Below are positions 1-50,233 of a stretch of DNA of 50,233 bases, piece after piece. The stretch comes from Acidimicrobiia bacterium (GTDB lineage: Bacteria > Actinomycetota > Acidimicrobiia > Spongiisociales > UBA5794), in assembly GCA_036985755.1 (NCBI GenBank), contig BTQG01000004.1, positions 1 to 50,233 of the forward strand, given 5' to 3'. Position 1 is the first letter of the stretch; each line of letters opens with the position of its first letter. Below the pieces are notes generated by a model, which saw only the letters and a list, made by a program, of their open reading frames with translations, searched no databases and was not told the DNA's origin. Both the position numbers and the translations under genes were made by a program.

Positions 1-2
1 AC

Positions 3-401
3 CTCTACTACCGCTCCCGGATGGATCCGTTGGATTGGGGTTCGGTGTACATGACGTTCCTCCACGACTCGGAGTCCTCCATGTGGCTGCTCGGGCTGCT
101 TCCGGACGGTGTTCCGGCCGGGCTCGTCGCGGTCTCGGATTTCTCCGAGCCACATACGGCGACGATCGCCTTCGTCGGCGTTGTGCCACAACATCGCGGT
201 CACGGCTACATCGATGATCTGCTCGCCGCCGGCACCGCTGTCGCCGAATCACATGGCTTCATCAGCATGCTGTCGGACGTCGATACCGAGAACACGCCGA
301 TGCTCGCTGCCATGGAGCGAGCGGGCCACCACGCCGCGAAACGCCCCTGGCACGTCTGGCACCACGTGGGAAGTGTCGAAGAAATCAGTCGTCAGCACTG
401 A
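3..401 (+). CDS. GNAT family N-acetyltransferase, 5'-truncated by window edge
   Basis: Frame is open from position 3; contains GNAT motif A (FVGVVPQHRGHGY) and the C-terminal N..M...ERAG pattern. Confidence 0.75.
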   Translation, partial: LYYRSRMDPLDWGSVYMTFLHDSESSMWLLGLLPDGVPAGLVAVSDFSEPHTATIAFVGVVPQHRGHGYIDDLLAAGTAVAESHGFISMLSDVDTENTPMLAAMERAGHHAAKRPWHVWHHVGSVEEISRQH

Positions 402-441
402 GTCGTCAGTGCCGGGAACTATGAACAGGGAACCGATTGGG

Positions 442-993
442 TCACCCGTAACGCTCAGCTGCGATCCTGGCGTGTTTGGCGAACTCGAACGTGCCGTCGA
501 GCAGCCATCGGAAGGCCAGGCCGTCGAGTGCCCCGAGCAGGACCTCGGCTGCCACCGCAGCGTCCTCAGCGGTCAGGTGCGGGTCGGCCCTGCGCATGGC
601 GTCGGCAAACCTTCCCGCTCGCTGCACGTGGTGTTTCAGATAGCGCCGTGACACCGAGCTGTCGGTGTTGGACGATGCGGCCACCTGCAGATAGACCCTG
701 GCCAGCGGGGACTCGTCGACCACGAACGAGATATAGGCATCGACCAGCTCGTCGAGGGTTTCTGCGGCGGCCAGCGATGGGTCGGGGCCGACCGCCTGGA
801 TGGCCTCCCGCGCCACTTGGATCAGCACCTGCTCCTTCGAGGAGAACAGGTTGTAGAACGAGCCGGCCTGGACGTCGGCGCGATCGCAGATCGCTTTGAC
901 CGTCGTGCCTTCGAGCCCGACCTCGGCGAGCAACTCGCGCGTCGCCGCGACGATTCTTGCCTGGGTGCGTATCCCCGTTCGATATCTGGCCAT
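442..993 (-). CDS. TetR/AcrR family transcriptional regulator
   Basis: N-terminal TetR HTH (GLEGTTVKAICDRADVQAGSFYNLFSSKE); divergent from an acyl-CoA dehydrogenase. Confidence 0.9.
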   Translation of the reverse strand: MARYRTGIRTQARIVAATRELLAEVGLEGTTVKAICDRADVQAGSFYNLFSSKEQVLIQVAREAIQAVGPDPSLAAAETLDELVDAYISFVVDESPLARVYLQVAASSNTDSSVSRRYLKHHVQRAGRFADAMRRADPHLTAEDAAVAAEVLLGALDGLAFRWLLDGTFEFAKHARIAAERYG

Positions 994-1037
994 GTCTCCC
1001 CGGCGGGAACAATCAATCTTGAGCGGACGTTACAAAA

Positions 1038-1053
1038 TAGAGTGTATACTCAA
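1038..1053. promoter_or_regulatory. Putative TetR operator (imperfect palindrome TAGAGTGTATACTCAA)
   Basis: AT-rich dyad in the 122-bp divergent gap between the TetR and acyl-CoA dehydrogenase genes; function is inferred. Confidence 0.4.
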
Positions 1054-1115
1054 AATATACGTTGGCCACGCGTTGTTCGATACCGATACAAGGTGCAACC
1101 CCCAGAGGGCAGGTC

Positions 1116-2918
1116 ATGAGCCACTACAAGAGCAACCTCAGAGATCTCGAGTTCAACCTCTTCGAGGTGTATCCATATGACGACTACTTCGGTGAGGAAC
1201 CGTTCGAGGAGTTCGATCGCGATACCACCATGGACATCCTGCGCGAGGTCGATCGCCTGGCGCGAGAGGATTTCGCGGCGAGCTTCGTCGATGCCGATCG
1301 GATCAAACTCGAGCTCGTCGATGGTGAGGTCGAGCTTCCCGAGTCGGTGAAGGCGAGCCTGGCGGCGCTGCATGACGGTGGCTGGCATCTGCTGGCGGTA
1401 CCGAAGTCGCTTGGTGGCCACGGGGCCCCATCGTTGCTTCGATGGGCGCTCGCCGAGCTCTTTGCCGGTTCCAACGCCGCCATCTACCTCTATGCAGGCG
1501 GCGCGCGAATGGCGACCGTAATCGCCCACGAAGGCACACCGGAGCAGGCGGCCCGCTTCGCCCAACCGATGATCGCCAACAACTGGGGCGCATCGATGGT
1601 GCTCACCGAGCCCGACGCCGGCTCCGATGTTGGTGCCGGCGTCACCAAGGCGGTGCATGTAGAGGGCGATGTGTGGCACATCGAGGGTGTGAAGCGATTC
1701 ATCACATCGGGAGAGAACGACTACTACGAGAACATCGTGCATCTGGTGCTGGCTCGACGCGAGGGCGGACCGCCGGGGACCAAGGGCCTTTCGATGTTCA
1801 TCGTCCCCAAATACCTGGTGAACGAGGACGGCTCGATGGGAGCCCGTAACGGGGTGTATGCGACAAACCTCGAGGACAAGATGGGCATTCGCGGCTCGAC
1901 TACCTGCGAACTGAGTTTCGGGGTCGACGAGCCGGCGATCGGATACCTCGTTGGAGATGTTCATGAGGGCATCAGGCAGATGTTCCTCATCATCGAAGAC
2001 GCCAGGATGTCGATCGGCGTCAAGTCTGCGGCGACGCTGTCCACGGGTTACCTCAACGCTCTGGAGTACGCCAAGGAACGCGTGCAATCCGCAGACCTGA
2101 CTGAGGCTGGGGACAAGACCGCGCCGAGGGTTCCGATCATCGACCATCCGGACGTGCGTCGCATGCTGATGGACCAGAAGGCGTACGCAGAGGGCCTGCG
2201 GGCGCTGTTCATGTACAGCGCATGGGTGCTCGATCAAGCGCGCCTCCACCCCGACGATGAGCATTGGGCCCGATTGGACGACCTATTGCTGCCGATGGTG
2301 AAGGGATACGCTTCGGAGAAGGCGTACGAGATGCTCGCCGAGGCCCTCCAGGTGCTCGGAGGGTCTGGCTTCACCAAGGACTACCCGCTGGAGCAGTACA
2401 TCAGGGACGCCAAGATCGACACCCTGTACGAGGGAACCACGGGGATCCAGGGTCTGGACATGTTCTTCAGAAAGATCGCCAGGGACAAGGGGGCAACGCT
2501 GACGATGCTCGTCCAGGAGATCCTGGAGACGGTCAAGGGCGGGCACGAGGAGCTGGTTGCCGAGCGCGAGCTGCTCGGAAAAGCCCTCGAGGATATGCAG
2601 GGCCAGGTCGGGGCCATGGTCGGACATGCGGTGGCATCGGCAAGCGAGCCAGAAGAGATCTACAAGACGGGGCTGCACACGACGTCGTTGCTCGAAGGCC
2701 TTGCCGAAGTGATTATCGGTTGGCTGCTGATCCGCCACGCCGCCGTCGCCATCGATGCCCTCGAGGGTGCCGACGAATCCGATGAGTCTTTCTACGAAGG
2801 AAAGATCGCCTCGGCCAGGTGGTTTTGCGCCAACGTGCTTCCCGAGGCGGCGCTGCGTCGGGCCCGGGCGGAAGCCGAAGACGGCTCGCTGATGGAACTG
2901 CCCGTCGAGGCGTTCTAG
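1116..2918 (+). CDS. Acyl-CoA dehydrogenase (FadE5/DmdC-like long type)
   Basis: Start MSHYKSNLRDLEFNLFEV; motifs MVLTEPDAGSDVG, GVKRFITSG, KMGIRGSTTC, IDTLYEGTTGIQ. Confidence 0.93.
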   Translation: MSHYKSNLRDLEFNLFEVYPYDDYFGEEPFEEFDRDTTMDILREVDRLAREDFAASFVDADRIKLELVDGEVELPESVKASLAALHDGGWHLLAVPKSLGGHGAPSLLRWALAELFAGSNAAIYLYAGGARMATVIAHEGTPEQAARFAQPMIANNWGASMVLTEPDAGSDVGAGVTKAVHVEGDVWHIEGVKRFITSGENDYYENIVHLVLARREGGPPGTKGLSMFIVPKYLVNEDGSMGARNGVYATNLEDKMGIRGSTTCELSFGVDEPAIGYLVGDVHEGIRQMFLIIEDARMSIGVKSAATLSTGYLNALEYAKERVQSADLTEAGDKTAPRVPIIDHPDVRRMLMDQKAYAEGLRALFMYSAWVLDQARLHPDDEHWARLDDLLLPMVKGYASEKAYEMLAEALQVLGGSGFTKDYPLEQYIRDAKIDTLYEGTTGIQGLDMFFRKIARDKGATLTMLVQEILETVKGGHEELVAERELLGKALEDMQGQVGAMVGHAVASASEPEEIYKTGLHTTSLLEGLAEVIIGWLLIRHAAVAIDALEGADESDESFYEGKIASARWFCANVLPEAALRRARAEAEDGSLMELPVEAF

Positions 2919-3029
2919 GAGGGTGGTCGGAAATACTCCAGCGGGGCGTCGCGGTACTCAGAAACCTAGTCAGGGCTGGTCAACCCAGCGGCGCCTCGTG
3001 GTACTCGTCATTTGCGACCACCCTTCTAG
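2915..3029. mobile_element. MITE-like element copy 1 (16-bp imperfect terminal inverted repeats, CTAG on both flanks)
   Basis: CTAG-GAGGGTGGTCGGAAAT...ATTTGCGACCACCCTT-CTAG; second copy at 15102-15217; no coding capacity. Confidence 0.7.
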
Positions 3030-3083
3030 GTGGGCGGCGACGGCTAAGGTTTCTCCGTATTTCAACCCCTACGGAGGTGACCG

Positions 3084-3419
3084 TTGTTCTGGGAAGTGAT
3101 TGGCTGGCTGTTCTGGGCATTCCTGCTCGCCGTCTGGCTGTACCTGTTGATCGTCATCTTTTCCGACCTGTGGACCAATGCGTGGAACGGTTGGATCACG
3201 GCGGCGTGGACCGTTGCAATCATCGGGTTCCCTCTGATCGGCATCCTCGCCTACATGATCTTCCGGCCGGAGCCGACTGCGGCGCAAAAGGCTGCGATGT
3301 ACCGGCAGCAGGCCGGGATCAGCACCGCCGAGGAGCTGGAAAAGCTATCTGAGCTGCACAACAAGGGCGTGCTCACCGACGAAGAGTTCGCCGAGCAGAA
3401 AGCCAGAGTGCTCGCCTAG
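3084..3419 (+). CDS. Small membrane protein with PLDc N-terminal-like TM hairpin and SHOCT domain
   Basis: Two TM segments with FPLIGILAY; C-terminal AEELEKLSELHNKGVLTDEEFAEQKARVL is SHOCT-like; GGAGG RBS upstream. Confidence 0.85.
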   Translation: MFWEVIGWLFWAFLLAVWLYLLIVIFSDLWTNAWNGWITAAWTVAIIGFPLIGILAYMIFRPEPTAAQKAAMYRQQAGISTAEELEKLSELHNKGVLTDEEFAEQKARVLA

Positions 3420-3436
3420 TCGAGCCAACGACCGAA

Positions 3437-3467
3437 GGAAGAGCCGGGCCCTGTGCCCGGTTCTTCC
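3437..3467 (+). terminator. Intrinsic terminator-like hairpin
   Basis: GGAAGAGCCGGGC-cctgt-GCCCGGTTCTTCC, a 13-bp stem just after the SHOCT gene stop. Confidence 0.6.
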
Positions 3468-3491
3468 GCGTGCGGAGGTAGCCTTCCCTGC

Positions 3492-3998
3492 GTGGAATCC
3501 AACGACCGCTACCAGGGCATCGTCGGTCTGCGGGCCCTGCGAGCCTATCGCGACGAACCGCTGGACGAGGCCGATCTGACTGCGCTTCTCGAAGCCGCCC
3601 GTTGGACGGGATCGGCCAAGAACAGTCAGAACTGGGCGTTTGTCGTTGTCGACGAAGAGCAGCAGCGGCGCCGGCTCGCCGACTGCGGCAGCTATACCCA
3701 GCCGGTGCGTGACGCACCCGTCACCATCGCCCTCGTCGAGCAGCCGGGCGGCTACGAGTTCGACACAGGGAGGGTGGCCCAGAACATCATGCTGGCCGCC
3801 GACAGTCTCGGCATCGCTTCGTGCCCGGTGACGCTACACCGCGACGACGAGGCGGCGATCGTGCTCGCTCTGCCTGATGGCGCTCGATGCCGCTTCGCAG
3901 TCGCGCTGGGCTACCCGGCGCCGGAGGCGGCGCCGGGCAATTGGGGGGGGCGCAAGCCGCTCGACGAGCTGACCCACTCCAACCGGTACGGGGAGTGA
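3492..3998 (+). CDS. Nitroreductase family protein
   Basis: Motifs LRALRAY, AARWTGSAKNSQNWAF, DTGRVAQNIMLAA, ALGYP; GTG start inferred. Confidence 0.88.
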   Translation: MESNDRYQGIVGLRALRAYRDEPLDEADLTALLEAARWTGSAKNSQNWAFVVVDEEQQRRRLADCGSYTQPVRDAPVTIALVEQPGGYEFDTGRVAQNIMLAADSLGIASCPVTLHRDDEAAIVLALPDGARCRFAVALGYPAPEAAPGNWGGRKPLDELTHSNRYGE

Positions 3999-4765
3999 CC
4001 GGAGCACCCATCGGCATGTTCGATTCCGGTGTCGGTGGGCTCTCCATCTATGTGGAAACGCGGCACGCCTTGCCCGGCCACGACATCATCTACGTGGCCG
4101 ACCAGGGCTACGGGATGTACGGAGAGCGCAGCCTTGCTGAGGTCAGACAACGCTCAGAGACCGTCGCCCGGTTTCTGATCGACCGGGGGGCAACGACGAT
4201 CGTGGTGGCGTGCAACTCGGCGTCGGCTGCGGCACTGCACCCTTTGCGTGCTCAGTTTCCTGGGGTGACCTTTGTCGGGATGGAACCGGCGGTCAAACCC
4301 GCTGCAGGGGTCAGCAGGACCGGGAAGATCGGTGTGCTCGCCACCGAAACGACGTTCCAGGGCGAGCTCTTTGCCTCGGTAGTCGACCGGCACGCCGCAA
4401 ATCACGAGGTCATCACCAAAACATGTCCGGGTCTCGCCGCCGCCATCGAGGCCGGCGACCCTGGGACCGACGAGCTCATCGAGCGCTACGTCGGGGACGT
4501 CGTCGCCAGGGGCGCCGACGTCGTGGTGCTGGGGTGCACGCACTACTCGCTGGTGAAGGACCGCATCGCGGCAGCCGCCGACACCGCAACGGTCGTCGAC
4601 CCCGCACCGGCGGTCGCTCGCCAGGTGGCGCGGGTCGTTGACAATCCCCACCGGTCTTCCCACGGGAGCGTGACCTTCCTCACCACCGCAGACCCTGACC
4701 GCTTCTCCGGACAGCTCCGAGAGCTGCTGGGGTTGGCGGCGTCTCCCGGTCGTGTCGAGCTGTGA
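3995..4765 (+). CDS. murI: Glutamate racemase
   Basis: FDSGVGGLS, VACNSAS and VLGCTHY catalytic Cys motifs; GTGA overlap with upstream stop. Confidence 0.95.
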   Translation: MTGAPIGMFDSGVGGLSIYVETRHALPGHDIIYVADQGYGMYGERSLAEVRQRSETVARFLIDRGATTIVVACNSASAAALHPLRAQFPGVTFVGMEPAVKPAAGVSRTGKIGVLATETTFQGELFASVVDRHAANHEVITKTCPGLAAAIEAGDPGTDELIERYVGDVVARGADVVVLGCTHYSLVKDRIAAAADTATVVDPAPAVARQVARVVDNPHRSSHGSVTFLTTADPDRFSGQLRELLGLAASPGRVEL

Positions 4766-5304
4766 CGTCGGAATCCCATTCCATCGTCACCGTCGTCGAG
4801 GGCGACATCACCGGACAGGACGTTGATGTGATCGTCAATGCCGCCAACGCCAAACTCCTGCACGGAGGAGGGGTCGCCGCCGCTATCTCCCGTGCCGGGG
4901 GCCCCGTCATAGACGAGGAGTCGCGCGCCTGGGTCGCCGCCAACGGGCCGGTCGGCCCCGGGGTGGCAGCGGTGACGTCCGGAGGTGACCTGGCGGCGGG
5001 CCACGTTGTCCATGTCGTTGGTCCGGTGTTTGTCCCAGGCGGTGACAACGAGGACAGACTCCGTCGAGCGGTGGCGGCCGCCCTCGATGCCGCGCTCGTC
5101 CTCGAGGTCTCCTCGGTCGCGCTTCCCGCGATCTCGGCGGGAATCTACGGGTATCCGCCAGAGCAGGCGACCCTGGTCATTGCATCCGAGGTGGTCGCCT
5201 GGCTCGCTTCGCACCCCGAATCGTTCACCGAGGTACGCCTCGTCGCATTCACAGCCGACACCGCATCCGCCTTCGCCGCGGCCCTGCGAACCCTGGGCTC
5301 GTAG
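4762..5304 (+). CDS. Macro domain protein (YmdB-like O-acetyl-ADP-ribose deacetylase)
   Basis: GDIT..DVIVNAAN..L.HGGGVAAAI, HVVGP, PAISAGIYGYP. Confidence 0.93.
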   Translation: MTSESHSIVTVVEGDITGQDVDVIVNAANAKLLHGGGVAAAISRAGGPVIDEESRAWVAANGPVGPGVAAVTSGGDLAAGHVVHVVGPVFVPGGDNEDRLRRAVAAALDAALVLEVSSVALPAISAGIYGYPPEQATLVIASEVVAWLASHPESFTEVRLVAFTADTASAFAAALRTLGS

Positions 5305-5352
5305 GGTCTGTTCGTTCTGTGGGTTGTCGCGGCGCGCTCTAACATCGTGTCG

Positions 5353-6177
5353 ATGAGACCAACGGTGGCGATTCTGGGTGCAGGGGCGATGGGCGAGATA
5401 CTCGCCACGGGTTTGCTGCGCGCTGGATGGCAGACCGATGACCTCGTCCTGGCCGTCCGCCGTCCCGAGCGTGCCAAAGAGGTCGAAATGCGCACGGGGA
5501 TCACCGCCCTGCTCGATGCAGCCGCGGCTGCTGCGGGTCGCGATGTCGTCGTGATCTCCGTAAAACCGAAGGATATTCCCGCCCTGCTCGACGAGGTCGC
5601 CGACGTCATCACTACCGATCAGATCGTCCTCACCCTGGCCGCCGGAGTGCCGATCGCGGCGTTCGCCGAGCGGCTCGACGGTGTCCCGATCGTGCGCGCT
5701 ATGCCCAACACTCCGGCGGCTGTGGACGAAGGGGTGACCGCCTACGTCGGTGGCGAATACGCCGACGAGCAGGTTTTGGCGGCGGCGGCCGAGGTTCTCG
5801 GCGCCGTGGGAAAGACCATCGCACTGTCGGAAGACCTGATGGACGCGGTCACCGCGGTTTCCGGCAGCGGTCCGGCGTACGTGTTCCTGCTTGCCGAGGC
5901 CATGACCGAGGCGGCCATCCGTGAAGGGCTTCCTCATCACGCCGCAGAGCTGCTCGTGCACCAGACACTACGGGGGGCGGGAATGCTCCTCGCCGAGTCG
6001 GGAAAGTCAGCGTTCCGCCTTCGGGGCGAGGTCACCTCCCCCGGCGGAACCACAGCCGCCGCCATGCACGTGCTCGACGAGGGAGGATTCAGGGCGCTCA
6101 TGGAGGACGCCATCCGCGCCGCGGCGCAACGGTCCCGCGACCTCGGCGCCAGAGTGCAAGGAGACCTGCCCGCTTGA
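5353..6177 (+). CDS. proC: Pyrroline-5-carboxylate reductase
   Basis: GAGAMG, VKP, RAMPNTP, TAVSGSGPAY, VTSPGGTT. Confidence 0.95.
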   Translation: MRPTVAILGAGAMGEILATGLLRAGWQTDDLVLAVRRPERAKEVEMRTGITALLDAAAAAAGRDVVVISVKPKDIPALLDEVADVITTDQIVLTLAAGVPIAAFAERLDGVPIVRAMPNTPAAVDEGVTAYVGGEYADEQVLAAAAEVLGAVGKTIALSEDLMDAVTAVSGSGPAYVFLLAEAMTEAAIREGLPHHAAELLVHQTLRGAGMLLAESGKSAFRLRGEVTSPGGTTAAAMHVLDEGGFRALMEDAIRAAAQRSRDLGARVQGDLPA

Positions 6178-7085
6178 ATCTCCTCGGCAGGGGCCTTCTG
6201 GCGGTGACCGACTGGTCGCCGGCGCGCAAGCTGTTCACCGCGACAACCGCCGGCAAGAGGCTTTCGCATCGTTTCGTGGCCGGTGAGACCCTCGATGAGG
6301 CCGTTGCGGTCGCCGCCGAGCTCAATGCCGCAGGGGCACAGGTCTCGTTGGATTTTCTCGGAGAGCTCGTCGCCGATTCCACGGCGTGTTTCGAAGCTCG
6401 TGACGCATATCTGGCCTGCCTGGACCGCATCGGCAGCGATGGCCTCGACGCCAACATCTCCGTCAAATTGACCCAACTCGGGCTCGGGTTCGATGAGTCG
6501 CTGACAGCGGAGCTACTCGCCCAACTCGCCGAGCGGGCACTGGACATCGGCACCACCATCACCGTCGACATGGAGGAATCAGCCTTCGCCGAGTCGACGA
6601 TCTCGGTGTACGAGGTGGTCCAGTCCGCAGCAGGGAATCTGGGAATCGCCGTCCAGGCATATCTGTATCGGACCCAGGCCGATCTGGATCGCATCATCCC
6701 CCTGGGTGGCCACGTTCGTCTGTGCAAGGGGGCCTATGCCGAGCCTGAAGTCGTCGCCTACCCATCCAGGGCGCGAGTCGATGCTGCCTTCGATGACCTG
6801 AGCAGACGGCTCATGACAGAGCCCGGCGTGCTGGTGGCGATCGCAACGCACGACCTGCCCCGGATCGACCTGGTAAGGGAGCTTGGTGCTGAGCGGTCGG
6901 CTCCCTGGGAGTTTCAGATGCTGTTCGGCGTTCGCCGCCAGCTTCAGACACAGCTCATCGAGGCTGGTCATCCCCTGAGGATCTACTTGCCCTACGGCAG
7001 CGCCTGGTACTCGTACCTCACCCGACGGGTGGCCGAGCGTCCCGCCAACCTGGCGTTCCTCCTGCGCGCCGCCGCTGGTAAATAG
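6174..7085 (+). CDS. Monofunctional proline dehydrogenase
   Basis: RFVAGE, SVKLTQLG, VDMEE, RLCKGAY, IATHD, EFQML, RRVAERPAN; overlaps the proC stop. Confidence 0.93.
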   Translation: MNLLGRGLLAVTDWSPARKLFTATTAGKRLSHRFVAGETLDEAVAVAAELNAAGAQVSLDFLGELVADSTACFEARDAYLACLDRIGSDGLDANISVKLTQLGLGFDESLTAELLAQLAERALDIGTTITVDMEESAFAESTISVYEVVQSAAGNLGIAVQAYLYRTQADLDRIIPLGGHVRLCKGAYAEPEVVAYPSRARVDAAFDDLSRRLMTEPGVLVAIATHDLPRIDLVRELGAERSAPWEFQMLFGVRRQLQTQLIEAGHPLRIYLPYGSAWYSYLTRRVAERPANLAFLLRAAAGK

Positions 7086-7156
7086 CCGATACCCCGAGGA
7101 AGCAGCCCGTACCGGTGCTCTAGACTTTCCACAACGGCAACAGAGAGGACCCGCCG

Positions 7157-7915
7157 ATGCTTCGGAAATGGTGGGAGTACATCAAGGCCTGGTTCCGCTC
7201 GGCTTCGGATCAAGCGATGAAACCCGAAATCGAGATCCAAATGGCGATGGACGAGGCGAAGAAGAAGAACCAGGACCTGCGCAACCAGGCCGCCAACATC
7301 GTGGCGCACCGGACCCAGCTCGAAGCCAAGATCGAGAAGGAGGCCGACACCGTCGGCGAGACTCGCGAGATGGCCAAGCAGGCCATCCTGAAGGCCGAAG
7401 AGTCCAAGACCGCCGGCGACACGGCCGGCGTGGACAAATGGACGAGCGCGGCGCAAACCCTCGCCCTCAAGCTCCAGGCATCCGAGACCAACTTGTCGTC
7501 GCTGACGAGCCAATACGAGGTCGCCATCGAGCAGGCCGACGATGCGAAGCGGGCCGTACAAACCAACGCGACCAGGCTTCAACAGCTCTCGGCGAAGCAG
7601 ATCGAGCTGATGGGTGCGTTGGAACAGGCGAAAATGCAAGAAGCCGTCAACGATGCCGTGCAGACGATGTCGTCGACGATGGACGATGAGCTGCCATCGC
7701 TGGCATCGGTCGAGGAGAAGATCGAGCTTCGCAAGGCCCAGGCAATGGCCAAAGCGGAGATCTATGAAGCCACGCCACAGGGAGCAGAGGCCGAGTTACG
7801 GGAGGCGATCAACCTGACCGCCGCCGATGCCAAACTCGCCGAACTCAAGGCAGAGCTGGGACTCACCACCGGCGGCGAAGCAGAAACAGGTGAGGCGACG
7901 GGGCTCGAGGCCTAG
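7157..7915 (+). CDS. pspA: PspA/IM30 family protein
   Basis: Long coiled coil with actinobacterial PspA pattern (PEIEIQMAM, QAANIVA, LEQAKMQE, PSLASVEEKIE). Confidence 0.85.
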   Translation: MLRKWWEYIKAWFRSASDQAMKPEIEIQMAMDEAKKKNQDLRNQAANIVAHRTQLEAKIEKEADTVGETREMAKQAILKAEESKTAGDTAGVDKWTSAAQTLALKLQASETNLSSLTSQYEVAIEQADDAKRAVQTNATRLQQLSAKQIELMGALEQAKMQEAVNDAVQTMSSTMDDELPSLASVEEKIELRKAQAMAKAEIYEATPQGAEAELREAINLTAADAKLAELKAELGLTTGGEAETGEATGLEA

Positions 7916-7918
7916 CCC

Positions 7919-9619
7919 GTGATCCAACCAATGCCAACCGATCTGGAGATCGCGCGCGACGCCAAGCTGCGACCTATCCAGGAGGTCGCCGCCGACATGG
8001 GGGTTCCTTCCGAGTACGTCGAGTTACGCGGCAGGGAGATGGCCAAGATCTCGCTCGAGGCCATCGCGGCAATGGGGGCGCCGCGCGCCAAATACGTGCT
8101 GATAACAGCGACCAACCCCACCCCCCTCGGTGAAGGCAAGACCACGACTGCGGTCGGGCTCGCCCAGGGGTTCAAGTACATCGACCGTCAGGCCGTCGTG
8201 TCCCTACGCCAGCCCTCGCTCGGGCCGACATTCGGCATCAAGGGCGGCGCCGCCGGCGGCGGCTACTCCCAGGTGGTTCCGATGGAGGAGATGAACCTCC
8301 ACCTGACCGGCGACTTCCACGCCGTGACCGCGGCCAACAACCTCATCGCCGCCCTTGTCGACAACCACATCTATCAGGGCAACCAGCTATCGATCGGACC
8401 CGATGATGTGACCTGGAAGCGGGTGCTCGATGTCAACGACCGGACCCTACGCGACATCGTCATCGGCCTCGGAGGCAAGATCAACGGTGTGGCCCGCGAA
8501 ACGGGCTTTGATATCACCGCGGCCAGCGAGGTCATGGCCATCCTCGGCCTGGCCACCGACATACACGACCTGCGCCTGAGACTGGGTCGCACCCTCGTTG
8601 GCTACGACCGGCACCGGCAGCCGGTGACCGCCGACGCCGTCAACGCTGCAGGGTCGGCGGCGGTGCTGTTGAAGGACGCGTTGTCCCCCAACCTGATGCA
8701 AACTCTCGAGGGAACCCCGGCCATTGTCCATACCGGCCCTTTTGCCAACATCGCCCACGGCAACTCGTCGATCGTTGGCGACTATGTGGGGATTCGCTCC
8801 GGTGACTACCTGATCACCGAAGCAGGTTTCGGCGCCGACATCGGCGCCGAGAAGTTTTTCAACATCAAGTGCCGTGCCTCGGGGCTCGCCCCCGACGCTG
8901 CCGTCGTCGTGACCACGGTGCGGTCGATGAAATACCACTCCGGCAACCATGTGATCAAAGCCGGGCTTCCCTTGCCAGAGGGCCTGGTCGAGGAGAACCC
9001 TGACGATGTCACCGAAGGTGCGGCAAACCTCCGTCGCCATATCGCCATCGTCCGGCGCCATGGTGTTACTCCTGTGGTTTCGATCAACGCCTTTCCCACC
9101 GACTACGCCTCAGAGCACGAAGTGATCGCGAAGGTCGCCGAGTCCGAGGGGGTGCGCTGGGCGATCACCCAGCCACACGCCGAGGGTGGTCCCGGCATGG
9201 TCGACCTGGCCCGTGCCGTCGAAGAAGCCACCACTGAGGGATCGGATTTCGAGCTGCTCTATCCAGATGAGATGCCGCTTCGAGAGAAGATCGAAACGAT
9301 CGCCGGTGAGGTCTACGGTGCGGATGGAGTCAAGTTCGATGCAGCCGCAGACCGCCAGCTCAAACGGTATGAGAATCTCGGCTGGGGGGGCCTTCCGATC
9401 TGCATGGCGAAGACCCAATCCTCGTTGACCGACAACGCCTCGGTGCTGGGTGCACCGGAGGGCTGGACGCTCCGGATCCGCGAGGTGCAGGCGTCGGTCG
9501 GTGCCGGGTTCATCCTGCCCCTCACCGGATTGATCAACAGGATGCCGGGCCTGGGATCCAGTCCCGCCGCCCACAGGGTCGACATCGACGAAGACGGCAA
9601 CGTGGTTGGGCTCTCCTGA
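7919..9619 (+). CDS. fhs: Formate--tetrahydrofolate ligase
   Basis: PTPLGEGKTT, GIKGGAAGGGYSQV, HTGPFANIAHGNSS, TEAGFGADIGAEKF, CMAKTQ. Confidence 0.97.
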   Translation: MIQPMPTDLEIARDAKLRPIQEVAADMGVPSEYVELRGREMAKISLEAIAAMGAPRAKYVLITATNPTPLGEGKTTTAVGLAQGFKYIDRQAVVSLRQPSLGPTFGIKGGAAGGGYSQVVPMEEMNLHLTGDFHAVTAANNLIAALVDNHIYQGNQLSIGPDDVTWKRVLDVNDRTLRDIVIGLGGKINGVARETGFDITAASEVMAILGLATDIHDLRLRLGRTLVGYDRHRQPVTADAVNAAGSAAVLLKDALSPNLMQTLEGTPAIVHTGPFANIAHGNSSIVGDYVGIRSGDYLITEAGFGADIGAEKFFNIKCRASGLAPDAAVVVTTVRSMKYHSGNHVIKAGLPLPEGLVEENPDDVTEGAANLRRHIAIVRRHGVTPVVSINAFPTDYASEHEVIAKVAESEGVRWAITQPHAEGGPGMVDLARAVEEATTEGSDFELLYPDEMPLREKIETIAGEVYGADGVKFDAAADRQLKRYENLGWGGLPICMAKTQSSLTDNASVLGAPEGWTLRIREVQASVGAGFILPLTGLINRMPGLGSSPAAHRVDIDEDGNVVGLS

Positions 9620-9676
9620 GTCACAATCGCAAGTGACGAGCAGCTTGTGTCTAGCTTGTCCACGAAAGGAGCCCTC

Positions 9677-10048
9677 TTGGCTGCACCCGACGACGTAGTC
9701 AAGCTGGATGAGAAGTTTGCGAAGTTCGACGATCGGTGGTCGCCGAAGATCGTCGCCGAGTTCAACGGCCTCCACGTCAAAGTGGCCAAAGTGGAGGGAG
9801 AGTTCGTCTGGCACGGCCACGACGACACCGACGAGTTCTTCCTGGTCAGATCGGGACGACTGACCATCGAGCTTCGGGGTCGGCCGGCGGTGACCCTCGG
9901 CCCCGGCGAGCTGTTCGTCGTCCCGAGGGGGGTCGAGCACCGCCCGGTTGCCGACGGGTACTGTGAGATCCTCCTGCTCGAACCGGCCGGCGTGGTCAAC
10001 ACCGGAGCCATCGAGGGTGATCTCACCGCCTCGGCAGAGTGGATCTGA
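9677..10048 (+). CDS. Cupin domain protein
   Basis: WSPKIVA, GEFVWHGHDDTDEFFLV, VVPRGVEHRP; AAGGAG RBS before TTG. Confidence 0.9.
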   Translation: MAAPDDVVKLDEKFAKFDDRWSPKIVAEFNGLHVKVAKVEGEFVWHGHDDTDEFFLVRSGRLTIELRGRPAVTLGPGELFVVPRGVEHRPVADGYCEILLLEPAGVVNTGAIEGDLTASAEWI

Positions 10049-10074
10049 GAGCGATGCCCCAGGTCCCCAGTCGC

Positions 10075-10240
10075 GAGCCTCCTTCGCCTTTTGGCGAAGT
10101 GGGGGAGGTGCGAGCATCCGGCCGAAGGCCGGAGCTCGACTGCCTGGCTGAGCTCATCCAAGCGCACAGCCCCCAACAGCCCCCTCTGCGTTGCGGCTTG
10201 CGCCGCAACGCGTCTCCCCCGCTTTGCGGTGGAGACGAAG
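10075..10240. repeat. Composite REP/REPIN-like palindromic element, locus 1
   Basis: Two inverted double-hairpin units (10075-10135 and 10179-10240) around a GAGCTC...TGAGCTCAT spacer; related sequence at 18324-18450 and 40809-41046. Confidence 0.75.
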
Positions 10241-10327
10241 ACGGCTGACTGAGCTCGTCTGATCGCCCATGCTCCCAAGGCTCCCTCATCGACCGACGAC
10301 CGACGACTTTCTCTACACTCGCCGTCG

Positions 10328-12484
10328 ATGACCGCGACGGAAACGAAGAACGAGGATCCCTGGAGGTTGCGGCCGAGTGTCGCTCTTTTGATCCTCGCCG
10401 GGTCGGCGCTCATCGGCACGCTGTTGCTCGGCTGGCTCGGGACCCTTCCCGGGGAAGCGGACGCCGAGGTGCGCCGGGAGGTCTTCGGGAACATCCCGTC
10501 GATCATCGTCGTCCTGTTCTATGCGACGGCGTCCCTGTTCCTCGCTGTGGCCCTCTACCTGTTCGCCGAGCGCGCCCGCAGCTGGGAACGCGGCGCCTGG
10601 GAGCGGCGGAGCGGACACTGGAAACACAGGGCGAACAAGCTCGTTGACGCTCTCATGATGAAGACCGTCATGGAGGATCGAACGGCCGGGGTGATGCATT
10701 CCCTGATCTACTGGAGCTTCATCGTCTTGTTCCTGGGAACGGTCATCCTGGAGATCGACCACCTCGCCCCTGCGGCTGTCAAGTTCCTCAACGGGTGGTT
10801 CTACCAGGCGTACTCGGCGATTCTCGACCTCGCAGGGCTCGTCTTCCTTGGCGGCCTCGCCTGGGCGGCTGTCCGACGCTACGCGCAGCGGCCGTGGCGG
10901 CTACGTACCAAGACCAGACCGGAGGATGCCTGGATCCTCCTGATCCTGGCGCTGATCGGGATCACCGGCCTGCTCACCGAGGCCGCCAGGCTCTCGATGG
11001 TGGGCCGGCCCAGCTTTGAGGTGTGGTCCTTTGTCGGGTATCCGCTCAGCAACCTCATCCCTGCAGAGAACGCAGCGGGGATCCACCAGGCGCTCTGGAT
11101 CAGCCATGTCGTCGTGTTTTTCCTCTTCCTGGTGATGCTGCCGCTCACCAAGCTCCGCCACATGTTCACAACGCCGGTGAACCTCGCCCTGTTGCCGCGA
11201 GACCGCCCAAAAGGGGCGATGCGCGAGATGCCCAACCTGCTCGAGGCAACCGATATCGAGACGGTGGGTGCATCGAGGGTGGAGGACTTCACCTGGAAGC
11301 AACTGTTCGACACCGACGCCTGCACCATCTGCGGTCGATGCACCGACGTGTGCCCGGCGAACCAGACAGGGAAGTCGCTCGACCCACGCGAGATCGTGCT
11401 CAAGCTGGGCCAGGTGGCCGCGGACACCTACGGCATTTCGCCCCCGGTGAGCGTCAACGCCGAACTCACTGTTTCTTCTGACCTGGTGTTCGAGAGAATC
11501 ACCGCAGAAGAACTGTGGGCGTGCACCACGTGCCGGGCGTGTGACGAGGCCTGCCCGGCGGGGCTCGAGATCGTGGACAAGATCCTGGACATGCGCCGCT
11601 TCCTGTCGCTCATGGAGGCGGAATTTCCATCCGAGTTGGGCAAGACCTATCTGAACCTGGAGAATTCGTCGAACGTGTACGGAGCGGACCAGTCAACCAG
11701 GGGCGATTGGCGCGACGAGCTCGATTTCGAGGTGAAGATGCTCGGTGAGCCCGGAGTCACCGCCGAGTACCTGTACTGGGTGGGGTGTGCCGGTTCGTTC
11801 GACGATCGCAACCGCAAGGCGACGATTTCGACCGCCAAGCTCCTCCACGAGGCCGGGGTCGATTTCGCCATCCTCGGCCCCCGTGAGTTATGCAACGGCG
11901 ATCCGGCCCGACGCACAGGAAACGAATACGTGTTCCAGGGTCTCGCCCTCCAGAACATCGAGACCCTCAACGATCTCGGTGTGCACAAGGTGGTCACCCA
12001 ATGCCCGCACTGTTTCAACACCCTGGGCAACGAGTATCCACAGTTCGGAGGCGACTACGAGGTGATCCATCACTCGGAGTTGTTGATGTCGCTGATCTCT
12101 GATGGGAAGATCAAACCAAAGTCAAACGGGCAGAGCATCACCTTCCACGATCCCTGTTATCTGGGACGACACAACGACGTGTACGCACCGCCGCGTGACG
12201 TTGTCGACGCCGTCGGCACCAGGGTGGAGATGCCAAGGACCGGGAGCAAGTCCTTTTGCTGCGGAGCCGGGGGCGGCAAGATGTGGTACGAGGAGACGAC
12301 CGGTAAGCGGATCAATATCGAGCGCACGGAGGAAGCAGTCGCCACCGGCGCCGATGTCATCGCCGCCGGCTGCCCGTTCTGTTTCGTGATGCTCGACGAC
12401 GGCATCCGTGAGCTCGGTGTCGACGAGCAGGTCATCGTCAAGGATCTGGCGACGCTGCTCGAAGAGCAGGTGTTCGGCGATTGA
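10328..12484 (+). CDS. fadF: Membrane-anchored Fe-S oxidoreductase (FadF/HdrD-GlpC-like)
   Basis: NarI-like TM region, two CxxCxxCxxxCP motifs, two CCG domains (WVGC..CNG..CPHC; HDPC..CCGAGGG..CPFC). Confidence 0.88.
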   Translation: MTATETKNEDPWRLRPSVALLILAGSALIGTLLLGWLGTLPGEADAEVRREVFGNIPSIIVVLFYATASLFLAVALYLFAERARSWERGAWERRSGHWKHRANKLVDALMMKTVMEDRTAGVMHSLIYWSFIVLFLGTVILEIDHLAPAAVKFLNGWFYQAYSAILDLAGLVFLGGLAWAAVRRYAQRPWRLRTKTRPEDAWILLILALIGITGLLTEAARLSMVGRPSFEVWSFVGYPLSNLIPAENAAGIHQALWISHVVVFFLFLVMLPLTKLRHMFTTPVNLALLPRDRPKGAMREMPNLLEATDIETVGASRVEDFTWKQLFDTDACTICGRCTDVCPANQTGKSLDPREIVLKLGQVAADTYGISPPVSVNAELTVSSDLVFERITAEELWACTTCRACDEACPAGLEIVDKILDMRRFLSLMEAEFPSELGKTYLNLENSSNVYGADQSTRGDWRDELDFEVKMLGEPGVTAEYLYWVGCAGSFDDRNRKATISTAKLLHEAGVDFAILGPRELCNGDPARRTGNEYVFQGLALQNIETLNDLGVHKVVTQCPHCFNTLGNEYPQFGGDYEVIHHSELLMSLISDGKIKPKSNGQSITFHDPCYLGRHNDVYAPPRDVVDAVGTRVEMPRTGSKSFCCGAGGGKMWYEETTGKRINIERTEEAVATGADVIAAGCPFCFVMLDDGIRELGVDEQVIVKDLATLLEEQVFGD

Positions 12485-12974
12485 CCGACTGGCTGGCCAC
12501 CGTTCTGGTCGGCATTGCGATCGCCGTCGGCATTGCCGGCGTGGTCCTTCCCATCCTGCCGGGGCTGTTGCTCATCTGGGGGCTGCGCTGGTCTACGGGC
12601 TCATCGTCGGCTTCGGTTTCCCGGGGTGGCTGGCGATGGTGACGATCACCTCCCTGGCCGCGGTCGGCACCGGGATCATCTACTACCTGCCCGCGAGAAA
12701 GGCAGGGGAGGTTGGCATGCCGCGGTGGGGCCAGCTGGTCGCGGCAGGCGGCGCCATCGTCGGCTTCTTCGTCATCCCCATCGTCGGGGCAATCGTCGGC
12801 CTCGTCGCCGGCACTCTGTTGGTGGCATTGATCATCCACCGCGATCTCGGCGAAACGTTGGCCACGACCGTCACGATCCTGGTCGAGACCCTCAAGGCGG
12901 CAGCGATCCAACTGGCGCTGGCGCTTACGATGGCGGTCGTTTGGAGTCTGTGGGCGTTCAGCGTCCTGGTGTGA
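12481..12974 (+). pseudogene. DUF456-like membrane protein with a single-base frameshift
   Basis: TTG 12481 gives MTDWLATVLVGIAIAVGIAGVVLPILPGLLLIWG; the hydrophobic sequence continues (AALVYG...GFFVIPIVGAIVG) only in another frame after the G5 run at 12578-12582. May be a sequencing error. Confidence 0.75.
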
Positions 12975-14196
12975 CGGCCTGCGGCTCTGCGGCGGCGGTG
13001 AGGACGGCGGCGACCACGAACAGCGCCGCGGTCAGCGCCATCGGAAGGGAGTAGGAACCGGTTCCGTCTCGCAATAGCCCGACGATCAGGGGACCGGCAG
13101 CGGCCACGGTGGCGACGATCGTCCACTGCGTGCCCAGGATCGCGCCGTACCTCGGCCCCGAGTACCAGCGGCTCATCACCACGGCGCGCATCGGCGTCGC
13201 CGCACCAAACGCCAGACCGAAGACGATGAAGTGCGTCCCCATCTGCCACGGCGCCACCGTGATGGCGGCAAGGACGGTAGCTCCGCCCATGATCAGGGTC
13301 ACCGTGGCAGCCACCAGCACGGGGCGGATGCGATTGGACAGGTAGGGAGCGATCAATCGGCCGGGCAGGCTCATGAGCCCGGCGACAGCGGCCCACGCCG
13401 CCACCACCGTGACGGCGAAGCCCGCCTGCTCGAACACGGCGATGCGGTGGAAGATCAGCGCCTGCACGGCCATGAAGGTGAGCAGCGTGGCGACGGTGAA
13501 CAGGACAAAGCGGCGATCGGTGAGCAGGGCGGTCGGCCCGGTCTTCGGCGCGGTTTCGTGATGCTCGTGTCGTTCCCCCATGTGAGCCGGGAAGACGAAG
13601 ACGGTGGCGATGATCCCGGTCACCAGCAGGACGGCGGCGAGGATGCTCGCCACCGAGCGCCACCCGAGGTTCACGGTGAGGAACCCGGTGAGCGGGATGA
13701 AGATCGGTCCGGCGAGCCCTCCGATGACGGTGAGCATGGCAAGCGAGCGGGTGCTGCCGGCGAGGCCGAACCACTGGTCGACGGCGATGAAGGCGGGCTC
13801 GTAGAACGTCATCGCACCGGCGGGACCGATGAGCAGCCACGATACCAAGACCAGCTGCCAGCCGTTCTGGGAGGCGCCGAGTAGGAGCAGGCCGGCGGCG
13901 CCTACCAGCGTTCCGATCCCCATGATTCCGCGCACTCCGTGCCGATCAGCGGTATGTCCGACGACGAAGGCGAAACCACCGCCGACGAGCACGGCACCGG
14001 TCCACGCCACCGACAGCAAGGAGATCGAGTACTCGGCACCGGCGGCTTCTTGGGTGATGAAGATCGAATAGGCGTAGAACAGCGTGCCGAAGGCCACCAT
14101 GACCAGCACCGACAGGGCGATCATCTGCACGAGGCTCGGTTGGGCCGGGGTGTCGGATGGGGTCAAGCCATCACCGTATTGCGGCAAGTACAACAT
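12958..14196 (-). CDS. MFS transporter (start uncertain)
   Basis: About 12 TM segments, motif A GHTADRHGVR, GLLRDGTGSY. Confidence 0.9.
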   Translation of the reverse strand: MLYLPQYGDGLTPSDTPAQPSLVQMIALSVLVMVAFGTLFYAYSIFITQEAAGAEYSISLLSVAWTGAVLVGGGFAFVVGHTADRHGVRGIMGIGTLVGAAGLLLLGASQNGWQLVLVSWLLIGPAGAMTFYEPAFIAVDQWFGLAGSTRSLAMLTVIGGLAGPIFIPLTGFLTVNLGWRSVASILAAVLLVTGIIATVFVFPAHMGERHEHHETAPKTGPTALLTDRRFVLFTVATLLTFMAVQALIFHRIAVFEQAGFAVTVVAAWAAVAGLMSLPGRLIAPYLSNRIRPVLVAATVTLIMGGATVLAAITVAPWQMGTHFIVFGLAFGAATPMRAVVMSRWYSGPRYGAILGTQWTIVATVAAAGPLIVGLLRDGTGSYSLPMALTAALFVVAAVLTAAAEPQAVTPGR

Positions 14197-14275
14197 TCCA
14201 CGTATTGCGGCGCGATCTGGGCCCGACCGGTGCGTCCGTTGCGGATGCTGGGCGGCAACGGCCTATGGTCCATCG

Positions 14276-15094
14276 ATGCGCATTGGGTACCAGGGCGAGA
14301 TCGGTTCGTACAGTCATCGGGCGGTGACCGAGGTATCGGATACCGGGGAACCGGTCGGTTATGCCAGCTTCGCCGCCGCCTTCGCTGCATTGGAATCGGG
14401 CGAGGTCGATCGGCTGGTGGTTCCGATCGAGAACTCGACGACGGGGAGTGTGCTCCCGGTGCTCGATCGCCTGCCGGGGGACGAAGACCATCGGCCCTTT
14501 GCCATCGTCCAGGAGCACCTGGTCGAGATTCGCCACGCCATCGTCGGGATACCCGGTGTTGATATCGGGGTCGTTCGCCAGGTCCGGTCCCATCCGGAGG
14601 CTCTCGCCCAGGCGGAATACCACCTGACCGAGCTCGGCGTCGAGGCGGTGCCGAGCCACGACACCGCTGGTGCCGTCAGGGAGGTCGCCGAACTGGCCGA
14701 TCCCGGCATCGCCGCCCTGGCGCCGGCGTGGACGGCGGCTGCGCACGGCCTCGAGGTCCTGGCAGCCGACATCATGGATCGCGATCACAACACCACCCGA
14801 TTCGTTGTCCTTGCTCCCGGCCCCCCCAGTATCGAGGACGACGCCGACAAGACGACGATCGTGTTCACGACCGCCCATACCCCGGGCGCTCTTGCTCTGG
14901 TCCTCACCGAACTCGGCCTGCGGGGGGCGAACCTGACCAGGATTGAATCGCGCCCGGCGAAGGCGGCCTGGTCGTACCGGTTCTTTGTCGACCTCGTCCA
15001 CCCTGCGGGGGAGGAGGGGCTGTCGCGGGTGATCGAGCCACCCCCGGCGACATGCGAGGAGCTGCGCGTGCTCGGGAGCTACCGAGCACTATGA
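14276..15094 (+). CDS. pheA: Prephenate dehydratase
   Basis: YQGEIGSYS, VPIENSTTGSV, SHPEALAQ, NTTRF, ACT domain NLTRIESRP. Confidence 0.95.
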   Translation: MRIGYQGEIGSYSHRAVTEVSDTGEPVGYASFAAAFAALESGEVDRLVVPIENSTTGSVLPVLDRLPGDEDHRPFAIVQEHLVEIRHAIVGIPGVDIGVVRQVRSHPEALAQAEYHLTELGVEAVPSHDTAGAVREVAELADPGIAALAPAWTAAAHGLEVLAADIMDRDHNTTRFVVLAPGPPSIEDDADKTTIVFTTAHTPGALALVLTELGLRGANLTRIESRPAKAAWSYRFFVDLVHPAGEEGLSRVIEPPPATCEELRVLGSYRAL

Positions 15095-15101
15095 GCAGCT
15101 G

Positions 15102-15217
15102 CTAGGAGGGTGGTCGGAAATACTCCGGCGGGGCGCCGCGGTAGTCAGAAACCCAGTCAGTAGTGCGTCAGCCCAGCGGCGTCCCGTTGTACTCGTCATT
15201 TGCAACCACCCTCCCAG
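15102..15217. mobile_element. MITE-like element copy 2
   Basis: CTAG-GAGGGTGGTCGGAAAT...ATTTGCAACCACCCTC-CCAG; about 14 differences from copy 1 by manual alignment. Confidence 0.7.
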
Positions 15218-15320
15218 GTCCCGACCAGACACGAATGAGGCGGCGATGGCGGCGCCGATGAGCCGGCTGCTACCTGGGACGTTTCGGATCATCGAGTACC
15301 GTTGACGAGGAGGAGGAACC

Positions 15321-16208
15321 GTGCCCACCAGCACCACCAGTTTCGGCGCGGGCAAACGCGAGAGCCACGACGCTTCGTCGTATTACGCACGCCGCATGAA
15401 CCAGGCCCCCGAGCTCGAGGATGTGGGAGAGCTCGCCGATGCTCCGGCCAACGTGCTCGACTCGGTGTTCGTGCAGTCATCGGAGTCGATGGAGCAGCTG
15501 CCGGACAATTGCGTGGCGCTGATGGTGACCTCACCGCCGTACAACGTCGGTAAGGAGTATGACGAGGACCTCGATCTTGGCGAATATCTCGGGTTCCTCG
15601 AGCGGGTATTCACCGAGACCTATCGTGTGATCGAGCCGGGGGGGCGAGTGGCGGTCAATGTGGCCAACCTCGGGCGCAAGCCCTATCTCCCTCTCAATCA
15701 TCACGTCGCAGGTCTGCTCGGAGATATCGGATTCCTCCTTCGCGGCGAGATCGTCTGGCAAAAGGCCAAGGCTGCGGGTGGTTCGACGGCGTGGGGGTCG
15801 TGGCAGTCGGCGAAGAACCCGACGTTGCGCGACATCCATGAGTACGTCATCGTTGCCTCGAAGGGTCCCTTCCGCCGGGTCAGGGAAGGCGCCGATACCA
15901 TCAGCAAGGAGGAGTTCCTCGCGGCAACGGTCTCGGTTTGGGACATTCTCCCTGAGTCGGCGCGCCGGGTCGGGCACCCCGCCCCGTTCCCCGTCGAGCT
16001 CCCGCAGCGGCTCATCCAGCTGTACACCTTCACCGATGATCTGGTGCTCGACCCGTTTCTCGGCTCGGGCTCCACCGCGGTGGCTGCCGTCCAGAGCGCT
16101 AGGCACTACGTGGGTTACGAAACCGATGCCGAGTACGCGGCACTCGCCGAGCGCCGGATCGCGTCGGCTCACGCCGGTCACCACACCGACGCTGCTGCGG
16201 GTCTATAG
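15321..16208 (+). CDS. Site-specific DNA methyltransferase (N4-C/N6-A, beta class), orphan
   Basis: Catalytic TSPPY precedes HPAPFP and SAM-binding LDPFLGSGST; strong AGGAGG RBS. Confidence 0.92.
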   Translation: MPTSTTSFGAGKRESHDASSYYARRMNQAPELEDVGELADAPANVLDSVFVQSSESMEQLPDNCVALMVTSPPYNVGKEYDEDLDLGEYLGFLERVFTETYRVIEPGGRVAVNVANLGRKPYLPLNHHVAGLLGDIGFLLRGEIVWQKAKAAGGSTAWGSWQSAKNPTLRDIHEYVIVASKGPFRRVREGADTISKEEFLAATVSVWDILPESARRVGHPAPFPVELPQRLIQLYTFTDDLVLDPFLGSGSTAVAAVQSARHYVGYETDAEYAALAERRIASAHAGHHTDAAAGL

Positions 16209-16256
16209 ATTGAGTCCGGAGCGGCCGCACATGTTGCTTTTCTCCGTGAAATCCCA

Positions 16257-16910
16257 ATGACCGACGCTATCGACACGCCGATGGAGCGGGCGGTCCTCGT
16301 CGCCGTGCCGTTTCTGGTGGTGGGGCTCGTGCTCTCCCTCCCCCTCCTCTTCGTGACGTGGACCCCACCGCCACTGACACCGGTGACCGTCCACCTGTCC
16401 GGCCTGGTCCTGCTCGGCCTTGCTGCCGCGGTTTGGCTGGCGCCCCTGGCCGGCGCCGACTGGTTTCTCGGCCGCGCCTGGTCGCCATGGTGGCGGCTGG
16501 CCGCGTCCGGGGTGACGGTGGTCGTGATCAGCACCGGTGTGGTGGGGCTGGTGACGCTGGCATCTTCGGCGGCGCTGCGATACCCGCCGTCGATGCAGTT
16601 CCTCCAACTGCTGTCGGCACTCGACATCGCCTGGGCCGGCGCCGCCCTGGTGGTCGGGGCGCAGCGAGCCTGGGGCCGCCCGACCGCCGTCGCCGCCGGT
16701 GTCGTGCTTGGCGTGGCCTGCGTCTTCTCGATCTGGCGCTACCTCGACATGGTGGGGTTCGGCCCGGCGGGTGAGTGGATCGTCGACGGACCTGCGCTGT
16801 GGCGCAATGTGATCCCAGCGGACATGGCGGCCGGGCTGGTGGCCGTCGCCGTCTTCGTGTACGGAACTCGGCGCGTCGCAGCGGCGCCCACCGGCTCGCC
16901 GCCAGGCTGA
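16257..16910 (+). CDS. Hypothetical multi-pass membrane protein
   Basis: About 6 hydrophobic segments; fills the gap on the same strand as its neighbours. Confidence 0.7.
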   Translation: MTDAIDTPMERAVLVAVPFLVVGLVLSLPLLFVTWTPPPLTPVTVHLSGLVLLGLAAAVWLAPLAGADWFLGRAWSPWWRLAASGVTVVVISTGVVGLVTLASSAALRYPPSMQFLQLLSALDIAWAGAALVVGAQRAWGRPTAVAAGVVLGVACVFSIWRYLDMVGFGPAGEWIVDGPALWRNVIPADMAAGLVAVAVFVYGTRRVAAAPTGSPPG

Positions 16911-17252
16911 GCGACCCGTATCCATTGGCATCTCCGGGGAGTGTCGGGGTATTGGTGCCGGCGAGCCGGACTGAGCCCAGGCATGTGGCCTTGCGAGCGT
17001 ACGCGGTTATCGATCCGTTTACTCCCCGCTAGCACACTCTTATCCCGGTCCCCGCGATGCTGAACAGGCTTGAAACGAGGGGGCCAGGAATGAAAGACCA
17101 TCCAGATGGTTGCCGGCAGCCGAGTTGGAGGATGAACGATCCCCGTTGACAGTCGGCAACCATCTGCTGACCTCGCCTCGAAGGGTGGCGGCGGTCCGGT
17201 TGCTGTACCGGATGGTGACGCCGATGGTCGTCCTACTCGTGCGACGATCGGC

Positions 17253-18293
17253 ATGATCCACGCCGCGTGGCTGGAGATCAAGCGCCTCTGGGAGGGCCGC
17301 GAGCCGCTCCACGACCTCGAGCGGCGCCAGGTCATCAGTCGATTGTTCCCCCGAGGGGTTTCGCGCCGCCAGTTCTTCACCCGTTTCGCTTCGCTGATGA
17401 TGTTGTCGACTGCCATCGCCGTGCTCGGGATCCTGGCCGACTCGACGGCGGTGGTGATCGGAGCCATGCTCGTCGCCCCGCTCATGTTCCCTGTTCTCGG
17501 CGCCGCGGCGGCGATCGTCATGGGGTGGCCGCTTCGCATCATCCGCCGTGTGCTGCTCGTCGCCGTCGGATCGATGCTCGCCGTTGTCCTGGCGGCGCTG
17601 ATCTCACTTGTCGTCCCCGGCCGCACGGATCCGCTCCCTGCCGAGTTGCTGGCGCGTACATCGCCGAACCTGCTCGATCTCGGGATAGCGCTTGCCGCAG
17701 GCGCAGCAGGCGCATATGGACAGGTGAGACGGCACGCCGCCGACGCCCTGACCGGTGTTGCCGTTGCCGTGGCGCTCTTGCCACCGCTGGCAGTCGTCGG
17801 CATAACACTTCAGTTGACGGAATGGCAGCTTGCGGTCGGGGCCATGCTCCTCTTCCTCGCCAACGTGGTTGGCATCGTGATCGCCGCCTCGGTCATATTC
17901 TTTGCCGCCGGCTTTGTTCCCGGCCGCAATCCCCTGAGGGGACACCCTTCGGTGCTGCGGGGAGTGGGATGGGCAGCCATCGCCGCCATCATCGTCGTGC
18001 TTCCCATGCAGTTCGGCCGCGGGAACGTGCTCCCGCCCACCGACCCCACCGAAGAGGTGACAGCCCTCGTCGAGGACTACGTGGCAGAGGGTGGCACCTC
18101 CGCCGAGGTGATCGATGTCGAAGTTGAGATCGACCGCGGCATCACTGAGGTCGACATCGTCGTGGCGAGTTCCCTTGTCGCCCCATCCGTCAATGCCATC
18201 GCCGAGCACGTGGCCAAATACCTGTCATCACCGGTCCAGGTGCGGCTGCTCGTGGTTTCGACCGAGACCGAACGCGCCACCGTCTTCCCCTGA
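17253..18293 (+). CDS. DUF389 family membrane protein
   Basis: DSTAVVIGAMLVAPLMFP, ELLARTSPNLLDL, GVAVAVALLPPL, LLFLANVVGI. Confidence 0.9.
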   Translation: MIHAAWLEIKRLWEGREPLHDLERRQVISRLFPRGVSRRQFFTRFASLMMLSTAIAVLGILADSTAVVIGAMLVAPLMFPVLGAAAAIVMGWPLRIIRRVLLVAVGSMLAVVLAALISLVVPGRTDPLPAELLARTSPNLLDLGIALAAGAAGAYGQVRRHAADALTGVAVAVALLPPLAVVGITLQLTEWQLAVGAMLLFLANVVGIVIAASVIFFAAGFVPGRNPLRGHPSVLRGVGWAAIAAIIVVLPMQFGRGNVLPPTDPTEEVTALVEDYVAEGGTSAEVIDVEVEIDRGITEVDIVVASSLVAPSVNAIAEHVAKYLSSPVQVRLLVVSTETERATVFP

Positions 18294-18323
18294 GGTCTCT
18301 CCCTCGGTCCTCCCCCACCCATT

Positions 18324-18450
18324 AGGGGGCTCTGGGAGCTTGCCGGTTGCAGATGAGCTCATTTGATCACTTACTCCCCCAAAGCCCCCTCTGCGTTACG
18401 GCTGTCGCCGTGACGCGTCTCCCCCGCTCCGCGGGAGAGACGGGAGAGGC
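18324..18450. repeat. Composite REP/REPIN-like element, locus 2
   Basis: GGGGGCTCTGGGAGCTTGCCGG..TGAGCTCATT spacer plus CCCCCTCTGCG-hairpin-GTCTCCCCCGC..GCGGGAGAGAC unit, between convergent genes. Confidence 0.75.
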
Positions 18451-19230
18451 TCAGGCGATCGAGCAGGCCAATCCCCAGTCGTAGGGGGCGAATTCGACTT
18501 TTGGTTTCGTGGTCAGTACCCAGGACGCGTCGCCGGGCAGCAGCCACGGTGCAACGGCGGCCCCGATCGAGCGGCGGCGTGCGGGCAGCAGTGTCGGCAT
18601 CCGGTCCGGGGCAACCAGGTCCCTCCCGTACCACAGCAACACGCGTGACAGGCGAAGGATCCCGTTGTCCCTGTCCACCGCTGCTCCGCCCATTGCCAGG
18701 AAGCTGCGCATCTGATCGTCGAGCTGTGCCTCGACGATCTCGCCCTGATACGGTTCGTGGCGCAGGGTGGGACAGGAGACGGATCCGCATACGAGGGCGG
18801 CATGGATGCGCGGGTCACCGAATCGTCGGATCTTGCCGTGTTCGACGTCGGTCAGCGTCAGCGATTCTCCGCCGACGGTGACCCAAGAATCGTTGAATGC
18901 CCCCGGCACTCGAAGCACACTGTCCGCGTTCTCCTCGATGGCATCGGCGGCGAGGGCGAGCGCCCCTGCGTTGTACAGATTGATCCAGTAGGCGAGGGCT
19001 TCATCCCTGGTGAGTGTGTCGGGGTCGACCCGAGCCAGCCGATCTCGATACCGCAGGAGTGTCGTGCGGTTACCGGGCAGTGAGGCGATGCCCATCTCTT
19101 TGAGATCCACCAACACGCCGGCGAAATCGGCGTGGTCGAGCGACGCCGTTCCCTTCGGGTCCGGCCGGGTCCGGCGTCGCGCCATCAGGATGGCGATGGC
19201 GACGCGGGCCGGGTTGGGTTGTGTGGCCAT
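18451..19230 (-). CDS. DUF547 domain protein
   Basis: LAYWINLYNA, DPRIHAALVCGSVSCPTL, YDW; GAGGAG RBS. Confidence 0.9.
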   Translation of the reverse strand: MATQPNPARVAIAILMARRRTRPDPKGTASLDHADFAGVLVDLKEMGIASLPGNRTTLLRYRDRLARVDPDTLTRDEALAYWINLYNAGALALAADAIEENADSVLRVPGAFNDSWVTVGGESLTLTDVEHGKIRRFGDPRIHAALVCGSVSCPTLRHEPYQGEIVEAQLDDQMRSFLAMGGAAVDRDNGILRLSRVLLWYGRDLVAPDRMPTLLPARRRSIGAAVAPWLLPGDASWVLTTKPKVEFAPYDWGLACSIA

Positions 19231-19326
19231 CTGCTCTCCTCGATCTCTCAACGGCGAGGCGAGAACGGTCCTTCCCGCTTTGGATCTGGAGGCAACGATT
19301 GTGCCCGCCGTGGTGGTTTCCGTGGC

Positions 19327-20733
19327 TCAGGGTGAGCCGGTCTCCACCGCTTCGGCGCCTTCGGCCGGCGACGCGGTCATCCTGCGCATAAGGAAGTACC
19401 CCGCTATGCCGGCGATCGCCGATCCGAGGAAGATCCCGATCTTGGCCTCATCGGTGAGGATGACGGCCATGTCGGAGGATCGGAAGGCGAGCTCGGCGAT
19501 GAACAGCGAAACGGTGAATCCGATCCCGGCGAGAACACCGATCGCGATCACGTGACTGAAGCGAACATTGCGGGGAAGCTCACCGAGCTTGAGGCGCAGC
19601 CCGATCCAGGTCGCCAGTGCAATACCCACGGGTTTGCCGAGAACGAGCCCGACCGAGACGCCGAGGGCGATGGGACTGAAAATGGCGGCGATCACGTCGA
19701 GATCGGCAAACCGGATCCCTGCGTTGGCCAGGGCAAAGAGCGGAACCACGATGAATGACGAGAAACGATGCAGCCGGTGCTCGAAGCGCTCCAGCGGGGG
19801 TACCGATTCGCGGGCGATCGCCTCGAGTTCGAGCGCATCCTGGTCGAGGCGCTCCCTGGCGTCGGGGGAGGCGGCATTCATGTCGAATCGCTCCAGGATC
19901 CACCGGGCGCGACGTCTGAACTCGAGGTCGCTGTACATAGCCCTTGCCGGCACCATCAGGCCGAGGATCACACCGGCGATCGTGGCGTGCACCCCCGACT
20001 CCAGGAACGAAAACCAGACGATGAGGGCCAATGGCAAGTAGACGGCGATGGAGCGAATTCCGGCCTGGCGTGCGGTGAAGAGCAGGAACAACGCTCCGGC
20101 GGCCACGGCGAGCCAGATGATCGACAGGTCCGCCGTGTAGAACACCGCGATCACGAGGATTGCACCGATGTCATCGACGATGGCTAGTGCCAGGAGGAAG
20201 AGCTTGGCACCCACCGGCACTCGGGAGCCGAGCAGGGCGATCACACCCACGGAGAATGCGATGTCCGTGGCCATCGGGATCCCCCACCCGGCGATGGCGT
20301 CCCCGCCGTTGCTCGACGCTACGAACGCCACATAGATCAACGCAGGAACGACCATTCCCCCGAGAGCCGCCATCGCAGGGAGCGCCGCCTTTCGCATCGA
20401 GTTGAGCTCGCCGACCACGAGTTCCCGCTTGATCTCGAGCCCGACGACGAAAAAGAAGATCGCCATCAACCCATCGTTGACGATGTCCTTGAGGGTCTCT
20501 TCGAAATGAAACGACCCGAGCTCGATGGTGAGCTTGGTGCCCCAGAAGCTGAAGTAGCTCTCGCCCCAAAGGGAGTTCGCCCACAGCAAAGCGAGGACTG
20601 CGGCTGCGAGCAGCACGACCCCGCTCGCAGCCTCGGTGTCGGCGAACCGCAACGCCGGGCGCACGAAACGCCTGGGAATGGCCCGGTCCGAGTTGAGCCA
20701 TGTCTGGTGCAGCCGTTCGGAATCATTGGCCAT
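19327..20733 (-). CDS. nhaA: Na+/H+ antiporter NhaA
   Basis: NDGLMAIFFFVVGLEIKRE, GWGIPMATDIAF, LAIVDD, GKPVG, GIGFTVSLFI. Confidence 0.96.
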   Translation of the reverse strand: MANDSERLHQTWLNSDRAIPRRFVRPALRFADTEAASGVVLLAAAVLALLWANSLWGESYFSFWGTKLTIELGSFHFEETLKDIVNDGLMAIFFFVVGLEIKRELVVGELNSMRKAALPAMAALGGMVVPALIYVAFVASSNGGDAIAGWGIPMATDIAFSVGVIALLGSRVPVGAKLFLLALAIVDDIGAILVIAVFYTADLSIIWLAVAAGALFLLFTARQAGIRSIAVYLPLALIVWFSFLESGVHATIAGVILGLMVPARAMYSDLEFRRRARWILERFDMNAASPDARERLDQDALELEAIARESVPPLERFEHRLHRFSSFIVVPLFALANAGIRFADLDVIAAIFSPIALGVSVGLVLGKPVGIALATWIGLRLKLGELPRNVRFSHVIAIGVLAGIGFTVSLFIAELAFRSSDMAVILTDEAKIGIFLGSAIAGIAGYFLMRRMTASPAEGAEAVETGSP

Positions 20734-20815
20734 GAGGGCGCAAGGTTAGTGGCGCGCAGGAGTGCCCAGCTTTGTGCGGCGGTACCATCGCCGCTCGCCA
20801 GAAAGGGCCTTGCAG

Positions 20816-21790
20816 GTGTGGCTTGACGTCATCCTTCTCGTCGGGGGCATGATCGCTCTCATCTTCGCTGCCGACCGCCTCGTTCGGTCGGCGGTGGCGA
20901 TCTCTCGCGCCTTCGGGATGTCGGCGGTGCTCATCGGCGCCGTCATCATCGGCTTCGGGACCTCGGTCCCTGAGTTTGTCGTTTCCGGCCTGGCAGCCGT
21001 CGAGGGAGAGCTCGATCTGGCGGTGGCCAATGTGGTCAGCTCGAATTTCGCCAACGTGACACTCGTCCTTGGAGCCGCCGCGGTGGTCTCGGTCCTGGTT
21101 GCCAGGCGGCGGGTGATCCGTCGCGAAGGGGCACTGATGCTGGCCGCGGTGATGGTCCTCACCGCGGTGCTCGCCGACCGCCGGCTAGCGATCTGGGAGG
21201 GTCTCGTGCTCTTCGTGCTCCTTGGCGGTGCCATTGCTCTCATGCTCGGGTGGTCGAAGGATGACCCTGATGGGGTCGCCGAGGCGCTTGACGATGTCGA
21301 GGCCAGCGTGATCCTGGAGGACGACAAGGTGGTTGCGAGTCGGCGGCTCCGCGGGGTCGGCGGCGAGATCATCATCGGTTTAGTCGCCCTCGCCATCACG
21401 GTGATCGGCGCCAATTTCATGCTCGACGGGGTGATCGGCCTCGGCGAGCGCTTCGGCTTGTCGGTGGTCGCCCTCGGCCTGGTGACCGGTGTTGGGACCA
21501 GCCTGCCGGAGCTGGCGGCGGCCCTTGCCAGCGCCAGGCGCAGACAGCCGGAGCTCGCTTTGGGGAACGTGCTCGGGTCCAACATCTTCAACTCCCTCGG
21601 CGTCGTCGGTCTCGTCGCGGTGCTCGGCCCCGGATCGCTGGATGCGATCGGGCCGATCCTGCTGGCAGCGATGGTCGCGGCTGCCGTCGTGGCCGGCGTA
21701 TTTGCGTATACGGGGTGGTCTATCAACCGCTTGGAGGGGGCGGTCCTGCTGGTTGGTTTTGTGGTCTTCACCATCGTGGCGTTCCGCTGA
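20816..21790 (+). CDS. Calcium/sodium antiporter (CaCA, YrbG-like)
   Basis: Alpha repeats GTSVPE...SNFAN and GTSLPE...GSNIFN. Confidence 0.93.
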   Translation: MWLDVILLVGGMIALIFAADRLVRSAVAISRAFGMSAVLIGAVIIGFGTSVPEFVVSGLAAVEGELDLAVANVVSSNFANVTLVLGAAAVVSVLVARRRVIRREGALMLAAVMVLTAVLADRRLAIWEGLVLFVLLGGAIALMLGWSKDDPDGVAEALDDVEASVILEDDKVVASRRLRGVGGEIIIGLVALAITVIGANFMLDGVIGLGERFGLSVVALGLVTGVGTSLPELAAALASARRRQPELALGNVLGSNIFNSLGVVGLVAVLGPGSLDAIGPILLAAMVAAAVVAGVFAYTGWSINRLEGAVLLVGFVVFTIVAFR

Positions 21791-23508
21791 TGCGTTCCAA
21801 CGACCAGGTTGCATCCGCCCTGGCTCGGCTGGCGCTGCTGACTCAGCTGGAGGAAGGCAGCCGTCAGTCGTTTCGAACACGAGCCTATGAGCGGGCCGTC
21901 GACGCGGTGTCTCTGCTGCCGGAGGATGTCTCAACGCTCGGCTTGTCGGAACTGCGGGCGATTGACGGCGTTGGAGACTCCACCGCCAAGAAGATTCGCG
22001 AGTTCATCGATACCGGGCGTATCCAGGCGCTCGACGAGCTCACCACCAAGTACCCCGACCGGTTCGTGGCCATCATGCAGATCCCCGGCGTCGGGCCGCG
22101 CACCGCCATCACGTTGCGCGACGAGCTGGGCATCGAATCGGTGGATCAGTTGAAGGAGGCGGTCACCACACAGCAATTGCGCGAACTGCCGGGGTTTGGA
22201 GCCAAGACCGAGGAAAAGATCGGCAAGGCAATTGATCGGCTCGGCCTCGCAGGCAAGGACCGGCGGCTCCCCATCGGAAAGGCGCTGCGGATCGCCGAGG
22301 GCATCGTCGACCGTGTCGAATCGATCGATGGGGTCACCGCCGCCGTGCCCTGCGGGAGCCTGCGACGTTTCCGCGACACGATCGCCGACGTCGACATCCT
22401 GGTTGTGACCGGAGAGCCGGTTCCGGTCATCGAGGCCTTTGTTGGCGATGCGTCGGTGCGAGAAACGCTCGGAGCAGGAGCCGGAGGGGCGTCGGTGACG
22501 ACCGACGACCTGCAGATCGACTTGCGGGTAGTGCCCCTCGATCAGTTCGGCTCCGCCTCGTTGTACTTCACCGGCTCCAAGGCGCACAACATCGCGCTGC
22601 GGCAGCGGGCCATCGAGCGCGGCTGGCTGCTCAACGAGTACGGGTTGATGGACGGCGACACGGTGGTTGCCTCGACGACCGAGGAAGAGATCTATCGAGC
22701 GCTGGACCTCGATTTCATCCCTCCGGAACTGCGCGAGGACGTCGGCGAGATCGAAGCCGCCGCCGAGGGGTCGTTACCCGACCTCGTTGGTGTCGAGGAC
22801 ATCCGAGGCGATCTGCACGTGCACTCGGCGTGGTCGGGAGATGGGCGGAGCAGCCTCGAGCACATGATCGAGGCGGCAGCAGGGCGCGGCCTGGAGTACC
22901 TCGCCATCACCGAGCACGCAGAAGATCTTGCGATCAACGGCCTGTCACGGGAGAAGGTGGTCGAGCAGCGCGCTCGAATCGAGGAGATCCGAGCCCGCTA
23001 TCCCGATCTCGTCATCCTGCATGGGGCGGAGCTCAACATTGGTCGAGACGGCGACGTCGACTACGACGCCGAGTTCCTGGCCGAGTTCGATTGGTGTGTC
23101 GCCAGCGTGCACTCTCACTTCGACCTGTCGACGGCGCGACAGACCGATAGGGTGATCAAGGCGGTGGCCAACCCGGCGGTCAACGTCGTCGGGCACCTCA
23201 CCGGTCGGCGGATCGGGCGGCGCCCGGGGATTGAGATCGATTTCGACGCCGTGCTCGATGCCGTCGCCGATACAGGGACTGCGCTCGAGATCAACTCGCA
23301 TATCGATCGCCTCGATGTGCCTGCGGACCTCCTGCTGCGAGCGCGTCATCGCGATGATGTGGTTTTCACCATTTCCACAGATGCCCACCACACGACGGAG
23401 TTCGCCAATATCGCCTGGGGGGTCCGCACCGCCAGGCGCGGCTGGGTCGAGCGCTCCCGTGTGCTCAATACCCGACCGGCGGCCGACTTCCTTTCCTGGC
23501 TCGGTTAG
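21790..23508 (+). CDS. polX: DNA polymerase X with C-terminal PHP domain
   Basis: HhH motifs, GSLRR..TIADVDIL, IDLR, YFTGSKAHN, LNEYGL; PHP motifs DLHVH, TEH, E, SVH, GH, TDAH. Confidence 0.95.
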   Translation: MRSNDQVASALARLALLTQLEEGSRQSFRTRAYERAVDAVSLLPEDVSTLGLSELRAIDGVGDSTAKKIREFIDTGRIQALDELTTKYPDRFVAIMQIPGVGPRTAITLRDELGIESVDQLKEAVTTQQLRELPGFGAKTEEKIGKAIDRLGLAGKDRRLPIGKALRIAEGIVDRVESIDGVTAAVPCGSLRRFRDTIADVDILVVTGEPVPVIEAFVGDASVRETLGAGAGGASVTTDDLQIDLRVVPLDQFGSASLYFTGSKAHNIALRQRAIERGWLLNEYGLMDGDTVVASTTEEEIYRALDLDFIPPELREDVGEIEAAAEGSLPDLVGVEDIRGDLHVHSAWSGDGRSSLEHMIEAAAGRGLEYLAITEHAEDLAINGLSREKVVEQRARIEEIRARYPDLVILHGAELNIGRDGDVDYDAEFLAEFDWCVASVHSHFDLSTARQTDRVIKAVANPAVNVVGHLTGRRIGRRPGIEIDFDAVLDAVADTGTALEINSHIDRLDVPADLLLRARHRDDVVFTISTDAHHTTEFANIAWGVRTARRGWVERSRVLNTRPAADFLSWLG

Positions 23509-23555
23509 GCGGCCCTGCCAACCCCGGACTCCCGGGGCCACAGGTCGCGAAAACC

Positions 23556-24596
23556 ATGGTTGGGATGTCAGTGGCGGCTGATATCCTGACGGGGCCCGCA
23601 ACAGGGAGCGAAATGTCAGACCAACCTGCCAGGGGTTCGGCCGAAGATCGCACCTCCGAACCGATCGAAGACCAGGAGTCGAATCGGGTTCGGGGATATC
23701 AGCCTTGGAACGTCGTGTTTACCCGGGGTAGCGCCACCAACGAGGTCGCACAAATCCTTTGCGACGGAACCCCGGTTCGCGTGGAGGGTGATCTGAGAGA
23801 AGCCTGTATCGACGCCCGCTCTGATGTCCTGGTAACCAAGAAACTCACCTCGTTCGACCTGGTCAGCGCCGTCGCCCCGTACCGCGTGCGGTCCGATCGC
23901 ATCGAGGCGGTAGCGGCTGCCGTTGGCTCGGGTCCCAACTCGCTGTTTGCCGCCGCCCTCGCCCACCGGATCGCGAAGCATCTGGCGGTCCCAGGGTCGC
24001 TGGTTACCGCACCAGCACCGGGAGCCAGTGAGGCTTCGGCCAGGGCCCTGCTCGATGACCTGGCGCGAGATGCGCCGGGTTTGTCTCGTTCGGTACAACC
24101 GGTCGGCGGAGCCGCCGCCATCGTCGGTGCGTTGGACTCGAAAACCCTGCTGGTGGTTGGTGAGCCTGGAGGCTCGTGGCTCAACCGTCAGTTCTTCGGC
24201 CCCGGACGCAAGCTGATCCATGCCGCTCCGACCGGGGCGCTCATCGTGCGCGCCGCTCCTGCGCGCTGCTTCCGTTTCGCCGATGAGCCGGAGTTCGTGG
24301 GCGCGGCGATGCGAGCAGAGGACGCCACCAGGGTGACGGTGGCGAGGGTCGTCCCGGTCGTGGAAGATCGGCGGCTCGTGGGAATCGCCAGGCGAGCCGA
24401 GTTGATGGCCGCACCGCATGATCGGGCCGTCGGCGAGCTGATGGAACCTGCGGTGGCGCTCGAACAGGACGACCCGTTGGATGCCGCATGGGCATTGGCG
24501 GCGTTCTTCGAGAGCTCTCCGATTCCTGTGATCGACCCCGACGGCGAGCTGTTCGGCGTGGTGGATCCCCGGGGAGTGGGAATCGGTAGGTCGTAG
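23556..24596 (+). CDS. Hypothetical protein with USP-like and CBS-pair domains (start uncertain)
   Basis: USP-like segment (AVGSGPNS..LLVVG..LNRQFFG..ALIVR) followed by CBS-like repeats (VPVVEDRRLVGI; IPVIDPDGELFGVV). Confidence 0.65.
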   Translation: MVGMSVAADILTGPATGSEMSDQPARGSAEDRTSEPIEDQESNRVRGYQPWNVVFTRGSATNEVAQILCDGTPVRVEGDLREACIDARSDVLVTKKLTSFDLVSAVAPYRVRSDRIEAVAAAVGSGPNSLFAAALAHRIAKHLAVPGSLVTAPAPGASEASARALLDDLARDAPGLSRSVQPVGGAAAIVGALDSKTLLVVGEPGGSWLNRQFFGPGRKLIHAAPTGALIVRAAPARCFRFADEPEFVGAAMRAEDATRVTVARVVPVVEDRRLVGIARRAELMAAPHDRAVGELMEPAVALEQDDPLDAAWALAAFFESSPIPVIDPDGELFGVVDPRGVGIGRS

Positions 24597-24639
24597 TCAG
24601 TCCGGATGTAGTCGTGCCGATTCCCCGTAAGCTGGGCGT

Positions 24640-25131
24640 ATGGCTTCGAACGAACCCGTCGACGCACCGGTGACGCCGCAGGTCGTAGCCGCCGACGACC
24701 CCGCGGCACAGGACGTCGCCGATGGGCCGTTCGTCACCGAGCCGTCGAAGCTGATCCGCATCGCCTCGATGACGCGAGCGATGTTGGAGGAGGTCCGTGC
24801 ATCCGGTCTCGACGATCAGGGCCGGAAACGGCTCATCGTCGTCTATCACAATTCGATCGACGAGCTACGTGACGTGCTGTCCGATGACCTCAAGGACGAA
24901 CTAGACGCGATCTTTCTCCCGCTGGAGCGAGAAATCCCAACCGAATCTGAGTTGCGTATCGCCCAGGCGCAGCTTGTGGGGTGGCTCGAAGGGCTCTTCC
25001 ATGGCATCCAGGCATCATTGCTGACCCAGCAGATGTCGGCGCAGGCCCAGCTCGAACAGATGCGGCGCCGACGCGCCCTAGAGGCGCCCCAAGGTTCGGA
25101 CGAGGATGATTCGAGCGGCCTCTACCTGTAG
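24640..25131 (+). CDS. bpa: Bacterial proteasome activator Bpa/PafE
   Basis: PSKLIRIASM..MLEEVR, ELRIAQAQLVGWLEGLFHGIQ, C-terminal HbYX-type GLYL. Confidence 0.93.
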   Translation: MASNEPVDAPVTPQVVAADDPAAQDVADGPFVTEPSKLIRIASMTRAMLEEVRASGLDDQGRKRLIVVYHNSIDELRDVLSDDLKDELDAIFLPLEREIPTESELRIAQAQLVGWLEGLFHGIQASLLTQQMSAQAQLEQMRRRRALEAPQGSDEDDSSGLYL

Positions 25132-25136
25132 GCGGT

Positions 25137-25715
25137 TCAAGATCCGTTGCCGACGATGGCGACGAACAGCGTCAGGACGACGAGGGCTGCGGTCACCGCA
25201 ATCATCGCCCACACCGACCAGGTCAAGCCCTTTACCGACGAAACGCTTTCGTTGAGGGCTTTGATGAGGTCGTCGAGGCGTGGGTCCGTGACCGGTTTCT
25301 GATTGCTCGGTGCGGGATTCCCTGCCGGTCGGGCGAGTGGCGCCACCCTGGTTGCCACCCTGGGCTCGGCGGCAGTCCCTGTCGGGGTGAGCAGGATCTC
25401 TGGGCCCTCGGTCGGATGGCCGAGCTTGATGGTGGTGGCGCCGTCGATGTCGAGGAACTGGATACGGGAGCCGGCGTGGAAGGTGCCGTTCCTGCTCGAG
25501 GTATCCTCGACCACCCAGTGGCTGCCGTCGTGTTTGACGATGGCATGGCGCCGGGAGATTCCGGGTTTCGACACGGGGACGGTGGCGCCGACATCGGCAC
25601 CGATCACGGCCGTCTGGCCCTCGGCAACGGTGTGCTCTTGTCCTTCGTATTCGAGCTTCAGATCCACGAATTTCCCCCGGGCAACCCGACGCGACGAGGG
25701 CAGCAATCTAGCCAT
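25137..25715 (-). CDS. FHA domain protein with C-terminal TM anchor (true start may be GTG 25667)
   Basis: ISRRHA and D..SRNGT FHA motifs; hydrophobic C-terminus. Confidence 0.85.
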   Translation of the reverse strand: MARLLPSSRRVARGKFVDLKLEYEGQEHTVAEGQTAVIGADVGATVPVSKPGISRRHAIVKHDGSHWVVEDTSSRNGTFHAGSRIQFLDIDGATTIKLGHPTEGPEILLTPTGTAAEPRVATRVAPLARPAGNPAPSNQKPVTDPRLDDLIKALNESVSSVKGLTWSVWAMIAVTAALVVLTLFVAIVGNGS

Positions 25716-25847
25716 TTCCCCGCATTGTAAGAAGTTAGCCTACGACGGGTGTGCTCGTGCCGAGCAACACCACGCGCTCGATTCTGGGAACACCGATCCG
25801 GTCTACGGTGTTGCCTACGCGAAGAGAGAACAGGGGTGTGTTCGATC

Positions 25848-26126
25848 ATGCTTTCGCTTGAGAGGTTGTGGGAACCGAAGGAGCCGTGGCGCGAAGAATC
25901 CGCATGCAGGAATCTCGACGTCGGCGTCTTCTTCCCGACCGACGAGTCTGAGGACGCCACCCTCGAGGCAAAGGCCATCTGCGTCACCTGCCCGGTCGCC
26001 GACATCTGCCTGCAATATGCCCTGTCGACCAATCAGCCGGAAGGGGTCTGGGGCGGACTCGACTCCAACGAACGGCGCCGCATGCGCCGTCGCATCCGCG
26101 ATCAAGCCCGTCGTAAGGCCAGCTGA
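25848..26126 (+). CDS. WhiB family Fe-S transcriptional regulator
   Basis: W...AC...FFP...AKAICVTCPVADICL...GVWGG...ERR. Confidence 0.93.
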   Translation: MLSLERLWEPKEPWREESACRNLDVGVFFPTDESEDATLEAKAICVTCPVADICLQYALSTNQPEGVWGGLDSNERRRMRRRIRDQARRKAS

Positions 26127-26235
26127 GCCGCCGCCTCCGAGACGATTACGAGGATTTGAGCCCTCCGCTCCCAACGCCGCGCCGTGCGCGGCCTGATCAC
26201 TCGGTTCCCTGCCGGCGCCATGCGGACAGCGCAGC

Positions 26236-26244
26236 TGTGGATAA
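26236..26244 (-). promoter_or_regulatory. Single consensus DnaA box (TTATCCACA)
   Basis: Exact 9-mer in the whiB-vanW intergenic region; could be chance. Confidence 0.3.
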
Positions 26245-26304
26245 GCACCGCTGTTTCTCGAAGAGTCGTACACTCCCGCCGCTGCATAAGCCCGGCGTAG
26301 GGGG

Positions 26305-28137
26305 ATGATGCGACGAATTTTGATCGGGATCGCCATCGGCATCCCTGTGCTCGCCCTGGTCGCGGTGGCGGCCGGCTTCGTCTACGACGAGCGGATCAAC
26401 GAGGACCAGGTTGGACGCTCCGTATCGGCCGCCGGTGTAGACCTGTCCGGCCTTTCGGTTGAAGAAGCCGCCGCGGCCATCGCAGGGTACGAGCAGCGAC
26501 TCGCAGCCGAGCCGGCAACCTTCTCCGTGGATGGCGAGCAGGTGACCCTGGTTGGCTCGGCGGTTGGCATGGAGGTCGATGAGGATCAGATTGCCGCCGC
26601 TGCGCTCGAATCACGGCGCGGTGGCGGCTTGTTCGCCGACTTCACCGGCTGGGTGAGTTCGTGGTGGTCACCGGTCGAGATGGCGGTTCCCATCACCATC
26701 GATGAAGTACTGCTGGGCGGTGTGCTCGACGAGTGGGACCGCAACGTCATCGATGACCCGGCATACGAGGGTGCAGTGCTCGTCGACAATGGTGTCCCCG
26801 CACCGGAATATCCACAGTCGGGGCAGATGATCGACCGAACGCTTGCCATCGTGTTGATCGCCGGATCGATGGAGTCTGCAGAGCGCAAGACGGTCGAGTT
26901 ACCGCTGACCGACTTGAGCCCGGTGATCAGCGCCGCCGATGTCGATGCGGCCGTCGACCGGGCCAGGGCCATCGTCGCCCGTCCGGTCTTGTTGTCGTTG
27001 GACGGTTTTGCCGGGGTGATTGTGTTTCCTTCCGACAGGCTGGCATCGGCGTTGACCAGCCAACCCGCGGTGAACTCTTTGCCGGTGCTGGCCGTCTCGC
27101 TCGATGGCGAGAAGCTCATCGCCGGGCTCGAGGCTCGGTTCGATGCGTTCGCATCGCCGGCCGTCGACGCCACCTTCACCTTCGACGAGGACACAGCAAG
27201 CTTGGCCGTCGTACCGTCCCGAGCGGCGATCGTTGTCGACGCCGCAGCCCTGGCAGGCGCAGTGGAAGCGGCCGCCCTCGGTTCCGGACGGGGTGAGATA
27301 CCGACCACGGCCGGCGACGACGCAGCCTTCACTACCGAGATGGCAGAAGCGATGGGCCCGATCACTCAGGTTTCGACGTTCACCACCTTTCACCCATGTT
27401 GTGCGAACCGGGTAACCAACATCCAGTTGCTCGCCGACAAGGTCGATGGTGCGATCGTCATGCCAGGGGACACCTTCTCGATCAACGATCGCGTCGGGGT
27501 GCGAACCCTCGAGGATGGGTTCAAACGGGCAGGAGCGATCATCAGCGGTGAGCTGTACTGCTGCGACAGTCCGGTCAACGTGGGCGGCGGTACGAGCCAA
27601 TTCGCCACGACGTTCTACAACGCGGTGTTCTTCTCATGTTATGAAGACGTCGAGCATCAACCGCACAGCCTGTATTTCTCTCGGTATCCGTTCGTGCGTG
27701 AGGCAACCCTCGGATTCCCGAAGCCGGATGTGATCTTCAGGAACGATTCAGAGGCGATCGTGTACGTCGACACCTCCTATACCGCGGGTTCGATCACCGT
27801 GACCTTCTACGGGAACAATGGGGGCCGAACCTGCACCGCAGAGCGGGCGGGAAACACGGTGACGAGGGTGATGACCCACCCCGACGGCTCGGTGACCAGG
27901 CAGTCCTGGACCTGGTTCTACCGAAGCAAGAAGACAACAACGACGACCACCACGGTGCCGGAGACGACGACGACCGTGCCAGGGACGACAACGACGACGA
28001 CCGTGCCGGGGACGACGACGACGACCGTGCCGGGGACGACGACGACGACCGTGCCGGAGACGACGACGACCGTGCCGGAGACGACGACGACCGTGCCGGA
28101 GACGACGACGACGTCGTCGACCCTGCCGGACACGTAG
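26305..28137 (+). CDS. VanW family protein with N-terminal TM, putative peptidoglycan-binding (YoaR-like) region and Thr-rich tail
   Basis: RVTNIQL..PGDTFSIN..VG.R, GGGTSQFATTFYNA, HQPHS.Y.SRYP..EAT, FRND. Confidence 0.88.
   Translation: MMRRILIGIAIGIPVLALVAVAAGFVYDERINEDQVGRSVSAAGVDLSGLSVEEAAAAIAGYEQRLAAEPATFSVDGEQVTLVGSAVGMEVDEDQIAAAALESRRGGGLFADFTGWVSSWWSPVEMAVPITIDEVLLGGVLDEWDRNVIDDPAYEGAVLVDNGVPAPEYPQSGQMIDRTLAIVLIAGSMESAERKTVELPLTDLSPVISAADVDAAVDRARAIVARPVLLSLDGFAGVIVFPSDRLASALTSQPAVNSLPVLAVSLDGEKLIAGLEARFDAFASPAVDATFTFDEDTASLAVVPSRAAIVVDAAALAGAVEAAALGSGRGEIPTTAGDDAAFTTEMAEAMGPITQVSTFTTFHPCCANRVTNIQLLADKVDGAIVMPGDTFSINDRVGVRTLEDGFKRAGAIISGELYCCDSPVNVGGGTSQFATTFYNAVFFSCYEDVEHQPHSLYFSRYPFVREATLGFPKPDVIFRNDSEAIVYVDTSYTAGSITVTFYGNNGGRTCTAERAGNTVTRVMTHPDGSVTRQSWTWFYRSKKTTTTTTTVPETTTTVPGTTTTTTVPGTTTTTVPGTTTTTVPETTTTVPETTTTVPETTTTSSTLPDT
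27934..28113 (+). repeat. Coding tandem repeat, (ACG)n-ACCGTGCCGG[AG]G units encoding TTTTVP[EG]
   Basis: About 7 units of 21-27 bp at the 3' end of the VanW-like gene. Confidence 0.9.
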
Positions 28138-28260
28138 GCCACCCGTCACGTCCCGGACGAGTCCTCAGCCGACATGGGTCTCGCTCGCGGTCGACTCAGC
28201 CCACGTCGCGGAGCGGTCGAGTAGGGTCCCGGCCACGACGCGAACATGGGAAGGCAAGGT

Positions 28261-28545
28261 ATGTGTTGTTTCTTCGCCGCATTGACGATCATCGGGCCCC
28301 GCGCCGCGATTCTGGTTTGGTGGTTGATCAACATCGATCGGTGGAACGCGGCGTTCAGTAACCTCATCTGGCCCGTGGTCGGCTTCTTCCTTGCTCCGTG
28401 GACCACCTTGACCTGGGTCGCCGTCGCTTCCGGGGGAGTCGGCGGACTCGATTGGGTCATCCTGGGTCTCGGCATCCTCGGCGACATCGCGTCCTACAGC
28501 GGAAGCGCCTACGGCAACCGCGGCTACGCAGGCGCAACGGCTTAG
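28261..28545 (+). CDS. Small hypothetical membrane protein (CC...PR...PWTTL type), paralog of 31702-32007
   Basis: Three hydrophobic segments; motif-level similarity to the second copy. Confidence 0.8.
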   Translation: MCCFFAALTIIGPRAAILVWWLINIDRWNAAFSNLIWPVVGFFLAPWTTLTWVAVASGGVGGLDWVILGLGILGDIASYSGSAYGNRGYAGATA

Positions 28546-28631
28546 GAGGGCAAGCCGACGAGTCACCGCGTGATTCCGTCGCCCCGCCGCAGGGCTACGG
28601 TTGGCCGACATCTTGGACGCGAGGAGGCACC

Positions 28632-29444
28632 ATGTCGGTGATTGAGCTGTATCCAGAGTCGGGGGTCGAGCGGGAGTTGCAGGGACTCCATCTCGCCGAC
28701 GGCGTCCGGGCGCGACCGCGTCCCACCGGCTCCTACGTCTACACCGGGTACATCGCCAGCATCGATGGGCGCATCGCTCTCGAGGGAGCGTCTGGAGCGC
28801 CGATGGCGACCCGCAACGACCGGGACTGGCGGTTGTTCCAGGAGCTGATGATGCAGGCGGATGTCGTGCTGGCGAGCGGTCGCTACGTGAGGGACAAGAC
28901 GGCGGGTGGTAGCGCCCAAAGCATCGTGCCCTCGGCGGACGACCCGACGGTTGCGCACCTCATCGACTTTCGCCGTGAACTGGGGCTTCCGCTGCGGCCG
29001 GCGCTGGCAATCGTGACCAGCAAGGCGAACTTCGACCCCAGTGTTGCTGCGGGTCTCGCCGATGACGTGATCGCCGTGCTCGGCGAAGAGCCTGACGCCG
29101 AGACCAAGGCCAGCCTCACCGACGTCGGGCTCACCGTGGTGAGCGCCGGTCGCAACGGTCGGGTTGCCGGGGATTTGCTGCTCGCCGGCCTGGCCGACGC
29201 AGGGCACAACGTCGTGTTCTCCGCGGCGGGGCCACAGGTTTTCCACATGCTCGTTCCCGTGCTCGACGCCCTCTATGTGACCCTGGCAGGGCGTCTGTTG
29301 GGGGGCAGGTCGTATTCGACGTTGCTCGAGGGTGACGAGCTCGAGGTTCCGACGTCCTTCGACCTGGGCTCGGCCTACCTCGATCCCCAAGGTCCGGCCG
29401 GCGCAATGCAACTATTCCTCGAGTTCCGGAATCGCAGGGGATGA
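28632..29444 (+). CDS. RibD C-terminal/dihydrofolate reductase family protein
   Basis: IASIDGRIA, D..LF..L...ADVVL, AIVT, AGPQVF, LYVTLAGRLLGG; GAGGAGG RBS. Confidence 0.85.
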   Translation: MSVIELYPESGVERELQGLHLADGVRARPRPTGSYVYTGYIASIDGRIALEGASGAPMATRNDRDWRLFQELMMQADVVLASGRYVRDKTAGGSAQSIVPSADDPTVAHLIDFRRELGLPLRPALAIVTSKANFDPSVAAGLADDVIAVLGEEPDAETKASLTDVGLTVVSAGRNGRVAGDLLLAGLADAGHNVVFSAAGPQVFHMLVPVLDALYVTLAGRLLGGRSYSTLLEGDELEVPTSFDLGSAYLDPQGPAGAMQLFLEFRNRRG

Positions 29445-29447
29445 CGC

Positions 29448-29709
29448 CTATGCGGTGGCGGCGGCCTCGACCGGGGTCAGCCACCAAGTGTTGAGGGTGC
29501 CCTTGCCTGCCCAGCGCAACCGATGCCCAACCGACCGTCGGTTCGTCGAACCAGAAGAAGGCGACGGCCGTGATGGCGGAACTCACCACCGAAGCCCACA
29601 GCGCTCCGGTGGCGATCCAGACGGTGGTCCTCGGATTCTCGAGCGTGGCGGCTACGCCGACCGGCCTGACCCGCGCCGCGATGGCTTCCCAGAACTCTCC
29701 GGCATGCAC
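29448..29709 (-). pseudogene. Internally deleted membrane adenylate/guanylate cyclase remnant
   Basis: An N-terminal TM fragment (about 66 codons) is joined out of frame near 29508 to GKGTLNTWWLTPVEAAATA-stop, which resembles the class III cyclase C-terminal KGKGxxxTYWL motif. Confidence 0.6.
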
Positions 29710-29749
29710 CCTCTCTGAGGTCCCGCCTCGTGAAGCACAGCGGGGGGTC

Positions 29750-30259
29750 TCAGCCCTCGGTGATCGTCACCGATTTGATCGCGACCGGGTCGTGTGGCCG
29801 GTCCTGTGATCCGCTCGGTGCAGTGGCGATGGCGTCGACCACGTCCATGCCCTCGGTCACATGGCCGAAGATCGTGTACGCATTAGGCAGTCCTGCGTCC
29901 TGGTGGACGATGAAGAACTGGGAGCCGTTGGTGTTGGGACCCGCGTTGGCCATGGCTACGGTGCCGCGGGGGTAACTCGTCTTGGAGTGGAATTCGTCCC
30001 GGAACTTGTAACCAGGACCGCCGGTCCCCGTGCCGGTTGGGTCGCCACCCTGCACCATGAACCCACTGATCGTTCGATGAAAGATCACATCGTCGTAGAA
30101 ACCCTCCCGCGCCAGGAAGACGTAGTTGTTGACGGTCTGGGGAGCATCGGCGGCATACAGCTCGATCGACACATCACCCTCCGTGGTGTGCAGCGTTGCA
30201 CGGTACGTGGTGGCGAGATCGATCATTATCTCGGGCTGACTGTCGTACTGGGTTGCCAT
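29750..30259 (-). CDS. Cyclophilin-type peptidyl-prolyl isomerase
   Basis: APQTVNN, FHRTISGFMVQGGDPTGTGTGGPGY, AMANAGPNTNGSQFFI. Confidence 0.95.
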   Translation of the reverse strand: MATQYDSQPEIMIDLATTYRATLHTTEGDVSIELYAADAPQTVNNYVFLAREGFYDDVIFHRTISGFMVQGGDPTGTGTGGPGYKFRDEFHSKTSYPRGTVAMANAGPNTNGSQFFIVHQDAGLPNAYTIFGHVTEGMDVVDAIATAPSGSQDRPHDPVAIKSVTITEG

Positions 30260-30342
30260 CTCTGTTCCTCTCTTGGTTGACGCAGCATTTTCATCGGGCA
30301 TGGCTTCGTTCCGTCTCGGGTGTCGGCGGGGACGAATCGGGC

Positions 30343-31572
30343 TCAGAATCGGCGGCGGCGGCGCTTCTTGGATGACCCCGGTTTGAACGGGGCAAGCTCC
30401 GGCGGCGGCTGCCACGACGCCAGATCGGCGACCCGCTCGTCGTTGGAGAACATTTTGATGATGGGCACGTTGAGCCCGGCCCTGCGCTGGATGCCGAGCA
30501 CCTCGTTGACCTGATCCCACTCGACAAGGGTGACCACCAGCCCATCTTCGCCGGCACGAGCGGTGCGCCCTGACCGATGCAGGTAGGTCTTCGGGTCGTC
30601 CGGTGGGTCGTAGTGGACGACGATGTCGACCCCCTCGATGTGCAATCCCCGAGCGGCGACGTTGGTCGCCACCAGGACCGAGGCCTTGCCTTCCCGGAAA
30701 CGGGCTAGGGATCGTTCCCGATGGCGCTGGGGCAAATCACCGTGGATGGCGGCGGCGTCGACCCCGAGTTGCTTCAGCTTCTTGGTGACGTCGTCCGCCG
30801 CCCATTTGGTCCTGGTGAACACCAGGGTGCGATCTGCCGAGTCGGCCAACGCCGCAGTCATCTTCGCCTTGTCCAGGTGGTGGACCTTCAAGAACCGGTG
30901 CGACAGCGTTTCGACCATCTCGGTATCTGACTCGACCTCATGGCTGATCGGGTTGGTCAGGTAACGATCCACCAGAGTCTGGACCTGCGAGTCGAGCGTC
31001 GCCGAGAACATGTAGGTCTGATGGTCCTCGGGGACCGTGTCCATGATCCTTCGCACCTGGGGGAGAAAGCCCATGTCGGCCATCTGGTCGGCCTCGTCGA
31101 TGCACACCACGGTCACCTCGGACAGGCGGGCCTTGCCTCGCTCCATGAGATCGATCAACCGGCCCGGCGTGGCGACGAGCAATTCAACCCCCGCCTCCAA
31201 AGCATCCATCTGGTCCGACATCGAAGCTCCGCCGTAGACGGTGACCAGATCGAAGCCGCGCTCGGCGACGAGCGGTCGCAGATCCTTTGTCACCTGTCTG
31301 GCCAATTCCCTCGTGGGGACGAGCACGATTGCCTTGGGGTGGAGCGGCTTGGCTTTGCTCAGGTCCTCGACGATGGGCAAGCCGAAGGCAAGCGTCTTGC
31401 CCGATCCCGTCTGTGCCTTTCCCAGAACGTCTGCCCCGGCGAGCCCGTCGGGGATCGTCATCGCCTGGATCGGGAACGGTGCTTCGACGCCATTGGTAGC
31501 GAGCACGGCAATGAGGTCGTCTGCGATGCCGAGTTCGGCGAAGGTTGTGTCGGTGGTGAGGTCGTGCGTCAT
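30343..31572 (-). CDS. DEAD-box RNA helicase
   Basis: Q motif, AQTGSGKT, PTRELA, TPGR, DEAD, SAT, ARGL, HRSGRTARAG. Confidence 0.96.
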   Translation of the reverse strand: MTHDLTTDTTFAELGIADDLIAVLATNGVEAPFPIQAMTIPDGLAGADVLGKAQTGSGKTLAFGLPIVEDLSKAKPLHPKAIVLVPTRELARQVTKDLRPLVAERGFDLVTVYGGASMSDQMDALEAGVELLVATPGRLIDLMERGKARLSEVTVVCIDEADQMADMGFLPQVRRIMDTVPEDHQTYMFSATLDSQVQTLVDRYLTNPISHEVESDTEMVETLSHRFLKVHHLDKAKMTAALADSADRTLVFTRTKWAADDVTKKLKQLGVDAAAIHGDLPQRHRERSLARFREGKASVLVATNVAARGLHIEGVDIVVHYDPPDDPKTYLHRSGRTARAGEDGLVVTLVEWDQVNEVLGIQRRAGLNVPIIKMFSNDERVADLASWQPPPELAPFKPGSSKKRRRRRF

Positions 31573-31701
31573 GTGTGAGGTAATGGAAGTCTTTGGCCCT
31601 TTGGGAAAGCTACCGGTCTGTGGCGCTTAAGCCATGATCCGGCAGCCTGCGCGGTGACGAATCCGTTAGGGTAGCCGTCGCAGCGGAGGGGAGACCGTTA
31701 C

Positions 31702-32007
31702 ATGCCGTGTGGCTGTTGTCTGCTTGCCGTCGCCGGATCACTGATCCCACGGTTGACGATCGGGTTCCTGTGGATCTTCACCAGTACGGTGGACAACGCC
31801 TTCAACGGCTTCATCCTCCCGTTGCTCGGCTTGCTCTTTCTTCCCTTTACGACGCTCGTGTATGTCGTCTCCTACTGGGCGGCCGACGGCTCGATCACGT
31901 GGGGCTGGGTCTTCGTGCTCATCGCCGTCTTTGTCGATATCGGCAACTACGCGGCAGGAGGATTCGGCAAAGGCCGTCAGGTCACGATCCCCGTTGGATC
32001 GCCGTGA
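31702..32007 (+). CDS. Small hypothetical membrane protein, paralog of 28261-28545
   Basis: CGCC..PR..W..AF..P..G..PFTTL..W..DI..Y; GGAGGGGAG RBS. Confidence 0.8.
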   Translation: MPCGCCLLAVAGSLIPRLTIGFLWIFTSTVDNAFNGFILPLLGLLFLPFTTLVYVVSYWAADGSITWGWVFVLIAVFVDIGNYAAGGFGKGRQVTIPVGSP

Positions 32008-32058
32008 CCCTGGCACGGTGACTCCACTGCTCGTCGAGACGATCGGTCACTCATGCGC

Positions 32059-32871
32059 TCAACGAAGGCGTGCGAAGAGACCACGGTTGCGCACGGCGCG
32101 TTTTCCCGCGCTTCTCCCCACCGCGTAGGCAAATCCTGCGATACTCGCTGCCCCCGCCGCCGCGGTGGTGCGCTTGATGACTTTCTTCCTTGTTCTGCTG
32201 AACTCCACGATCGGCCAGCCGCGATTGCCGGCGATCGCCTCCAGGGCACGATCGGGATTGACGGCAACGGGATGGCCGACGACCTCGAGCATGGGCAGGT
32301 CGCCCGCCGAGTCGGTATAGGCATAGGACAACGCCAGGTCGTAGCCCATTTGCTCGGCGAGACGCCGCACCGCGTCGGCCTTTCCTTCGCCGTAACAGAA
32401 CGGCTCGGCGAGCTCACCGGTGTAGATCCCGTCTTCGATCTCGGCCACGGTGCCGATGCCGCCGGTCATCCCTATGGCCTTGGCGAAGGCGTCGACGATC
32501 TCAACCGGCGACGCCGACACGATGTAGGTATCGCGACCGGCCGCATGATGCAGGTCGATCAGGCCCGCGGCCTCGCGCCGCACGTCGTCTTCGAGTGCGG
32601 GAATGATCTGATCGCCGAGCTTCTCCAGTTCGACCACGGCAATGCCGGCGATCGCTCCCAGCACCCTGTTCTTGACCGCTTCGGTCTTCTCGTCGGAAGC
32701 GCCGGCAAAGACGAAAGCCAGCGCGTTCAGTGCATCCTTCGCCAGGTCGCGGTTGGCCAGCATTCCTGCCCGGTAGGCCGCCCACCCGAGGGAGAACACC
32801 GACGAACCACTGATGATCGTGCGGTCGAGGTCAAAGAAAGCAGCGCCGCGCTCATCGTTCATCGAGGTCAC
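32059..32871 (-). CDS. HAD-IB family hydrolase (SerB1-like)
   Basis: AAFFDLDRT, IVSAS, GKA, YTDSAGDLPML..VG.P.AVNPD; GTGA overlap with upstream gene. Confidence 0.92.
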   Translation of the reverse strand: MTSMNDERGAAFFDLDRTIISGSSVFSLGWAAYRAGMLANRDLAKDALNALAFVFAGASDEKTEAVKNRVLGAIAGIAVVELEKLGDQIIPALEDDVRREAAGLIDLHHAAGRDTYIVSASPVEIVDAFAKAIGMTGGIGTVAEIEDGIYTGELAEPFCYGEGKADAVRRLAEQMGYDLALSYAYTDSAGDLPMLEVVGHPVAVNPDRALEAIAGNRGWPIVEFSRTRKKVIKRTTAAAGAASIAGFAYAVGRSAGKRAVRNRGLFARLR

Positions 32872-34643
32872 CCTGCGTCCAGGTCGACCGAGTCGATCGC
32901 AAACAGGGTTGTGGCACCCGATGTGGCCGCAGCAAGCAATCCGGCGGAGCGGGGGAGGATGTTGGCGGCGTAGAAAGCAGCGGTACTGACCTTGGCGTCG
33001 AGCCACGAGTCGGCTGTGTTGGCCGCCGCGGCAAGGCCGAGGCGCGCCAGGTAATAACCACCAGCGACGGTGCCCAGCAGATCGAGGTAGGGGGTGGCAC
33101 CGCCGAGCACGTCGTTCGCATCGTCTCGATCGAGCAGCCACGACGTCGCCTGTCGCAGGTGGCCGAGAGATTCGGAGAGCCGATCTCTGACCGCGTGCAG
33201 CCGCTCGTCGGTGGCGCCGGCCAACTCGGAGTCCAATGCCGCGATCTCATCGAGATAGGAGCCGATCACGGTGCCGCCACCCATGGGGAGCTTGCGCAGG
33301 ACCAGGTCGATTGCCTGGATCCCGTTCGTGCCTTCGTAGATCGGTGTGATCCTGGAGTCCCGGTAGTGCTGTGCCGCTCCCGTCTCCTCGACGAAACCCA
33401 TGCCCCCATGGACCTGGAGCCCGACCGAGGTCATGGCAACCCCGACGTCGGTGCACCACGCTTTGGCAACGGGGGTCAGCAGCGCAACCCGGCCTTCGGC
33501 GTCTCCTCTTGCCGCCTCGTCCGGGTGGCGGCTGGAGCGCTCGGCGGCGGCGGCCGTGTCGTACAACAGGGCTCGGCCCGCCTCGATGTAGGCCTTCATC
33601 GTCATCAGCATCCTGCGAACGTCCGGATGCTCGATGATGGGAGACGTCTCGGTCTTCGCCGTGCCCACCGCCCTGCCCTGGTGTCGCTCCTTGGCATACG
33701 ACAGCGCCAGTTGATACGAGCGCTCGGCGATCCCGAGCCCCTCCAGCCCGACCTCGCGACGAGCCTGGTTCATCATGGAGAACATGTACCGCATGCCCCG
33801 ATGCGGCTCGCCAACCAGGTAGCCGGTTGCGTCCTCGAAGGACAGGACACAGGTCGGGCTCCCATGGATCCCGAGCTTGTGCTCGATCGAAACCGTCTCG
33901 ATCGAGTTCCGCTCGCCGACCCGGCCGTCGTCATCGAGCAGGAACTTCGGCACCACGAAGAGCGATACGCCCTTGGTTCCCGGTGGGGCGTCGGGGAGGC
34001 GAGCGAGCACCAGATGGATGATGTTGTCGGCGAGATCGTGGTCGCCCCAGGTGATGAAGATCTTTGACCCGTTGAGACGGTACGAGCCGTCGTCGTTCGG
34101 CGCCGCGCTGGTGCGTACCGCACCGAGGTCGGAGCCCGCCTGGGGCTCGGTGAGGACCATCGTCCCCGTCCACTCGGCCGTGACGAGTTTCTCCAGAAAG
34201 AGGTCGCGTAGCTCGTCGGATGCGTGGTCGCGCAGCAGGGTGATGGCCGAGCCGGTCAGCATCGGGTTCAGGGAGAATGCCAGGTTGGCGGTGACGAACA
34301 TCTCCGATACGGCGAATCCGACGGTTTCGGGGAACCCGTGCCCGCCATAGTCGAGCGGGCCGGTGACGGCGCTCCATCCGGCATCGACGTACTGGCTCCA
34401 CGCCTTCTTGTACTCATCGGGGGTGGTGACCGATCCGGCGGCGAATCGGGATCCGGTCGTATCACCCGGGCGGTTGGTAGGGGCCACCACTTCTGCCATG
34501 AATCGGCCGGCTTCGTCCAGCGCGCCGGAGATCGTCTCCTCGTCAACGTGCTCGTAGCCGGGGTAGGTGATGACCTCGTCGATCCCCACAATGTGCTCGA
34601 GCACGAACTTGATGTCGCGCAGCGGAGGGCGGTATACGTCCAT
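32868..34643 (-). CDS. Acyl-CoA dehydrogenase (DmdC/FadE-like)
   Basis: TMVLTEPQAGSDLG, GSKIFITWG, EHKLGIHGSPTC, QVHGGMGF, IYEGTNGIQ. Confidence 0.93.
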   Translation of the reverse strand: MDVYRPPLRDIKFVLEHIVGIDEVITYPGYEHVDEETISGALDEAGRFMAEVVAPTNRPGDTTGSRFAAGSVTTPDEYKKAWSQYVDAGWSAVTGPLDYGGHGFPETVGFAVSEMFVTANLAFSLNPMLTGSAITLLRDHASDELRDLFLEKLVTAEWTGTMVLTEPQAGSDLGAVRTSAAPNDDGSYRLNGSKIFITWGDHDLADNIIHLVLARLPDAPPGTKGVSLFVVPKFLLDDDGRVGERNSIETVSIEHKLGIHGSPTCVLSFEDATGYLVGEPHRGMRYMFSMMNQARREVGLEGLGIAERSYQLALSYAKERHQGRAVGTAKTETSPIIEHPDVRRMLMTMKAYIEAGRALLYDTAAAAERSSRHPDEAARGDAEGRVALLTPVAKAWCTDVGVAMTSVGLQVHGGMGFVEETGAAQHYRDSRITPIYEGTNGIQAIDLVLRKLPMGGGTVIGSYLDEIAALDSELAGATDERLHAVRDRLSESLGHLRQATSWLLDRDDANDVLGGATPYLDLLGTVAGGYYLARLGLAAAANTADSWLDAKVSTAAFYAANILPRSAGLLAAATSGATTLFAIDSVDLDAG

Positions 34644-34660
34644 GGGGCGAGGATAGGCGC

Positions 34661-34780
34661 TGGGGGTCGTGCGAACCCAGGGTTGGGAAGGGGATATATC
34701 CCCCTGGGAACCCTGGGTTGGGGGGGTCGTGCGAACCCTGGGCTGGGAGGGGCATATATCCCCCTGGGAACCCTGGGTTG
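34661..34780. repeat. Two tandem 60-bp imperfect palindromic units
   Basis: 34661-34720 and 34721-34780; each is AACCC[AT]GGG..GGGG[AC]ATATATCCCC..AACCCTGGGTT. Confidence 0.9.
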
Positions 34781-34789
34781 GGAGGTGGA

Positions 34790-35008
34790 CTAGTTACCTG
34801 CGGCGACGGGGGCGAGGCTCTCGTCGGCGTCATCCGCAGCCTCTGCGTCCCTCGCCTGTGGGGAGTCGGATAGAACGGCTCTGACGTCGAGGGCGAAATC
34901 GATGGCCCTGCCGTCGACCCACCAGGCGTGCTCGCTGAGCCAGGCGTCGATGAGCGCCACGGCTTCCGTGCTGCGATCCTGCACATCGGGGTCCATTGTG
35001 GTCTCCAT
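34790..35008 (-). CDS. Small acidic hypothetical protein (start may be 34996)
   Basis: Fills the gap with natural composition (LIDAWL...DFALDVRAVL); GGAG before the second ATG. Confidence 0.6.
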   Translation of the reverse strand: METTMDPDVQDRSTEAVALIDAWLSEHAWWVDGRAIDFALDVRAVLSDSPQARDAEAADDADESLAPVAAGN

Positions 35009-35055
35009 CGCTACCGGAGGCTACGGCGTAGGCTCCGCTATCCGTATTCATCGAC

Positions 35056-35703
35056 ATGGAGCTTCCGATGCCTAAGCGCCCGATCCTGGTGGTGACTCTC
35101 GCCCTGGCCCTGTTGGCCGCTGCGTGCAGTTCTGGTGGCGAGGTCGATGCCCCTGTGGGATCGGTCCAGCAAGCGGACCCGGGAGCACAAGCGGACCCGG
35201 GAGCACAAGCGGGCCCGGAAGCACAAGCGGGCCCGGGAGCACAAGCGGGCCCGGAAGCACAAGCGGGCCCGGAAGCAGGGGGGCTGATGGTCCAGGATGG
35301 TGATCTTGTTGAAGTGCACTACGTCGGCACCCTCGAAGACGGCTCTACGTTCGACTCCTCCCGCGAACGTGGGACGCCGCTGAGCTTCACCGTTGCCGCC
35401 GGTGAGGTGATCGTCGGCTTCGACGCCGCGGTGCGGGGGCTCAGTGTCGGCGAGACCCGCACCTATACCATGTCGCCGGAAGACGCCTACGGCGTGTGGT
35501 CGGACGAAAACGTCTTCGAGCTGCCGTACGGTCCCTCGCAGGCAGACATCGAAGTCGGCGACCCGGTCACGCTCAACAACGGGCGTCCGGCCGTCGTCCT
35601 CGAGGTCAATGAAGATACGGTGGTGCTCGACGCCAACCACGAACTGGCAGGCAAGTCGCTCACGTTCGAGGTCGAGATCGTATCGATCACCAGGCCTGAG
35701 TAG
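35056..35703 (+). CDS. FKBP-type PPIase (SlyD/SlpA-like) with lipoprotein signal peptide
   Basis: Lipobox LAAAC; VHYVGTLEDGSTFDSS, PEDAYG, insert-in-flap region, LDANHELAGKSLTFEVEI. Confidence 0.9.
   Translation: MELPMPKRPILVVTLALALLAAACSSGGEVDAPVGSVQQADPGAQADPGAQAGPEAQAGPGAQAGPEAQAGPEAGGLMVQDGDLVEVHYVGTLEDGSTFDSSRERGTPLSFTVAAGEVIVGFDAAVRGLSVGETRTYTMSPEDAYGVWSDENVFELPYGPSQADIEVGDPVTLNNGRPAVVLEVNEDTVVLDANHELAGKSLTFEVEIVSITRPE
35170..35277 (+). repeat. 6 x 18-bp coding tandem repeat (QA[DG]P[GE]A)
   Basis: CAAGCGG[AG]CCCGG[GA]AGCA repeated six times in the linker after the lipobox. Confidence 0.95.
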
Positions 35704-35754
35704 CCGCTCTTTCCTTTCCCGCGAGGTGGGCACGAGCTCGAGTATCGAGCGCGA

Positions 35755-36957
35755 TCACACCGCAACACTCCGACTTCTTCGATCTTCCGGCACGCGGACG
35801 AGAATGAGGGCGGCGATCGCCGCCACGATCGCACCGAACATGAAGGCGGTGCCCGGCCCAAACACGACCCAGATACCGCCGAACACGAGGCTGGCGGGGA
35901 GGGCACCGACGCCGATCGCGGCGTTGTAGTAGCCAAAGGCCGAACCGCGTAGATCGGCGGGGGCGAGCCCGGCGACCCATGCCCGTTCGACGGGCTCGGT
36001 GAGGCCGAAATAGATGCCGTAGATGAGGAAGAGCGCGATCAACGCGGCCGTTTGTGTGGCGAGGGCCATGCCCAGATAGATGAGGGCGTAGAACGCCCAC
36101 CCGGCGAGTACGAGTCGTTTCCGGCCGACGGAGTCTGAGAGTCTGCCTCCAATGAGGTTGGCCCCCATTTTCACCAGACTGAACAGCGCCCACAACACCG
36201 CGATCCAGACGATGGTCACCCCCTGCTCGGACAACCGGAGCAGCAAGAAGGCGTCTGCGCTGTTGCCAAGCGTGAACACGAAAACGGCTCCGATCAGCCA
36301 CCAATAGTTCGACCCCAGTTCCCTCCACCGTCTGAATACCGGTTCCGATGGCTCATCGACATCCATGGCACGATCGGGCTCGCGAACGAATCGGGCTATG
36401 ACCAGGATCACGGCGATTGCAGGGATGACGGCGAGGAAGAAGACCTGCCGGAGGGTGAGGCCAAGCCACAACAACAGGGCGGCCGTCAGCGGACCGAGTA
36501 CGGCACCGAAGTGGTCAAGGCTCCGATGCAATCCGAAGGCTGCACCCCGGCTTTCGATGGGGGTGACGTCGGCGATCAGGGCGTCCCTTGGTGCGGTCCT
36601 GATCCCTTTCCCTACCCGATCGACGAAGCGGATCCCCACCACGAACACCCAGCTCGTGGCAAAGGCCATCAACGGTCGCACGGCTCCAGCGATACCGTAT
36701 CCGGCGAACACAAAAGGCTTCCGTCTCTTGACCCGGTCGGTCCACCATCCCGAGATGACCTTGACCAATGCCGCGGTGGACTCGGCGATGCCCTCGATAA
36801 CGCCGAGAGCGAGGGCTCCGGCGCCGAGCACTGTGGTGAGGAAGACCGGGATCAGCGGATAGATCATCTCGCTGGAGAGATCCGTCAGCATGCTCACCAG
36901 CCCCAGGGCAACCACGGTGCTGGGCACGCCCTTGCGAAGGCGATTGAACAGGCTCAT
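35755..36957 (-). CDS. MFS transporter
   Basis: DLSSEM, GWWTDRVKRRK, DRVGKGIRTAPRDALI, GRLSDSVGRK. Confidence 0.92.
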   Translation of the reverse strand: MSLFNRLRKGVPSTVVALGLVSMLTDLSSEMIYPLIPVFLTTVLGAGALALGVIEGIAESTAALVKVISGWWTDRVKRRKPFVFAGYGIAGAVRPLMAFATSWVFVVGIRFVDRVGKGIRTAPRDALIADVTPIESRGAAFGLHRSLDHFGAVLGPLTAALLLWLGLTLRQVFFLAVIPAIAVILVIARFVREPDRAMDVDEPSEPVFRRWRELGSNYWWLIGAVFVFTLGNSADAFLLLRLSEQGVTIVWIAVLWALFSLVKMGANLIGGRLSDSVGRKRLVLAGWAFYALIYLGMALATQTAALIALFLIYGIYFGLTEPVERAWVAGLAPADLRGSAFGYYNAAIGVGALPASLVFGGIWVVFGPGTAFMFGAIVAAIAALILVRVPEDRRSRSVAV

Positions 36958-37001
36958 GGACTGAAGTATCAAGTACCGAGTGCCGAGCACCAAATTCCGA
37001 G

Positions 37002-38783
37002 CTACTTGCTACTCGCCTGCCACAACCGTTGGAACTCCTGATTCGTCTTCAGCAGTTGCTCGGCGGGCCCGACGGCGTCGATCCGTCCGCCACGCATCAC
37101 GATGACCTGGTCGGCGCGTTGCAGCGCCGGCTTGCGATGGGATACCACCAGTGCTGTGGCGTCCCGCGTGCCGTGGAACAGACGATCCCACAGCATCTGT
37201 TCGGTATCGACGTCGAGCGCGCTCGACAGGTCGTCGAAGACCAGCAGCTGCGGCTCCCGCGCCAGCATCCGGGCGGCTGCCGATCGCTGTACCTGGCCTC
37301 CAGACAGGCGCACCCCGCGAGGACCGACCATGGTCTCCAGCCCGTCGGGCATCGCATCGAGATCGTCCTCCATCGTCGCCGTGTAGATCGCCCGTTCGAG
37401 GTCGTCATCGTCGGCCGGATGGCCGAGCAGCAGGTTCTGGCGCAGGGAGAGTGAAAACAGTCGCGGCACCTGTGGTGTGTACGCGGTGAGGGGCGGGACC
37501 ATGACGACGGAGGGATCCTCGACCACCCTCCCGTTCCAAGAGATCGTCCCTGTCTCTGCAGGCAGCAAGCCGAGCATGGTGCGCAGCAGGGTGGTCTTTC
37601 CCGAGCCGATGCGGCCGGTGACAACGACGAACGCCCCCCGCGGCACGTCGATGTCGATGGCATCGATCCCCATCCCCGACGACGGGTAGTGGTAGCTGAG
37701 ACCTCGCGCCGAGATGAGCGGAGCACCGTCGAGTGGCGACGGTGTTTCGTTTTGCACCGTCGCCGTTGTTGCCGGCGCCGTCAGATCGTGTCCCGCCACC
37801 AAGTCTTGCCAGGAGGCGCCGCGCATGAGCCCCACCATGCGCTCGGACGACACAGCGGCCTGTTTGAGTCGCGCCAGGTAGAGCCCGATGAAGAACGCAG
37901 CGTCGGTGATCCCCGTCAGTAGGTAGATGAACAGGCTGAACTCCCCGAGGGTCAGTCCTGCGCTGCCATCGGTGGAGATGGACCCTGCAGCCAGGATGAG
38001 GATGAGCCCGGTGCCGATGCTCACCGTATTGCGAAAGACCGCTTCCAACGCAGCCGTGAACGTCCGGTCGCGCACCATCATCTTCCTGCGCACCGCGTTG
38101 AGTTGGTTGAAGTGCTGGACCATCGTCGCCTCGGCGCCCGCGACCTTGACCGATTGAACCGATCCCAGGGTTTCGCCGAGGAAGCCGGTGATGGCCTCGG
38201 TGGAGTCGCGTGCTGCGGTCCGGTATCTGCGGATCGTGGAGCCGGTTCTCGAGCTGATGAGGATGACGACAAGGAGCGGGGCGAACACCACGGCGGTGAT
38301 CACGGGGTCGATGAAATACAACACGACGATCGAAACCGCCGCAGAGACAATGGATCCCGCCACGTCGACGGTGAAGTCCATGGCCTCGACCGTATGTTCC
38401 ACATCGTCCCGGAACCGCGACACGATCTTTCCCGGTGTCTCCTCGACGGGTCGTGCTCCAGGGAGCGAGAAGATCCACCTCAGCATGGCGGCGCGCATGC
38501 CGGCGCCGGCACGGAACAGCAGCTCGGAATGCACGCGCATCCCGCTGAACACCAAGGCGATTCTGCCTACGAGGTACGCCCATAACAGAGCGATCAGCAG
38601 CGAGATGTCCCAGCCGGTGTCGGCGGTCAGCGAGTCGAAGAAGGCCGCCGCAATGAGGCCCGCCACGATCGGCATCACCCACAGCGTTATCCAGATGACG
38701 ATGCTGACCCCGTAGCGGACGGGCTGGTTGCGGATGAGCGCCCACACGATTCTCCCGATTGGGACCCGGGCCGGTGTGGTCAT
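37002..38783 (-). CDS. ABC exporter subunit (TMD+NBD) with degenerate Walker B
   Basis: GRIGSGKTT, LSGGQ, LVFDDLSSALD (catalytic E replaced by D), SHR. Confidence 0.93.
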   Translation of the reverse strand: MTTPARVPIGRIVWALIRNQPVRYGVSIVIWITLWVMPIVAGLIAAAFFDSLTADTGWDISLLIALLWAYLVGRIALVFSGMRVHSELLFRAGAGMRAAMLRWIFSLPGARPVEETPGKIVSRFRDDVEHTVEAMDFTVDVAGSIVSAAVSIVVLYFIDPVITAVVFAPLLVVILISSRTGSTIRRYRTAARDSTEAITGFLGETLGSVQSVKVAGAEATMVQHFNQLNAVRRKMMVRDRTFTAALEAVFRNTVSIGTGLILILAAGSISTDGSAGLTLGEFSLFIYLLTGITDAAFFIGLYLARLKQAAVSSERMVGLMRGASWQDLVAGHDLTAPATTATVQNETPSPLDGAPLISARGLSYHYPSSGMGIDAIDIDVPRGAFVVVTGRIGSGKTTLLRTMLGLLPAETGTISWNGRVVEDPSVVMVPPLTAYTPQVPRLFSLSLRQNLLLGHPADDDDLERAIYTATMEDDLDAMPDGLETMVGPRGVRLSGGQVQRSAAARMLAREPQLLVFDDLSSALDVDTEQMLWDRLFHGTRDATALVVSHRKPALQRADQVIVMRGGRIDAVGPAEQLLKTNQEFQRLWQASSK

Positions 38784-40537
38784 GCCAGCACCTCCTCCAT
38801 CCCGGTCCTGAGCAGTTGGGAGAACCGCGAGCTCGGATCGGCGGCCAGGTCGATGCGCTCGCCGTACTCGACGACCCTGCCACGCTCGAGAATGAGGATG
38901 TCGTCCGCCCTAGTCACGGTCCCCAGCCGGTGGGCAATGATGATTCCGGTGCGATCCTCGAGGAGGTGGTCGACGGCGCGCTCGATCAACGCCTCTGTGG
39001 TTGGATCGAGACGCGACGATGCTTCGTCGAGCACGACGATGCCGGGGTCCTCGAGGAATATGCGGGTGAAGGCGAGGAGCTGGGCCTGCCCCGCAGACAG
39101 CCCGCCGCTGCCCGACTCGAGCACCGTGTCGAGCCCATCGGGCAGCGATGCCAGCCACTCATCCAGCTCGAGCCGGCGTATCGCCTCGACGATCTGCTCA
39201 TCGGGTACCGTGGCGTCGAAGAACGTCAGGTTGTCCCTCACCGATGCGTGGAATAGCTGAACGTCCTGGGTGACCATGCCGACCCGCCGGCGGAAGTCAT
39301 CGACCTGGGCGTCCCATGTCACGATCCCTCCCAGGCTCACCGCCCCGCTCTGTGGCTCGTAGAGCCTGGTGATGAGTCGAGCGATGGTGGACTTGCCGCT
39401 GCCGGTCCGCCCAAGCAGACCAACGATCCGGCCGGGGGCGATCTCGAAGCTGACGTCGTGGAGAACGATCTCTTGCGAGTCGCTGTTGCCGTCTGCGTAG
39501 GCGAAATCGACTCGATCGAACTCCACGCTGAGCGGTCCGTCGGGCACGGGGGTGTCGCCTTCAGGCTTGAGCTGGCTCGTGGTCGCCAATAGTTCGGAAA
39601 CGCGGTCGATGGCAGCGCTCGCCTTCTGCAGGTCCTCCAGCTCGGTGCGGATCTGGTCTATTGGGTCGCGCGTCATATCGGTGTAGTGGAAGACGAGGTA
39701 GACCGAGCCGATCGTCAGGGTTCCGATACCGAATAGCCACGCCCCCAGGGCGAAGACCAGCGTCAGGGACAGCCCGTAGAGCACGATGTTGGTGCTCCAC
39801 ATGATTCCCCAGCCCATCCAGGCGCGCACGGTTTGCGGCAACCACTTGCGGTGCAGGTCATCGAATCGCCCCCTCATATAGGGACCCGCCCCGTTTGCCG
39901 TGATGTCCTCTGTGCCCTCGACCACCTCTCCAACGAAGCCATAGGTCTCGGCCGAGGTCGCTCGGACCGCCTTCCACCATGGCACGGCGACCTGATGGAG
40001 GCCGGTCATCGCTGCCATGGCCAGCAGGGTGAACAGGGTGACACCGACTCCGACGATCCAGCTCTCGCGAGTCAGCATCACCAGGATCCCGATGATGAGG
40101 GCGCCGTTGGCGACGACCTTGATCATCATCGAAGAGAAGAAGTTGGACAGCGAGGTGACGTCACCGTCGATTCGCTCTATCAGCTCACCGGGTGATTTCC
40201 CCTTGTGGAACCCCATATCGAGACGAATGGTGTGCTCGGTGATGGCGGAGCGCAGCAGGTTGGTTGCGGTCCACCCGATGTCTTCTGCCAGAAAGGTCGA
40301 CCAGATCGCCAGCCCCTGTTGCACGATCGCGATCAGGATGAAGGAAACGGCGATGGGGATCAGCTGCGACGTGTCCGAGCCCTCGATGGCGGCGTCGATG
40401 AATTGCTTGATGAGCTGAGGGTTTACCAACTGCAGGCCGATCATGCCGGTCAGGACGACCGCAAGCAGGAACACCCTGGCGCGTTGGGGCCGCAGGTAGT
40501 CGGTCAGCAGTCTGAAATAGGAGCTTACGGGGATCAT
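38780..40537 (-). CDS. ABC exporter subunit (TMD+NBD) with degenerate signature motif
   Basis: GRTGSGKST, LSAGQ, VLDEASSRLD, AHR; ATGA overlap with the partner gene. Confidence 0.93.
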   Translation of the reverse strand: MIPVSSYFRLLTDYLRPQRARVFLLAVVLTGMIGLQLVNPQLIKQFIDAAIEGSDTSQLIPIAVSFILIAIVQQGLAIWSTFLAEDIGWTATNLLRSAITEHTIRLDMGFHKGKSPGELIERIDGDVTSLSNFFSSMMIKVVANGALIIGILVMLTRESWIVGVGVTLFTLLAMAAMTGLHQVAVPWWKAVRATSAETYGFVGEVVEGTEDITANGAGPYMRGRFDDLHRKWLPQTVRAWMGWGIMWSTNIVLYGLSLTLVFALGAWLFGIGTLTIGSVYLVFHYTDMTRDPIDQIRTELEDLQKASAAIDRVSELLATTSQLKPEGDTPVPDGPLSVEFDRVDFAYADGNSDSQEIVLHDVSFEIAPGRIVGLLGRTGSGKSTIARLITRLYEPQSGAVSLGGIVTWDAQVDDFRRRVGMVTQDVQLFHASVRDNLTFFDATVPDEQIVEAIRRLELDEWLASLPDGLDTVLESGSGGLSAGQAQLLAFTRIFLEDPGIVVLDEASSRLDPTTEALIERAVDHLLEDRTGIIIAHRLGTVTRADDILILERGRVVEYGERIDLAADPSSRFSQLLRTGMEEVLA

Positions 40538-40578
40538 TTCTCGGTCCTGATAGGTCGAAGGGCGGGTGTCGCGGCCAT

Positions 40579-40606
40579 GAAAGAAGCCGCCAGGATGGCG
40601 GCTTTC
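40579..40606 (-). terminator. Attenuator terminator in the ABC operon 5' leader
   Basis: Minus strand AAGCCGCCA-tcc-TGGCGGCTT followed by CTTTC, about 40 nt upstream of the ABC start. Confidence 0.7.
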
Positions 40607-40627
40607 TCGCTTGGACGCTGTTCCGGG

Positions 40628-40693
40628 TCAGGACCGGAAACGGGCGCGGGCGAGGGCCGCCGGGTATGTGCTGGGCGTTGCAGTCATCAACAC
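40628..40693 (-). CDS. Putative leader peptide MLMTATPSTYPAALARARFRS
   Basis: GAGGAGG SD 9 nt upstream of GTG (in-frame TTG and ATG follow); TGA sits in a hairpin loop; overlaps the antiterminator arm. Confidence 0.65.
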   Translation of the reverse strand: MLMTATPSTYPAALARARFRS

Positions 40694-40746
40694 TGCGCTG
40701 TGCCTCCTCGCTCCGGATGCGGCCCCAAGGCCGCTTTGCCGGAGGT

Positions 40747-40775
40747 ACTCTCGCGGATTACCCGGGAAGTGTCAA
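40747..40775 (-). promoter_or_regulatory. Sigma70-type promoter TTGACA-N17-GAGAGT
   Basis: Perfect -35 at 40775-40770, 17-nt spacer, -10 with conserved A2 and T6 at 40752-40747. Confidence 0.6.
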
Positions 40776-40808
40776 GGAGTTCCCATACGAACGGGCGAGT
40801 GAGCGATT

Positions 40809-41046
40809 CTTCGTCTCTCCCGCGCAGCGGGGGAGACGCGGAGGAGCGCCAGCGACGACGCAGAGGGGGCTTTGGGAGCTCGCCGGACCCTGAGTGAGCT
40901 CATTGCGACCACAAAACTCCCAGAGGCCCCTCCGCTGCGCTCCGGCCTTCGGCCGGTTGCTCGCGCCTCCCCCACTTCGTGGGAGAGGCCAAGAGAGTTG
41001 GCTCCCAGAGGCCCCTCTGCCGCGTTCCGGCCTTTCGCCGGTTGCA
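40809..41046. repeat. Composite REP/REPIN-like element, locus 3
   Basis: Inverted type A unit, GAGCTCGCCGG..TGAGCTCATT spacer, type B unit and a partial extra B unit. Confidence 0.75.
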
Positions 41047-41064
41047 GGACCGAGGACCGAGGAC

Positions 41065-41904
41065 TCACAACACCCTCACTACCAGAAGGGCTGCCAGCAG
41101 GGCGAACGAGTTCGTCGCAATATGCACCAATATCGGGGCAACGGTGCTGTTTGCCCGCAGGCGCAACCACAAGAAGCCGACTCCGACGATGGCGGTTCCG
41201 GCGACGGCGACGACGGCGGCGATGGCGGCCCCGATGAGACCGTTGAAGGCATCGCCGGCGGGGTTGGTGTCCAGGGTGTCGATCGTCGGGAGAATGTGCC
41301 AAAGGCCGAACAGGGCGGACGAGGCCAGCGCCGCCCACAGAGGAGCCCATTTGCGGGCGAACATGCCGAAGAGCACTCCGCGAAAAAGCATCTCCTCGTA
41401 GAAGGCGGTGGCGATCGGGATGCGAAGGAGTGCGTTGAACAGCACCAGCGCTGTCGACGAATCGACCACGCGATCGTCGTAGAAGAATTCCCGGGTGGCC
41501 GGGATGGTCACACCGATGGCGATCCCGGCCGCAATCACGGCCATGACGATCCCTCCGACGAAGAATCCCCTGCCGAGGCGCTTGCGCCACAGTCCCATGT
41601 CGACCCAGGTGACCCCGGCGTGCCTGGCGATGGCGACCGCCACTCCGAGGATGGCCAGGTTGAACGGGATGTTCCACAACGAGTCGAGGACCCGGTTGGC
41701 GACCACGTTGGCGTAACCGGTGAGGGCAACGATGCCGACGATGTGCCAGGGGTGGATGACCTGAGGGTTCGGCGGGCGACACAGCCACATCGACGGGTGC
41801 CACATCCGGTCCCATTGAGCCAGGGTCCACGAGTTTCTGGGATCCTTCGGTACCACGGGTGAGGGCTGGCCTGCGGGCACACTTGGAGGGGATTCGTCCG
41901 TCAT
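41065..41904 (-). CDS. CPBP family intramembrane glutamic endopeptidase
   Basis: EEMLFRG, FGLWH and HIATN motifs; multiple TMs. Confidence 0.92.
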   Translation of the reverse strand: MTDESPPSVPAGQPSPVVPKDPRNSWTLAQWDRMWHPSMWLCRPPNPQVIHPWHIVGIVALTGYANVVANRVLDSLWNIPFNLAILGVAVAIARHAGVTWVDMGLWRKRLGRGFFVGGIVMAVIAAGIAIGVTIPATREFFYDDRVVDSSTALVLFNALLRIPIATAFYEEMLFRGVLFGMFARKWAPLWAALASSALFGLWHILPTIDTLDTNPAGDAFNGLIGAAIAAVVAVAGTAIVGVGFLWLRLRANSTVAPILVHIATNSFALLAALLVVRVL

Positions 41905-41958
41905 CCCTGCGGCACCCTACCGGTGATGGCGCAACCGCTGGTTGTTACCCTCTACTGC

Positions 41959-42525
41959 ATGGCATTGCTGGAGGCGTTCAAGCAGAAGGTGCTCGAACTG
42001 GGTCGAACCGAAGCCAAGGCGAAAGTGAAGCCGCTGCTCGTCGAGGACGAAACGATCGACCGCTCCGCCGCCGGATTGGACCGGAGGGACCGGGAGGGAT
42101 TCGTTCTGTTCTGGCTGCTCTCGGAGCAGGCGCTGTTTCTCGTCGCCGGCGGTTCCCAGACGGACTGGGCGTTCCGCATCCCATTCGAGGCGGTGCGCGA
42201 GGTTTCCATCGACTTCGATGAGAGCGCCACCGTCTTGCCGTGGTACGTCCGGTTGTCGCTGCGCGACGCCGCCTCAGGGGTGGTGACCACGCTGGAGGAG
42301 GAACCGGACCCTGCGAACCCGCTGGCGTCTCCCCCGCCCAGCCCGCTCCACGCCGACGAGTTGGTCCGGCTCGCTCGCGGTGAGCTGATTCCGTTGAGCG
42401 GCTTCGGATCCCTGCCCTGGAAGTTCCGTGTTTCGCTCACCGATCGCCTCGAAGCAGCGGGAGCGGTGATCACGGTCAGCGGGGCCGAGGCTGCCGATGC
42501 CAAACGCGCCCGGAGGAAGAAGTAG
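41959..42525 (+). CDS. Hypothetical protein
   Basis: Fills the gap with globular composition; TACCCT 7 nt upstream of ATG. Confidence 0.65.
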   Translation: MALLEAFKQKVLELGRTEAKAKVKPLLVEDETIDRSAAGLDRRDREGFVLFWLLSEQALFLVAGGSQTDWAFRIPFEAVREVSIDFDESATVLPWYVRLSLRDAASGVVTTLEEEPDPANPLASPPPSPLHADELVRLARGELIPLSGFGSLPWKFRVSLTDRLEAAGAVITVSGAEAADAKRARRKK

Positions 42526-42550
42526 GGCCAGGTACCGAGTACCAAGTACG

Positions 42551-43930
42551 TCAGACTGGTTCGAACCTGGCGGTGAAGTGACGCAGCCATGGCGCCTGTT
42601 CGACGATGCGATACCCGCCGATCGACTCCGCCCGGGAAGCAACGTCGATGACAACCTCCGCTACGTAGTCGATGTGGCTCTGGGTGTAGGTGCGCCGCGG
42701 GATCGCCAGCCGGACCAGCTCCATGGCGGCGGGTGTGTCCGGCCCACCGTCCTCGGCGCGCCGGCCGAACATCACAGAACCGATCTCGATCCCGCGAACT
42801 CCTCCGTCGCGATAGAGCGCTACGGCGAGGGCCTGCGCCGGGTACTCGTGCGGTGGCACATGCGCCAGCAGTGCCTTGGCGTCCAGGTACACCGCGTGCC
42901 CCCCGGCCGGCTGAACGATCGGCACACCGGCATCGGCGACCTTTTCGGCGAGGTACTCGGTGGATCGGATGCGGTAGCGCAGGTAGTCCTCGTCGAGGAC
43001 TTCCTTGAGACCCTGGGCCAATGCCTCCAGGTCGTATCCGGCGAGCCCACCGTAGGTCGGGAAACCCTCGGTCAGGATGAGCAGATTCCGAGCCCGCATG
43101 GCGACGTCGGGGTCGTTCATCGCCAGAAAGCCGCCGATGTTGACCAGGCCGTCCTTCTTGGCCGAGACCGTGCAGCCGTCGGCGATCGAGAACATCTCCT
43201 GTGCGATCTCCTTGGGGGACCGATCGGCGTAACCGTCCTCGCGGGTCTTGATGAACCAGGCGTTCTCGGCGAACCGGCAAGCGTCGAGGTAGAGCGGGAT
43301 GCCGAATTCGTCACACACCTCCCTGACCGCACGCAAATTCGCCATCGACACCGGCTGTCCACCTCCGGAGTTGTTGGTGACGGTCATCATCACCAGCGGG
43401 ACCCGCTCAGTACCCACCGATTCGATCGTTCGGCGAAGGGCGGCGACGTCCATATTTCCCTTGAACGGGAGGATGGCGGAGGGGTCGAGACCCTCGGGGG
43501 TGACGAGATCGCGGGCCTCGGCGCCCTGGTACTCGACATTCGCCCTCGTCGTGTCGAAGTGGGTGTTGTTGGGTACGACGTCACCCTCTTCGACGAGCAC
43601 CGAGAACAGGATCTTCTCGGCGGCGCGACCCTGATGGGTGGGGATGATTTCGGCGAACCCCGTCAGGTCCATGACCGCACTCTGGAATCGGAAGAACGAC
43701 CGGCTCCCCGCGTACGACTCGTCTCCCTGCATCATGCCCGCCCACTGCTGCGATGACATGGCGCCGGTGCCCGAATCGGTCAGCAGATCGATGATCACCT
43801 CTTCGGCTCGCAAACCGAACAGGTTGTAACCGGCGCGCTGCAGCGCCGCCTCCCGCTCGGCGACCGTTGACAGATCGATGGCCTGGACCGTGTGGATGCG
43901 GAACGGCTCGATGATGGTCTCGTAGGGCAT
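42551..43930 (-). CDS. tnaA: Tryptophanase (beta-eliminating lyase)
   Basis: IDLLTDSGT, HQGRAAE, PLP-lysine SAKKDG; FDTT, EIGS and LRHFTA are tryptophanase-type rather than tyrosine phenol-lyase-type (FTTT, ERG, LRFFTA). Confidence 0.85.
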   Translation of the reverse strand: MPYETIIEPFRIHTVQAIDLSTVAEREAALQRAGYNLFGLRAEEVIIDLLTDSGTGAMSSQQWAGMMQGDESYAGSRSFFRFQSAVMDLTGFAEIIPTHQGRAAEKILFSVLVEEGDVVPNNTHFDTTRANVEYQGAEARDLVTPEGLDPSAILPFKGNMDVAALRRTIESVGTERVPLVMMTVTNNSGGGQPVSMANLRAVREVCDEFGIPLYLDACRFAENAWFIKTREDGYADRSPKEIAQEMFSIADGCTVSAKKDGLVNIGGFLAMNDPDVAMRARNLLILTEGFPTYGGLAGYDLEALAQGLKEVLDEDYLRYRIRSTEYLAEKVADAGVPIVQPAGGHAVYLDAKALLAHVPPHEYPAQALAVALYRDGGVRGIEIGSVMFGRRAEDGGPDTPAAMELVRLAIPRRTYTQSHIDYVAEVVIDVASRAESIGGYRIVEQAPWLRHFTARFEPV

Positions 43931-44044
43931 TGAGCCTCCTCGGGGCGTATGAGACGATTGTCGCAGCTACGCCGCCCTTGGTATTGGGTAACGAGGGCTC
44001 CTCAACATGGGGCGCGATCACGTCTCTATCGTTATTAGCGCGTC

Positions 44045-44914
44045 CTACCCACCGGCTACCTCGGACCTGTGCGCTGCCACGCGGCTCGCCAGCTCGGGGA
44101 AGGCGCCGTCGATCTCGTACGGGTAGTCATCCCACCAGCCATCACGGTCGGGTTCGAACCGTCGTGGAGCGATCCCCGATGCCATCGCTCGCTGTTTCAT
44201 CTCCCGCTCGACATCGCCGGCCTGCCCGGCAATCGACTCTGCCGGGATGGGGTCGAGCACTTCGACTCGCACCCGCACCCCGGTGCGAACCCGTGGTGTG
44301 TAGGGATGCTCCCAGACACGGTGGGTTCCGCTGATGACGACGGGCAGCACCGGCCGACCGAATCGCTCGGCGATCCGGAACGCCCCCGGGCGAAATGCGG
44401 CCTCGATACCGAGGATGGTCCCCTGCGGGAACACCACAAAGCTCTCTCCGATGGCAAAGGCGTCTCGTGCTCCCCCCAGCAGGGCCCGGTAGGCGGCAGG
44501 CCCATCGGCAGTCGGGACCCTGGTCTGGCCCGATGCAGCGAGGTATGGGCCGAGGGTGCGCCATTCGTACAGCTCATCTCGCGTGGCGAACGTCAGGTCG
44601 AGCGGGAGGCGAAGCAAACAGAGGGCGTCGGCGAAACTCTCGTGCAGCGGAGTCACCACATATCGCTCATCGGGGTCGACCAGGTCAAGGCCGCGGATGT
44701 CGATGTGCATCCCGAGGGCTGTCGAGGCGGCGCGTGCCCAGCCCCGCTCGATGGTGTGGAGGAGACGACGGTCTCCCCTTCTCCCGGCGTAGATCAGGGC
44801 GGCGCGGCCCGGCCCGAACAGCACCGCCCCACTTGTGGTCAGGCGCAACCAGGTGCGGCGATCGGGGGTGGTGACCCGCTCTCCGGCGAACGGGATTCGA
44901 AACTGTCGTGCCAT
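44045..44914 (-). CDS. Lysophospholipid acyltransferase family (PlsC-like)
   Basis: HESFAD (HxxxxD), VFPQGT, FRPGAF, PVLPVVI. Confidence 0.85.
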   Translation of the reverse strand: MARQFRIPFAGERVTTPDRRTWLRLTTSGAVLFGPGRAALIYAGRRGDRRLLHTIERGWARAASTALGMHIDIRGLDLVDPDERYVVTPLHESFADALCLLRLPLDLTFATRDELYEWRTLGPYLAASGQTRVPTADGPAAYRALLGGARDAFAIGESFVVFPQGTILGIEAAFRPGAFRIAERFGRPVLPVVISGTHRVWEHPYTPRVRTGVRVRVEVLDPIPAESIAGQAGDVEREMKQRAMASGIAPRRFEPDRDGWWDDYPYEIDGAFPELASRVAAHRSEVAGG

Positions 44915-44955
44915 GCACAGGGAAGCAATGGCGGACCTCCCGGCATTCCTTGTGA

Positions 44956-45594
44956 CTAGTGGCGGCTTTCCTGCCGTTGGGCGATGGCGGCGGATCCCTC
45001 GTTGATCACCTCGATGTCGTGCGATCCGCACACCCGGCACTTGTACTCCGGATCTTCGATCGGAGCCAGCTTCTCTTTGACAAGCCGGGTTCCGCACGCC
45101 CGGCACGAGTCGAGTGATACATGCTGGTTGGTGCCGCACTCGGGGCAGTCAACCCACACCGTGCTGTCGAATTTGGTGGTGCCCCAGTTGCCGGGGCTGC
45201 CGGCGAGAGGGTCCGGTTCGTCTTCTACGGCGAACGGGGGTGGCGGACCTTCCTTTGGCATCATGATGGCGGCGTGACCGGTTTCGGCAGCCACCGAGCC
45301 GTCGGGTCGCAGAACGAACAGAGCGACTCCGTGGGATTCGCTGACGCTCACCGCACCCGGGCTGAAACCACCCGCCGAGAAGATCGCCTTCTTGCGTTGA
45401 TCCTCGAGTTGGAGGAGGGCGAGGATCGACTTTTGGGGGACCTTCCGCCCAGCCCTCACCCACGACAGGAGCTTTTCCGAGTACATCTCCACCATCTCAG
45501 GCGGCTTCTCGACAACCTCGGTCGGTGGCTGATCGACGTGGAACAGCCAGAGGTACGTGGCTTCGTATGCCTGTTCCAGGGTCAATTCGGGCAT
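44956..45594 (-). CDS. Hypothetical protein with C-terminal zinc ribbons
   Basis: CPECG, CRACG and CRVCG; GGAGAGG RBS. Confidence 0.7.
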   Translation of the reverse strand: MPELTLEQAYEATYLWLFHVDQPPTEVVEKPPEMVEMYSEKLLSWVRAGRKVPQKSILALLQLEDQRKKAIFSAGGFSPGAVSVSESHGVALFVLRPDGSVAAETGHAAIMMPKEGPPPPFAVEDEPDPLAGSPGNWGTTKFDSTVWVDCPECGTNQHVSLDSCRACGTRLVKEKLAPIEDPEYKCRVCGSHDIEVINEGSAAIAQRQESRH

Positions 45595-45650
45595 CCGTGG
45601 ACCTCTCCGCCGTCTGGTCTCAACGGTGTATCGGCGGTCCTCTTTGCTTT

Positions 45651-46544
45651 CTAGAGCTTTGCGCGCGGAACGGAGTGTTCCCAATCAGCCAGAAGCGTTC
45701 GAAGTGCTGCCACAAAGGCGAGGGGCTGGTCGACGATCAAGTGATGGTGTGCATCGGGGATCGATGCCACAGGGGCATTGCGGTTCATCAACTCGTACAT
45801 GTAGTCGGCGACGTCCTCCGGCACGACCACGCTGTGCTCCCCGCGCAGCAGCGCAATCCTTCCCTTGACCGAGGCGAGCTCTTCGTGCAGCGAGGTGAGG
45901 GTCTGGTTGAACACCTGAGGATCGAATTTCCATGTCCACCCATTTTCGGTCTCGACGAGTGAGTGGTCGGCGATGTAGTCGAGGATGTATTGGTTGTCGC
46001 AGGGCTGCTCGGGAATCAACCGGAAGCGCCCGGCTGCGGTCTCCTTGTCCGGGTAGACGCCCGGCGCTCGGAACGGGCTCTTCCCTGAGGCGCCTTCTCT
46101 CGATTCCGGGTCCTGGCCGCGCACCGGCGAGTCCACCACCACCGCCCCCGCGATCCGGTCACCGTGGGTCGCAGCGGTCTTGATCGTGACCACCCCACCA
46201 AGTGAATGTCCCACCACCACGGGAGGTCCTGGAAATCCGACCTGCTCGGCGACGCCGAGGACCTCGTCGGCCCACAGGTCGTGGCTGTATTCGGGGCGCC
46301 GCCCACTGTCACCATGGCCTGACAGGTCGAAGGCCACTGCGTGCCACCTCCTGGCGAAGAACGGCGCAAGGTACGACCACCAGTGGGCGTGGGCGGCTCC
46401 GCCGTGCACGAAGATGAGGCCGGGCTGGCCCCGCTCACCCCATTCGAGGTAGTGGATGTCGGCGCCTTCGACGGCGACCGTTCCCTCGTCGTAGGGAGCC
46501 GACAGCGCTTTACGAAACCACTCGGGCTGCTCGGTGACGATCAT
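45651..46544 (-). CDS. Alpha/beta fold hydrolase
   Basis: HGGAAH, DLSGHGDS, GHSLGG, C-terminal HH. Confidence 0.92.
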   Translation of the reverse strand: MIVTEQPEWFRKALSAPYDEGTVAVEGADIHYLEWGERGQPGLIFVHGGAAHAHWWSYLAPFFARRWHAVAFDLSGHGDSGRRPEYSHDLWADEVLGVAEQVGFPGPPVVVGHSLGGVVTIKTAATHGDRIAGAVVVDSPVRGQDPESREGASGKSPFRAPGVYPDKETAAGRFRLIPEQPCDNQYILDYIADHSLVETENGWTWKFDPQVFNQTLTSLHEELASVKGRIALLRGEHSVVVPEDVADYMYELMNRNAPVASIPDAHHHLIVDQPLAFVAALRTLLADWEHSVPRAKL

Positions 46545-48214
46545 CTCCGTGTGACCTCGATCTCGTGGGGAAGCGTGAACCAGCGGAGATGCTCGAACTC
46601 GACGGAGAATTCGGGCGGGGTGAGATCGTCATCGCTCGTTGCGCTGGCAAGGATCTCGTCGGCTGCCTTCAGGTAGTCGGAGAGGATGTAGTCGGGGTCG
46701 TGCTGCGGCTCGACGGTGTAGCGCATCGCACCCGAGCCGTACTCGATCTCGGTGAGGCTGAGCGGGGGGTCACCGCGCCCGTCGCGGTGCTGCCACAACC
46801 CCGAATCGACATCGAACCGATACCGAGGCAGCAGTCGCCACCCGGAGGTGGCCACCATGTCCACTGCGTCGACGATGTAGTGGAAGACGGCGTGCGATAT
46901 GAAGTAGTTGAAGCTGACCCTCACCCACCCGGGCTTGATGCCCTCGCAGCCGCGCGAGATCTCTCGCTCGAATTCGAGCGATGTGTCGATGTCGATGCCG
47001 AGCAGGCGGTGCCCGTACGGCCCGGCACAGGAACAGCCTCCCCGCGATTGAATGCCGAACAGGTCGTTGAGCAGGGCGACGACGAAGTTGTGATGCAAAT
47101 ACCGCTCTCCGTGTCTGATGACGAATGACACGATGGACAGGCGTTCGGCGTCCGGGTTTCCCAGGATCTCGATGTTCGGATTCTCCGCCCAGGTGGTGAT
47201 GGCTTCTTCGATGAAGCCCTCCTCGAAGTCACGGATACGGTCCGTGCCAACGGCCTCTTTGAGCTGGAAGGTGAGGCCCGCCCGTATCGCACCCACGATG
47301 TTGGGGGTTCCCCCCTCCTCACGAGTCTCGACATCGGCGATGTAACGATGCCCGTCTGGGTTGACGAAGGTCACCGTGCCTCCCCCGGGGACCGCGGGCA
47401 CCCGGTTGGCGAAGAGCTCCTTTCGCGCCACCAGCAGCCCTGGTGTTCCCGGGCCACCGATGAGCTTGTGCGGGGAGATGAACACCGCATCCTTGTACGC
47501 CGATGGATCACCCGGCGGCGCCATGTCGATGTCGACGTAGGGTGCAGCGGCGGCGCAGTCCCAGAAGGACAGCGCGCCGTGCTCGTGGAGGAGGCTCGCG
47601 ATCGCCGACGCGTTGGAGATGATGCCGGTGACGTTCGATGCCGCGGAGAAGCTCCCGATCTTCAGCCGGCGATCCGCATAGGTCACCAGCTCCCGTGCCA
47701 GCTGGTCGAGGTCGATGTGGCCGTCCTGGTCTTCCTCGATTCTGACGACATCGGCAATCGACTCGCGCCATGGCAGCTCGTTGGAGTGGTGCTCGAAAGG
47801 GCCGACGAACACGACCGGCCGCTCCGATTCTGGGATCTGTTCGGCCGAGTGATAGCGGTCCTCGAAGTGTGAGGGCACGCTGAGCCCGAGAACGTTGATC
47901 AGATGGGCGACCGCACCGGTGGCCCCCGAGCCGGTGAAGAGAACGGCGTGCTCGTCAGAGGCGTTCAGGGCGCGTCGGATGATGTGCCGTGCGTCCTCGC
48001 GGAACCGGGTGGTCTGCAGCCCGGTACCCGATGATTCGCTATGGGTGTTGGCATACAGCGGGAGCACCACATGGCGGATGTAGTCCTCGATGAAGGTCAG
48101 CGACCGCCCCGATGCGGTGTAGTCGGCGTAGGTGACCCTGCGAGGCCCGAACGGCCCCGGTACGGCGTAATCGGACCCGATGACCGAGGCGCGGATCGTT
48201 TCGATGAGGTCCAT
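46541..48214 (-). CDS. Class V PLP-dependent aminotransferase (cysteine desulfurase-like)
   Basis: YADYTASGR, YANTH, EHHSN, SNVTG, SPHK, RGGCSCAGPYG, PGWVR. Confidence 0.92.
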   Translation of the reverse strand: MDLIETIRASVIGSDYAVPGPFGPRRVTYADYTASGRSLTFIEDYIRHVVLPLYANTHSESSGTGLQTTRFREDARHIIRRALNASDEHAVLFTGSGATGAVAHLINVLGLSVPSHFEDRYHSAEQIPESERPVVFVGPFEHHSNELPWRESIADVVRIEEDQDGHIDLDQLARELVTYADRRLKIGSFSAASNVTGIISNASAIASLLHEHGALSFWDCAAAAPYVDIDMAPPGDPSAYKDAVFISPHKLIGGPGTPGLLVARKELFANRVPAVPGGGTVTFVNPDGHRYIADVETREEGGTPNIVGAIRAGLTFQLKEAVGTDRIRDFEEGFIEEAITTWAENPNIEILGNPDAERLSIVSFVIRHGERYLHHNFVVALLNDLFGIQSRGGCSCAGPYGHRLLGIDIDTSLEFEREISRGCEGIKPGWVRVSFNYFISHAVFHYIVDAVDMVATSGWRLLPRYRFDVDSGLWQHRDGRGDPPLSLTEIEYGSGAMRYTVEPQHDPDYILSDYLKAADEILASATSDDDLTPPEFSVEFEHLRWFTLPHEIEVTRR

Positions 48215-48302
48215 TGGAGGAGAGAGTAGAGCAGTGGAGGCTCGTCTCCTCCCTCTCGCAGGCAGGTCGGCCGCCCGGAGAAACCGCGAGCAGCCGTTCA
48301 GC

Positions 48303-49097
48303 TCAGAGTGCTGAATCCAGTGCCGCGGGCGGGGGCGGCTGCGAGGTAGCGACGAGTTCGGCATAGACGATGACGTTGCCTCGATAGGAGCCGGCGCTTC
48401 GATCAAAGGAGCCGCCGCACGTAATGACACGAAGTTGCGACCCCTCGGTGGACCCATATACCTTCTCGGTGGGGAACTCGTCCTTGAGGACCAACTCGGT
48501 CTCGATGACGCGGAACTCGGCGACGGAACCGTCGGAACGGTCGACCTGGATCACGTCGCCGATATCGAGCTCGCGGAGTCGCCAGAAGACGCCGGGGCCT
48601 TCGGCCGCCGAATCGACGTGGCCTACGACGATGCTCGGGCCCTGCTCACCGGGGACCGATCGACCGGTCCACCACCCGGCGAGTCGGATGTCTTGTGGCA
48701 CCTCGAGGGTCCGGTCGGGATTCAGTCCGAGGTCGATGATGGTGGCATCGACCCCGATGGAGGCGATCCGTACTCTGTTTGCGCGCTGCGGGGGCCCCCG
48801 ATCGAAGGCGGTCTCGAGGGCGGCCTGGGTCGTCTCGGTCGGGGCCGTGGGGGCCGTCGACGTGGTGGGAGGACTGTTCGTATCGGTGGCCTCGAGTACA
48901 GCTTCGACGGTTGTGGTGGTGGTGGCCGTGGGGACCGTCGCCGTGGTGGGGGTATTGGCAGTGGTGGTGGTGACCCGGGCCGCCGGCTCGGGAGCAGCGC
49001 TGGCAGGCTTGACCGCGGCGGCCCCGGCAGTGAATACGAGGACGCCGGCGATCGCCAGCGCGGCGAGCGAAAAGGGGTCCCTGAACCGTCGAGTCAT
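48303..49097 (-). CDS. Class F sortase
   Basis: N-terminal TM, Thr-rich linker, PGEQG..GHVD, LRVITCGG, YRGNVIV. Confidence 0.92.
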   Translation of the reverse strand: MTRRFRDPFSLAALAIAGVLVFTAGAAAVKPASAAPEPAARVTTTTANTPTTATVPTATTTTTVEAVLEATDTNSPPTTSTAPTAPTETTQAALETAFDRGPPQRANRVRIASIGVDATIIDLGLNPDRTLEVPQDIRLAGWWTGRSVPGEQGPSIVVGHVDSAAEGPGVFWRLRELDIGDVIQVDRSDGSVAEFRVIETELVLKDEFPTEKVYGSTEGSQLRVITCGGSFDRSAGSYRGNVIVYAELVATSQPPPPAALDSAL

Positions 49098-49202
49098 CCG
49101 TCAGTTGTCGACGGATCCGCTGCACCCTTTAGCCACTCTACGTAGTTTTCCTACCCTAAGTGGTATCCTACCCGCCCCTTCAGCCGCGACGCGCAGCCGG
49201 CA

Positions 49203-49931
49203 TCACGACCGCGAGAACACCGGTTCGCGGTTGCGGATGTGTTCGGCGTAGACGATGACGTTGCTCAAATAGGAGCCGGCGCCCCGGTCGAACGAACCAC
49301 CACAGGTGATGAGGCGAAGCGTCGGTTCCTCCGTGGAGCCGTACACCTCCTCGGTCGGGAACTCGTCCTTCTCCACGAGCACGCGGCTCGTCACCCTGAA
49401 CTCGGCCACCGAGCCGTCGGATCGCTCGACCTCGATCAAGTCGCCAACCCCGAGCTTGCGCAGGTTGAAGAAGATACCTGGCCCGGAGACCGCAGAATCA
49501 ACGTGACCGACCACGACACCGGGCCCGACCTCACCGGGGACCGAGCGGCCGGTGTACCACCCGGTCACGCCCACGTCCTTTGGTACCTCGAGGGTTCGAT
49601 CCGGGTTTACCCCCAGGTCGATCACGCCGGTGTCGACTCCGATGATGGGAATGCGCACTCGTGTTGGAACAAGGTCGGGCGAAGCCGGCGGCGTCGCAGT
49701 GAACCCCCGACCCGACGCCGGCTCGGCGGCGGGAGCGGCGATCGGATTGTCGACCTCGGAAAGCACCGCCGGGTTTGGAGGAAGCTCGGCCGAGGTTACG
49801 ACGGTGGCAACAGGTCCGATTGCCGCTGCCCTACTCCCGGAGAGCGTCGCCAAGCCGATGCCGAGCATGATCACCCCGGCAATGCCGAGGGACGCGGCCG
49901 CGCCGATAACGCCGGTACGTGAACCTCGCAT
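49203..49931 (-). CDS. Class F sortase
   Basis: N-terminal TM, PGEVG..GHVD, LRLITCGG, YLSNVIV. Confidence 0.92.
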   Translation of the reverse strand: MRGSRTGVIGAAASLGIAGVIMLGIGLATLSGSRAAAIGPVATVVTSAELPPNPAVLSEVDNPIAAPAAEPASGRGFTATPPASPDLVPTRVRIPIIGVDTGVIDLGVNPDRTLEVPKDVGVTGWYTGRSVPGEVGPGVVVGHVDSAVSGPGIFFNLRKLGVGDLIEVERSDGSVAEFRVTSRVLVEKDEFPTEEVYGSTEEPTLRLITCGGSFDRGAGSYLSNVIVYAEHIRNREPVFSRS

Positions 49932-49941
49932 GAGCGGTCCG

Positions 49942-50232
49942 CTACTCCCGTCCCGTGGCCCGCTTCATCGCGAGCAGGGTTGTACCGCCGAGCAGCGCCA
50001 GGGCGCCACCGGTCAGCCACAGCACAGCGGCCCCTCCGCCGCCTCCTGCCATCGCGCCTCCGCCGGCGCTAACCCCACCCTCCGGGGGTGCTTCGGTTGT
50101 CGTTGATTGGCCCGGTGTGGTCGTCGGCGGTGTGGTCGTCGGCGGTGTGGTCGTCGGCGGTGTGGTCGTCGGCGGTGTGGTTATCGTTGTGGTCGTCGTC
50201 GCGGGTGGGTCTGGCTGCGCGCAGGTCAGGAC
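49942..50232 (-). CDS. C-terminus of a probable sortase substrate surface protein (5'-truncated; absent from the ORF track)
   Basis: Manual translation: ...(TTTPP)n...EAPPEGGVSAGGGAMAGGGGG-AAVLWLTGGALALLGGTTLLAM-KRATGRE-stop, i.e. motif, TM, basic tail. Confidence 0.8.
   Translation of the reverse strand, partial: VLTCAQPDPPATTTTTITTPPTTTPPTTTPPTTTPPTTTPGQSTTTEAPPEGGVSAGGGAMAGGGGGAAVLWLTGGALALLGGTTLLAMKRATGRE
50113..50181 (-). repeat. 15-bp coding tandem repeat (PTTTP), about 4.6 copies
   Basis: CGGTGTGGTCGTCGG x4 plus a partial copy on the + strand. Confidence 0.95.
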
Positions 50233-50233
50233 A

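Follow-up and report, generated by a model that had tools for sequence, protein, structure and literature searches.

The window analysed here is a stretch of 50,233 nucleotides of contig BTQG01000004.1 from an Acidimicrobiia bacterium. Its minus strand carries two adjacent genes for ABC exporter half-transporters, ABC1 (38780-40537, with an ATG start at 40537) and ABC2 (37002-38783). Both products contain an ABC_membrane and an ABC_tran domain. ABC1 shows the Walker B residues LDE and the signature LSAGQ, ABC2 the residues FDD and the signature LSGGQ. Judged from sequence, the pair belongs to the heterodimeric type IV exporter class with one degenerate ATP site, which we take to include TmrAB, TM287/288, BmrCD and EfrCD. 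This agrees with an initial annotation of the window, which had named a heterodimeric ABC exporter. The nearest solved half-transporters are TmrA, TM288, Sav1866 and EfrCD for ABC1 and YheI for ABC2. At all 24 orthologous loci checked ABC2 directly follows ABC1. Of 301 genomes sampled from the order, 133 carried an exporter orthologue. Outside the order it occurred in only 7 of 301 genomes sampled from the phylum, and in 56 of 62 sampled families outside the order none was seen.

ABC1 is preceded by a leader which is single-copy in the genome and always stands before the ABC1-ABC2 exporter. On re-reading the sequence, we found all leader elements listed in the initial annotation at their positions on the minus strand. 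The promoter (40775-40747) is composed of a -35 hexamer TTGACA (40775-40770), a 17-nt spacer and a -10 hexamer GAGAGT (40752-40747) with three of six matches to TATAAT. It fell below the threshold of a generic consensus scan. In related leaders TTGAC is found 60-85 nt upstream of the uORF start (34 of 34), with an nAnnnT hexamer 17-18 nt downstream of it. A 5'-proximal hairpin, GCGGCC-UUGG-GGCCGC (40734-40719), was read in the sequence and is also present in the MFE structure. Relatives keep its position with altered stems (GCGACC/GGUCGU, GCGGUC/GACCGU, GUGACC/GGUCAC, GUGGUUC/GAACCAU); it was not found in L004 and L005, which belong to the same genus as the window. RNAalifold gave no consensus for the hairpin region, where MAFFT sets the helices in different registers. 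As a guess, the hairpin might stabilise the 5' end.

The uORF ribosome-binding region GGAGCGAGGAGG (40714-40703) contains the SD GAGGAGG (40709-40703), spaced 9 nt from the start codon, and the overlapping hexamer GCGAGG (segment 1, 40711-40706). The uORF MLMTATPSTYPAALARARFRS (40693-40628) consists of GTG at 40693, 20 sense codons and TGA (40630-40628). Its codons 11-15 make up segment A (also segment 2), GGCGGC-c-CUCGC (40661-40650), the 5' strand of an antiterminator. The stop codon is located in the loop of an apical hairpin, UUCCGG/CCGGAA (40639-40621). Segment B (also segment 3), GCGAG-aaa-GCCGCC (40610-40597), is common to the antiterminator and the terminator 5' arm. The intrinsic terminator begins 24 nt past the uORF stop and reads AAGCCGCCA-UCC-UGGCGGCUU followed by a CUUUC tail (40604-40579), with a 9-bp, GC-rich stem AAGCCGCCA/TGGCGGCTT (40604-40584). 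The ABC1 ribosome-binding site (40550-40535) comprises AGGA (40548-40545) and the AUG (40537-40535). A second mini-ORF (40578-40534), overlapping the ABC start as ATGA, was rejected as a gene for want of conservation: L004 has no ATG there and L006 carries it in another frame.

The leader has a folding z-score of -3.2, and one of 200 shuffles folds equally well. On the basis of the comparison with relatives, we take the leader elements to exceed chance. Rfam gave no family match, only two chance hits to miRNA models on the opposite strand (E-values of 0.16 and 0.85). NCBIfam has no family for the leader, and a literature search found no paper describing it and no reporter or Term-seq results for this lineage. 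A search of sequencing runs for the stretch gave no RNA run, and the single run it listed contained 0.04 of the words. The leader family itself, which comes from uncultured actinobacteria, is undescribed, whereas the kind of switch is already known.

Conservation of the uORF

The initial annotation had named a uORF behind a strong SD. An SD-preceded uORF (5-mer SD, 7-30 codons) is indeed present in 57 of 76 distinct orthologous leaders, and 16 of the 76 have none by these criteria. The distance from the start codon to the conserved Ala15 codon of the Ala-Arg-Ala-Arg core is exactly 14 codons in 33 of the 34 closest leaders; the ALARAR core and its exact 12-codon distance from the start are kept equally often (33 of 34). 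The uORF frame is open in all 34 leaders. Little can be concluded about coding from this openness, as frame +2 is likewise open in 32 of them. The uORF is single-copy in the genome. A pattern scan of metagenomes used the conserved core; among the matches listed (80 loci) the true leaders were L123, L155 (cut) and L163, and the other loci among these matches were chance hits in GC-rich coding DNA.

The third codon positions of the uORF core are nearly invariant, including a rare CGU (0.13-0.14 of Arg codons), which argues for a constraint at the RNA level. Sister-group peptides differ widely in their final one or two residues (LR, KR, LQ, MR, TL, ML, SL, NS), with the base pairing kept. At Pro7 the third base varies (CCC/CCG/CCA) and the residue is unchanged; the CC of this codon and the GG of Arg3 sit in a small conserved GGC:GCC stem. 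Leaders of distant orthologues retain the string GCCC(C)CGUUUCGG and read it in another frame (..APVS..). Overall, conservation of the uORF looks largely RNA-level.

The R/K-x-R/K motif has been linked to macrolide-dependent arrest. The window uORF contains this pattern as RAR and RFR, and ARAR is retained in most of the 34 leaders. The reading of the terminal RARFR as a macrolide-arrest motif, offered in the initial annotation, is not borne out by the invariant third positions, the variable C-terminal residues and the other frame of the distant leaders.

Competing pairings in the leader

According to the initial annotation, the 3' half of the uORF can fold into a long hairpin whose loop contains the stop codon, in competition with the terminator. 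The three pairings proposed for it (40661-40656 with 40602-40597, 40654-40650 with 40610-40606 and 40639-40634 with 40626-40621) are complementary as written, and both the folds and the relatives support the hairpin. The 5' arm of this antiterminator lies wholly within uORF codons 11-21, and its 3' side consists of approximately 30 nt past the stop. Since the base of the antiterminator uses the terminator 5' arm, the two structures are mutually exclusive. A comparison of the two conformers gave -64.2 kcal/mol for the forced antiterminator and -68.4 kcal/mol for the terminator.

The duplex between segments A and B amounts to -21.2 kcal/mol in the window and to -17 to -24 kcal/mol in 14 of 16 members of its subgroup. 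The outliers are L005 (-13.1 kcal/mol) and L039, whose value is void owing to a mis-set anchor. For transcripts ending before the terminator 3' arm, the A:B pairing is the MFE structure in 14 of the 16 leaders, and in all 16 if the start region is masked.

Segments A and B are both invariant within the window's subgroup, so that nothing there can covary. A swap test in this subgroup consequently showed no difference between own and swapped partners (-19.75 vs -19.75). In the sister group the homologous A:B helix was 75.5% paired, compared to 37-46% in slid controls, and none of 500 shuffles reached this pairing. Covariation there was modest (0.109 vs 0.083, a score reached by 7 of 500 shuffles); the number of pairs changed on both sides was matched by 107 of 500 shuffles. 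The arms of the apical hairpin change together in the sister group (GCGG/CCGC, GCAG/CUGC, GCUG/CAGC, AAACGG/CCGUUU), with a modest result in the swap test (own -6.7, swapped -5.7 kcal/mol). RNAalifold yielded no consensus on the sister group alone, nor on the pooled region from the start to segment A; named structures and per-sequence folds were used in its place.

The terminator of the window, with 4 U in its tail, was not called by a generic scan. A laxer scan detected a hairpin followed by a T-rich tail in all 16 leaders of the window's subgroup, most of the tails being UUUUU, and compensatory changes occur at two of eight terminator pairs. Both results uphold the terminator that the initial annotation had placed here. 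In the distant leaders L018 and L205 unrelated terminators occupy the same place. A canonical terminator was found in none of the 18 sister-group leaders, so the output there must differ. In these leaders a helix between segment B and a segment C adjoins the ribosome-binding site, with modest support from its own and swapped energies (-7.5 vs -6.6 kcal/mol). A trp-like role for the segment past the stop was rejected: 40627-40606 has no complementarity to either terminator arm, as judged by eye.

The uORF ribosome-binding region takes part in a further pairing. In the MFE structure GCGAGG (40711-40706) pairs with CCUCGC (40655-40650), and for most of the 34 relatives the MFE structure computed on the 5' part likewise joins the SD region to segment A. 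The homologous helix set of the sister group was 80.1% paired vs 31-46% after sliding, a comparison that favours the helix over the slid controls in that its structure was taken from one member. Covariation was weak, with a score matched by 40 of 500 shuffles. Because the uORF ribosome-binding region also pairs with the antiterminator strand, the switch probably has four segments. On these models, a four-segment switch with the ribosome held at or near the start would be at least as likely as a three-segment, whiB7-like one. The three-segment switch proposed in the initial annotation thus keeps its competition between uORF, antiterminator and terminator, but has to be changed in order to accommodate the pairing of the SD region.

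We folded the leaders with masks at the positions of a ribosome. Without a mask, the mean gap between antiterminator and terminator was approximately +3.7 kcal/mol and the terminator was favoured in 15 of 16 leaders. With the SD/start region masked, the gap was zero or below in 9 of 16. In the window the terminator conformer was still favoured by 2.8-3.5 kcal/mol under the start mask, and only 5 of 11 antiterminator pairs formed at equilibrium, which means that induction would need to be under kinetic control. Every mask that placed the P site at codon 4 or beyond left 0 of 11 antiterminator pairs in the window, and with the P site at codons 13, 17, 19 or 21 the terminator was intact. The direction proposed in the initial annotation, in which impaired translation of the uORF leads to read-through, fits this geometry, because the entire 5' arm of the antiterminator is made of uORF codons.

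In the whole-leader MFE structure the end of the uORF (40642-40628) pairs over 15 bp with the SD and AUG of ABC1 (40550-40535). The duplex has an energy of -23.9 kcal/mol, which was reached by none of 200 shuffles. Only the four leaders of the window's genus (L002-L005) have it in a strong form; among the other 30 leaders it is marginal in 2 and absent in 28. The probability of being unpaired is close to zero for the ABC1 SD and AUG in the terminator conformer, compared to 0.40-0.95 for the AUG in the antiterminator conformer. This pairing had been overlooked in the initial annotation.

Proposed mechanism and alternative readings

Based on the folds and the comparison with relatives, we consider it reasonably probable that the leader attenuates transcription of the ABC1-ABC2 operon in a ribosome-dependent (leader-peptide) manner. 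In unstressed cells a ribosome would traverse the uORF and melt or cover the antiterminator strand as RNA polymerase transcribes the terminator. Full translation of the uORF would thus end transcription near 40579. The antiterminator strand would stay free if the leading ribosome were held up at the start or in roughly the first seven codons, possibly by a translation inhibitor or another translation stress. It could then pair with segment B, and the polymerase would read into the exporter genes. An antibiotic as the inducing signal is purely conjectural.

In the favoured four-segment version the order would be anti-antiterminator, antiterminator, terminator, with GCGAGG of the uORF ribosome-binding region pairing with the antiterminator strand. 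As in vmlR and bmrB, induction would then depend on a ribosome that is bound yet stalled. The four- and three-segment models predict opposite phenotypes for a start-codon mutant. In the window's genus a second lock may act on the ribosome-binding site of ABC1. The last 15 nt of the uORF would pair with the SD and AUG of ABC1 in the terminator conformer; in the antiterminator conformer the same 15 nt would be tied up and the AUG largely free.

The alternative that survives best, albeit as an unlikely one, is a drug- or ligand-dependent arrest peptide of the ErmDL or TnaC kind with conserved Pro7-Asn8 and ALARAR[FLM]R. Here the ribosome would arrest at the last codons or the stop, so that the ribosome-binding site of ABC1 becomes exposed; a ribosome parked in this way in the sister group would mask a C-rich tract past the stop. 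The constancy of the ALARAR core and of its distance from the start would suit such a peptide. So would the preserved Pro7 residue, the match of RAR and R[FLM]R to R/K-x-R/K and the position of the stop codon in the loop of a conserved hairpin. In addition, a ribosome on codons 17-21 would cover 40642-40628 and free the SD and AUG of ABC1. The near-invariant third positions, however, point to the RNA rather than the peptide, the last residues drift in the sister group, and distant orthologues read a similar string in another frame. Even Pro7 belongs to a conserved stem with Arg3. In the mask folds with the P site at codons 13-21 no antiterminator pair forms, hence late arrest cannot relieve termination. 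An arrest at RARFR, to which the initial annotation had pointed, would cover the antiterminator strand itself. According to these folds, a late stall would free an activating structure only for the pairing with the ribosome-binding site, which is specific to the genus (L002-L005), and not for termination control.

Slightly less likely again is a device with two inputs. In this case a new sensory arrest peptide, characterized by the core, the 12-codon spacer, Pro7-Asn8 and the stop in the loop, would park the ribosome in response to a drug or a pump substrate. An early stall would open transcription, and a late, ligand-dependent stall would unmask the ribosome-binding site via the 15-bp helix.

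We regard purely translational control as rather improbable. In that case 40604-40584 would not be an effective terminator, and the uORF would act only in that its translation opens the long-range helix in which the ribosome-binding site of ABC1 is buried. The U-tract in the window is weak, and the whole-leader MFE structure contains that helix at an energy no shuffle attained. Moreover, the sister group has its segment-B:segment-C helix near the ribosome-binding site in place of a canonical terminator. Yet the long-range helix is confined in its strong form to L002-L005, the sister-group helix is modestly supported, and a terminator, mostly with a UUUUU tail, competes with an antiterminator in all 16 leaders of the window's subgroup.

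A sensor of alanine or arginine starvation, in which uncharged tRNA would stall the ribosome and induce the operon, appears more improbable still. Of the 21 uORF codons, 5 are for Ala and 3 for Arg, and the alanine-rich whiB7 uORF (25-40% Ala) is described in PMC10274678 as having a composition that sets what is sensed. All the Arg codons and four of the five for Ala, however, are located at codons 12-20, within the antiterminator strand or directly past it, where a stalled ribosome favours termination, and an exporter has no evident tie to the supply of either amino acid. It is very improbable that there is no switch at all, i.e. that the leader is constitutive with a stabilising structure or that the peptide of the small ORF acts elsewhere: generic scans miss both promoter and terminator and GC-rich leaders give many chance pairings, but exclusive pairings, fixed spacings and the terminator are kept across genera, the C-terminal residues of the peptide are not conserved as such, and the leader occurs once in the genome and always before the exporter.

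As an attenuator, the leader would represent a sequence-defined control element of an exporter from a lineage of actinobacteria that is large and mostly uncultured. Should the switch respond to translation inhibitors, the pump would belong to the intrinsic response of these bacteria to ribosome-targeting compounds in soil and sediment. In the sister genera the uORF and the competing pairings persist, with another arrangement in place of the canonical terminator, which offers a natural series on how the output of an attenuator changes.

Relation to known attenuators

The principle of leader-peptide attenuation is textbook knowledge. Arrest peptides of the Erm and TnaC types are short leader peptides with an R-x-R pattern and a stop beside a regulatory RNA element. 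The leader described here differs from them in that selection at the peptide level is not evident and the stall site needed would be incompatible with antitermination.

The whiB7/wblC leaders come from the same phylum. As described in PMC10274678, they have an alanine-rich uORF like the window leader, and its translation favours a Rho-independent terminator, with impaired translation favouring an antiterminator, as is proposed here. Their downstream gene encodes a transcription factor instead of an exporter, and their uORFs vary in length and sequence, whereas the uORF of the window's family is fixed in length and spacing. Loss of the start codon raises whiB7 expression according to the same study; the four-segment reading of the window leader predicts low, uninducible expression.

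In the bmrB-bmrCD system of Bacillus subtilis, induction by ribosome-targeting drugs needs translation of the leader (Reilman et al. 2014, PMC4191407). This leader-peptide attenuator has three alternative stem-loops and precedes a heterodimeric ABC exporter that has a single degenerate site, similar to the arrangement proposed for the window. ABC2 also matches YheI (BmrC) among the solved chains. The bmrB leader ORF is 53 codons long and contains the terminator within its coding sequence, compared to 21 codons and a terminator 24 nt past the stop here, and the AbrB control of its promoter has no counterpart seen in the window leader. Going by the features described there, the window leader works like bmrB and is set apart by them from the bmrB family, of which it is not a member.

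In Bacillus subtilis, vmlR (Takada et al. 2022, PMC9226507) has a leader that resembles the window leader in its set of elements. The vmlR uORF carries an SD of its own, and an anti-antiterminator includes the start region of this uORF. There are also an antiterminator and an intrinsic terminator, and the downstream SD is hidden by an additional hairpin. When a ribosome stalls at initiation, it blocks the anti-antiterminator of vmlR and turns on both layers; NusG-dependent pausing and an input from (p)ppGpp were shown as well. From the folds, we infer the same logic for the window leader, in which a ribosome stalled at the start would switch both layers. The two leaders are not related in sequence. 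The vmlR leader has a uORF of 3 codons, compared to 21 here, and its downstream gene encodes an ABCF ribosome-protection factor where the window has a membrane exporter. In the window leader, moreover, the 3' half of the uORF is itself the antiterminator strand.

Leader and exporter genes in the window

All leader elements listed in the initial annotation match the minus strand of the window exactly. The promoter consists of a -35 element TTGACA (40775-40770), a 17-nt spacer and a -10 element GAGAGT (40752-40747). It is followed by a 5' hairpin, GCGGCC-UUGG-GGCCGC (40734-40719), and by the SD GAGGAGG (40709-40703) of a 21-codon leader frame (uORF, MLMTATPSTYPAALARARFRS) with a GTG start at 40693 and a TGA stop at 40630-40628. 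The terminator AAGCCGCCA-UCC-UGGCGGCUU (stem 40604-40584), continued by CUUUC, precedes the ATG of ABC1 (40537), an ORF of 585 codons. The three pairings proposed for a competing antiterminator are complementary as given. A generic consensus scan of the window called neither promoter nor terminator and the folding z-score of the whole leader was -3.2, so that the window taken alone is merely suggestive. The leader has a single copy in this genome (assembly of 2.5 Mb, 88% complete). Four of codons 1-9 of the uORF are rare in this genome (40666-40692 for codons 2-9; TTG 0.09, ACT 0.06, GCA 0.11 and ACA 0.07 of synonyms); family-wide means are not clearly low.

ABC_membrane and ABC_tran domains are present in both exporter ORFs, ABC1 (38780-40537) and ABC2 (37002-38783). 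ABC1 has a canonical Walker B motif (LDE) and the signature LSAGQ. One ATP site of the pair is degenerate, since ABC2 carries FDD after Walker B. The closest solved half-transporters are TmrA, TM288, Sav1866 and EfrCD for ABC1 and YheI for ABC2. An MFS transporter ORF (35755-36993, minus strand) may share the operon, because it starts only 8 nt past the ABC2 stop. Upstream of the leader lies a gene for a CPBP-family intramembrane protease (41065-41904, minus strand, weak NCBIfam match). The terminator scan assigned it a terminator-like hairpin of its own (40934-40921, minus strand, tail GGAGTTTTGT), which makes the leader a separate transcription unit. A tryptophanase/tyrosine phenol-lyase family gene is found at 42551-43930 on the same strand (NCBIfam PRK13238, E 5e-210).

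Distribution and conservation of the leader

Of 301 genomes sampled within the order, 133 carry an ABC1 orthologue (E <= 1e-190); in a sample of 301 across the phylum, 12 do so, the window's own included (E <= 1e-140). Seven of these 12 lie outside the order and belong to two families (6/10 and 1/12 genomes); the other 56 families sampled there yielded no orthologue at the latter threshold. ABC1 was directly followed by ABC2 in 24/24 orthologous loci checked.

The DNA upstream of the best orthologues gave 76 distinct leaders after removal of duplicates, leaders shorter than 150 nt and loci L026-L031 and L040-L044 (<=47% identity or partial matches). We searched them for uORFs of 7-30 codons with a 5-mer SD, ending 40-240 nt upstream of the ABC start. 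Conservation of the uORF, a check proposed in the initial annotation, is borne out, with such a frame in 57/76 leaders. In three more the SD is no longer than a 4-mer, and 16 have no uORF within these limits of length, SD and distance; the uORF of leader L024 was missed as it sits farther upstream. Other conserved uORF families occur in more distant orthologues (L208-L211, L205, L034, L038), namely MT.RSG.APVS.., MKTRRPIAAPVFGARPRAVV and M.TPMSRRR.LAPI.GD.LVA. Judged by this distribution, the uORF leader may be ancestral to the exporter group.

A C-terminal core A-[LF]-A-R-A-R is common to 34 distinct leaders. The 16 leaders of subgroup A1 come from two genera, one of them the window's (uORF of 21 codons, ending ARFR[FSL]), and subgroup A2 comprises 18 from several genera (20 codons, ending AR[LMF]R in most). 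The start codon and the Ala15 codon are exactly 14 codons apart in 33/34, TTGAC lies 60-85 nt upstream of the uORF start in 34/34, and the uORF stop is 75-102 nt from the ABC start. Two leaders of the window's genus (L004, L005) are without the 5'-proximal hairpin; their TTGAC-to-start distance is 60-62 nt versus 81-85 nt in the other 14 A1 leaders.

Competing hairpins and the position of the ribosome

The terminator is kept in 16/16 A1 leaders, with a UUUUU tail in most and compensatory changes at 2/8 pairs. In two distant leaders, L018 and L205, the corresponding position is taken by an unrelated terminator. The alternative stem of the initial annotation recurs as well: segment A (40661-50), the antiterminator 5' strand within the uORF, forms an 11-12 bp duplex of -17 to -24 kcal/mol with segment B (40610-597), shared with the terminator 5' arm, in 14/16 A1 leaders. 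A swap test in A1 is uninformative, because both segments are invariant there. The homologous A2 helix (GNGG-C-UCUCG with CGAGA-C-CCNC) is 75.5% paired versus 37-46% for slid partners, a level reached by 0/500 shuffles. Its covariation score is 0.109 versus 0.083 (matched by 7/500 shuffles); pairs changed on both sides show no excess over shuffles (107/500). The uORF stop codon lies in the loop of the apical antiterminator hairpin, whose arms change in concert in A2 (GCGG/CCGC, GCAG/CUGC, GCUG/CAGC, AAACGG/CCGUUU), with a modest swap test (-6.7 kcal/mol for own versus -5.7 kcal/mol for swapped arms). In most A1 leaders AUGGCCGC (40571-40578, minus strand) adjoins the terminator tail, and GGCCGC within it exactly complements GCGGCC of segment A (40660-40655). 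A 14-codon ORF opened there and overlapping the ABC start as ATGA is not conserved.

No canonical terminator was found in the 18 A2 leaders. Most of the 17 scored have instead a GUCUCG-like segment, located 23-39 nt upstream of the ABC start (one at -48), with which segment B can pair so as to enclose a hairpin (own partners -7.5, swapped -6.6 kcal/mol), and a C-rich tract follows the uORF stop. The output of A2 may be translational or Rho-dependent. The central A2 hairpin is variable, often with GGUGAC, and the GUCUCG-like segment precedes the ribosome-binding site.

Folding with and without constraints, as proposed initially, gave both conformers in the window, the terminator being more stable than the forced antiterminator by 4.2 kcal/mol. 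Without a ribosome the terminator is favoured in 15/16 A1 leaders. In transcripts ending before the terminator 3' arm the antiterminator is the MFE structure in 14/16, and in 16/16 with the start region masked. Its 5' arm consists entirely of uORF codons 11-21, and a 30-nt ribosome mask with the P site at codons 4 to 21 left 0/11 antiterminator pairs in the window. In this model read-through would be possible only with no ribosome on the uORF, or with one that stays within roughly its first seven codons.

A fourth segment, GCGAGG (40711-06), overlaps the uORF SD and pairs with CCUCGC of segment A in the window MFE; the same pairing is seen in the 5'-part MFE of most relatives. In A2 the helix set joining SD and start codon to codons 10-15, with a structure taken from one member, is 80.1% paired versus 31-46% for slid partners, with weak covariation (matched by 40/500 shuffles). 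Masking SD and start moved the balance to the antiterminator in 9/16 A1 leaders; the window's own leader still favoured the terminator, by 2.8 kcal/mol.

The last 15 nt of the uORF (40642-28) also pair with the ABC1 SD and AUG (40550-35) at -23.9 kcal/mol, reached by 0/200 shuffles. This duplex is strong in the leaders of the window's genus (L002-L005), marginal in two others and absent in 28. P(unpaired) of the ABC1 SD and AUG is ~0 in the terminator conformer, and 0.05-0.57 (SD) and 0.40-0.95 (AUG) in the antiterminator conformer. By these predictions the pairing would be a second lock in the window's genus.

The leader peptide and known attenuators

The pattern R/K-x-R/K is linked to macrolide arrest, and TnaC offers a comparison for the arrest-peptide idea. 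The initial annotation had seen overlapping motifs of this kind in the terminal RARFR. Third codon positions of the core are almost invariant, the rare CGU included, the final residues in A2 differ widely while pairing persists, and the Arg3 and Pro7 codons sit in a small GGC:GCC stem. Leaders of orthologues with 47-57% identity keep GCCC(C)CGUUUCGG, read in another frame. Together with the predicted inability of a stall at RARFR to relieve termination, these features argue that conservation of the uORF core is at least largely at the RNA level.

The module had been called likely undescribed in this lineage. We found no match in Rfam or NCBIfam, and the literature searched yielded no publication dealing with the leader or with its lineage. 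As far as sequence can tell, it is a real, conserved and undescribed leader-peptide attenuator of a kind already known. Our comparisons draw on PMC4191407, PMC9226507, PMC10274678 and PMC2965389. The whiB7 leader differs, in that its expression goes up when the uORF start is lost (PMC10274678). For bmrB, PMC4191407 describes leader translation as required, consistent with the four-segment layout. The same layout of anti-antiterminator, antiterminator and terminator is found in vmlR, which according to PMC9226507 is induced by a ribosome stalled at initiation.
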